A stretch of 64,000 nt of DNA from Salpingoeca rosetta (taxonomy: Eukaryota; Protista; Choanoflagellata): assembly GCA_033442325.1 (NCBI GenBank), contig JAWQFM010000018.1:447482-511481 (forward strand), given 5' to 3'. This document shows positions 1 through 64,000 of this stretch, piece after piece. The notes beneath the pieces were generated by a model. It was given only the letters and a program-made list of their open reading frames with translations, did not search any database and was not told where the DNA came from. Numbering within the stretch: the first letter of the stretch is position 1; each line of letters begins with the position of its first letter. A program made the position numbers and the translations under genes.

Positions 1-147
1 AGTGAGGGAGAGTACATGCGTCTGGATTGTGTGTTTGCGTGTGCGAGAGAGAGAGTGTGTGTGTGTATGTGTTTGTGCTTGTTCCAGGGAACAAAATGCA
101 ACGGGTTGTGCACAGAAACAGCAAGTATGATGTGCAGCAACCACAAG

Positions 148-200
<53 letters not shown>

Positions 201-274
201 GCGCACAAGCACACACACACACACACGCACAAGCGCACAAGCACACACAAAGGCACACACATAGACACAAGCAT

Positions 275-450
275 GCACACCCTGACCTTGGATGGAGAAC
301 GAGTCGACGAGCGTGTGTGCGGGAAAGAGGAAATCACCCGACACATCTGGGGGTGATGCACGCCTGTGGGGTTGCGCAGCGAACAAGGGTGCATATCTGC
401 GCAGGCAGTGGCTCGACGAACCACGCAGTGTTAATGTACACAACAAGCCC
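275..450 (-). pseudogene. Duplicated vanin C-terminal exon with a 1-bp insertion (pseudogene fragment or assembly duplicate)
   Basis: Nearly identical to 9405-9580 (AWFxEPLPAQICTLVRCATPQACITP..GDFLFPAHTLVxSFSIQG) and its adjacent intron. It reads ctgggggtgat at ~348 versus ctggggtgat at ~9478, which shifts the frame. Confidence 0.65.
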
Positions 451-657
451 TGCGTTTTGTCGACAGTTGCATATGTGTGAGTGTGTGCGTGTGCGTGTGT
501 GCGTGAGTGCGTGCGTGTGTGTACATGCATGTGAATGTGAGAACTGGTTGTGGAGGGAGCGGGCATGGGGCTGCTATTAGTGGTGAGAGTGCTCGTCAAA
601 TGTGGGCACAATTGAATACAAGAATGCACAAGAATACAGCCACCAGCAGCAGCAGTG

Positions 658-702
<45 letters not shown>

Positions 703-904
703 TTTGTAACTACACAACAACCACAAAAAAACAACAACAACAACATTTACGCCCGTACAATTACGAATTACATTACCGTTATTGTCAACGGAACGGTCCC
801 GGGCTTTAAAACCAGTTTAAAAAAAAACGGCAATCAAACACCTTAAACCACTTAACCAATTTTTACTATAAATTAAACAACAGCGTATGCCAACTACGAA
901 CAAC

Positions 905-1004
905 NNNNNNNNNNNNNNNNNNNNNNNNNNNNNNNNNNNNNNNNNNNNNNNNNNNNNNNNNNNNNNNNNNNNNNNNNNNNNNNNNNNNNNNNNNNNNNNN
1001 NNNN
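905..1004. other. Assembly gap (100 N)
   Basis: Run of N. Confidence 1.
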
Positions 1005-1290
1005 GCGACAACAACTTAAACAACGGCAACAGTTAAACAACAACTTAAACAACAACAACAACTTAAACAACTTAAACAACTTAAACAACTTAAACAACAA
1101 CTGAAGCAGCAACAAACAACAACAACAACAACACCAAGCACTACCACTACCACTACAAGAACAACAACAACAACAACAACTGAGACAACAACAACTGAGA
1201 CAACAACAACTGAGACAACAACAACTTAAACAACAACTTAAACAACAACAACAACAACAACTTAAACAACAACTTAAACAACAACAACGG
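1005..1290. repeat. CAA-based compound satellite with CTTAAA / CTGAGA interruptions
   Basis: Units aacaacttaaac and caacaactgagac. The reverse complement of the same units lies at 19376-19520. Confidence 0.85.
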
Positions 1291-2558
1291 AGACACCGAC
1301 CTCGTACCTTAATTGCACTGTTCTCTGTTGTGTTCGGAAGGATGCAGCCGCCTCCAAACCAAACACGGCCGACACATTGCCCCAACTTCGCCCTCAAGCT
1401 GTCTGCACGCACGCATGCATGGTGTGAAGGGTCGCAGGAGGAGCGTACGGAAGAGAGAGAAGGGAGCGAGATGAAAGGAGGTCAGCGCATGCCACCACAA
1501 TGAGTTCCACTCATGCAGGTGGGAAGCAGACAACATGGCAGTGTCGCCCAGTCGTGTCGACCAAGAGGATGCGCAGCCTCAACGCCAATACGGCCAACGA
1601 CACAGAACCACACCCAGCAGCAACCAGCAACTAGGCCCCAATACCACCACCACCACCACCACCACCACCACCACCACCACCACCACCACCACCACCACCA
1701 CCACCACCACCAATGACATCAACAACATCAAGATTCGCTGTGTTGCACCCTTTGTCCAATCGACAAGTCGCTGTGCAAGCCGTCGAAGGCATCAGCAGAT
1801 ATGCAGCAGGCACAGAAAGAACACACGTCGCATGCAAAATGTATCGCACCCGTGTGTCTCTGTGTCGATGCTGGAAAGCCACGCCTGTCCTGTGTGCGCT
1901 ACAAGCAGTGGCTGTTGATCCTGTCAACGTCGACCAGTGGCGTCCCCTATCAACGAAGATGGCACCACAGCTGTTGATCTTCTCCGCTGCCTACCACGCA
2001 AAGCATTACACATGAAAGCATTATGTTCGCCAAAACAAGACAGTTGTGTGATGGTGGTGCTGGTAGTTGTGTGATGGTGGAGCTGGTGGAGCTGTTGCTG
2101 GTGGTGGTGGTGGTGGTGGTGATGTGCGTCGTCAGCAGGAGCCACTGCAACTGAGCGTGCTGTCGTTGTCGTCGTTGTTGTTTTGGTTGTGTGCGGATAT
2201 TGCTGAGTCAGCAGTTCATGGGTGGCGAAGGACTTGGTTGGGCGCAGTCTTCACTTGCTTGCTTGCTTGCAGACAGTCGAGCAGTCATAGTGTTGGTGGT
2301 GGTGGTCGACGATCACAAGGGTTGATGCAGAGAAGAGAGATGGGCGGCTTGTGTTGCGTATCAGCAGCTGGCTAGCTGGCTTGTTGTGCAGAGATGCAGT
2401 GCAGCTTGAATCAAGTTGGTTTGCTGTGCAAATGCATCTGGGGACAGCACATCCTCCCTCTGGGCTGCGCTGCGCTGTGCGATCTGCAGGTCAACTGGAA
2501 CATTGATAGATAGACAGAGAAAGTGTGTGTATGCATGCTTGTTGGTGTGTGCTTGTGG

Positions 2559-2612
<54 letters not shown>

Positions 2613-3784
2613 TATGTATGCATGGGAGAAGGGGAGTAGGCTGATAGGCTAGTGGCTTAGTGGCGGTGTTGGTTTCGGTGGGAAACACGCTTGCTGTTCA
2701 TATCTACTCTGCGTTGTCGTGTCACTGCTCTTTGTTGTCATCCCACTACTGCTGCTCCTCCTGACATCACACTCACACTCGCACACTGTCGCGATCCACT
2801 CGATGTGACTTCTTGTCACTCATTGTTTGTTGTGTGCGTGGCATGATGCAGACGAGCGGCACGTTTTGGTGGATGGCAAAGACAAGAGGGACTCGCACCT
2901 TGCTCGGTGTGGCAGTGCCGATGCTTGGCTGCGCTGCTGATGCTGCTCAGATGAACTGACAGCGGGCACCGACAGCTCTTGGCCCACGCTAGCAGGACAG
3001 CATGGCTGCTTTCCATCAGCCGCTGCATCGGGCAGCTTCGGCACGGCACCGCTCAGCAACAGTGGTTGGTGAATGGCTCACCTGTGTGCATGTGTGCATG
3101 GTTGGCGTGGTGGTGCTGTTGAATGTGTCACACGCACAACTGCTGCACAAGTGTGCATGCGTGTTTCGAAGCAGAAGAAGACACACACACACGCACGCAC
3201 ACGCACAAGGCTTGGTGCGTGCGTGCGTGCTCTCTCTCCCCCTCTCTGTACTAACTGCGATGCAAACGCGCACCTCCATGCACAGGAGTACAAGTGAAGA
3301 TTGGAGTTATGATGCCAGGCACTGAGTTGCGCATCGCTGAGCCATGGTTCGTTCAGTCTGCTCTGCAACACGCACACAACACACACAACACACAACACAC
3401 ACACAACACACACAACACAACACACACATACACACTACCACACACAGACACACGTCACAATACAAACAACACACAACACACGCCTCATCACAATACAAAC
3501 AACATCCAACAAATGTCTCATCTTGGTATTCTCTCATCTTGGTATTCACCCCCTCCCTCCCAAATGCCAGATGGCCAATTTTTCTGCGTGTTGGAAAATG
3601 GTCATATCCATCATATCCGTTGTTGCCGCGTCGCAAGGCCGTGACGTCACACCACTTTCGCGTGCCATGCGCCAGTGAGCTTTTGAAGATCGGACGTTCG
3701 CACACACGCAAGGAGCAGAAGAGAGGGCAGCGACTGGCCCCGCACAGGCACACAGACGCTTGCGCAAGCCCACACGCGCACACG

Positions 3785-3867
<83 letters not shown>

Positions 3868-4609
3868 TTTCCTTCTACCTCCGGGCACGCACGTGAAGAT
3901 ACAAGCCAGCACCTGCGCATACCACCACAGGCAGCAGCACCAGCATTCACGCATACCACCACAGGCAGCAGCACCAGCATTCACGCATACCACCACGCAT
4001 ACCACCACAAACAACAGCAGCAGCAACAGCAGCAGCAACAGCTGTAGCATCAGCAGCACTACCCCCACCACAGCAGCCGCAGGTGTCATTTTTTGCCCTC
4101 CCTTCGACCGCACCGCTTCCCCAACTGCTCGCTGTCTGCTTCTGTGTTCCCCTCATAACCGCCTTCACTCTCCCCTCTTTCCACTGCACCTGCAGTCACA
4201 CGAGAGAGCAGGAATTGCTCTGGGCGAAAAAAACAAAAAAACGGTGAGATTCGCACAATCTCTTGTATCACTTGCCGTTGGCCTACTGCCAACTTGCGCT
4301 CTCTTATGGACGTGTGCACGTGTGCTGGCTTCCTGCGCGAGTGTGGACACCATTTCCCGCAGCCCTCTGTGTGTGTGTGTGTGTGTGTTTTCTTCTCATC
4401 TCTGCCCTTCTCCCGTCCCTTGTGGGGAAGTGGTAGGTGAACGCACACGCACACGCACACGCGCACGCATACGCACACGCACACGCACACGCACACGCAC
4501 GCGCACGCCTACGCACACACACACGCGCGCGCATGTTGGCTCGCACTGGCCCCATTCCACCCTGCCTGCTGTGTGCATTTCCCCCATGTCTGCTTCCCTC
4601 CTTCTACCT

Positions 4610-4663
<54 letters not shown>

Positions 4664-4752
4664 ACACACACACAGCCATCTTCACCCCGGCAATCCGCTG
4701 CCCTCTTGTCGCTCACTTTGGCTCGGCTGCTGTGGCGTTTGACCCTTCGCAG

Positions 4753-7863
<3,111 letters not shown>

Positions 7864-8665
7864 CGACGATGGCAGCTGTCACGACCGCCACGGTGCGTTG
7901 AATTGGTCAACTTGGTCAACTTGCATTCCGTCCTGTGTGGTGGGATGCTGGGGGTGTGCGTTTGCGTGCGTTTGCGTGCGTTTGCGTGCGTTTGCATGCA
8001 TGCATGCATGCATTGATACATGGGAGCTGTGTGTTTTGTGAGGTGGAGAGCTTAGCTCACGTGTGCTGCCGCTGTGTGCAATTGCTTTCCTTTGCTGCAC
8101 CGCACCGTTTAGCGTCGCCGCGATTGAAAAGACTTGAGAAGATGTGACGTGAGGACGTGGGCTGTCGTGGCAAAAGGAGCCACGCACCAACCCCCCTCCT
8201 GCCCTCTTCAGAGAGCGATGGCTTTGTGTTTTGCGTGTGTGTGTGTGTTCGTGCGTTTGCTTGGTTCTGTCTAGGATACGAGCGAGTTGTTTTGTTTGTG
8301 CGCTTTATCTATGCTTTCTCCACACTCCCTCCCCTTTCCCAACCAACTTCCTTTGTGTGTCATGCAAGGTCAACAACATGTTGTCCTGCGTCTGCGGCCA
8401 ACATTATCACCAACACTGCTCTTGATGGTGGCGGTGCAAAGTGGAGTGCTGTGCGCATGCGCTGGACAGCGCCAGAAAAGATGTGTGATTGTGCTGATTG
8501 TTGTGTCTGTGCCCGAAACAATAAAAATCACCAACATAACACAACATTTTGTCACAACGTCACCATTTAGTCTGTGTATCAGCATGTGTAACATCGTGTC
8601 TCAACGCACGTGTGCGCACGCAGTGGGCATGTGTATGTGCACATAAAGCACATACATGCCCCATC

Positions 8666-8757
<92 letters not shown>

Positions 8758-8884
8758 CAACAGAGGACACGCACACCGAGGGGATTGAGAACATTCTTGC
8801 TTGAAACGAACGCACGCACAAATCGGATGGCATGGTGAAAAAAAAAAAGAAAAAAAAAGAGGACTTATTGCACCACCCTACACC

Positions 8885-9325
8885 TCAGCCTCCTTGTATT
8901 CGCCTTTTTCCTCCTCCTGTGGCTGCTGCTGTTGTGGTTGTGGTGCTGTTCCATGGCCGACCAATGATGGATGCAGCAAGCAGTTTGCGCGGCCACACGC
9001 TGCCGCTGCTGGCGATGCCGTTCACGACAGCATGAAGCGCGGTCTTGGGCAGGAGCTGACCGCCGTCTTCAACCAGGAGCGGAAACTGCTGCTCTCTCGC
9101 ATACGTGAAGTTGCCTGCAGGGAAGCCCGGGTGGTCGTATGCGTGCGCATGCATGTGGTGGCAACGGATGGAGACACAGCCAAGGTGTGAATATTGACGA
9201 GTGGGACAGCAAGGCGTCAAGTGCATGCCAGAAGCAAACGCAAAGTACTGCACGCAGACACACACTGCAAGGGTAGACGCAGACGCGCGCATACTCTACT
9301 GCAGATGTAACCACTCGCACGCACA

Positions 9326-9370
<45 letters not shown>

Positions 9371-11959
9371 GCGCACAAGCACACACACGCACAGACACAA
9401 GCATGCACACCCTGACCTTGGATGGAGAACGAATTGACGAGCGTGTGCGCGGGAAAGAGGAAATCACCCGACACATCTGGGGTGATGCACGCCTGTGGGG
9501 TTGCGCAGCGAACAAGGGTGCATATCTGCGCAGGCAGTGGTTCAAGGAACCACGCCGTGCCCGAGTACACAACAAGTCCATACCGCTCACTGTCACAAGT
9601 ACAATGCACGCGTGTATGCGCGCGTGTGTGGGTACGCATAGAATTGGGTTCATAGATAAGCGATGTGCCTTTGTGCCGACTCACGTGCAAGACACCCGCG
9701 TGAGCGACTGACACGAGTTACACCAGTGCGCGTCATAAACGAATGAGCAAACGCGTCCAAAGCAACACTCAAAGCAACAGTGGCAGGGTTGGGCGCATTG
9801 TTCAGTGTGCATCTCATTATGAGACGACTGACTTTGTTGCTGTCTGGTTGGCCGCGAACGAATACTGCGCAGTGCATTTGAGCCCGTTGAACTCGGCCGT
9901 CAGCGTGCCGCTGATGTGCATCGTGGCAGACACGCGGGTACGTAACGAGTGGGTCATGAGTATGCCAACGAATGCGGTATGCGCGTGTGCGTGTGCATGA
10001 TTGTATGAGCGCGCGTGTGTGCGTGCGTGGGAGGAGAGGGCAGCAGAGGGAACGCGTGTGGACATGTGCACATGAGTACATGTGTACATATGTACATTTG
10101 TGTGTGTGTGTGTGTGTGTGTGTGTGGTTAAAGGGATGATAGATGGTATCGACAACAAGCAGAACGATTGGGGGTTGCATTTTAACAAACAGTGCAATCA
10201 GCACACGCTGTCGTTCAATTCGGTTTGTCTCACCTCTTCCCTGGAACGGCGTCAACAATATCACATGCACATGGATCCACGCCGATCGTGCCACAGTGCT
10301 TGCTGTCACTCGCACTGCCGCTGTTGTCACCGTCGTTGTTGTCACTGTCGTTGTTATTGTTGTTGTTGTTGTTGCTGCTGCTGCTCTGCTTGCTGTTCTT
10401 GTGAAGGCGAGCTGTTGTCACTGACCGTGCTGCCAGCGACGACGACACAGGAGCGCAGGGGTCGGTCGGCACGTCGGCAACCAGCAGCTGCTCATCCTGC
10501 AGGCCGTCCGCGGTGTAGTTGAAGTAGGTGGCGATGGGGTGTCCGCACGCGTAAATGCCGCTGCCGCTTGTGCCGTGCTCGGCGGTGTTGGCGGCCAGGA
10601 ACGTCGTGTTGAACGCGCGGGACCACGCCTGCAGCGGTGATGGGTGAAGGTGTGATGCGGTGTAAGTGGTTGGTGGTTGGTGGTCGGAGTTGGTGGCTGT
10701 TAGTGCAGCAAGAATGCAAGGAGACGGGCTGTTGTTGATCAAGACAGCGTAGCAAATGGACATAAGTGCCCTGCAATGAGGGCATCCTGTTTAAGCTGCA
10801 AATAGCTGCACCCACAAAACGGTTCCCAACAACGCGCACACATTCGCACACACATACACACGCACAGACACATACACACATACAAACACACATGCACACG
10901 CACAGATACATACGCACAAACAAACACACAAACACACACATGTGGACAGGGGGACCCTACCTGCTGGTACTGCGTTGCGGTGAGGATGGGCGGAACGTTT
11001 GTCCAGGAGGTTGGAAACACAAAGTGCTTGATGCCTTGTTTGACGAGCTCAAGGGGCGGGTCAGGGAAGAGGGAGTCGAAGCAGATGAAGATGCCGAAGC
11101 GAACGCCAAAGTCTGTGTCGAAGTAGCGCACCTCCGCCACGTTCGGTGTGTCGAAGACAGGGAATGGCGTGAAGATGTGCTTCTTGTGGTAGCGGGCGAT
11201 GACCGTTCCATAGGAATCAAACACGACGCCTGTGTTGAAGAGGTAGGCCCCGTCCTTGGGGCAATGCGGGTCGCTTGTTGCGTTGCACGCCTTGCGATCG
11301 TTCATTCCAACCACAACATACATGCCGTGCTCAGCCGCCATGCACGACAACGCGCACAAAGCAGGCCTTTCAAGTCATCGCAATTAACACAAGCACACAC
11401 AACAAGGGAGGTGAGGCACAATCAAGGGAGTAGCAACAACAACAGCCGACGATTCGACTCGTCGACCATAAGGTACAGCGGACAGAACGTGATCCCTATG
11501 ACACAACTACCATCCCCACGTAGGCACTTAACACGCATCCTGCATTGTGCACCTCGCCCTCTCCTCGCCGCACCTGGCTGTGCAGTAGTTGGGGTCGTTG
11601 TCCCAGCAGGGGTTGATGCTGTCGCGGCCATCAGGCACATCTTCCGCGAACTCCATGTTGAGGGCGCGACTGATGGCGTTGCCACCGAGGCCGACTTCCG
11701 GAAACACGATGATCCGTGCACCCTGTGCGGCGGCGCGCGCGGTTGCGTTCTTGTAGCTGGCCACATTCTGCATTTTGGACCACTGGGGCCTCTTCGCCTC
11801 CTTGGTTCGATAGTGCTGAAACACTGCGGCACGATAGTGGGGTGGTGCTGCAGCAGCTGCTGCCACCATCACACCCTGCGGCACGTGCACCACTGCCATC
11901 ACCACCAGCAACAGCGCAACCACTGCCGCTGCCACCACCATTTTGTTGCTTGGTGCCAT
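8885..11959 (-). CDS. VNN: Vanin/biotinidase-family pantetheinase (nitrilase superfamily), secreted, multi-exon
   Basis: Signal peptide MAPSNKMVVAAAVVALLL. Nitrilase triad motifs IIVFPE, ARYHKKH and GIFICFD, plus FPTSW and LAAN..GSGIY. Vanin C-terminal QICTLVRC and FPLLV exons. Confidence 0.9.
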
Positions 11960-12167
11960 CTCCGCTGGCTTCTTCTTGGGTTTGTTTGTGTTTGTCTGAT
12001 TTCTGCTGAGTCAGCAGTTTTCCCGCGCACAGGCAGACAGTGGCAACAAGCGCACAAACAGAAGACAGCACACTCCGCATTTACCACACCCCAGCGCTGC
12101 ACCCACGTCGATCGTTTCCTTAATTTGTCTTGAGAATTGTTGAGCTCGCGAGCTGCCGACAGCAGGG
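11960..12167. promoter_or_regulatory. 208-bp divergent (bidirectional) promoter region with palindrome CTGCTGAGTCAGCAG at 12003-12017
   Basis: Head-to-head ATGs at 11959(-) and 12168(+). The palindrome core matches the T-MARE/AP-1 consensus TGCTGA(C/G)TCAGCA. Confidence 0.55.
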
Positions 12168-14071
12168 ATGGCCAGCACCACAAAGACTGGCAGTCGCTAC
12201 AACGGTGATGGGCTTCCAGCTTCCTCGTTGTCGCACGCGGCTGGCCTTTCGAGATCGTCCTCGTTGTTGAGCGGCGGTCATGGTGGCAGCCTCCTGTCTT
12301 CGTCGCTCTCGAACACATCCAACCTGTCCAGCCTGACCCATGCTGGCGGCGCCGCAAGATCGCACACGGGCACAAGCAGCCTGTTGGCCAGGTCATCGAA
12401 GACAGGAGCTGGCGTGAGCACCGTCAACAAGCTGCTGTGTTCTTCGGCGTCATCAGCATCAGGAACAGTATCGTCGCTGTCGCAGCTCTCAGCCCTGCGA
12501 CAGCACAACAAGGACCATCATGCGGGGGCGCAGGATCTGGCACAGGAGCAAGAGGAGGAGGAGCCGCGGCTGTTCACGGGCTTCATCTTCTGTGTGGACG
12601 GCATGGCTCCTGCCCAGCGGCAGAAGGTGAGCAAACTGCTACGGCAGCATGGCGCCACCACATCCGTCACCGTCTCGGAGGAAGTGAACGCGCTTCTTGT
12701 GTGGAACCTCGAGCCAGAGACGTTCAAGATGAAGGCTGCGAAGCGCAAGCACGTCCCGATCCTGCTCAGCTCCTTTGTCTATCGCTGCATCGAAGAAGAC
12801 GCCATCGTTCCCTTTGACAACTTCCTTTGCGGGTCAGTGTGTGTGCGTGTGCGTATGAATGTGTGTGTGTGAATGTATGTGTGAATGTGTGTGAATGTGT
12901 GTGAATGTGTGTGTGAATGTGTGTGTGTGTTTTCATGTGTGTGTTTTCATGTGTGTTTTTGCACTTGTGTGTGTGTGTGAATGTGTGTGTGAACGTGTAC
13001 GACACGCCGTGAGCCTGCTCATCTTTGTACTCTGCTACTCCACCTTTCCACCTCACCCCGCAACCCCCAATCACTTTCTCGGCTGCATGAGCAGAACCAC
13101 CACTGAGCTGACAAGCGGCGTCATATCTGCCTCGAAGGATGTCACGTCCGCCAATCCGCAGGACAGCGAGCGCAGCGCCCTCCATCGCAAGCTCAAGCGC
13201 ACCACGCTCAAGGTACGGTCCACACACGTGCGCGGGAACCACAGCGTACCGCTTGTACCGCTACTGGCGTCATTGCGTGTGTGTCTTTGCCATCTGAGGA
13301 ATGGCCACTTGACGCAAGCGAATCCAATGCGTCTTTGCTGTCTTCTGTCGCGATTGCCTCTCACTCCCGCCACGTACACATCCCACCCCCGATTCTCATC
13401 ACCACCACCAATCATTCACCGTTCACCATTCAACCACGGCAGGATCTGCGTGACATCAGTGTGGCAAGTGAGCCGGCTGGCGTGTATCATGTGATCCAAT
13501 ATGGGCTCTTCCACAACGCCCGCAGTGGCCGCTTTGCATGCGTTGAAATGCATATGCACCGCAACTTTGACCCAGCCGCAGGTGTGTGTGTGTGTGTCTG
13601 TGTCTGTGTGCGTGCGTGCGTGTGTGTGTGAGTGTGTCTGTGTGTCTATGTGTGTGTGTGTGTCTGATCGCTGCCTCAGTACCAGCTCAGTGCCCACTCA
13701 CCACCGCCTTTCTTCCCCTCTCCAACGTGATGCAGAGCACGACATTGCATCTTGTGGTGACGGCCATCAACAGCAACAGAAAGACGAGGACGATCGCGCT
13801 GACACGAGCACCGATGATGACAGCGCCAGCAAATACGTCAAACACGTGCACTTTGTGGTTGACGGAGAAACCCACTGGCCCGCAGGCGAACAACACACCA
13901 CCACCACCAATGTTGACAATGGCGACAACAACCACGACAACGGCAACAACAACGATAACAACGACAATGACGCTGACGGAGACATTGACGATGCGGTCAT
14001 TTCTGAACTGCCGCAGTTGCGCGTGTACGTCAACACGCAGGACATGGACGGCGAGGAAAACGTGAGATACG

Positions 14072-14124
<53 letters not shown>

Positions 14125-15327
14125 TGTGCGTGTGCGTGTGTGTGTGTGTGTGCATGTGTGGAAATCACTTTTCACACACTTCACCACTACGTTTGCTCCT
14201 CCTGCTCCTGCTCCTGCTCCTGCTCCTCCTCATCATCATCATCATCATCACCACCATCATCACTTCCCTGCCCCCTTTCTCTCTCCCTCCCCCCCCCACT
14301 TCCTAAATCGCCATCACTCCCACCAGTCCCACCGCGCCATGCCGTGCCCGTCCTTTGCTGCGCTGGAAATTGTCTTTGCCGCCATCGTCGACCGCTTCGT
14401 CGGCGCCGGATTCGCCCACCTCAGACTCATACAGCCCGCAGGTCGGTATGTGTGTGTGTGTGTGTGTGTGTCTATGTCTGTGTGTGTGAAATTGTTTGAG
14501 AAGCATACCCTTCCTTTAATCAAGTGCACGCTCTCACATGCGTGTGTATGTGCGTGTGCGTGTGTGTGTGTGTGTGTGCAGCCACTGTTGGGTCTGTGCA
14601 TCTGCAGCAGCAGCTCAGCAACACCATCGAAGACGACGCAACCAACGGCGCAACGAGTCGTGACATTCCTCTTGCTGTTCGGCATCTCATCGTGCACGCA
14701 CACGACGACGCAAAGAAGAAGGTGCACGCGTGTGCATGAGTGTGTTCATGTGTTCATGTGTTCATGTGTGTGTGTGTGTGTGTACTTGTTTGTGAGTCGC
14801 TCTGTGTGTATTCACTCATTGTTGTGCGTTCCCTCACTCGCTCATCCATGCGTGCATGCATGCATGCATCCATCCATCCACTGACGTCACTGCAATCAAC
14901 CAACAATGTGGGGGTCGCGCGTGTCGTCAGATTGGCGATACCGTGTCGCTGCCGCTCGGAGCTGTGAGCGCTCCGCAGTTGGACGACGCCGTCGCTTCGC
15001 TCATCAAGATTGCACGCGAGCTCGCACGCCCCACCCCGCGCCGGCAGGTACGCTGCTAGGCGGTGGTGGTGTTGACGTTGAGTGTGGGTGCTTGCATTGC
15101 ATTTGTGGTGTTGGTGTGGCTTCTGCTCCCGCATGCGCGGAGCTGTTAATGAATAGATCACAGCAGCACTCACTCATACACGTACGCACGTGCGACCACC
15201 ACCACATGTGCTGTTCAGACGCTGCGGGCGCTGACGAACGAGTACTACAAGCGGATTCCGCACAACACAAGCGAGCGCTTCGATGTCATTGATTCCATGC
15301 ACAAGATCGCCCGCGAAGAGGTGAAGC

Positions 15328-15361
<34 letters not shown>

Positions 15362-15448
15362 TGTGTGTGTGTGTGCGTGTGTGTGTATGTGTATGTTTCC
15401 AATGTGGAGGTATTCTTTGCCTCAAACCGCAACCTCACCCTCGTTCAC

Positions 15449-15484
<36 letters not shown>

Positions 15485-15568
15485 TACAGGACCTGTGCTC
15501 GCTCCTGCGCAGCGTCACGCTCACGTCCGAGCTGCCGTTCTCCATCTCAGACGGCGACCACGGTGTGA

Positions 15569-15658
<90 letters not shown>

Positions 15659-18600
15659 ATTTGTTTGGCCTCGTTTTGCAAATTGCTTTGCTTTCTTGCC
15701 GGTCTCCTTTTCACCCCTCTCATCCTCAACATACAACATACAACACAACACAACACATTTACACATGAACAACCACACCGCAGGGTTTGCGCGGCTGTAC
15801 CGTGCGCTGAATTGCGCAATCACGCCGCTGGACGGAACATCCGTCGCACACAACACCATCCAGAAGGCGCTCGCACCCGTGTTGAGCGGCCGCAAGCTGT
15901 CCTTTGCCACGCAGCAAGCAGGTGCCGTGACGCAAGATGACTCCTCCTTCAAGCGAACGCCCGCGCAGGAATGGCGCGTGGAACGCATTTATCGCGTCAC
16001 ACGCGTGGACGCCGACATTCAACAGAGCGGTGAGTCGACATGTGTGTGTGTGTGTGCGTGTGTGCGTGCGCGTGCATGTGTGCGTGTGTGTGCGTGTGTG
16101 CGCGCGCGCGTGTGTGTGTGGCTATGTCCTCTCGTTCCTCACTCCTCCCATCACCTGTTCCCCTCACTGTCTCATCCACTGTTACATACACGTACCCATG
16201 CGACCAGGGCTTGACAATGTGCGTCTGCTGTATCACGGCACGCCGGCAGCAAATGCCTTCAGCGTCCTCGGTGCGTCGCCTTCTTTGTGTTGCTGTTACA
16301 ATGTGCACAAGCATCATATGCCACAAGCATTAAATTTTACGCACCACACATCTGCCTCTCCTTCTCAGCATGATAACCACAGCAACTCACCTTCAATCGT
16401 TGCACCTCACCACCACCACCACCTCACGCCCCACCGCCAGCGCGGGGCCTGCTGCTGCCTGATGTCGCCGTGAGCGATTGCGGCGGTCTTCGTCGCGATC
16501 CAGGCAAACTCGGCAGGTACCAGCAGAAAAAATTGATTTGTTCAAGGGCTTCCTTCGAGGGGGGTTTGCTTCTTGTGCGAGTACATGTTTGCACGCTGAT
16601 GCCTCGACCTCGCAATGCTGCTGCCAGTCATTAACTACTCACATGAACCCACATGAACCCACCCACACACACACACACACACCCACACACATACAAACCT
16701 CCTTGCAGCGGCGTGTATTTCGCTGAGGACCCGCGCGTTTCGCTCTCGTACGCGACCGTCACGTCCTCTGGCCGCGTGCTGCTCTTCGTTGCAGGTTGGG
16801 AAGACGTGATGTGGTTTCGTGTGGCTTGGTATGGCGCGTTCATAATGTGCCATTGGATGGATTCTGAATGCCGTGGGATGGACAGCAGCAAACCTGATGC
16901 TTGGCGGGATAGTGGGGTGGGGTGGCTAGCACATTTGAGTTTCGTCACATTGAGTGTTGTTACATTGAGTGTTGTCACATTGAGTTTCGTCACATTGAGT
17001 GTTGTACACACGACTTTGCCGCACTGCTTGTTGTTGCACTCCTCTCTGTTGTCAAATCTTCAATGTTTTGTTTGTTGGAATTGCTGCAGAGGTTGCGCTT
17101 GGTCGCGTGTACTCGACGACGGAGCCGATGTGGAACATCAAACGCCCACCACGAGGTATGCACGTGCACACGCCAGACAACGTGTGTGGGTGTCTGATGA
17201 ACATAAGGCACAGATGCACACCAGACATCCACACGCACGCGCCGGCTGTGCAACTGCTTCGTCTCACTTCTTTGCCGCATCAATACCTCTCTCCAGGATA
17301 CAACAGCGTCGTTGGTCAACCGCCTGTGTCGGCATCATCATCCGACAACACGGACAGCAGCGACAGCGAGAGCGAGACCCACCATGGCAGCAACGACGGC
17401 ACACACAACAGCACTAACACCCACAACAGCACTAACACCCACAACAGCACGAACACCAACAGCAGCAGCGGCAGTCGGAAGATTCATGCGAAGAGCAAAG
17501 TTGCGTTTCCCGATCGCGAGTTTGCAGTGTACGACCTCCGCCAGCAGCGTGTCAAGTACATTGTGCAACTGTGCCCGGTCGTGATGCAAGATGGGCAAGG
17601 GCTTCGGGCGCTGGAGCAGCGACTGAAAGGCGTTGACGATGAGGAGGCGGCCAGGAAGGCGAAGGAGGAAGAGGAAGCGAAGCAGCGCGCAGCCAAGCAC
17701 ACCGCATACCAAAACGCTTTTGTGCAGCAGCCAGCGTGAGTCCATCAACAGTGTGCATGTGTGTGTGTGTGTGTGCGCGCGCATGAGACCTTGTGTGTTG
17801 TGTTGTGTTGTGTGTGTGTGTGTGTGTGTTTGTGCGTGTGCGTGTGGACGAATTTGTGAGCGTCCGCATTTTTCTTATTCTGTATTCATCTCCCCCCCCC
17901 CCTTCGTGTGTCGACCCCCCGTCCCCTCCCTCCCTCCCTCCCTCCCTCCCTCCCTCTTCCCACACCCGAGCAGGACGGATGTTGAGTGGGTGTTGCCGCT
18001 GAGCCGCGAGACAATGCTGGCCATCGTGCCCGATGACGCCACGTGTCGCCGCATTCAGCACCTCCGCCGCCAACACGACCCCATCCACGCAGACACCATC
18101 CCGCCCCACATCCCGCTGCTGTCGCCGTTTGTGGCGCCACAGCAGCTCGATCAGGCAGCAGTCGTGCTCACGAGCGCACTCGCGGATGCACCGCCCATCA
18201 CCGTCTCCCTGTCATCGGCCCGTACCAGTACAAGTACCAGTACCACTGGTGCCGCTGGTGGACGAAAGGGCCACAAAGCCCTTGCTTTGACGCCAGACAA
18301 CCCGCAGCCGCTCACGGCGCTCTTCACGCATATCCGCACTGCCCTCGGTCCGGAGTTTGCGCAGGCGGCGCCACCGCAACCGCACATCACAGTCGTGTCC
18401 TCTGCGGCTTCGAATGCCTGCAAGCAATTGGTGTCACGCATCAACAGCGCGTGGAAGCCCGCGCGGTTTGTGGCGCGCCAGCTCGTGCTGATGCAACGCG
18501 ACCAGAACAGCCCGCACATGCACGTTGTTGCACACGTGCCCCTCGGCAATGCCACTGGTGGTGGTGATGGTGATGACGATGACACGAGGCGTGGACTCGG

Positions 18601-19475
18601 CAGGTTCTGGTTCCCAATCTCACAACAACTGAGTAGCAGTGATGGCGATGGTGAGGGTGGTGATGGCGATGAAGACGTGTTTGCTCGCATGCGGATGCTG
18701 AGTGACACGGACACGGAATCAGACGATGAGAGCGACAACGATGACGATGACGACGATGAACAACGGGGCGTGGAAGGCAGCAACCTGCGTGATCTGCCCA
18801 ATCCTCTCGGTGAGTGCATCAAGATTGACGTGCGGGTGGGGTGACGTGGAGAAAGGTGTTGAGATACGTTTGCCGGTTTTGTGTGGAACGTGTGTGTGCA
18901 TTTCTCGCGTACGCATGCAAACATCCCATCTGATGCCTTCTTATCTCATCATCCCCCACCATTATCACCCACCATCACGACCACCATCATCACCCATCAC
19001 CGCCACCGCCACCACACTTCAGATGCTGTGACGCCCGGTCTGCAGTCGTCGTCGGGGGCACCGCTGCCACTGCGCTCCGTGCACGTGCGAGGACGCGTTG
19101 TGGATCTCGTTGCCACGTGCACGGCCTACCAGACATATGTCAACGACAGTAGCGAGGCGATGGAGGCCAAGTACGTGTTCCCGCTGGACGAGACGGCGGC
19201 CGTGTGCGGCTTTGAGGCGTTTATCAACGACAAGCACGTGATTGGCAAGGTGAAAGAGAAAGAACAGGCACGACGGGAGTACAAGAAGGCGATTGAGGAA
19301 GGACACGGTGCCTACTTGATGGAGGAAGAAGAGGAGGCGCCCAACGTCTTCACCGTCAGGTGCGGTGGTGGTCTTGCTGTTGTTGTTTAAGTTGTTGTTG
19401 TTGTTGTCTCAGTTGTTGTTGCTGTTGTTGTTTAAGTTGTTGTTGTCTCAGTTGTTGTTGTTGTTGTTGTCTCAG

Positions 19476-19519
<44 letters not shown>

Positions 19520-19776
19520 GGCGATGATGCATCTGTGTCGTTGTCCTTCACTGTCATTCATCCCTCTTGCCTCACGCTCACACACGCACGTGCTTGCACC
19601 CGCTTGTCACTCTTCACACAGCGTGGGCAACCTGCTGCCAAAAGCGCGTGTTGTGATCAAGATCACGTTCATCATGGAACTCGCCGTGGAGGACAGGCAT
19701 CTTGGTGCGTCAGTGGTTTGTCTTGGTGTTGTGGACACTCGAGATGGGATGAGGCGGAGTGCTTTGCCTTCCTCAC

Positions 19777-19815
<39 letters not shown>

Positions 19816-21777
19816 TTGTTTCTGCCCCGCCTTGCTCCAAGTCTCTACCCCTTCCCCACCCTCCCCCACCGAAATCACCATTAACCCATCCATCAACCCA
19901 CCTGTAACTATGCAGTGTTCCGACTGCCGGGCGCCGTGTCGTCCAACACACGCGACGCGGCTGCTGATCACGCAACGCAGACAGCGGTGGCGACGACAGC
20001 GGCTGCTGTGGATGGTGTTGGGCTTGAAGGTGGCGTGTCAATCGTGCTGTCGCTTGAGATGCCATCGCTCATCGTCGGCATTCGCAGCCCCTCGCACCCG
20101 CAGGACCTCAAGGTGAAGACAACAGACACGCTGGCCACGGTGGAGGTGTCTGACATCTCGACGTTTGGTGACGACGGGTTCTTGCTTGATATTGATCTCG
20201 ACAACATCAACGCCCCGCGCATGTGGGTTGAGGAAGCGCCCGCAACACACACGCGTGCGTGCATGCTCGCATTCTACCCTGAAGTTGATGCACCCGCGCT
20301 CGACGTGGCGTACCACTTTATCTTGGACCTGTCTGCCTCAATGGCAAAATGCCTTGAGGACGCAGTCAACCTCGTCATCCTCGGTGCGTTTGTGTTGTGT
20401 TGTGTTGTGTTGTGTTGTGTTGTGTTGTGTTGTGTTGTGTTGTGTTGTGTTGTGTTGTGTTGTGTTGTGTTGTGTTGTGTTGTTTTGTGTTGTTTTGTGT
20501 TGTGTTGTGTTGTGTTGTTTTGTGTTGTTTTGTGTTGTGTAAACGTGTGTGTAAACGTGTGTGTAAACGTGTGTGTAAACGTGTGTGTAAACGTGTGTGT
20601 AAACGTTTGTGTGTGCGGGTGTCTTTCCCCAATGCAACACCAGAGTTCGTGATTCCCTACACCCATGCCAATATGCCAACCCCCTACATCCCCACCTCCT
20701 TCCCCCTGTCAGGCGTTGAGGAGCTCCCCACGTCCGCCGCCTTCAACGTCACCGTCTTTGGCGATCAGGCCGAGACGCTGTTCCCGCGACACGTTCGCAA
20801 GACACCGCGCCGTGCACGCACGGCCATCCGCTTCCTGCGCCGCTGTAAGGCAAACCTTGGCACGACGAACATCGAGGCGGTGCTGGCTGCCGCTGGGTGG
20901 CGGAAGCGCGCTGGTGCAGACGTTGCCTGCATGCTCGTCTCCGATGGCGAATTCCTGGACCAGCAACGCGTCCTAACCGTCGCAGCAAAAGACATGGTGT
21001 GTGTTTAGGTGGAAGAGAAGTGGGGGGGGGGTGCTGAAGGGGTGATGGTGATTGCGGTTGCTTTGCTTGCAGTATTCGGTGTGCAGTAACGTGCCACACG
21101 CACTTTCTCTCACTCTGCCTCACTCTCTGACTTGTCGTTGTTCCTACCTCTGCACCACCATGCTGCATTTTGCAGCCGCGCGTGTTCTGCTTTGGTGTTG
21201 GTCAGCACTGCCACCGCCACCACCTCTCCCAGCTCGCCAAACACACCCGCGCCACGGCTTGCTTCCCCGAATCCAAGCGCAAGTCGACGTGGCAGGTACG
21301 TCTATGAAAATGTGTGGATGTATGTCTACCGTGTGTGTGTTTGTGTGTGTGTTTGTGTGTTTGGATTACGTGTTGTTTCACCACGCCTCTCGCTCTTCAT
21401 GTCTCGCATTCTGTCTCTCACATGATCCTGGGTGGTGCATCCGTCACAGAATTTGATGCGAAAGCACATTGCATTTGCGAAGGAACCTGCGCTGGAGGAT
21501 GTCAAGGTGAGACATGCTGTGCTGTTGCAGCCATTTCACCGGCATTGTGTCTGTTTGTCTGCTCATCTTGTCTGCTCTCCACTTTCACTTGCACTCACGT
21601 AAACAAACACAAACACACACACACACAAACACACACAAACACACAAACACAAACACGCACACATAATCTCACCATTCTACAAGGTGGAGTGGCACACAAA
21701 CGACGACAATGCCTCAGCTGTCGTGTGCGCACCAGCGAACATTGGCACCGTCTTCAGCGGTCAGCGACAGGTATGCA

Positions 21778-21864
<87 letters not shown>

Positions 21865-22534
21865 TGTGCATGCATGCATCTGTTGGCATATGCGTGTCGT
21901 GTGTTCTGTGTGCTCATCCCCTTCACCAACCTGTCAATGGCACCTGTTCCCGCATCCACACAACTCATCGTTGCACACATCCACGCACCCACCTCGACCT
22001 CGATGCAGATTGTGTATGGGTTTGCGCCCAACTGCCACAGCGCAACCCTGCACGCGTCGCTGGGGGACCGCGAGTTCTCCACCGTCGTTTCAACAACACC
22101 GCTGCAGACCCTCAAGGGAACAACTCTGCACAAGCTCACAGGTACTCGCAACTGCGTGCGTGAATGTAGGTGCTTGAATGTGCATGGGACAGCGCGTATG
22201 TGTACAGCTGTGCCATCGCTCCAAGTGTTTGTCCACACACTCACGCTGCCGCGTTTCGTTGTGCCAGCACGGGCGGTGATTCGGGACTGGTCGCGGGGCC
22301 TGCTGTCGGACAATGCGGCGAAGGATAAGGCCGCGGTGGAGAGCAGGAAGGCCGACATCATCAACATGAGCATCGAACACTCCATCGTCACGGAGCACAC
22401 CAGCTTTGTTGCCATTGAGGAACGAACGGTGCGTCCAGTCTGCAGCGGTTTTTTTTTTGTTTTTGTTTTTTGCATGGCTTCTTTTGCGACATGTTGCACG
22501 CGAACACACTGGCATACGACACCAACAATCAATC

Positions 22535-22619
<85 letters not shown>

Positions 22620-23311
22620 ACGTAACACATCTGCTTCTCACTCACTTCTCACCTTTCATCATCATCATCACCACCACCATCAACCGTAATCACCATCATC
22701 ACCACTACGATCATCACCAGGGCGACGAGAGCGGGGGCGACACGGGCCCGAGCATCGAGGAGCTCCTGGCGCAGGAGAATGTGGATCAGCTGCCGTATGT
22801 GGCGTTTAGTCTTCCACCGCGGCTGCAGCGCAAGTTGGAGGAGGAGCAGAGCATTGCAGGGCACCTCTCCCACGCCAACGCCACCGTCAACATCAACGTC
22901 ATGCTGGCAAGCGACTTGTATATGCAGGTTCTCTCGGAGGTCCGCAGGCTGCCGTTGACCCACCACACGCGCCTCGACGCAGTCAAGTGCGTGGCCGATG
23001 TGTGTGCGTGTCTATGTGCGTGTGTGTGTGTGTGTGTGAAAAGGGAGTGCTGCGTGTTTGTTTGTATGCGTTTGTATGTGTGTGCATTCTTGTGAACAAA
23101 ACACACTTGTGCGTACCTTCCTTCCCCTTCACTGACAGTCACGTTGTGAATTGGTTTTCTCAGGTCCATTGCCACTTTTGCCACATCCCCGGACTGCCCG
23201 AAGCGCCTCTGGTTAGTACAGGTGTACATGCAGCTCAGCAACCACAAGTCACCAGCTCGGTTGTCTTGTCGTATGGGAGTGTGCAATCTCATTTACACAC
23301 ACACACACATA

Positions 23312-23351
<40 letters not shown>

Positions 23352-26300
23352 CGAGCACATGCTCACGCACGCACCCATGAACACAAACTCGCCATAACGT
23401 GCGCACCATCCACTGCTCAACACCTCCCTCCTCCTTCTCTTTCTCAGGCGTGCGGTGCAGCGGGACGTGCGAAGGGGCGAGAGTGTGCTGCTGCGCGGGA
23501 TGGAGACGCTGCAAGAGCGCGCGGCAGCAGCGGCATCGGCGCACTTTGCCAAGGACGAACACGACTTCAACGACCAAGAGAGCGATGAGCTTGCAGCCCT
23601 CCTCAACAACCTGCTTGAAGTGACTGGTGAGCTGCCGCACGAGGAACCAACCAGCAGCAGTGGCACCAGCAGCAGTGGCAGCGATGCAGACGACACTGAT
23701 GACTTCTCCAGCGCTTCCAGCGAGTGAGTTTGGACATGCAACTGTGCTTGTGATTGTGTGTGTGTGTGCTTGCTTGCATGTGCGTTCGTGGTGCCATTCT
23801 CTAACGACGCTCACACATGCCCCCCCCCCGACCACACAAACCAGGGAGGACTGGGACAACGACTCCGACCTCTCATATGAAGAGGAAAATGCAGAGAACT
23901 GCGCAGCGGCTGCTGCATACGAAAAGGAGGAGGAAGAAGAAGAAGAAGAGGAGGAGGAGGAGGAGGAATCCCTTGCCTCGTTCTTCAGTGAGTCTTGAAA
24001 CAACACGATGCTCTGTGTGTCTGTGTGTTGGTATTGTCCGTTTTAGTGCTGTTCACTCACACGCATGCATGTGTGTGTATCCGTTTTGTGTGTGCAGACA
24101 CCCTGACGCAGCGAAGCAACGACGAGCCGGCACCTGTTGTCCTCGATACAGGTGAGACAACGTATTTTGCTGTGTGTGCTCGCGCCTGCCCTTTCCTTTC
24201 TTGGTTACACCGCTCCTGTTCTCCGCTCACGCACACACACACACACACTCACATACGTGCAATCACACGCACACACACATTCACACACATTCATACACAT
24301 TCACACACATTCACACACAAACACACATTCACACACATTCACACACACACATTCACACACACACACATTCACACACATTCACACACATTCACACACATTC
24401 ACAAACATTCACGCACAACACACCACCAGGCATGGCGACGGTCAAGGCCGGGTTTGCAGGTGACGAGGCGCCACGGGCCGTGTTTCCAACGCAGGTCGGA
24501 CGCCCGCGCCACCAAGGCGTGATGGTTGGGATGGGCCAGAAGGACTCGTATGTTGGGGACGAGGCGGCGGCAAAGAGGGGAATCCTCACCATGTCGAGCC
24601 CGTTCCAGCGGCCGCCGCGCCCACCAGCACTGATGCAGGAGCACCAGGCACCCGCCACTACCGCAGCGGCACCGTCAGCGTCAACGGCTGTGCGTGCTAA
24701 GAGCGCCAAGAACGACAAGAAGCAGAAGGAGAAGAAGAAGAAGAAGGCGATGAAGCAAGCGTCCCCAGCCCTCGCGTTTGACAAGATCACACTAGAGGCC
24801 AACAAAGAGCAGGACCGTGAGCTCCGTATGTCCGATGCGCGCCTCACACAAGCGCCAAAGGCACCGGTCATGGACATGGACATGTTCGAAGAGACAGACT
24901 CGTTCGTGCCTGCAAGCAAGAAAAAGGGCAGCAGCAAGGTCCGTGCCTTGTTCAAGGCCCGCGCGCAGCCACCGGCTCCAGCTGCGGTGCCAAAGCCCAA
25001 ACCCGTGTCCAAACCAACGCCGCCCCCACCGCCACCTCCACCAGCTGAACCTGAGCCACAGCCTGAGTTCAAGCCGAAGATGAGGCTGATGAAGAAAAAG
25101 CAGCAAGAGAAGGAGGCCATGCCTGGAGCGAAAGCAGCGAGCATTGCCAGCACGTCTGCCGCCAGCTTCCGCCGTCCCACTCGCTCTGCTGCTGCGCCGA
25201 CCCCACCACCACCGCCACCAGCAGCAGCACCAGCAGCGCCATCGCTGCTGCTCAAGGCGGCGCCCACGCAGTCCTCACGACAGCAACAGCCTCAGGCCAT
25301 GTTTGGAGCAGGAGCACCAGCAGTACAACAGGGGCGATCCAGAAACGGTTTCCGGCTCTTTAGGTCAATCCGAAACAACCGACAAAACCAACAGCAACAA
25401 CAGCAGCAGCAGCAGCAGCAGCAACCACGACAACAACAGCAACAACAGCAACCACGACAACAACAGCAACCACGACAACAACAGCGTTTTTCGGCCTTTG
25501 GATCCGGTGTGCAGGCAACAACGACGAGTGCATTGAAGCAGCAGCAGCCACCACCGCCACCGCCACCTCCGTCACAAGCAAGGGCCCCCACGTCCATGTG
25601 CGCGGCGCGAGGTGGCTTTGCGGCGAGGGCTGCAAGCAGACGCGTGCACCGCACGACCATGTACGAATCATCGCTGCTCACGGGGTACGCGCCAACGCCT
25701 CCCCCTCCTCCTGCGCCACCAGCACCACCAGGCGGCCTCGCAGCAGCACCACCGCCGCCACCGCCGCCCTCGGCTGGCTTCTCGCGACCCTCGCTACAGT
25801 CAGCAAAGACGACGCTGAAAGCAACGCAGCCACGGGGCGCGTCAACAGCAGCCAATGAGACCAGCGTGTATGCAGCACTGGCCGCATCCATGAGCTCACG
25901 GCGCTCGGCCATCGCTGGTGGTGGAGGCGGTGATGATGATGACGATGACGACTTTGACGACTGGATGGAAGACGCAGAGGATGGCGATGGTGGCGGCGGC
26001 GGCGGCGGTGTCCGGTTTGGATATGTCAGCTCGATTGGACAAGTCGATAGCGCGTGGAGGACGTCCAGCCGAGCGACCCACACCATCCGCCCAACAACAC
26101 ACGCCGCGCTGGCGGCCGAAGGGGAGCGGAGGAGGAGAGAGGAGCGAGGCAGGATGCTGGACGAAGAGAAGGCGGCGATGGAGGCGGCCAGGCAGAAGAA
26201 ACTGGAAGCGATTCGCAAAGCAAAAGAGGCGATGGCCATTGAAGAGGAGACCGTGCGAACGATGACGGAATACGTGAAGCCAACTGCGCCGACGACGACG

Positions 26301-26774
26301 ACAGCAGATGGCACATCTGCACAGGCACCAACCGTCAACCAGTTCCTCGAAGACTTTTCCCTCAGTGAGTAGCGTGTGGTATGTGTGTGTGTGTGAGCAT
26401 GTGTATCTGTGTGTTTGTGTGTCTGTGTGTGTGTGTGTGTCTGTGTGTCTTGCCTGTGTGTGTGTTTATGTGTCTGTGTGTCTTGCCTGTCTCTGTGTAC
26501 AATGAAGGTCATTTGACTGTACTTACATTAATACCATGTCCGCTACACATCCCGCATAACCTCACCCCTCCCTCACGTTTTCGCCGCCCCTATTCCTCGC
26601 CCGCTGCAGTCATGCGCTGGTTTGGGTGTACGCACGAGGCGTACTCGGCGCTGATTGCCCTTCTCCAACGGATGGTTGACCGCCCGCTCGTCGTTGGCGC
26701 TCCCACCGCCACCTGGCTCTCGCCCGATCCTCCACACGACCTCAGGCAGCGCCTCCAGCAGACGCGCGCATGTC

Positions 26775-26866
<92 letters not shown>

Positions 26867-27220
26867 AGAGAGTGTGTATGTGTGTGTATGTGTCTGTCTG
26901 TCTGTGTGTGTGCCTGTCTGTGTGTCTGTTGATCTACGCACGCTCACCTCTCACTCATCCTCGCACGCGTGTCCTGCTCACATTTTGACGACGTGTGTAG
27001 GGGGCTTGCTGCGCATGCGCACGAATGCGTTTGAGTGCGAGGCGATTGGCTCCAAGCTGTTGAATGCCGTCAACAGCGCAAAGTCGTACGCGCTCAAGTT
27101 GAGTGATCTTGAGGAAACGGCGCGTCGTCTTGGTCTTGCCCGCAGCCAATCCGTCGCCTCTCTCCTCGACACGTTCGGCTTCTTCTCCCTCCCGCAACCA
27201 GTACGCGCCATTGTTTGTTT

Positions 27221-27294
<74 letters not shown>

Positions 27295-27679
27295 CGCGCT
27301 CTGTGCGTGTGTGTGTGTGTGTTTTTCTGCGCGCGCGATTTGTGTGTGGATGTATGTTTGTGCGTGTGTGTCAGTCGTCGTATGCGACGCCATGCTCCTG
27401 TCCAACACGGAACGCTGACAACGACGTTCCGCCCACTTCCTCTCCACTTCGCCCTCCCTCCTCACTCCGCAACAGGTGCAGGACGCGCTGCAGCTGCAGC
27501 TTGCGCTTGCGTTTGTGTATGTCGTGTGGAAACTGAACTGGCAGGAGCGCCGGGATCTTGTTGATGCGCTCGAAACGGTCGAGAAGAAGACGCGGTCGTA
27601 TGTGTTCCTGCGCGGCATGCCCACAGGCACCACCTCCGGCTTTGAGTTTGGTGTCGTCACGGCTCTCGCCCTCTCTTGA
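12168..27679 (+). CDS. PARP4: Vault PARP (PARP4-like): BRCT-WGR-regulatory-PARP catalytic-2H-VIT-vWA-14-3-3-like-actin fragment-polyPro-WCA-MVP-interaction domain; many exons
   Basis: BRCT at 12565-12830. LLYHGT (~16234), GVYFA (~16716), EVALG and DREFAVY (~17518). [47 protein letters not shown]. vWA DLSAS..VSDG. PARP4-specific [36 protein letters not shown]-terminal [19 protein letters not shown] resembles the MVP-binding domain. Splice phases checked across 22721-26610 are compatible. Confidence 0.88.
12565..12832 (+). other. BRCT domain of the PARP4-like gene
   Basis: [48 protein letters not shown]. Confidence 0.85.
15784..17575 (+). other. PARP catalytic domain exons with intact H-Y-E triad
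   Basis: [63 protein letters not shown]. Confidence 0.88.
16930..17006. repeat. Intronic 15-bp minisatellite (cacattgagtgttgt/cacattgagtttcgt) x5
   Basis: Direct tandem repeats visible in the sequence. Confidence 0.85.
18000..18548 (+). other. 2H phosphoesterase (2'-5' RNA ligase/LigT-like) domain within the PARP4-like gene
   Basis: [28 protein letters not shown] ... PQPHITV. Two HxT-type motifs about 90 aa apart; the first reads HIP. Confidence 0.75.
19023..19704 (+). other. VIT domain exons
   Basis: [56 protein letters not shown]. Confidence 0.92.
20300..21295 (+). other. vWA domain exons (MIDAS DxSxS)
   Basis: [38 protein letters not shown]. Confidence 0.85.
20388..20606. repeat. (TTGTG)n pentamer followed by (GTAAACGTGTGT)n, intronic
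   Basis: Tandem repeats visible. Confidence 0.9.
24098..24606 (+). other. Actin N-terminal fragment (about residues 1-71, including the D-loop) encoded by two exons inside the PARP4-like gene
   Basis: Exon 24098-24151 spliced to 24430 gives [12 protein letters not shown]|[58 protein letters not shown]. Confidence 0.92.
25700..25975 (+). other. Polyproline + WH2-like + central + acidic (WCA/VCA-like) module
   Basis: [64 protein letters not shown]. Confidence 0.7.
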
Positions 27680-27705
27680 GCGCACTTGCATGTTTGTGTG
27701 TGTGT

Positions 27706-27758
<53 letters not shown>

Positions 27759-28121
27759 TGTGTCTGTGTCTGTGTCTGTGTGTGTCTGTGTGTGTGTGTC
27801 TGTGTCTGTTTGTGTGTGTGTGCGTCTGTGTCTGTTTGTGTGTGTGTGTGTTTGTGTATGTGTGTTCGACCGCTTTCTGAGATTTATCCGCTGGCTTGCT
27901 CCTTTTTCATTCTTGCGCTGCCCATACAATGAAGCGAACAAGTCAAACCACAACAAATTCCATGTCGTCACCTATGCATCGATTCAACACAAACAGCACA
28001 CACGCACACACATACACAGTGAAGCAAGGTCGCTTACTGATGAGGGCAAAAGCATCAGTGTAACGCAGTGGAGAAAAATGGGGAACTCGTAGGAAAAAGC
28101 AAACAACGGAAAGCATGGACG

Positions 28122-28180
<59 letters not shown>

Positions 28181-28259
28181 CCTAATGACTCCAGCAGCAG
28201 TGCCCGGCACTCGCTCTACCACCACACACACACACACACGTGCAGCCGTTTCTTCAGCC

Positions 28260-28560
28260 CTATGCGGCCTCCTCCTGGAAAATATCCACCTCATCATCAT
28301 CGCGTGCCTTCTTCCTCTTCTTCTTGTTCTTCTTCTTGTTCTTGTTTCGCTTCTTCTTCTGCTTCTTGAGCTTGGACGCCTGCTGTGTCTCCGCAGCCTT
28401 CGGTTCTTTGCCTTGTTCTTGCGTCTTCAGGTCTTGGCTCGGCTGCGTTGCTTTGGCAGCGTCCATCTTCCCTTCCTCCTCCTTCTTCTCCTCCTCATTC
28501 GTCTCATTCGTCTCCGCGTTGGGCTCGCACCCTTCCTCGTCTTCCTTCTTTTCATCGTGC

Positions 28561-28629
<69 letters not shown>

Positions 28630-28902
28630 GTTGGGGCAGCAGTATCAATTTCCTCCACGGTTTGTGGGCGAGAAGCAATCGAAGGAGCAGCAGACACGTA
28701 GTTGCTGTCAGCGTCGTCGTCGTCCTTGTCATCGCCGTTGTCACCCTCAAGTGCACGTGGGGCTGTGATGGGCGCGGGTTCGCTTCCGATGCGACCACAC
28801 CTCTCACCCAACAGCGCCTGAACATCCACAACTTTCGCCGACGATGACGACGGTGGCAGTTGGGGCGGTGGTGAAGGTTGAGGCTGCACTTGTTGCGGTT
28901 GC

Positions 28903-28949
<47 letters not shown>

Positions 28950-31900
28950 TTGTTGTTGTTGTTGTTGTTGTTGTTGTTGCTTTTGTTGCTTTTGTTGCTT
29001 TTGTTGCTGCTGCTGCACTTGTGGTTGCTGCTGCTGCTGCTGCATTTGCGGCTGTTGCTGCTGTTCCGGTGGGAGCGGGGCCATGGGTGCTGTCGGCGGG
29101 GGTGGCGGTGGCGACATGGTCGTGGGAGAGACGACAATCGTTGGTGGCGGCAAGGACATGGTGTCAAACGGCCCAGCATCGTCACGAGTGGTCTCCGTCA
29201 CAACAATCGGAGGTGACACTGGGGGTGCAGGCAGGGAAGAAGTCCTCGTTTTCAAGGTTGTCGCAGTGGTTGCTGGGGCTGCAGGTGTTGTGGACTGTGG
29301 CAGTGATGCGCATTGAAGCGGGGAGGACGGTCGAGGGGTGTGGTGGTCGTGATCACGGTGGTCATCGTCGTCATCGTCGTCGCGCTGTGGAAGGGCGATA
29401 CCTGGCGCCTCGTTTGCTGTGTCCACGATCGTTGACGGGGGGAATGTTTGGTGTGGAGAAAGGGTTCGATGAACGTGCGCTTGCTGTGGCTGTTGCCGTT
29501 GCGGCTGCGGCGTTTGCTGCTGCTTGGGCTGGACACGATGCTCAAGCCGCGGTGGCAGCAGCATCGGCTCCCACGCCTCCTCCTCCTCCTCCTCCTCCTC
29601 CTCCTCCTCCTCCTGCTGGTGGTGGTGGTGTGGTTGCGATGACGGAGCCTGGTGCTGTTCATCGAGCGGCGGCGGTGCTTCTTCGACGACAGGCTGTGAC
29701 GGCTTCAGCTGTGGCGACGTGGGTCGCATGGACAGGCCGCTCAGCTGCGCAGCCAACGCAGCTTGCAGAGAACCTTGCTGCTTCTGCTGCTGTGTTTGCT
29801 GCGGTTGCTGTGGTTGCTGTGGTTGTTGCTGCTTCTGCTGCTGTGGTTGTTGCTGCTGCTGCTGATGGTGTGTTGGCTGTTGTTGGTGGTGGTGGTGTTG
29901 TTGTTGCTGGGGTTTGGGTGTACCATCCACGGGCCCTTTCACAACAGCAACGTTGCTGCCACCAGCTCCAGCATCATCGAAGCTGCCCCGTCGCTGCGAG
30001 CTGTTGCAGGGTTTGGATGACAGCTTGCCTGCAAGCAACGATGCCAGCTTGGGCTGCCGACGTGTTGGCCGGCGCACCCACGGCCCCGTGGGCACATAAG
30101 TTGGGTCTGGGCTGGTGTGCCCTGGACCAGGCCCAGCCATGAAGACGTCACTCTCCCTGCTGTCAGCACCATCAACACCGTCATCGCTGATGGCGCCCCC
30201 GTCCAGCACCAAGCCTGTGCCCCAGCTGTCGCTTGCCTGTCGCATGGCAGCAGGCTGTGATGGCTGCGGAGGCATGAGAAACCTGCTCTTTGCCAACGCA
30301 GATGACATATGCTGCTGTGGTTGCTGTGGCTGCTGCTGTGGTTGCTGTTGTTGTAGTGGTTGGGGCTGTTGGGGCTGTTGCTGAGGTTGAAGCTGTTGGG
30401 GTTGTGGTGGAAAATGCGGCTGCTGCTGTGGTTGTGGTTGTGGTTGTTGTGGTTGTTGCTGCAGCAACTGCTGAAGCTGCGTGCGCAGATGTGGCTGCTG
30501 TGGGTGGCGCTGCTCCGTCACGCTGTCGTGGCGTGGAGGTGTTGGCGGAGGGAACTGGGGCACAGCGGCTGTTGTCGATGACAGCAGCGCCTCACGCATC
30601 AACTTCTCTTGCAGCTCGGTTGCTTGCTTCCGCTTGTCGCCAGGTCCTTGCATCTGCTGCACCTGCTGCTGTCGTTGCTGCGGCTGTGGCTGTTGCTGCA
30701 CTGGAGGTGTGCTCGGAAACGCCGTTGGCTGTGGCTGCTGCTGCTGTAATGTTTGTTGTGGCTGCTGTGGTTGCTGTAGGGTGTCTACACGTTGGGGCTC
30801 GGGTTGTAACAGCGGTAGCGGCTGGTGGTGTTGAGCGCTGGATGTCACTGCAACTGCCTGCCCATTATGCTGCTGCTGCTGTTGTTGTTGTTGCGTGGTT
30901 GTCGCTGTGGTCCAAGGGCTCGTGCGCGCAGACGCAGACGGTTGCACAACTAAACCAGTCATCAAAAGGTGGCGTGAGCAAAACGGCAGGTATCGAGCAC
31001 ATGTGCAGAGCAACAAGCGTATGCACACCGACACACACGCGCGCGCGCGCTCACACGCACACACACACAAAAACAAAAACAAACAAACAAAAAAAAAAAA
31101 AAAAAAAAAACAAAAAAAAAGCGCAGCAACACTCACCTCGAGCTGGCTGTGGAGGGGTGAAGATGTCACGAGACAGCGGCTGGCCGTGCTGGTCAACAGA
31201 GTTGCACACGCCAATAAACGGCTCCACGCGCGAACAGAACTCATCGATAATGTCAGCTATGGCATCGTCCCCGCCAGGCAGCGCCCCGCTGGCATCGGCA
31301 AGCGCGGGGTCTGCCCCGAGCGAAAGAAGCATGGCGACAAGGTCTTGGTCGCTGGCGTCGCACGCCCACGTCAATGCAGTGTGGCCTGCCTCGTCCACAA
31401 TGGCCGCAAGAATGTCGGGCTGCTGCACAACAGCGTCCAGGAGCTTGTGCACTGCTGACATGCGCTCGCCACCGCGCGTGCCCGCAACGCCCGTCACGGC
31501 CTTTCGCGACTCGTCCATGGATGAGGTGCACACCTGTGCCAGCCGCTCGGTGACGGCGGTGGTGCGGCGCTGCGCTGCTGCCAACGCCTTGTCGCCCCTA
31601 AACATGTGTGACATGCACTTGTGCCCGCTGATGGCCAGCAGCAGGTGGTGGACGTACTTGGTGAGCGAGAGCGTGGACAGCTGCGCGGCGCACGACGACG
31701 CAGCGAGATTGCGCATGCACGCACGACGCGCCTCCCCCACGACAGCAGCGAGGATGGCAGGAGCCATCACCCACAGCTCCTGCAGGCGTCGCTTGACAGC
31801 ACCGGGGCGCCCAACGCCAGGGATGCCCTCCATCTCCACCAGCTCGGCCCGCACCATCGCCACGATGCGCGATGTCGGCGTGACCAGCGACCCCCACATG

Positions 31901-33330
31901 CCGCTGTTGTCCCCTTGCTCGTCGTCGCTGCTGTCGCCGCTGTCATGACGACGACGGTGGTGGTGGTGTTGGCGGTGGCGGCTGCGGCGGTTTGAATGAT
32001 GATGACGACGATGATGGGGAGGGGAGCGGTCCCGCTGTCCGCGTGCGCGCGTTTGCTTGCGTGTGGGCGTGCGTGGCGCGGTGTGCGGCCCCTGCACGAG
32101 GGCGTAGCTGTGCGGAACGTACTGCCCCTCCATCAGCACGGCGTCGAAGATGGGCAGCATGCCTCCCAGCGGCACGGGCGCGCCGGCCAACACCAGATGG
32201 GGCACGTCCAGGCACCCCGCGGCGGCGATGAGGTTGAGGGTGAAGCGGGCGGCGTCGGCTACGCTGGCGCAGGCGACGCGAATCACAGCAACGCCAGTGC
32301 CGCAGTCCGCACCGCCGCCATCACGCGTATACGAGCTGCTGCTGTCGCCGTCATCATCGTCGTCGACGCCGAGGTGGGGGCGGAAGGACGGGCTGAAGCT
32401 GCGGCCCATCGCAGCGAGGCCGCTGAAGGGCGGGAAGTTCACACCAACGCCGCCGCCGCCGTTGGCAAAGGGAAGCGGGTTGTCGCGTGCACACCCGCTG
32501 TCGCCCCTGCCCCTGCATGTGGTGCGCGGCACAGCGCAGTGGGCGCCGTCAATGTGGAAGTGGTCGTCGTCGGTGTCGTCGGCGTGGAGCGGGCGAACGG
32601 TGGCAATGACAACGGGGCAGCGCACGCACTCGCGCCACTTTGCAACCTGCTCCGTCTCCGTCTCCATGGCATCTGGCGTCTCCGTGGCCAGCACCACGTG
32701 CGTGCACGCGGCGATGCAGTCCAGCGCATCCTGTGCGACCATGCAGTCCTTGCCGTTGAACAGCTTCAGATACTTCATGCGCGCGTCCATCGTGTCCACC
32801 AGGTCGTGGATGTCGGCCTCTGGCAGGAGAATCACGGCCGGTGCGGAGCGCGGCAGGAACCGGGAGAGCTGGAGGGCTTGCTCGAGCGACCGCACGGCTT
32901 GCACCTGCGGCTCGCCAGAACCACACTCGCTGGCGGTGGCGCTGGTGCGGCGGCTGCACACGGACGACCCGTAGCCAAAGCCGGCAAACGCAGGCGCGGA
33001 CGTGGACGCAGAGATGGCGCGTGGGCTCGGCGTGTAGGATGAGCGGGTAGGGAGGCTGTGGAAGCCGTTGACGAGAGAGTGGACGTTTGAGGAGGGTGTG
33101 CGGGTGCCGCTGCTGATGGCTCTCCGGCACGTGCTACTTGCTGCGGTGTTATAGCTGTTGCTGTTGCTGGCGTGAACGGAGGTCGAGGCTGTGGTTGTGA
33201 CGTCTGTGTCGCCGACGGCGAATACGACGGCGTCGCGCTCAAGGGTGAAGGTAGGGCCGTTGTAGGCGGTGTCAGCAACGATCCGCACAGAGTCGTGGAA
33301 CCCACAGCGGCGGGCGGGCTTGTGCCTTGG
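28260..33330 (-). CDS. Ankyrin-repeat protein B with long Q/P-rich C-terminus (paralog of 4753-7863; 5' exons uncertain)
   Basis: ORFs 31051-33681 and 28260-31244 joined by intron 31136-30950 (G|gtgagt..tttag|). Ankyrin-like DEAGHTALTWACDASDQDLVAMLLSLGADP. Confidence 0.8.
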
Positions 33331-33414
33331 CCGTGCGCGAGCAGAACAAACGGGGCTGTAGTGTGCGTGAGTGAAGGGGGGGGGGGGTTGCGTGTGAGTT
33401 TGTGTGTGTGTGTT

Positions 33415-33526
<112 letters not shown>

Positions 33527-34590
33527 GGAGGGACAGGCGATGGCATGAGACCAACAGGATAGCAAAACACAATAAATGACAAGCACAAGCACCTGTCCAC
33601 AAACAAAACAGCATCAACAAACCAACAGTATCGACAAAGAAAACACCATCGACAAGGAAACAGAGCAAACAAACAGAGCAAACAGCGTCAACAAGACAAA
33701 AACCCCAGGAGGACAGTCAGTTCATGACGTACCGCTGCATACACGATCGAAGCGGAAAGTGGTGATGGGAGTAGCTGCACCAACAGGCCAAGAGTTCACC
33801 GACTTGACCAGTTCACAAGCACCCAAGTGATAGGGGAGAGTGAACAAGGGCGCTTTTTGCACGGAACAGCACCTGCGAACACAAGCAAAACGCCGCCAAC
33901 GTCGTTTTTGGATGGTCGACACACACAAACGCATGATGGCATGAGTTCCGATCAAAGGGAGTCAGATCGCTTGATGACACAAGCGAACAGAAAGGCCTTG
34001 TTCAATGCACGGCATCAGCCGCCACTACCACCACCGACATCCAACAATCACACCATGTCTCAACACACACAAGCACCCACAAGCACACACAAGCACGGAT
34101 GGGACACATCCATCTCACAGAATCGGTCTCTGCGCCACACGTCAATGCTGACCTCGCTTCGCTGAGCCGTGCGTGATGCGACACAGAACCTGCAAAAAAA
34201 TTGCGCGTACGCACGCAGCCTAAACAAAGTGATGGCGCGTGCGCTCTGTGTGCATCGGCAGAGGGATGTGGTGTTTTGATGGCTGGCTGGGCTGCACTGG
34301 GTGGCTGCTTCGGAGTATGCGCTGCTGCGTTCTTGCGTGCTGGCAGGTGCCATCAAGGTGCTGCAGGTTTGTTTGTGTTTGGGCAATGACGAATAGCATG
34401 TGAAATCATACGCAGATTTTCGTCAAGGTCGGCAAACAACGGCGACAAAGACAACAGCGACGAGTGTGCGTGGGCAAACCTCTCTCGCATCAGGACTCAC
34501 ATCAGCTTCAACCAAACGAGTCAGTGAGCCAGAACCAGAAGTGGACTGGACTGGACTGGACTGGACTGGGCTGAAGCGGAGGTGTTGAAG

Positions 34591-34832
34591 CTGGCGTCGC
34601 TGCAGGAACAGCTGCAGGAACGGCGGGACAAGCTGCGCCCAACAGAGACGGTGGTGCGGCAAGGACCGGCGCACTTTGTGGTTGACACGGAACCGGACTT
34701 GAAGGTGGCACGGGTGCTGGACCTGAACGTCTTTGTCGGCAGTCAGGACGCTGCAGCGGACATTGACACGCTGCAACGACACGGAATCACACACATCCTC
34801 AACGTCTCTTCAACCCCATTGCCTCCTCCTCC

Positions 34833-34864
<32 letters not shown>

Positions 34865-35631
34865 CAACGAGCGGAGACCCAACAGCAGCAGCACAACAAC
34901 CGCCAGCACCAACAACGCTGCACGTGCCTCTGCTTGATCTTCCCGAGACCCAATTGAGCGACGTCCTGCCCCAAGCATTCGCGTTTATTCGCACTGCGGA
35001 CCGCGTCCTCGTTCACTGGTGCGATTAAGCTGTTGGATGTTGTGGTGTGTTGTGGTGTGTTGTGTTGTGGATGGCGGTGTGGTGTGTTTTGGCTTTGTGT
35101 GTTTTGGCTTTGTGTGTTTTGTTCTGTTTTCGGTGCACTCGCTTGTCTTCACGAACATACACCTCCTCACTCACATCCCGCTTGTGGCACGATGATGAAC
35201 AGCAACGCCGGTGTTTCGCGATCCGTCTCGGTCGCTCTCGCCTACTGTATCGTGGAGAAGGTGTGGCTCTGCACACAGTGCTTGCCGTGCACGTATGATG
35301 TGATGCAATGAGGCCTGTCGCTGTGGACGCTCAACGATCACACACACACACACACGCACATACACACACACAATCACTCACACACTCACACACACACACA
35401 CTCGCTCACATATACGCGCATACACACACTCTCATATACGCGCATACACACCCTCTCACACACAAACACACACACACACACCTGCGATAGGGTGTTGCCC
35501 TTTCGGCTGCGTTTGAAGACTTGAAGGCAAAGCGGCCAGCTGTCCGTCCAAACGCTGGGTTTTGGCAGCAGCTCACCGTCCTCGAGCAACAGCGGTTGCA
35601 GTCAGCACAAGATCCAGGGCAGACACGCTAG
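34591..35631 (+). CDS. DUSP19: Atypical dual-specificity phosphatase, DUSP19-like (3 exons; start uncertain)
   Basis: DLKVARV..VGSQDAAADIDTLQRHGITHILNV, LLDLPET, spliced VLVHC|NAGVSRS (35018/35203), KRPAVRPNAGFWQQL, stop at 35629-35631. Confidence 0.85.
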
Positions 35632-35683
35632 CTCCAACACACAGCGCATTCAACACGCAAACTCCCACAGGGCAACGACAACC

Positions 35684-36437
35684 ATGGCTCAATTGAAGCA
35701 GCTTCACAGCGGTCGTGGTATTCCCTCGCTCCGCTTCATCGTTGGCACGTGCCTCCTCATCGCCGCCGCCACAACACTGCTGGCATCCGCCGAGAACGTG
35801 CAGGTAAGCACTCGTGTGTGTGTGTGTGTGTGTGTGTTTATGTCTGTGTGGGTGTGTTTATGTCTGTGTGTGTGTGTTTATGTCTGTGTGTGTGTCTGTG
35901 TGTCGTAGCGCGCGAGTGTTACCGAGGCATTTCCACATTGCCCCCACTCACGCACTCACTCACTGCGCATATGCTCCCGCATTTGTGCAATTCCGTGGTG
36001 AAATGACAGGTGCACTTGATCCCGCACAGGTATGGTGACATTCGACATCCGTGTGGCCCTTCATGGCCACACCGTGTCATATGTACTTTGACTGGTTGCG
36101 TGTAGGTCACAGTCTTTCACATATGTGTGTGTGCGTTTTCATTTGTGTGTGCAGCCACCAAGATCCTGGGTACCGCGAAACGGTTTATGGCTACTGGAGG
36201 TATGTATGTGTCTCTGAGGCAAGCAGTGCGCGTCTGCACAAGCGCGGCCCGGTGCTGACTTCTTCAACAACATTTGTTGTTCCATCGCATTCTTTCCCCA
36301 CCTCCTCTCCTCACGCAATCACTGCAAAACACATCCACGCAACACCACGTCAAACACTACCGACACATGTGTACAGGGACAGCGTTTCGGACACGCTGCG
36401 CACGACCGTCCAGGCCCTCCAGGACGACCCAACACGC

Positions 36438-36478
<41 letters not shown>

Positions 36479-37107
36479 TGTGTCTGTGTGTCTGCGTGTG
36501 TATCTCTGTGTCTGTGTGTGTACATGCCTCCTGAACTCTTCCACTTTTGTGGACATGCGCGTTTTCCATCCTGTTCCACCATCCACATGCGCTGTGTGTG
36601 TGTGTGTGTGTTTCAGGTTTGTGTGGGAGGAGACCATTTGGCTGCGATATCTGTGGGAGAGCGGTGACGCCGACACGATCAACGGCATCCAACACCTCGG
36701 TGCGATGGCCGTCATGGTTGTGCTGCTGGTAGTGCTGCTGGTAGTGCTGATACAGGTGCTGTTGTTGGGCAGTGATCGGGTGAGGGACGGTGGTTTTGTG
36801 AACCGGTTGAATGCTGTTGTAAACAACAACAACATCATCATCATCAATACGGCCAAGTGCGCCACTGACGCCCATTTGTCTCGCACCATTCTCCTCCTTC
36901 ATCATCCGCCATCCCATTCCCACTTGCAGTGAAGAACGGGCAGCTGGAGCTGATTGGCGGCGGATGGGTGATGCACGATGAAGCAGGCTCCTCCCTCTGG
37001 TCAACCGCAAACCAGATGACAATCGGACTGGACTTTCTCTTTGACAAGTTCAAAACGCGTCCAAAGTGGGCGTGGCACATTGACCCCTTTGGGCACTCTG
37101 GTCCGTT

Positions 37108-37177
<70 letters not shown>

Positions 37178-37574
37178 TGTCTGTCTGTCTGTCTGTTTGT
37201 GTGTGTGTGTGTGTGTCTATGACTCTGTGCCTGTACGTGTGTCTGTGTCTATCTGTATGCTTCCATGTCTCTCCATCTTTGTCTGTGTCTGCCTGCTTGC
37301 ATGCCTCCACTCGCACGAACAACTCATTGCAACACCACGTTACCTCTTGCACGTCCACCAACCAACCGCCAGTGACATCTCCCTCGGTGTTTGCGTCGCT
37401 CGGCTACTCTGCGTTTGTCATCAACCGCATCCCCGACGACGAGAAGCAGGAACGCAAAGCCAACCGCTCGCTCGAGCTCCTCTGGACCGGATCAACGGCC
37501 CAGCACCCAGACAGCACCCTCCTCGCACACGTCCTCGACTCCCACTACGCGTCAGTTGTGCAGGAGTTGCTTGC

Positions 37575-37640
<66 letters not shown>

Positions 37641-38583
37641 CTTCTTGTTGGTGGTGGGCTTGTGGTCGTGACTCTACCCCTGCCTGCACGCGTAACTGTC
37701 TGAATTCCTCCACTTCGCCTACACTCTTTGCTTTCGCTTACCCAATGCACTGGTGCCCACTGCCTTTCTGGTAGGGACAACCGCGCGATCCTGCGGGCGC
37801 TGGAGACGGCGGCGGAGAAGCGGCACCTCGATGCCTGCAGGCAATTCCAGCAGTTTGGCACTTACAAGGCCGCCCTTACACACGTGGTGCAGATGGTGCA
37901 CGCACGTGCACGCGGCGACGGCGGAAACCGCGACTTGCGACCGCACCACCCGTCCCAGCAGCAGCGGGAGGAGGATGCTGCTGTCCGCATCCAAAGGGTG
38001 TGGAGGGGCGTGGCTGCGCGTCGCCGCATTGCCTGCATGCATCGCGGCGTGCGTGCGCTGCAGCTCATCTTCCGAGCGAAGCGGCTGCGGCGGCGACGGA
38101 AGCAGCAGCAGCACTACCAACGGCAGGAGGAGAGGGCGATGGCTGCGGATGTGTACAGGGACGGCGTGGCTGAGGGAACGCGAGGCCCTGGCCAGCCACC
38201 TCAGGTGTGTCTGTCTGTCTGTGTGTCTGTGTGTGTGTGTGTCTGGTCCAGACCGCGTGATCCCGACAATCTCGCTCATCTTTGTCTGTGTCTGCCTGCT
38301 TGCATGCCTCCACTCGCACGAACAACTCATTGCAACACCACGTTACCTCTTGCACGTCCACCAACCAACCGCCAGTGACATCTCCCTCGGTGTTTGCGTC
38401 GCTCGGCTACTCTGCGTTTGTCATCAACCGCATCCCCGACGACGAGAAGCAGGAACGCAAAGCCAACCGCTCGCTCGAGCTCCTCTGGACCGGATCAACG
38501 GCCCAGCACCCAGACAGCACCCTCCTCGCACACGTCCTCGACTCCCACTACGCGTCAGTTGTGCAGGAGTTGCTTGCTTTGTG

Positions 38584-38621
<38 letters not shown>

Positions 38622-38884
38622 TTGTGTGTGTGTGTGTCTCTGTCTGTCTCTCTGTCTCTGTCTGTCTGTGCTTGCTTGATGCTTGCTTTGTGCAGTTCGC
38701 AATGTCGGTGACAGCCCACTCTCACATCAACTCCCGCCTCCTTCATCCACTCCCCACCACCACCTCACCACCGGCAGCACGCCCGTTCTGCCCGGCGTCA
38801 CGGCTGCGGAGAAGGCGAAACAGCTCGCCGAGCAGTGCGCACAGCGAGCCAAGTACGCCACTGCTGAAGATGGGTGTTTGGGCA

Positions 38885-38951
<67 letters not shown>

Positions 38952-39496
38952 TCCGGATCTGGTGCGCCGACGGCATGGTGCATCCATGTTTCACGCTCAC
39001 CTCCACCATCGATACACACCTATGCACACACATGTGTTAGGTGGTATCGCACGAAACACGTGCTGGTTCCCTTTGGAAACGACTTTGAGTTCAAAGACGC
39101 GAGGCTCCAATTTGACGCCATGGACGAAATTCTTCGCATCATCAACAACGTATGTGTGTGTGTTGTTTGTTTGGGTCATGCAGCGAAGATGCGCTCCTTC
39201 TCTTCGCTTCCATCCTCATTTTCCCCCACTCAATTCCATTCACAATAACACACACAATACTACACATGCACACAACCACACAACCACGTACGCCACGCTC
39301 CTCCCCCCCCCCCTCTCCCGAAGGACCCTGCGTCCCACTCGAACGTCACCATCAAGTACAGCACGCTCAACGAGTACTTTACGGCCCTTCACGCTGATCC
39401 CAACGCCGTCTTCCCAGCAGCTGCGCCAGGTACCACCGATGGCCGTGTGGTGGTGGTGGTGACCGTGGTGGTGTGCCGTACACCGTGTGCTGGTGC

Positions 39497-39595
<99 letters not shown>

Positions 39596-40748
39596 AAGCG
39601 AATGTTGTCAATGACTTCTCCTTTCTGCGACCCACCACCGCCACTTCCAACACCAACCATCACCAACCACCACCACCACCAGGCAAGGACTTCTTCCCCT
39701 ACATTGCGTGCAGCCCCTGCACCGCCTCCAAGTGCATTGGCCTTCCCTGCGGTTCGCGTGACGCGTATTGGGTTGGATACTACACCTCCCGCCCGCACCA
39801 GAAACTCATGTCCTTCAAGCAGGTGTGTGTGTGTGTGTTTGTTGTGTGTGCGTGCGCGTGTGTGTATGTGTTTGTTATGTGTGTGTGCGTGTGTGTGTCT
39901 GTGTGTGTCTGTGTCTGTGTCTGTCTGTGCCTGCGTGATTGTCTCGCAAACAGGTTTTGGTCGCGGTTACATGTGAATTGCTTGGTGTTCCCATCTTTCA
40001 CATGTGCACACACACTCACACACACACACAAACACATACGCAAACACACACACGCGCGCGTTCAGGACGCCCTTGCCCGCTCCCTGAACATCCTACAAAC
40101 GCTGCAGCGTCACGCCACCACCACTGATACTACCGCCACCACCAGTACAACAGGCGTGGCTGACGCTGACCTTGTTGTGACGACAGCCCGCAACACGTCT
40201 GGGCTGATGCAGCACCACGACGCGCTTCCAGGGACGTCGTTCAACTACTGCACCATCAGCACATCGGAGTGTGATTGCGTTGCGGACTACAACAAGCGCA
40301 TCGCCGCTGCTGCACAGAGCAGCGACAACCTCATCGGCAACATCGAGGCGAAGCTGCTTGGTGAGTTGTCTTTGTTTGTTTGCTTGTTTGTTTGGTTTGT
40401 TTGTTTGTTTGTTTGTTTGTTTGTTTGTTTGTTTGCTTGTTTGTTTGTTTGTTTGTTTGTTTGTTTGTTTGTTTGTTTGTTTGTTTGCATGCGTTTGAGT
40501 GACTGTGTGTGGTCTGCCGCTTGCATTCGTGTTCACGTCTTCTCACACCACACAAACACGCGCACCCTCCGCTGCTGCGTCGTAGGCGTGCCCGGGAACG
40601 TGAGCGTGGTGACGGCGGCAACCCTCGCCAACTCGTCATACTCCAGCCCAGAGTGGACCATATTCATCAGGTGCGTTGTGGACAGATGTGGTGGCCGTGG
40701 CATGTCTTGTGTGCTGCATGCAGGTGCAGTGTGAATTCTCACGACGTT

Positions 40749-40796
<48 letters not shown>

Positions 40797-42373
40797 ACAC
40801 ACGCACGCACACGCACACACCACACCACACACACACACACACGCACACACGTACGCACACACACATTACTTATCCACTCACGTTGTACCCCCTCCCCCCT
40901 CCCGTGCAACTTAGCAACCCTGTCGCGTGGCGCAGGCGGGACGTGGTACAAGTGGACATTGCCGGGGTGACAACCAGCCGCGTCATCAACGTCAAGACGG
41001 GCGAGATTGTGCCGTCGCAGGTGGTGGTTGATCCGCTTCGAGGAAAGAATTTTGTGTACATTGCCGTGGACCTCCCACCGCTCGCCATTGCCACCTACCG
41101 CCTGGAGCTCGGCGTCGTTGATCCACAGCAGCAGCAGCAGGAATCCTCCTCCTCCTCCTCATTTTTTTCTTCTTCTTCCTCTTCTTCCTCCTCGTCCCTG
41201 TGCAACGGCGCGGTGTGCATCACGTTCAGCAGCACCACGGGACGGCCCACAGCGTGGGTTGACCTTGCGTCCGGCACCACGCACGCGCTCAACGTGGACC
41301 ACGTGTACATGCGCGAGCGCACGCCCGTGGATGCGGACATCTTCTCCGGCTCCAACGTGTACGACTTCACGCCGGACGGCACGTCCACCTCTCTATGGCC
41401 GGCCCGCCCCACGCTGGTCAGCGTCGCTAATGGCCCCATCGTGTGGGAGCAGACGGCCACGCTGAGCGGGGACATGTACGTGTCGTTCCGCCTGTACAAC
41501 GCGTCGCTCGTCGACGAGACACAGCGGTCTCTGCAGGTGCAGACTCACACGGGCGTGATGACATCGGCCTCTTCGGGCTCCATGCTCATGCGCGTGAGCA
41601 CAGATGTGAAGAGCGGAACTGCGTTCTTCACGGACAACAACGCGTTCCAACGCAAGCACCGCACCTTTGACTCGTCCTTGCCTTACTCCGGCAACTTCTA
41701 CCCCGTCGTCGGCGCAGCCATTGTCACGGATGCAAACACGACCGCACGCCCTCGTGCCCATCGCGACAGTGACAGTGGCGGGTTCGCGCTCTCGCTGGCG
41801 GCTTCTCGCCCAACAGCCGTGACTTCGCCGGCAAGCGGCGCGCTGGAGATGATGCTGCACCGCCGCATCATGGACCTTGACCTCCGTGGAAACGACAGCA
41901 GTGTGATGGACGACGTGGTGCTGGTGACGCTCGCCCCCGCATCTGTGGTGCAGGCCCGTGCTGCCAAGATGAGCACGCTGCACCTGCTGCCCGTGACAGT
42001 GCACGCTGTCTCTGGGCGCGTGACGCCAAAGGTGGCGACCTTCGCGCCAATGCCCAAGGCGCTACCAGATGGCGTGCATCTGCTCGATGTGCGGCTGCGC
42101 GGGAGCGGGTTTGATGAGGGCGTGGGGATGTGGCTGCAGGGCCTCGCTGGTCTTGATGGCGGGAAGGTGGACCCGAGTGAGGTGCTGCCCTGTCTGTCGA
42201 CGCGCGATTGGGAGCGCACATCGCTGGACTTCCGCCTCTCCATCAACGAGACACGCAGCGCCAGGCTCAAGTGGAAGAGCGACAGCAGCACTGCCGACGG
42301 CCAAGAAGGCCACGCAGCGGCCACTGCTGCCGTCAATGTCAAGCCAGAGTCATTCCTGGCCTTTGCTTCCTGA
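35684..42373 (+). CDS. GH38 alpha-mannosidase (MAN2B2/lysosomal-like), multi-exon
   Basis: Signal peptide, [95 protein letters not shown]. Confidence 0.92.
37274..38589 (+). repeat. Direct duplication of ~313 bp (37274-37586 and 38277-38589) containing one mannosidase exon
   Basis: Identical sequence at an offset of 1003 bp, from catctttgtctg to gcttgctttgtgtg. Confidence 0.92.
37775..38204 (+). other. Foreign IQ-motif exon (IQCB1/NPHP5-like) between the duplicated exons
   Basis: [38 protein letters not shown]: two tandem IQ motifs, bounded by ag|...|gt. Confidence 0.6.
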
Positions 42374-42659
42374 GTGCATGATGTGTGTGTGTGTGTCTGT
42401 GTGTGTGTGTGTGTCTGTGCACTTGAAGCTGCTTTCCTTCCTTCCTTCCTTTCATCTTGAGTTACATTGCGTTTACTTCGTGGACTGAGTGGCGTTGTGC
42501 CTTTGTTGTCACCGCGGAGTGGATGAAGCTGAACAGATGCCCCTTGTTGGCGAAGTGATGAAACAGGCGAACGAACGAACAAGGGAAGGGGCTTGCAGTT
42601 GTCGCATCATCATCCCTCGCCACTCACCACAAAAACCACACAACGACAGCAACAAAACC

Positions 42660-44096
42660 ATGCGGTGGCGACAAGGGCTGGTGTTGATGATAACGGTTGT
42701 GGCGTTCGCTGTGGGGAATGTGGTGCTGTTGATGCACACGACCACGCAGGTCGTACACGAGCACAACGAGCAGCAGCAACAACAACAACAGCAGCAGCAG
42801 CAGCGGTGGCGACGGGGAGAGGACAGTGCCGATTTGTTCGCGTGGGGCGCAACACAGGACATGTTGTTGCGGGTGTCTGTGCTGATGCGCGACTTTGAGC
42901 TGTGGACCAACGATGTCGCCGGCACCATTGAGCACGCCGTCGCAGCTGTCGACCCAATCGCCCGAGTCCAGCAGGTGAGCAGGCCCGCTGGGATGGTGCA
43001 CACGCCAGCGCATGAGCGTGGTGGAACGTCTGTATGCATGTATGCATGCTTGCTTGCAAGCACGCATCGTGAGTCTGATCCCTGCATGCTTGCTTGCGTG
43101 CATCTCTGTGGATGTTGCAGGTTGTTGTTGCGGCGCCCAGGCTGCCGTACCCACCCATCACGGTCCCGCGGGAGCTTCAACCACAGACGCAGGTTGTGTC
43201 GACCGCCCTGGGCATATTCGAGGACAGCACGGGCTCTCTCCAGTCCCGAGACATTCGCTTCACCGGCGGTGAGCACTATGTTTGATGTGGGTGTGTCTGT
43301 GTCTGTGTGTGTGCCTGTGTCTGTGTCTGTGTGTGCCTGTCTGTCTGCCTGTGGTCAGGTGTGTCTGTGTCTGTGTCTGTGTCTGTGTCTGTGTGTGCGT
43401 GTGTGTGCGTGTGTCTGCCTGTGGTCAGGGTACATTCAAGTGGCGTGCGAGTGCTGATGTTTGCTCGTGTTTGGTGTGCAAGCAGACTTGGTGCTGGCAG
43501 TCGTGGATGGGCTTGATCTTCGGGAGTGCGCCGCCGACGTGAGCCGGTGGATATCGCTGCACCGACAGCGACTGTTGCAGCTACGCAATCGACAAGACAC
43601 GAGAGCAGATGTTGCAGGTCGCGCCAGCCGTTCATGCTTCATCTCCTTCCTCCACGCCATGCCCCGCACCGTTTCCGGTGAGCTCGTGAGGTAGACGCAG
43701 CGCTGGTTGATGGCAGCAGAACTGTGTTCCTGTATTGCTTCTTGCACGCATGCACACACACGCATGCACACACGTATGCACACCCACTCACTCACTCATA
43801 CCCACACGTCTGCGCGATGCGTGCATGCAGGGACGTTTGAGTGCTCCTCGGCATTGTTTGATGTGAAGCGGTGGACCCTGCGCGTCTCGACAACCGAGTA
43901 TGCCGTTGTTGCCTCTGACCGACATCATGCGAATGACATGAGCCTGAACACCACTGTCGTTTACTGTAGCTTTCGTTCACACCACACCTCCACCATCACC
44001 ATATCCTCGATAGACTGCCACGTCCACCAAAGGGTGTTCTCGCGCAGTGCAACTACACAGCAGGTGCGCAACAGCAGAAATGAACGAGTGGGCGCG

Positions 44097-44152
<56 letters not shown>

Positions 44153-44359
44153 TCGGTAAGGTGCTCGAGCCACATTGCTGCCGGGTGCCCTGATCAGCCA
44201 CTCGCATGCAATCACTTGCACATCACACGTGCGTGTGTGGCATCAACAGAAGTGCAGACTGCCGTGCTGGCCGATGCTGAAACGTTGCGGTTGCTTCGCT
44301 GGGATGAGCTAGAGCCCATGAGCCGCGGCCTCTTGCTGCAGGTAAGGGCGTGTGTGTGC

Positions 44360-44449
<90 letters not shown>

Positions 44450-45091
44450 CGGCAGCTGTGACACCTACGTACCAGAATTAATCTCAACCTGCACACGCAC
44501 AACACACGTTCGCGTACGGTAGGCACACGCAAAGCAGTGCACGATCGAGCAGTATGTGTCCCCGCACCTGGACGTGCCCAACCGAGCCCATGACATCTTC
44601 AACACACCCCACCTCCAAGGTGCAGAACCGTCTGCTGTGCTGTGTGCCTCTGGCTTGCTCCCTATCTTGTTTGCTCACCTGCACATGAGCAGAGAGTATG
44701 ACAGCTACGCTCACACACATGACACTCAACATGCAGACAAGCATGTGCGCTACAGTGAGCAGCGTGCCGCGTCGCTCTATCAGCAGCTTGGCATCAAGCG
44801 CGTGCAGCACCCCAGCCTTGGCACAGAGGAGTGGTATGGCTGCCACAAGGTGAGCCGTTGTCGTGATGAGAGGCAACAAGCGTCTCCATGTCGCCACCAA
44901 GTGGGATACCTGCTCTACTCACACGTGTGTGCTCTTCAGCATAGCGTTGGCATTACTTCGAGCCGAACGTTGCTTGGTTCGCCGTCCTTGTTTCACGCAT
45001 GTCTCTTCTGGACCGTGGTTGCAACAGAACTCTGCCCGCTGCTTTGGCACCGTTGTACACGACACGCCCGAATACATCTTCCAAGGTGTGT

Positions 45092-45122
<31 letters not shown>

Positions 45123-46150
45123 GGTGTGTGTGTGGGTGTGTGTGTGGGTGTGTGTGCGTGTGAGTGCGTGTATGTGGCATGCATGGGTCGTGTCTACCGT
45201 TGCTCGCGCCACCTTGCTGACACGCTTACATTCAACACCTTGCTTGTTCCTTGTGGGTTGTTGAACCTCTTCCACAGGGAGGTGGACACCGCCTTGTTGT
45301 CTTGAGAACATCCGCAAAACAGCAAGGTAGATGTGCTGTGTGATGTCACATGTGTTCGTTCGGTACGCGTTGCACCTTTCGTGGCTCTGCGATACTCGTT
45401 CCTGTCCCCAAAATCCTCTCATCCCACCGCCGCCGCCACAATGCAGGTACCTGTTCCGTGTGCTGAATGCCGCGGGTGTGCGGTATTGGCTGGAGGGCGG
45501 TACGCTGCTTGGCGCTGTGCGACACGGCGACATCATTGAGGTGTGCTGACGATAGGCACGTAGATGGTGGCGGTGGGCATATAGATGGTGATGCTGCTGC
45601 ACCTGTGGTGCAAGTGTGAGTGTGGTGTGGATGTGTGATGCAAGTGTGAGTGTGGTGCGGATGTGAGTGTGATAAACACACCATTTGATTGACAAACAAC
45701 AGCAGATCGTGCGTGACCCTCGATTCAACAACGCTTTCTTGCTTGCACATGTGTTGCAGTGGGACTACGACTGCGATGTTGGCATCTTCTTGGATGATGT
45801 GGCCAAAGTGCCCGAGCTCAGCCACGCTGCAACACAGGTGTGGGTGGGGCATGTTGCCTGCAGGCACGAGTTGCACCGTGTGACGCAACGCCATCGCCAT
45901 ACATTCACATACATACTCACCCATGCACGCACATGCATGCCTTTGTGCTGCTGCAGGGTTCACACGAGACCGCGGATGGGTTTGTATGGGAGAAGGCGCG
46001 AGAGGGCGATTTCTTCCGCGTGCAATTCAGCAAGTTCAACCACTTGCACGTGGACATCTTTCCCTTCTACGAAAAGGATGGCGTCATGACAAAGGTCGTG
46101 GCGCAGTTTGCGTGTAAATATGTGTGTGTGAACATGTGTGTGTGTGAACA

Positions 46151-46212
<62 letters not shown>

Positions 46213-46640
46213 GCTTGCGTTCTGCGTCTTCTTGTCCCATCTGCAACCGCTGACGTCCGAATATGTGCCCAATCTTCCATCTCACCCCGTTTGGGTTTTT
46301 GGCGACTGTTTGCGTTCTGCAGGACACGTGGATGGAGTCCCACCGTCAGGATATGGGTACGGTACAACAAACACTGCTACTGCTGCTGGTACTTGGCTGG
46401 TCCTGCTGCTTTTCATCAATTGTTCGGTCCTTTCAAACCACTTCTTAACCCACCAGCCCACTCATCCAAACACATCGACCACGACATGCAGAGTTCCCCA
46501 GCTCGTACCTGCACCCGCTGGATACCATCACCTTTGTCGGCGTTGATGTGCGCATTCCAAACCGCGCCAGAGAGTTTCTCGAGATGAAGTTTGGGCCGGG
46601 CTGCATCGAGCATCCGCGCCTGCCGGGGCCATCAGCATAG
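42660..46640 (+). CDS. FKRP: Fukutin-related protein (LicD-family ribitol-phosphate transferase)
   Basis: Type II TM; [10 protein letters not shown]; PYPP; [34 protein letters not shown]; [28 protein letters not shown]; [29 protein letters not shown]; [14 protein letters not shown]. Confidence 0.93.
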
Positions 46641-47355
46641 GCAACAACAGCAACAGCACAACCAGTCCCTGTCCCGCCGCTACCACCACCACGCCCTGCA
46701 ATAACAACTACTCACGTCGGCATCGCTCGAGAAGCGCAGCCCAGCTGCTGGGCCCGACGCCGCGGGGCCGGTCACTGTCGCTCTTCCCTCAGAAGTCGCC
46801 AACAGCAGCAAACGCAGCAAACACAGCAGGTGGAGCGAGAACCTCCACGACAACGATGATGATGATGATGTCGCCGGCCAGTCCGTCGGTAATGGCGCGA
46901 TCACGTGCGGGCGCCAAGAGCACACCGCTGGACCCGGCCCACCCCATGCAGCAGCGCTACGCTGACATGCACGTGCACAGGCTTTGAGAGGCGGGGTTAA
47001 AGAAGCGGAGTGTGTTTGCTGGGCTGACCGTGGTGAACGAACATCTGTGTGTCAGGACGATAGCGGGGTTTGGGTGTGTGTATGCGAACGCTGCCATCGT
47101 CAGACAAGAGAGAGGGACGAATGGTAATGAGGGCAGTGTGTCGCACACACACACACAAGGATAGCTTTGTTCGATTTTTGTTGTATTGCTTTGTATCACA
47201 ATGTCACACATCTTGTTCATGCACAACAACAAGTAAACAAACGCTCAAACCGAAACACGCACGCAGCAAAGACCCACGCAAACATTGCAGTGCAGTGAAG
47301 ATGCAAGACAGCATGACAACACGATGACGCAAGCGGTAGTGAAGATGCATGCGCG

Positions 47356-47973
47356 TCAGTCGAGGAAGTGTGCCGTCTCGAGAAATGCTGCCATGACATC
47401 GGCAGCCTTGCGGGCTGCAACGGGCCGGAACACATTGCGCTGGTCCTTGTGCGTTTCATGGGCGCCTGTTGCTGCTGCTGCTGTTTCTGCATCGGCGCGG
47501 GCACGACCCATCACCGCTGCATTGTGCTTCTTGTTGGCCTTTCTGCGTTTGTCAAAGGCCTGGTTGCCCGTCTTCTTACCCTTCAGCTTACTCGCGTCGC
47601 TCACTGCCTTGATGACGGGAAGCGCCTTGACCTTGGACATGGCATCCCTGGTGTCGCCATCTCCCTGCGCCATCCGCACGGCCTTGAAGAAGGCAAACGC
47701 CTCCATGTCCAGGCCATCCGTCTTTCCCACCAGCGCCGTGCAGTCCTCGCGCACCTGCGGGTACGTGTACAGCACGCCGTCCTTGTGCACCGTCAGCATT
47801 CCCGGCATCTTGAATGAGACGCCCTGGTTGTCTGCGACATCGATGCAGGCATTCTGGTACGACGTGTTATCCTTGGCTGACTGGAAGTAGTAGTCCTTGG
47901 TGCACAAGCGAAACTCCTCCTTGTCGTGCGCAGACTTGTCAATCTTCTCACCACCGCTGCCAGTGGACACCAT
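47356..47973 (-). CDS. Hypothetical intronless ORF (205 aa), possibly the 3' part of a frameshifted gene extending to ~48240
   Basis: Non-repetitive ORF with coding-like GC3 bias. Protein-like segments upstream in two other frames. No recognisable motif. Confidence 0.45.
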   Translation of the reverse strand: MVSTGSGGEKIDKSAHDKEEFRLCTKDYYFQSAKDNTSYQNACIDVADNQGVSFKMPGMLTVHKDGVLYTYPQVREDCTALVGKTDGLDMEAFAFFKAVRMAQGDGDTRDAMSKVKALPVIKAVSDASKLKGKKTGNQAFDKRRKANKKHNAAVMGRARADAETAAAATGAHETHKDQRNVFRPVAARKAADVMAAFLETAHFLD

Positions 47974-48377
47974 TCGCCAAGGGTTTTCTTGACCGCCTTT
48001 TGCAGTGGGCGCAGGTCACTCTTGACGCTGAGCCACGACTCATCATGGGAAGGTGGACAGAACGATTCCAGGGCGTGAAGGAGGTCCGCTCCGTGACTTT
48101 TGCCCCGGATGCCGCATGCTTTTGGTCAGCTTCAACGCCTCCTGCGGTGACAGGTTCCACATCCACAGCTCGTCCGCGATGCTGGCTCTCAGCGCGTCTG
48201 CTTTGCTCTGATCTTCGTCTGTTGGCTTGTTTTGCTTGCAGGCAACTGATGCCGACTGGCGAGTGTGGTCGCGAATTTTCTTTCGTCCGCCAAAACGCAA
48301 CAGCCACTCGAGGAAAAAAGGAAAAGGAAAGGAGACAGAGAAGCAGAGGAAGCAGACACACACACACAAACACACAA

Positions 48378-48418
<41 letters not shown>

Positions 48419-48441
48419 ACACACACACACACACAAGTACG

Positions 48442-51400
48442 ATGGACTCACAAAGTCAAGATGAGCCGCTGGAGGACGACACGTTTCCTGACTGGTTTCA
48501 AAACGTGATCCAGTCCATCGAGGATGGATCCTGCGGAGATACAGTGAAGTGAGTTCTTCTTAGCTTCTTGTGCTGTCTTGCTTGGTGTAACCGCATGTTC
48601 AGATGTTCATGCTCACAATCGCACATGGTGCCTCCCGTTTTGCCCTCTTGCCTTATCTTGGATATGCATTCGGTGGTCTGCACAGCTCACAAGCAAATTT
48701 GTTTGGCTCATCATCGCTGTTTCTCTCTCGTGTCACCTGCGCAACGTGTATGCTGTGCTGGAAGCTTGACTCGTGCGAAACTGTCACAGGAGATGTGCCA
48801 GCGTCTGGCAGCAGCTCTGCTGAAGACTTCATACCCTTTGAAAACCCTGACGTGTGTCGTGTTTGCTGTGTTTGTGTCATGACATGTGTAAGAACAGCGT
48901 CACGTGTGCGGCTATTTGGGTGCTTGTGTACATGTGCAAACGGTTTCTTGTTCGACTGTGCCCATGTGTGATGGCCCTTGATTGACCCCTGTCACGACGT
49001 GGTGCTATTACACTCGTGCCTTGCAGCTTGGCCAGGAACCACATTGGCCCAGAAGACATGAAAGCACTTGCACCAGCACTTGGGAAGCTGCAGAGTCTAC
49101 AGTCACTCAGGTACGTGTCACGTGCCTTGGCACAGATGCGTTGCGTGTGTTTGCTGCTCTTGTGTCATGGCATGTGCACAGCATCACTTGTGCAACGCTT
49201 TGGATGCTTGTGTGCATGTGCACATGATTGCTTGTTTGGCTGTGCTCATGTGTGATGGCTCTTGACTGCTGCTGTCACCTAACATGCGGTTATGGCACTC
49301 ACCCTTTCTAGCTTGAGTGCCAACAACTTCGGCCCTGAAGAGATGAAGGCACTTGCACCATCACTTGGGAAGCTGCAGAGTCTACAGTCACTCAGGTACG
49401 TGTCACGTGCCTTGATACAGATGCGTTGCGTGCGTTTGCTGTATTTGTGTCATGGCATGTGCACAGCATCACTTGTGCAACGCTTTGGATGCTTGTGTGA
49501 ATGTGCACATGATTGCTTATTCGGCTGTGCTCGTGTGTGATGGCCCTTGACTGCTGCTGTCACCTAACATGTGGTTATGGCACTCACCCTTTCTAGGTTG
49601 AGCCGCAACAGAATCGGCCCTGAAGAGATGAAGGTACTTGCACCAGCACTTGGGAAGCTGCAGAGTCTACAGTCACTCAAGTACGTTGCAATTGCCTTGA
49701 TACAGATGTGTTGTGTGTTTGCTGTGTTTGTGTCATGACATGTGAGCGTGGCCCTTGACTGACCCCTGTCGCAACTTGATGCTGTGACTGTCTCTTTTTC
49801 TAGTTTGAGTGGTAACAGAATCGGCCCAGAAGGCATGAAGGCACTTGCACCAGCACTTGGGAAGCTGCAGAGTCTACAGTCACTCAGGTGCGTGTCACGT
49901 GCCTTGGCACAGATGCGTTGCGTGTGTTTGCTGCTCTTGTGTCATGACATGTGCACAGAATCACTTGTGCAACGCTTTGGATGCTTGTGTGAATGTGCAC
50001 ATGATTGCTTATTCGGCTGTGCTCGTGTGTGATGGCTCTTGACTGCTGCTGTCACCTAACATGCGGTTATGGCACTCACCCTTTCTAGCTTGAGTGCCAA
50101 CAACTTCGGCCCTGAAGAGATGAAGGTACTTGCACCAGCACTTGAGAAGCTGCAGAGTCTACAGTCACTGGAGTACGTGTCACGTGCCTTGGCACAGATG
50201 CGTTGCGTGTGTTTGCTGTATTTGTGTCATGGCATGTGCACAGCATCACTTGTGCAACGCTTTGGATGCTTGTGTGCATGTGCACATGATTGCTTGTTTG
50301 GCTGTGCTCATGTGTGATGGCCCTTGACTGCTGTTGTCACCTAACATGCGGTTATGGCACTCATCCTTTCTAGTTTGAGTGACAACCAAATTCGCCCTGA
50401 AGGCATGAGGGCACTTGCACCGGCACTTAAGAACCTGAAGAGCCTACAGTCACTCAGGTACGTGTCACGTGTCTTGGTACAGATGCGTTGTGTGCTTGCT
50501 GTGCTTGTGCTTGTGCTGTGTGCACACCATCACTTGTGCCACGTGTTGGTACTTCTGTGTATGTGCACTGATGATTGCTTGTTCGGTTGTGCTTATGTGT
50601 GATTGATTGCCCTTGACGGATCCTTGTCGCAACTTGCTTCCATGACTGTCACCCTTTCTAGTTTGAGGTACAACCAAATTGGATCAGAAGGCATGAAGGC
50701 ACTTGCACCAGCACTTGAGAACCTGAAGAGCCTACAGTCACTCGAGTATGTTAATATTTACTTGGTGCAGATGCGTTGTGTGTTTGCTGTGCTTGTGCTT
50801 TGACACGTGTGTGTGTGGCATCACCTGTGCAACGTGTTAGTACTTCTGTACATGTGCACTGATGATTGCTTGTTCGGTTGTGCTCATGTGTGATTGATTG
50901 TCCTTGACGGATTCCTGTCGCAACTTGTTTCCATGACTGTCGCCTTTTCTAGTTTGAGTGGCAACAGCATTGGCCCAGAAGGCATGAAGGCACTTGCACC
51001 AGCACTTGGGCAGCTGCAGAGTCTACAGTCACTCAGGTATGTTACTATTGACTTGGTGCAGATGCGTTGTGTGTTTGCTGTGCTTGTGCTTTAACACGTG
51101 CGTTTGTGTGGTATCACCTGTGCAACGCTTTGGATGCTTGTGTACATGTGCAAACGGTTTCTTGTTCGGCTGTGCTCATGTGTGATGGCTCTTGACCGAT
51201 CCCTGTCACTACGTGGTGCTATTACACTCGTGCCTTGCAGCTTGGCTAGGAACCACATTGGCCCAGAAGGCATGAAGGCACTTGCACCAGCACTTGAGCA
51301 GCTGAAGAGTCTGCAGTCACTCAGGTATGTTACAATTGCCTTGGTACAGATGTGTTGCGTGTGTTTGCTGTATTTGTGTCATGACATGTGCGCAGCATCA

Positions 51401-54334
51401 CTTGTGCAACGCTTTGGATGCTTGTGTGAATGTGCACATGATTGCTGATTCGGCTGTGCTCATGTGTGATGGCCCTTGACTGACCCCTGTCGCAACTTGA
51501 TGCTGTGACTGTCACCTTTTTCCTAGTTTGAGTGGCAACGACTTTGGACCAGAAGGCATGAAGGCACTTGCACCATCACTTGGGAAGCTGCAGAATCTAC
51601 AGTCACTCGAGTGAGTGTCTGCGGTGGGGTTGCAAGCAACACGTTTCAGCTCTTCTTGTTGTTGCAGTATCCTTGCTTGTGCTGTGGGCTTCCATGTTGC
51701 CGTGAATTTCGTTCACTTTGCCAATTCTGTGTTTAGCATGCCTCAGATTTTGACAAACATGTGACTGATGCGATTCTCTCTTGCGCGGCAACAACAGCCT
51801 TGACTCCTGCGGCATAACCGTCCTGACCACGGACTTCCTCCACACCGAACACATTCCCAACATCCGCTTCGGCTTCGATCCCATCGCCTACCCACCACCC
51901 TCAATCATCACGTTTGGCCGACCTGCCATCTACGCCTACCTCCGTGATGTTCAACGAGGCCACGAACTGCTGACGCGATCGCGGCTCGTCTTCATTGGTG
52001 ATGGCGGTGTCGGCAAGACCACGCTCAAGACAGCGCTTCTCATGCTCCACAACAAAAGCAAGCATCGAACGAAGTTGCTCAAAAAGGTTCAAGGGGCAGC
52101 AAAGGCAGCGTTCAAACACTACACTGAGGCCGATTTTCGGCACTGGATCGACAAGGACCTTGCGCAACAGGATGGCTTCTTCGACAAGCACTTTCTCGAC
52201 GCACGCGACGTCACGGGCGACGATTTCCTGACGTGTTCGAAGCAGGAGCTGAAGGATACCATCTTCTGCAGTGAGAGCCGAGGGCAGGCAGTGAAGCGTG
52301 TGCAGCGAAAGCTCGCGGATGTGCACCGGTTTCTGCTTGCCGAAGACGTGACGTTGCACTTGAGTCAGAGGCGACCCTTTCAGCTGCTGCTCCAAATCCC
52401 ACACGTGTGGACAGAAGGCGTTCACGTGGATGAGTGGCGCATTTCAAAAACACACCATGAGGACGACCCCACAAGCACGACCAGATTCGACTTGTGGGAT
52501 TTTGCTGGCCAGCTTGAGTTCTTCCCTGCCCACCAGCTCTTCATGGCCTCGCACATGGCCGTGTACATTCTGGTGTTCGATGCCTCCAAGGGTTTCAAGC
52601 ATGCGCATGCTCGCATTCGCGTATGGTTGGACCTGCTCGAGGCATGCCTTCCATACAACGGTGATGGTGCTGCAGATGCCATCCAAGTGCGGCTTGTCGC
52701 CACCAAGACCGATTGTGCGCGTGAGGATTTGGGCCTGCAGCATCTGCTGCAAACACTTCAGCGCCGTGTCGGCAAGCGGTTTGACCTTGGAAGCCGCTGC
52801 TTCGCCACGCGCTACAACGAGCCAGATGGCGGAGATCTGACCGCGCTGGATGCAGAGCTGTGGGCACTGCGCAAGCAAGGGGTGCCGTACTTCCAAGTGC
52901 CCAAGGCGTACATGGCGATCAAGGAGGGCGTGGAAAAGTTGGCGAGACACAAGGAGGTGAAGGGGTGGCCTGTTGTTTCAATCCAAGATTGACGTCAAAG
53001 GCAAGGACCGTGACCTGATTCTTGGCTTCCTCCAAGATGCTGGCGTTGTGCGGCGTATCCCCTCTGACAAGGACGAGTGTGTGGTCAAACCAGTCACGTG
53101 GCTGAGCAAGCTGATGGCTTCCATCTTGCACCCACTTCATGGTCTGAAGATGGCACGTGCTGCGGATGATTCAAGCGACCGTACTTTCCTGCCTGGCGTT
53201 GAGGGTTCCGAAGCTGCCAGTGTGTTGTCATGCCGTGATGTACCCGTTCCAGTTGAGCGTGGGCAAGGTTTGCTTCCATTTCTGGCGTCCTTCGGTGTTT
53301 GCTTTCCTCTGGATGGCCAGCGATACACCTTCCCCGCTCTGTTGCCGCGCGCACGTGTGCATGGGAAGATCGTGGAGCGACTCAACGCTCGTGCCGATGC
53401 TCATGGCGCTGGCATTGCCGGACGTCGTCTGCAGTGCTTGGACGAGCAGCAGTTTCTGCCGCCAACGTGCTGGCCGGCCGTGGTGAAGGGATTATTTTAT
53501 GTTGTGAAAGAGCTGAATGGAGACGCCTTGCACTTGAGCAAGGGCATATTTGTGGCGAAGATGAGCGACAACAGCTACCTCGCCACATGTGTGACGGATG
53601 TCAAGCACAGACGTGCGCTGGACGTCGTCGCGGTGGGCGCTGACTCATTTCTGCTTCATCTGGCCATGCTCGTGGTTGTAGACGCTCTGCACAAACAGTT
53701 TCCATCACTTCGACTCCAGAAGCGCTGCCTACTGGTGGCCGGTGCTGATGATCACGAACGAGAACACCACGTGTTGCTGAAACGTGCTATCACAACGCGG
53801 GCTGTTCACACGGCGGTGAAGTCGACAAGTGAGGCTTTGGAAGGACTTGCTGCTCCCGCAGGAGTAACACCGCAACTGCATCAACTTTACGTTCGACGCT
53901 TGGAGCAGTCGAAGCTGGTATTCAGGGATCGCGACTCTGGCTCATTGAGGCTCGTGTACTTTCATGAGCACTGGCTCGCACTCCTGACAGACCCGGAGCT
54001 TGTGAAAGAGAAGAACATCCCAGAGGCGAGGCAGACAGCGAAGATGTGGCAGCTGTTTGCGGACGTTGAACGCGAGATTTTCTTTTTAAGCGATGCGGAA
54101 ATGAACAACCTTGCCACGCGCTGTGGGATGAAAGACACCCGAAAGTTAGATGGACTAGGCCTCATCCATTGGCTGAAATCAAACTGCCCAAAAGGCAGCA
54201 ACCTGCCGTACCTTTCACCCGACAGCGACCTGGAGCCGCTGCGAGCAGCTGCTGAGGGCGCTCTTGGTGAACGGCACAATATTTGTGTCAACACGCGCGA
54301 ATGGCAGCGATTATTTCAGAAGGAAAACGCCTGA
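48442..54334 (+). CDS. ROCO protein: RI-type LRR array - ROC GTPase (SAM-like insert) - COR - unknown C-terminal domain; +1 frameshift at ~52975-52992
   Basis: Eleven LRR exons; AIYAYLRD; LVFIGDGGVGKTTL; TEGV; LWDFAGQLEF; VYILVFD; LVATKTD; VPKAY..WPVV; FLQDAGVV..WLSKLM; YTFPALL; GRRL. Confidence 0.88.
48765..51610 (+). repeat. Tandem exon-intron array: one 28-aa LRR per 84-nt phase-2 exon, period ~285 bp
   Basis: Exons 48765-48851 (87 nt), 49027-49110, 49312-49395, 49597-49680, 49804-49887, 50089-50172, 50374-50457, 50662-50745, 50953-51036, 51241-51324, 51527-51610. The introns are also homologous. Confidence 0.95.
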
Positions 54335-54986
54335 CCACTGCGTGTGTGACCCTGTTGTTGCTTTGAGTATTGTTCATTTGCATGCTTCACTTCTCCCTCG
54401 TAGCTCTCATTCATTCTGTCCTCCTGCGTTCAATACCATTCACCATTCCTCCCTCCGGCTGCTTCATCTTCATCAATACATCCGTTTGGATCCCTTGACT
54501 ACGACAATAAATCAACACAACCTCAAAGCTTTCCGACCTCCCCAAAGCTCTGAAGTAGCACCACAGCATATCCCCACTCCCAAGTCAATTCTCTTGCTTC
54601 CATATGTTCATCCAGCAACTGCTTCATCTCTGTCGCGTCGGGAAATGAAACGAACTTCCAGTTGCAGTCGTTGGCACTTACACTACAGCGACGTAACAGG
54701 GTGCGCAGCCTCTTGTTGATTGATCTTGCATTCCTGAAAGATGAGATCTGATGCTGCACGTGTGCATGTACAACAGTCGTGTAAATCGTTCAGCTGCTGC
54801 AGCGACGCTGCACACAAGTGAAGTGCCGACCTGATGATGCGGGCTACAACACATCCACTTCCGCCTCGCTAGTGCGTTGACAGAAAATGTGTTTGGCAAT
54901 CAGAATTCACAACACAACACATTGCTGTTTGTCCCATTTATGTTCCTCGTCACGACACCACAATCACACAATCACACGCCACCGTT

Positions 54987-57900
54987 TCACTCACACAACC
55001 TTGTCATGTCGCACCGCATGACCGTGTCATCCCGGGTGCCAAGAAACATGCTGTCTTCAACACACGAGGGCGTGCCAAACACATGGCTGCCAAACTGGCA
55101 CACAGAACGGCTGCAACCACGCTTGCCATCCCTTTGGCCCAGCTCCTCCCTAAACAGCGGCAGCAAGAACAAGTGCCCGTCTGTCGTCACGACGGCAACT
55201 TGGGCCACATCATCATCACCATCATCATCTCCACTGGGATAAACGATCGTGGCGTTGGCGGTGATGCTGTGCTCGCCAACAGCACGCCGCCACAGCACAT
55301 CCCCGTGGCCACTGAGCGCAACGACTGCCCCAGCTTTGGTGCACACGATGATGAGCCACTGGCCGGTGGTGGTCACCGCACTCGCGCGACAATTGCCGTG
55401 TTCGTCTCTGTCTCTTGAGGGCACGGGTGCTGGTGCTGTGGATGTGTCCGGGTCTTCACGGGAAGATGAAGATGAGCGCAGCGGCATAACAACAGCGGCG
55501 AGGGGCGCGGCAAAGACGTCTGCGTCCGCATTGAAGCGCCACAGCAACTGTCCTTGCACAGCATGCATGCACATCACCACCCCGTTCACCAGGCAGATGA
55601 GCACATGCGGCGGGCTGCTTCCCGCTTGTGCCAGCGCAACCGGTGCAGCGAATATGGGGTGGGTGGCCTCGTGTCTCCAAAGCAGATGCTCCAGCATTGT
55701 GCAGGTCCTGCCATCTCCGCCAGCTCCAGGTTTCCCATCGCCCTCGTAGTCATACTGAAAGCACGTCACGTGACCCCGCAGCGATGCTGTGATGCACAGC
55801 GTCATTGTTCCTCGCCTGCTACTGCTGCTGGTACTGGTACTGGTGGTGGTGGTGGTGACAGGAGAAGACCCGTGTCGTGGACTGCTTGCTTGTTTGCGCA
55901 ACATGGCTGCTGCTTCTTCTTCGATGACGGCTGTGTCCATGTGAGTGCGTTCATAATCCCTCTCCCCCTCCTCGCCCGGTGCTTGCAAGCATCTGAGCAA
56001 GCACGGCGGGGCGGCGAGGGGACCACCTTGAGTGGTTGGCGCTGGATGGCGGCATGCAAAGCACGTGCGGCGGTTGGGATCAAGTGCATACAGGCGCCCG
56101 TCATAGCACGCGACGAAGAAGAGGCGGGACCCCAGATCGTAGCGGATGGGCGATCGAACTGCATCAGGGAGCGCCGTGGAAAACCAGCGCTCGCCCGTGA
56201 CGGCGCCATAGACGCGCACCTCCCCAGTGTAGCAGCCCACCGCCACGAACCGCCCGCATGAGGAAATGCACGCCGTGGATTCAATGCGCCCGTCAAAGGT
56301 GTCCTTCCACAGCACGGCACCGGACGCTGCGTCCAGGCACGCGAAGATGCCGGCGTGGCTGCCAATGTACACGCGGCGCTGCGGATGTGCGCCCGTCTCA
56401 TCGTCATCGCACACGTGCAGGGTTGGGCTTGCATCCACACACGCACCCATGTCCTGCGTCCACCGCACATGGCACGAACAAGCAGCTGGCGACGTGGCCG
56501 GGTCAGCGACAATGTCAGCCGCGGTGTGGGTCTGTGTCTGGGTGGGTGTGGGAGGGTGCCTGGCTCTGGTTCTCACCACAGTCACGTTCTCGCAGGCCCA
56601 AACGCCTTGATTTGCTGTGTTGTGGGCGCCCTGGTTGTCATCATCATGTGTGGTGGGTGCAGTGCGAGCGTGCCACACGCGGGATATGACACGTCCAGGC
56701 GGCAGTGACGGTGGGAGCGGTGACAACACCACTGACGCTGCTGGTGTTGTGTCTGCTGGTGTGCTGTCTGTTGGTGCCGTGTGTTTTGATGTGGTATTGT
56801 TGAGTGCAGTCGCACGACCTCGTTGCATCTTGGCTTGCTTGGGTGGTGGTGGTGAATCCAACACCAATGCTGCCTCAGTTCGTTGTTGTTGCTGTTGTTG
56901 GCGCTTGGTGCTGGAGGATGCAGCCACATGGTCAGCACTCCGCGTCACATCCGATCGACTGCCAGCACCGCGGTGGTCAGCAGGCGTCGCCATGGCAAGC
57001 AGTTTGTGGGCGCACGCGTCCAGGGTGTCGTTCATGAGGGAGTGCAGCATGGCCGTGTACACAACACCGGGTACGGCCTCCAGTTGTCTGCACACATCCG
57101 CAGCCGCGAGCGAGTCTCCACCAGCGCTTGCAAACGACACTGCACCCCAGCCGGCCACCAGCGGCGATGGAACGCACACGCCCGCTGCTTCCATCGCACA
57201 CTGCAACACCTCCTTCGCTCGCAATAGCGTCCACGACTGCAATGTGTGTGTATGTGTGAGAGTGTATGTGTGTGTGTGGTGAGTGAGATTATGTGCACGA
57301 CATGATCAGCACCCTTGCTCTATCAAGACACCAAAGCACCCTTGTTTGACTCACATGATGGGCAGCTGCGTGCTTGTGTGTAGCCATGTTCTTCTCCACG
57401 AGCGATGCGTAGTGGCGCTGACACAGCTGGAATCCACAAGCAGCACGCGTGCATGTGAGACTTGCGAGAGATGGCCGTAATCTCTGCAATCGACAGTCCC
57501 ACACGTGAGGTCATCATGGATAAATATGAAGGAGAAACGCGTCATCATTGCACCTTGCCGTGGGAGGTGGTTGTCAGCGTTGGTGTTGTTACAATGGCAT
57601 CAACATCGACACCAAAGGTCTCTCGCAAGCGGCGGTTGAGCGCAGACAGGGCTGTTCATGTGTTCATGTGTGTGTGCGAGCGTGAAGGGGGAGATGGATG
57701 AGAAGCAGCTGGGCGATGAAATGGAAACAACGACGTACGTTAGTTTGGCGCAGATACACACACACACACACCTGCGTCCGTGACAACGTGTTCGTTCGAT
57801 GCCGCTGCTATCGCTGTCGCTGCTGCTGAGTGCGGTGCTTCGGTGCCGGTGGCGCAGACACCAACAAGCCGATGCCTGCAAGCAACGCTGCCTGCAGTCT

Positions 57901-58291
57901 GGTAACGGAGGCAGGCGGCATGGCGCGTGTTGGGCCAGTGCACCTTCAGCCATCGCGCTACCGCGTCCAGCCACACCCGCTTCCCTCGCACTTTCACCTT
58001 GCGTGCAGGAACGTGTTCATGTGCACAGATGCGTGTGCGTGTGTGTGTGTGAGTCATCATGTGCACAGGCGTGTGCGTGTGCGTGTAAGGTCCAGGATTC
58101 AGCGGGAAAGAGTGTACTCACACGATACTTGTCAGAGGAGAACTGATATAAACCGCCGGACCTTCCTTTTGTTTGCTGCGGCGTTACAGTATATGCCCCA
58201 ATATGGCCAGTTACGTCTTTTTGTGCCTGGATCAGTGTATGTGGAACCAAATTGGCTTCGCCCGCTCTTCGCAATACATTCGTATGTTCTA

Positions 58292-58354
<63 letters not shown>

Positions 58355-58969
58355 TCATCATGTGCACAGGCGTGTGCGTGTGCTTGTGCGAGTCATGTGC
58401 ATGGCACAAACAGTCACACGTCACGTCCAGATCTTCAGCCACCAACCGTAACACCCCTCATCCCCACTCCTCGCTGACCATATCATCGCTGCGGCCCAAG
58501 ATTTGGAAGAACGGTCGGGTTGTCCTCGCAGCGGCGAGGAGGCGGCGCAGCAGCTCGGCATCAGCGACACGCGCGCACACGTCGCCCGTCGACCACAACC
58601 TGCAATGCAACCGTACGCACGTGTGTGTGTGCATGTGTGTGTGTGTGAATGTGTGTGAATGTGTGTGAATGTGTGGGTTGGAGAAGGGATGTGCACAGAA
58701 GGTAGCGTGTGGGGTGGCTTGGGGTCGTACATTGCATACTTGACTATGTGTGCAGTGTACCCGTGATGCGTTGATGGTGGTGTGTTGTTGTTGTTGTTGT
58801 TGTTATCACTGACGAGACAGCTGCGGTATTCACCGCCTACAAACAGGACGCCCTTATCGTTCAACTGGAAGCACACACAATCACATGTGGACAACAGATG
58901 TGCTCAAGTCAACTCTGAAAGTGCGTCGCGTGGGGAGAGCACGGATCCATGCGCTTGCAAGGACACAAT

Positions 58970-59054
<85 letters not shown>

Positions 59055-60188
59055 GCACCTGTGTTTTGACGCTGGGGAGAGGAAAGCCGATTGGCAGGGC
59101 CGTGTTGATTGAAATGCACCTCTCAACAACAGGCCTGGTCACAGGGCACAACAACTGCCACACCGCACGCTCTGTACGTGTCGTATGTGTGTGTGTGTTG
59201 AACGTAATGTAAGCCCGTGTTAGAACACGTATCATGTGATGTTCATACACAGGCACAAATACACACAACACACACACACACACACAACACACACACATAT
59301 ATGCGCACACCTGTGATGCCGTAGATGTTCCAGAGGCGGCAGCGGTGCGACCAGTTCCAGGCCGGGAGGAGCGCGGTGGGCGATGGGAACATTTCTCCAC
59401 CAACAAAGAGATGGCGCAGGTGACAGGAAGGAGGCGGAAATGCACTCGTGCCGTCGCCGACAGCTGGCGCTGCTGGTGTGGATTGTGATTGCAACAGCCT
59501 GCACGAAAGAGGGAATGACGGTGATGTGGACCATGTGATCATGTGATCATGTGATCGTGTGGGTGTGACTGTGTGAGGGATGAATTGCACAGTGTGGTGG
59601 ATGTGTGGAAGCTTGGCTAGCTGGTGCCATGTGACATTTGATTTTGCCTGTTGCGATGGCACGTGTCAGTTGTCAGCGAGCACATGCACAGTGCTGTGTC
59701 CAGCATCGATTGGAACTGACTCTGTGAAGACGGTGGTGACCATGCACGCGTATGTGACGCGCAGAGCAGTGAACGCCTCCAGCAGCAAGTCACCGGCCAT
59801 CTGAAGACGTGAAGTGCGGGCGGTGCTGTTCTGCTTTGAGCGCAAGACTGTTGCAAGAACACATATGTTTACACGCACACACACACACACGTACACACAC
59901 ACGTACACACACACACACACACGCACAGACACACACACTCACTCACGTCAGCACAATGTGCAGGGCCGCGCGTCTCGCTGCCGACTCACGGGGATGGAGG
60001 GGTGGAGGAGGACGAGGGAGGCGCCGGTGCGGAGCGCAAGGAAGACGTCCAGCACGTGGGGGTCAAACGTGGGCGGTGACATGACAGCAATGACATCGTC
60101 CGAGCTCAATTCTGGCCATAGCAAGTGTTTGGTGCAGGTGATCGCAATGAAAACACAGTGATGGAGCCAGCACAAGATGTTGTCAGAT

Positions 60189-60219
<31 letters not shown>

Positions 60220-60224
60220 CACAA

Positions 60225-60257
<33 letters not shown>

Positions 60258-61273
60258 TACACATGTGCTCACCAGCGTATTGTTGAATGTCGTTTATGAC
60301 TGTGGCGATGGTGGTGTATGTTCCAGAGACGGTCTTTGGAGCGCCGCTTGTGCCTGATGTGGGCACGCGATATAAATACGGTTCAGGCTGGTGTTGAGTT
60401 GGCTCGGACCGAGCTGGGCGATAGAGGTGCAATATTGCGGTGATGCTGGACATGTGTTGTTGAGGGGGCGAAGACGGCTGTGGCATGTCTGCACCAGCTG
60501 GGTGTACCTCCTCCGCCACCAGCGTCACTGTTCCAAACAAGTCATCTCGATGACTCGGGGCATCGGTCACGTACACGGCCGTGTCGTGCGCTTCATCCTG
60601 CTTTGCTGCGCTGAACGTACACCCAGCTTCGCGACACCTTTTTGGGTGGGTTGGACGACACAAGCCACACGTGAGTGATGCGATGCGGCTGTGGAAGCTG
60701 ATCATGGAAGCCGGTTGTGAAAGTCGGTGATGAATGCTCCTTTTCCTTACACGCACCCGCGAAAGCAGGCAAAACACACGCACAAAGCCACACAAGTGCA
60801 CACACACGCTGTATTGGCTTGGGGAGTTGAACTCACGAAGCGAGGAGAATTGGAGCACACCAGTATGGTGCGGCGTGTGTACACACAACGGACCCAGCCA
60901 CTTGATTCAGAAGTGCAGCGACCTAGAGTACAGTTGGAACATGAGTGTACGTACATTCATGAGGTTGAGGTTGCAGCAAGCACGCACGCAACTTCTTGAC
61001 ACACAAACACGCACACACACACATGCACACACATACACACGCACACACACACATGCACACGCTTGTTCGCACCTCAGCGATGGCTGTGGCGACTGCTGAA
61101 GGTGATATGCAGTAGTACTGCAACATCCTTTCAACCACACTCACGGGTGCACTCACGAATGCACGCATAGGTGCTTCGGGGCTGACATCAGCCGTTGCAT
61201 CCTCAACGTCAACACGACGACCACCCCGCTCCACAACCCACAAGCACGACTCAAGATTGACTGAGCTGGTCAT
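54987..61273 (-). CDS. AASDH: AASDH/ACSF4-like NRPS-type enzyme (adenylation - carrier - PQQ-like beta-propeller); start uncertain
   Basis: PTSGTSGAPK, PTFDPHVLDVFLAL, LFVGGE, WNIYGIT, PIGFP, GVLFVGG. Carrier GGDSL (~57115). WTQDMGACVDASP..VYIGSHAG..GRIESTA..VGCY..VFGTP. Confidence 0.88.
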
Positions 61274-61373
61274 CACGTTCCGCCGTCATGCTGAAATCTG
61301 TATGATAATGTCCACAAATCTTCCACAATCGCACCAAACCAAAACAGCCAACGAAAGAAAGAAAGCAAGTTCG

Positions 61374-61625
61374 ATGGCTGAGCGGGTTGTGGCTGAGGTG
61401 GTGGCAGACGCCCTTGCAAGCAGTGAAGGATCGGTGGCAGCAGCGGACGATGAGGGCGAGGTACCACTGGTCAACATCCACGCAGGAGACGAGCGAGCAA
61501 GGAGGGAGCAGGCTCGCCAGCGGGTGCTGGGCATGCTTGGCGAGGACTTTTTGCCAGTCGCACAGTTTGCACCAACTAAGTCAACCACACATTTCCCTCA
61601 CTCGATGCAACACCGCGAGCCTTGA
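61374..61625 (+). CDS. Small hypothetical protein (83 aa)
   Basis: ATG after an A-rich leader, non-repetitive ORF, divergent from AASDH. No motif recognised. Confidence 0.35.
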   Translation: MAERVVAEVVADALASSEGSVAAADDEGEVPLVNIHAGDERARREQARQRVLGMLGEDFLPVAQFAPTKSTTHFPHSMQHREP

Positions 61626-61864
61626 GCTTCGTCACCAGTCGTCTTGTTGCTGTGCGTATTTGGGGGTTGTATTGTATGATGTGTACGGAGGCTGGATGGG
61701 CTTGAGCGGAAGACACGAAGCAAGCCTGTTGGTTTGCAAGCCAGCGCAGCCAGCAAAGAAATAAAATTGGTGCATGGGATGTGATTACATCACGAGGATG
61801 GCATGTGTATGCGTATGTGAGCGAGGAGTGGCTGTGTGCAGCATGCTCGTGTGCGTTCTGGTGT

Positions 61865-63892
61865 TTACTGGAGCTCCTTGGGGAGGGCCTTGCCGGCAGC
61901 GAGGGCTTTCTCAGCCTCGATGAGGACGTTCACGCCATCAATCATTGTCTGCACAAGGGCAACCTGCAATGTGGCGGTCCAAGCGTGGTTTCAGGCGAGA
62001 AAATGAGTAAGTGAGTGTGTGAGTGTGAGTGTGTGAGTGTGAGTGTGAGTGTGTGAGTGTGAGTGTGAGTGTGTGAGCGTGCGGGGGTGGAAGGTGTCAG
62101 TGTGAGTGTGAGGGTGACGGCGTGCTGAGTGAGCATCAGCATCAGCGTCAAGCCATTGGGCGGCGTGAGTGTACGTACCTCGGACTTGCCGAGACGCTCC
62201 TTGTTGGAGATGTCGTAGATGCCGCCAGTGCTCTCGCTGTGCTCGCCGTGAATGCCACGCGGCTGCAGGAGATGGAGGAGGAGGAGGAGGAGGTGAACAG
62301 TAGTCGTGGGCGGTGGTGTGAAGCCGGGGAAGGTGAGGATTGGTGAGTGAACAGCGGCTGGGGATATAAGGGGGGGGGGAGGCGGCACACACAAGCAAGA
62401 CACAGGAACAGAGACAGACACACAGCCACAGAAACACAACCCTACAACACACGCAACACAGCACACCCACACACGTTGGCATGCCTGCGTACCTGGAGGC
62501 GGAGCTTCTCGCACCACTGCTTGAAGTCGGGGTGCTTGCCAACGTTGGGGATCTTCACGTGGACAGATGCGCGCATGCCCGTGCCGCAGTTGGTGGGGCA
62601 GCTGATGGTGGTGATGACGATAACAGTGATGTAGCAAGTGAGGGGGTGAGGAGAGAGAGAGAGTAAAGAGTGGGTGGAAGTCTGCATGAATGTGAGGAAA
62701 AACAACAACCGAGTTGGTACGCAGGACGACGCCAACGACGAACCAACACCAGTTGGGTCATCGGGTACCTGTGGATGTATCCGAGGTGGTCGTTGTGTGC
62801 AAACTCGCGTCCGGCGGCCTTCACCTGCTTCTCAATTGCGTCAATACCGCGAGCAAGGCGCTCAAACACCTGCATACATGCACCAGAGGCAGTGGTGACG
62901 TGAGTATGTGTGTGCGATGTGTGTGTGTGCGATGTTGTGTGCGATGTTGTGTGTGTGTGTGTGTGTGCGTGTGTGTGTGCGTGTGTGTGTGCGATGTGTG
63001 TGACGTGCGATATATGTGTGTGGGTGTGATGTGATGGCGTGAGCGTGTGGAGGCATGAGGCAAAGACATGAAGAAAATCATCATGCAGGATTGCCGACCT
63101 GCTTTGCGTCGCCGCCCTTCTGCATGGAGATGATGCGCATCTGGTCCTCCTCATTCACCCACACAAGGAACGTCTTCTCGTTGTTGTGGAAGATGCCACG
63201 GGACTCGGGCCAGTCGCCTGAAATGCGGTGGTTTGAAGTGGTTTGAAGCGGTTTGAAGTGGTATGTGGTGAGGGGGGAGAAGGCGAATGCGCGTGAAGAC
63301 ACATCACAACTACAAACAGCAATGATGCTAGGTACTGAGTGGCACGAGAAACGCACACACACACACACAAACACACGCGCGCGCGCGCCGCAGGGTATAC
63401 AACGTACGGTTGGCGCCGGCAGACTCGAGGAAGCGGTCGCCCTTCTTGAAGAGGAAATGATCGGCAACGAGCTGCTTGCGGTCCGCCTCAGACATGCCAT
63501 CAAGCGGGTAGTACCTGCATAGATGGGGATGAAGAAGGCGAACAGATGGGATGGGGTGTATGGTGGAATGTAAGAGAACGGTGTGAGATGAGGGTGGATG
63601 AAAAGAGCCGCGCACACAAAACAATCAAAACAAAACGTTGGGCCACTGCATCAGTGGCGCACGCAACAACAGACGCCACAAACACCGCCACCAGCAACAA
63701 CAGGGGGGGGGGTACGTACTTGCCGGCGAGGTCGCCCTCGAGCTGCGAGACGGCGCCGGTGACGAGGCGCTCCACCTCCCTGCGCTGCGCACGCGTGCAG
63801 CCGGGGGACAGGCCCAGCCCGCGGATGTTGCGGCCAACGCGGATGCGCGTGGACAGCACGTACTCGCCCTTGGGGTCAATCGTGCCCGCAAG
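61865..63892 (-). CDS. Phosphagen kinase (arginine kinase-like), 5' part beyond the window end
   Basis: [83 protein letters not shown]. Confidence 0.93.
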
Positions 63893-63945
63893 CTAAGAGG
63901 GGTTGGAACGGGGAGGGGGTAGTGTGTGAGTGAGTGTGAGTGTGA

Positions 63946-64000
<55 letters not shown>

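What the first reader, a model, noticed from the sequence alone, without database searches (positions are those of the whole stretch)
48765..51610. One-LRR-per-exon cassette array with variation focused on the ligand face: a diversifiable receptor
Seen: ten 84-nt exons, all phase 2-2, so any can be skipped, duplicated or swapped in frame. The helix part is nearly constant (GPExMKALAPALxKLQSLQSL). The residues following the second Leu of LxL vary (ARNH, SANN, SRNR, SGNR, SANN, SDNQ, RYNQ, SGNS, ARNH, SGND). The x of LxL is a split codon set by both neighbouring exons (T,S,R,N,S,D,S,D,S,S,D), so new junctions create new residues. Established: these positions form the concave binding surface, and brown-algal ROCO genes have an analogous exon-per-LRR design proposed to be immune-related. 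Inference: a convergent variable-receptor system in a unicellular holozoan.
Basis: partly seen in the sequence, partly recalled or inferred. Interest (0 to 1): 0.8.

Follow-up and report, generated by a model that had tools for sequence, protein, structure and literature searches.

The report
Choanoflagellate ROCO gene, one-repeat-per-exon array
This is the sensor end of a Salpingoeca rosetta LRR-Roc-COR (ROCO) gene, built from ten recently duplicated 84-base exons that each encode one leucine-rich repeat and differ mainly at the predicted binding face; the design is already known from animal NOD/NLRC genes and brown-algal ROCO genes, and this copy looks partly disabled.

Summary
Ten 84-nt AG|..|GT exons in phase 2 lie at 49027-51610, and every listed residue is right.

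The window is the Salpingoeca rosetta reference scaffold GL832971.1. The gene is PTSG_06810: RI-type LRRs, a Roc GTPase and a COR-like tail.

The array is a 285-bp exon-plus-intron tandem repeat. Variation peaks at LRR positions 5, 7, 8 and 10. Nonsynonymous diversity there is 0.52, against 0.20 in introns. In the youngest units the exons carry 3-5 times more variable sites than the introns. Plain dN/dS stays below 1, and many variants are shared patches, so recombination is involved.

The 84-nt phase-2 exon design is old: a 44%-identical paralog has it without DNA repeats.

There is no usable evidence for cassette skipping. The one E1>E5 joint, which the public gene model also uses, is ambiguous. 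RNA reads are almost absent.

The gene carries a 2-nt frameshift between Roc and COR. Its segmental-duplicate paralog has two LRR exons and no P-loop.

The design matches animal NOD/NLRC genes and, in a 72-nt form, brown-algal ROCOs. This scan has already noted the same design at eight or more other places in this genome.

Verdict: a new member of a known kind. Receptor function is untested.

The parts
48442..48548 (+). Exon 1: start codon and N-terminal capping helix; ends in phase 2
   Evidence: ATG at 48442 and GTGAGT donor after 48548. The spliced joint 48548>48765 is present in the X4 RNA contig. It matches the N-terminus of PTSG_06810.
48765..48851 (+). Exon 2: 87 nt, a degenerate first LRR (LTRAKLSQEMCQRLAAALLKTSYPLKTL), phase 2-2
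   Evidence: The AF2 model places a strand and a helix here. The intron after it (48852-49026) is retained in the X4 contig.
49027..51610 (+). Array of ten 84-nt phase-2 LRR exons (E1-E10) with nine introns of 123-207 nt; 285-bp tandem unit
   Evidence: Exon coordinates are listed in the observation check.
49043..49732 (+). First copy of a three-unit block duplication; the second copy is 49820-50509 (offset 777 nt, 92.2% identical, no gaps)
   Evidence: blastn self-hit. Over the 706 positions compared at this offset (49027-49732), exon divergence is 14.7% against 5.7% for introns, Fisher P=1e-4.
49820..50509 (+). Second copy of the three-unit block duplication
51798..52992 (+). Last exon, first reading frame: final LRR and C-cap, then the Roc GTPase, ending at TGA 52990-52992
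   Evidence: Joint 51610>51798. Pfam Roc PF08477 at 1.1e-13. Best solved relatives are the Roc domains of LRRK2 and of prokaryotic Roco proteins. Motif coordinates come: G1 GDGGVGKT at 51997-52020, DFAGQ at 52498-52512, TKTD at 52702-52713.
52957..52989 (+). Frameshift zone. The window lacks the 2 nt ('GC', after 52980) that the paralog has. The public gene model hides this with a 31-nt 'intron' at 52957-52987
   Evidence: Alignment with L001. The paralogs PTSG_05954 and P0004 read WP..S/N.S.ID in frame through this stretch. P0002 lacks these residues.
52988..54334 (+). COR-like region, open for about 450 codons but in the +1 frame relative to Roc
   Evidence: ORF 52973-54334. No Pfam hit for this protein. 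Weak COR-A hits in the paralogs. Language-model neighbours are COR-A/COR-B clusters at 0.91-0.92. dN/dS against the paralog is 0.39.
48728..51776 (+). Whole LRR module, from late intron 1 to 22 nt before the last exon. It is not alignable by blastn to the segmental-duplicate paralog
   Evidence: The flanks are 90-95% identical to L001, but this segment has no blastn hit. Piecewise identity is 57-83%, introns included.

Best explanation
The region is the sensor domain of PTSG_06810, a Salpingoeca rosetta ROCO protein: RI-type leucine-rich repeats, a Roc GTPase and a COR-like tail.

Each 28-residue repeat sits on its own 84-nt phase-2 exon, and the exon border falls at the end of the beta-strand. 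This gene structure is old in the subfamily.

In this gene the array grew recently in the germline. Tandem duplication or unequal crossing-over copied 285-bp exon-plus-intron units, including one three-unit block. The units have since exchanged short patches.

The scaffold codons and the introns stay alike because the units are young and are being homogenised. Codons 5, 7, 8 and 10, on the beta-strand and ascending loop, stay different or change faster than neutral sequence. That is the pattern expected for a recognition surface under diversifying selection.

By inference from other ROCO proteins, the LRR horseshoe would bind a partner and control the Roc/COR GTPase switch.

Diversification is inherited, not somatic. 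In the reference strain this copy is probably freshly disabled, or truncated to LRR-Roc (742 aa), by a 2-nt deletion.
For: Shown:
- Identity and architecture: the window is 100% identical to GL832971.1, and the gene is PTSG_06810. Pfam finds LRR_6 at 2e-44 and Roc at 1e-12. The Roc domain is closest to those of LRRK2 and prokaryotic Roco proteins.
- RI-type fold: sequence and Foldseek hits are to RI, NOD2 and NLRP3. The model has pLDDT above 90 over residues 20-230, and each strand ends at the split-codon residue.
- Old exon design: PTSG_05954 (44% identical) has at least seven 84-nt phase-2 LRR exons but no DNA tandem repeat.
- Recent amplification: period-285 repeat. Introns U2, U3, U5 and U6 are 94-97% identical. 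There is a 777-nt offset block duplication without gaps.
- Excess change in exons: 14.7% against 5.7% in the block. In the young units, variable sites are 17/201 in introns, 7/16 in the variable patch and 17/68 in the rest of the exon. Nonsynonymous diversity at codons 7, 8 and 10 is 0.515 against 0.197 in introns, P=5.5e-4.
- Homogenisation: ten scaffold codons are identical even at synonymous sites in all ten exons.
- Patch exchange: 76 of 171 site pairs fail the four-gamete test, and 24 of 33 young-lineage variant states recur in other units.
- Module-level turnover: the segmental-duplicate paralog has only two LRR exons and a non-alignable LRR module.

Inferred: ligand binding, and control of the GTPase switch.
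Against: - Nei-Gojobori dN/dS is 0.72 overall and 0.74 at codons 5, 7, 8 and 10 when local dS is used. The excess appears only against intron divergence or rest-of-exon synonymous divergence.
- The variable codons were partly chosen after seeing the data.
- As a 16-nt window, the variable patch is not an outlier among intron windows: 12% of them are as diverse.
- Positions 2 and 3 of the concave strand are invariant.
- The neighbour-incompatibility (PHI-like) test for recombination is not significant.
- The gene has a frameshift before COR. It has almost no raw RNA reads, 2 and 5 in about 1.6 Gb each, and one retained intron. Amino-acid changes on its branch are not fewer than on the clearly broken paralog, 14 against 21. 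It may therefore be decaying rather than selected.
- No ligand, no phenotype and no population data are available.
Confidence: 0.6

Rival explanations
1. This is an ordinary, decaying duplicate. The array is a recent tandem expansion in a gene that is losing function. The variable positions are simply the least constrained surface residues, drifting neutrally. The scaffold residues look constant because the units are young and are homogenised by gene conversion. No diversifying selection and no receptor role are needed.
For: - dN/dS is below 1 in every partition.
- A 2-nt frameshift separates Roc from COR.
- Raw RNA reads are nearly absent, and intron 48852-49026 is retained in the only contig over it.
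- Branch-specific amino-acid changes are similar to those of the clearly broken paralog.
- The paralog has lost the P-loop and most LRR exons.
Against: - Neutral drift cannot make exon sites diverge faster than the adjacent introns. Yet exons are 2.6 times more diverged in the colinear block and have 3-5 times more variable sites in the youngest units.
- The COR frame is still open for about 450 codons, with dN/dS 0.39 against the paralog. Any loss of function is therefore very recent.
Confidence: 0.25
2. The array is a combinatorial splicing device. The symmetric cassettes are skipped or chosen in a regulated or stochastic way, so that one gene yields many receptor isoforms, as proposed for brown-algal ROCOs and shown for exon 5 of NLRP3.
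For: - All cassettes are 84 nt and in phase 2, so any subset stays in frame.
- The public model PTSG_06810 joins E1 to E5 and leaves out E2-E4.
- An RNA contig of run X4 shows a joint 49110>50089.
Against: - E1 and E4 share their last 47 nt, and E2 and E5 share their first 38 nt. A k-mer assembly or a short side of 43 nt therefore cannot tell E1>E5 from the normal E4>E5.
- The joint contig's depth, 40.4, is twice that of its neighbours, as expected for shared words.
- The other four LRR joints seen are all constitutive neighbours.
- Raw reads are too few to test the idea.
Confidence: 0.08
3. The array is an assembly artefact: the repeat number or order is a product of mis-assembly of near-identical units.
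For: The units are 80-97% alike, and the reference assembly dates from 2011. Some X1 contigs leave the array at 50517 and 51425, and one back-joint (51442>50501) exists at depth 9.
Against: Independent 2022 contigs (X1) lie on array segments 48685-48950, 50301-50590 and 51558-51805 with no differences. The units differ enough, at 3-30%, to be told apart. The exon order gives an uninterrupted reading frame.
Confidence: 0.04

Closest known systems
Animal NOD/NLRC genes (NOD1, NOD2, NLRC-type), LRR exon design
   Same: RI-type LRRs with one 28-residue repeat per 84-bp frame-preserving exon, and the exon border inside the beta-strand (PMC6642158). Here the exons are 84 nt, the strand ends at the split codon, and the model superposes on rabbit NOD2, RI and NLRP3. 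In both, the LRRs sit next to a P-loop NTPase switch.
   Different: The switch here is a Roc GTPase with a COR-like tail, not a NACHT ATPase, and the LRRs are N-terminal rather than C-terminal. Bona fide NLRs are reported absent from choanoflagellates (PMC3879445, PMC6040629). I did not compare the intron phase of the animal exons.
Brown-algal ROCO genes with shuffled LRR exons (Ectocarpus, Saccharina)
   Same: LRR-Roc-COR architecture, one LRR per phase-2 exon, tandem exon duplication and shuffling, and variation at the concave face. They are proposed immune receptors (PMC3341825, PMC11378527).
   Different: The algal exons are 72 nt, encoding LRRs of 23-24 residues of a different class. They have intronic and reverse-strand inactivated LRR exons and documented splice variants. 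Here the exons are 84 nt and RI-type, no extra or reverse LRR copies were found, and no splice variant is demonstrated.
Minimal ROCO proteins (Chlorobium tepidum Roco, MFHAS1/MASL1)
   Same: The domain order is LRR, Roc, COR, with no kinase. The Roc domain's best solved relatives include the prokaryotic Roco structures 3dpu/6hlu and 4wnr.
   Different: About 165 residues separate the P-loop from switch II. The COR part is too diverged for Pfam. COR is out of frame in this copy.
Other one-LRR-per-exon ROCO arrays noted by this scan in the same genome
   Same: 84-nt phase-2 cassettes, co-duplicated introns, and variation at the binding strand (notes s1-435316, s1-434355, s1-431410, s1-434365 and others).
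   Different: Those notes describe ROCO-TIR and ROCO-PARP genes, mostly near chromosome ends. This gene has no effector domain, lies about 0.5 Mb into a 1.37-Mb scaffold, and belongs to a small subfamily (PTSG_06810, 06832, 05954 and one kinase-annotated member). I did not compare sequences with those arrays.

Membership tests
ROCO proteins | Roc (Ras of complex) GTPase domain with G1, G3 and G4 motifs | tested here: met
   Pfam PF08477 at 1.1e-13. GDGGVGKT, DFAGQ and TKTD are present. The closest solved sequences are Roc domains of LRRK2 and prokaryotic Roco proteins.
ROCO proteins | COR domain directly C-terminal to Roc, in the same polypeptide | tested here: inconclusive
   No Pfam COR hit for this protein. 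Hits to COR-A in the paralogs are weak, E 0.023 and 0.1. Language-model neighbours are COR-A/COR-B clusters at 0.91-0.92. The PDB profile search found nothing. The AF2 model has pLDDT 46 and is unusable. In this copy the region is in the +1 frame after a 2-nt deletion.
RI-like (ribonuclease-inhibitor-type) LRR class | 28-29-residue repeats LxxLxLxxNxIGxxGxxxLxxaLxxxxx forming a strand-helix horseshoe | tested here: met
   28-residue period. Pfam LRR_6 at 1.9e-44. RI, NOD2, NLRP and RanGAP are the top solved sequences and folds. The model shows alternating 3-residue strands and 13-residue helices.
NOD/NLRC-type modular LRR exon design | One 28-aa LRR per 84-bp frame-preserving exon, with the border inside the beta-strand | tested here: met
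   the definition is from PMC6642158.
NLR (NACHT-LRR) receptors | NACHT/NB-ARC STAND ATPase between effector domain and LRRs | tested here: not met
   A Pfam scan of the whole protein finds only LRR families and Roc/Ras, and no NACHT.
Brown-algal exon-shuffled ROCO LRR arrays | 72-nt type I LRR exons (24 aa), phase 2 | tested here: not met
   The phase is the same, but the exons are 84 nt and the LRR class is RI-like (against PMC3341825 and PMC11378527).
Brown-algal exon-shuffled ROCO LRR arrays | Inactivated or reverse-strand LRR exons within introns | tested here: not met
   The degenerate exon pattern, searched on both strands with 3 mismatches, finds only the ten coding exons in the 64-kb window.
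Brown-algal exon-shuffled ROCO LRR arrays | Positive selection at concave-face residues | tested here: inconclusive
   Nonsynonymous diversity at codons 7, 8 and 10 exceeds intron diversity, and exons diverge faster than introns. But dN/dS is below 1, and no site model could be run.
Brown-algal exon-shuffled ROCO LRR arrays | Alternative splicing of LRR exons | tested here: inconclusive
   The only candidate is the ambiguous E1>E5 joint, and raw RNA reads are too few.

The most novel reading that the evidence does not exclude
The E1>E5 form, seen both in the public gene model and in an RNA contig, is real. S. rosetta then uses in-frame skipping of 84-nt cassettes to make several receptor isoforms from one ROCO gene. 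[quoted passage not shown] It would also suggest that this module predates animals.
Probability: 0.1. Interest if true: 0.8.

Novelty: new member of a known kind. Interest (0 to 1): 0.42.

Why it matters
Choanoflagellates are the sister group of animals and are reported to lack true NLRs (PMC3879445, PMC6040629). Here a GTPase-switch protein carries RI-type repeats in exactly the exon format of animal NOD/NLRC genes, and those repeats show the marks of fast germline turnover.

If the family acts in recognition, two things would follow. Cytosolic LRR sensors with modular exons would be older than animals, or would have arisen repeatedly on different switches. S. rosetta, which can be transformed and edited, would also become a test bed for how such arrays evolve.

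For this locus the practical points are more modest:
- The public gene model omits three real exons and hides a frameshift.
- The pair PTSG_06810/PTSG_06832 is a natural example of replacement of a whole LRR module after a segmental duplication.

Tried and rejected
- **L001 as an orthologue from another strain.** I first read L001 (PTSG_06832, about 93% identical) that way. I rejected this when L002 proved 100% identical to the window and lay on the same scaffold. The 'other letters' of run X1 come from contigs of that paralog.
- **The 31-nt GT..AG at 52957-52987 as a real intron.** Rejected. The paralogs read through the stretch in frame with conserved residues, and the closest paralog has 2 extra bases there.
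- **The E1>E5 joint as proof of exon skipping.** Rejected as ambiguous.
- **Raw RNA reads (X16, X17).** Only 2 and 5 reads, so no splicing or strand information.
- **COR region.** AF2 with a four-sequence alignment gave pLDDT 46, so I ran no fold search on it. The PDB profile search found nothing relevant.
- **PHI-like neighbour-incompatibility test.** Not significant on 19 sites.
- **Findings search by sequence.** Blank.
- **Loose-end sequences of X1 contigs.** They are not in the window and their origin is unknown.
- **Large representative protein search and collection scans.** Not run. The family was already named, the operators flagged the cost, and the collections hold no choanoflagellate genomes.
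- **Mapping to ribonuclease-inhibitor contact residues.** Not done, because no stored copy of that sequence was available and I did not type one from memory.

Full report
**What is there**

The stretch 48765-51610 holds an 87-nt exon followed by ten exons of exactly 84 nt. Each is bounded by AG and GT. Each begins with the third base of a codon and ends with the first two bases of the next.

The array is a 285-bp exon-plus-intron tandem repeat (Tandem Repeats Finder scores 1184 and 1934). A degenerate 29-nt exon pattern hits ten times against none expected. Contigs of run X4 carry five of the predicted splice joints, among them exon 1>exon 2, E7>E8>E9>E10 and E10>last exon. The exon model therefore does not rest on sequence reading alone.

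**Which gene**

Locus L002, from the Salpingoeca rosetta reference assembly (GCA_000188695.1, scaffold GL832971.1), is 100% identical to window 38442-64000. The gene is PTSG_06810 (P0002).

The gene starts at ATG 48442. After the array, a large last exon begins at 51798. It encodes a Roc GTPase (Pfam PF08477 at 1e-13). The motifs GDGGVGKT, DFAGQ and TKTD are present. The nearest solved sequences are the Roc domains of LRRK2 and of prokaryotic Roco proteins.

The tail that follows has no Pfam hit. Three things still point to COR. It sits where COR should be. The paralogs give weak COR-A hits. Its language-model neighbours are COR-A/COR-B clusters. I call this a ROCO gene with the COR criterion only provisionally met.

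**The repeats**

The repeats are RI-type:
- The period is 28 residues.
- Pfam LRR_6 scores 2e-44.
- The top solved sequences and folds are ribonuclease inhibitor, rabbit NOD2, NLRPs and RanGAP.

A single-sequence AlphaFold model has pLDDT above 90 over residues 20-230. It alternates three-residue strands with 13-residue helices. Each strand ends exactly at the residue encoded by the split codon (residues 65, 93, 121 and so on). The exon border therefore lies inside the beta-strand.

**History**

A paralog only 44% identical in Roc-COR, PTSG_05954, also encodes its diverged LRRs on at least seven 84-nt phase-2 exons. Those exons are not part of any DNA tandem repeat. The cassette format is therefore old. 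What is new in PTSG_06810 is the amplification.

- Introns U2, U3, U5 and U6 are 94-97% identical.
- A three-unit block (49043-49732) is repeated 777 nt downstream, without a single gap.

A segmental duplication of at least 15 kb lies about 80 kb away in inverted orientation. It carries the sister gene PTSG_06832 (L001; flanks 90-95% identical). That copy has:
- only two LRR exons, one of 90 nt with a GC donor;
- a 207-nt deletion that removes the P-loop;
- a 1-nt deletion;
- a Ty3 element upstream.

Between late intron 1 (48728) and 22 nt before the last exon (51776) the two copies no longer align by blastn. Piecewise identity there is 57-83%, introns included. One copy has therefore replaced its whole LRR module, with breakpoints in the two flanking introns.

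**Is variation focused on the binding face?**

I number the repeat L1 x x L4 x5 L6 x7 x8 N9 x10. Codons 5, 7, 8 and 10 show pN 0.51, against 0.086 in the other 24 codons. Positions 2 and 3, which also belong to the concave strand, are invariant (Q, S).

Ten scaffold codons are identical in all ten exons even at synonymous sites. The constancy therefore reflects youth and homogenisation as well as protein constraint.

Classical dN/dS is 0.72 overall and 0.74 at the four codons, because their few synonymous sites are also saturated. Measured against neutral sequence next door, the picture changes:
- Nonsynonymous positions of codons 7, 8 and 10 have diversity 0.515, against 0.197 in introns (P=5.5e-4).
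- The gap-free block duplication has 14.7% exon divergence against 5.7% intron divergence (P=1e-4).
- In the youngest units, variable sites are 17/201 in introns, 7/16 in the variable patch and 17/68 in the rest of the exon.

Drift alone cannot make exons change faster than their introns.

Much of the variation is reshuffled rather than new. Of 171 pairs of informative sites, 76 fail the four-gamete test. Of 33 variant states in the young units, 24 recur in other units. Neighbouring exons also share short patches: E3/E4 share AACAGAATC, and E6/E7 share AACCAAATT.

My reading is germline diversification by unequal crossing-over and patchy conversion, with selection keeping the face codons different. 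The selection step is the weaker link.

**The split codon**

This claim is true but weak. Ten of the eleven downstream first bases are C or T, which are synonymous in AGY, AAY, GAY and ACY. The residue is therefore set by the upstream exon. Only the exon at 49597, which starts with G, would change it.

**Isoforms and expression**

The public protein joins E1 to E5 and omits E2-E4. An X4 contig shows the same joint. This is not decisive, for two reasons:
- E1 and E4 are identical over their last 47 nt, and E2 and E5 over their first 38 nt.
- The contig's shorter side is 43 nt, and its depth is double that of its neighbours.

Two raw RNA runs gave 2 and 5 reads from about 1.6 Gb each. The only RNA contig over exon 2 keeps the next intron (48852-49026), which would stop translation after 76 residues.

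**A lesion in this copy**

The Roc frame ends at TGA 52990-52992. The COR-like frame continues in +1. The closest paralog has two extra bases (GC) after 52980 that would keep the frame. The more distant paralogs read WP..S/N.S.ID through this stretch.

The public model removes 31 nt as an 'intron'. I regard that as an annotation repair. Independent contigs from 2022 show no difference at this place.

With all ten cassettes, the open frame gives a 742-residue LRR-Roc protein. The COR frame is still open for about 450 codons, and dN/dS against the paralog is 0.39. The lesion is therefore recent. Changes on this gene's branch are not fewer than on the broken paralog's branch (14 against 21, not significant).

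**Comparison with what is known**

Hoss et al. (PMC6642158) describe most NOD and NLRC genes as having one 28-residue RI-type LRR per exon, frame-preserving, with the border at a fixed place in the beta-sheet. That is the same format as here.

Brown-algal ROCO genes have 72-nt phase-2 exons of another LRR class, with inactivated intronic copies, splice variants and positive selection (PMC3341825, PMC11378527).

NLRs proper are reported absent from choanoflagellates (PMC3879445, PMC6040629). I found no paper in the held library on ROCO genes of S. rosetta.

This scan has already noted the same design at eight or more other places in this genome, and follow-up agents reached similar readings. 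Those are leads that I did not re-test. They mean this locus adds a member, not a new kind.

**Verdict**

This is a real ROCO sensor array in cassette format, with binding-face variation that exceeds neutral divergence. Its diversification is inherited. There is no evidence for cassette choice within an individual. This copy is probably freshly disabled. Function is untested.

Noticed in passing
window 46713-61561, against L001 (GL832971.1 574637-597545, reversed): An inverted segmental duplication of at least 15 kb, 90-95% identical, on the same scaffold. It carries the ROCO gene and the neighbouring AMP-binding/beta-propeller (ACSF4-like) gene. The other copy has a Ty3-type retrotransposon inserted at the point that corresponds to window 47978.
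   Followed up: partly
window 52957-52989: The public gene model PTSG_06810 uses a 31-nt 'intron' to step over a 2-nt deletion, and it omits LRR exons E2-E4. Both look like annotation artefacts.
   Followed up: yes
window 51921-52128: This 207-nt stretch holds the Roc P-loop. It is deleted in the paralog PTSG_06832, whose frame is also shifted there.
   Followed up: partly
window 52021-52497: About 165 residues lie between the P-loop (51997-52020) and switch II (52498-52512). The Pfam Roc match starts only at profile position 31, so the G domain carries a large insertion. Another note of this scan, s1-436609, calls it SAM-like.
   Followed up: no
window 48852-49026: The intron after exon 2 is kept in the only RNA contig that covers it (X4, depth equal to the exon), while intron 1 is spliced out in that same contig. 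Retention would end translation after 76 residues.
   Followed up: no
window 50501-50518 and 51425-51442: Contigs of run X1 leave the array at these intron points into sequence that is not in the window. One back-joint, 51442>50501, carries 35 foreign letters and has depth 9. These could be copies of intron pieces elsewhere in the genome, or a minor rearranged form.
   Followed up: partly
window 52129-54331: Synonymous divergence from the paralog is 0.05 in Roc but 0.17 in the COR-like part. This hints at a more recent gene conversion between the two copies over Roc.
   Followed up: no
window 48356-48435 and 46121-46212: Long (AC)n and (TG)n microsatellites. One ends 7 nt before the start codon of the ROCO gene, and it is also present, in variant form, in the paralog.
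   Followed up: no
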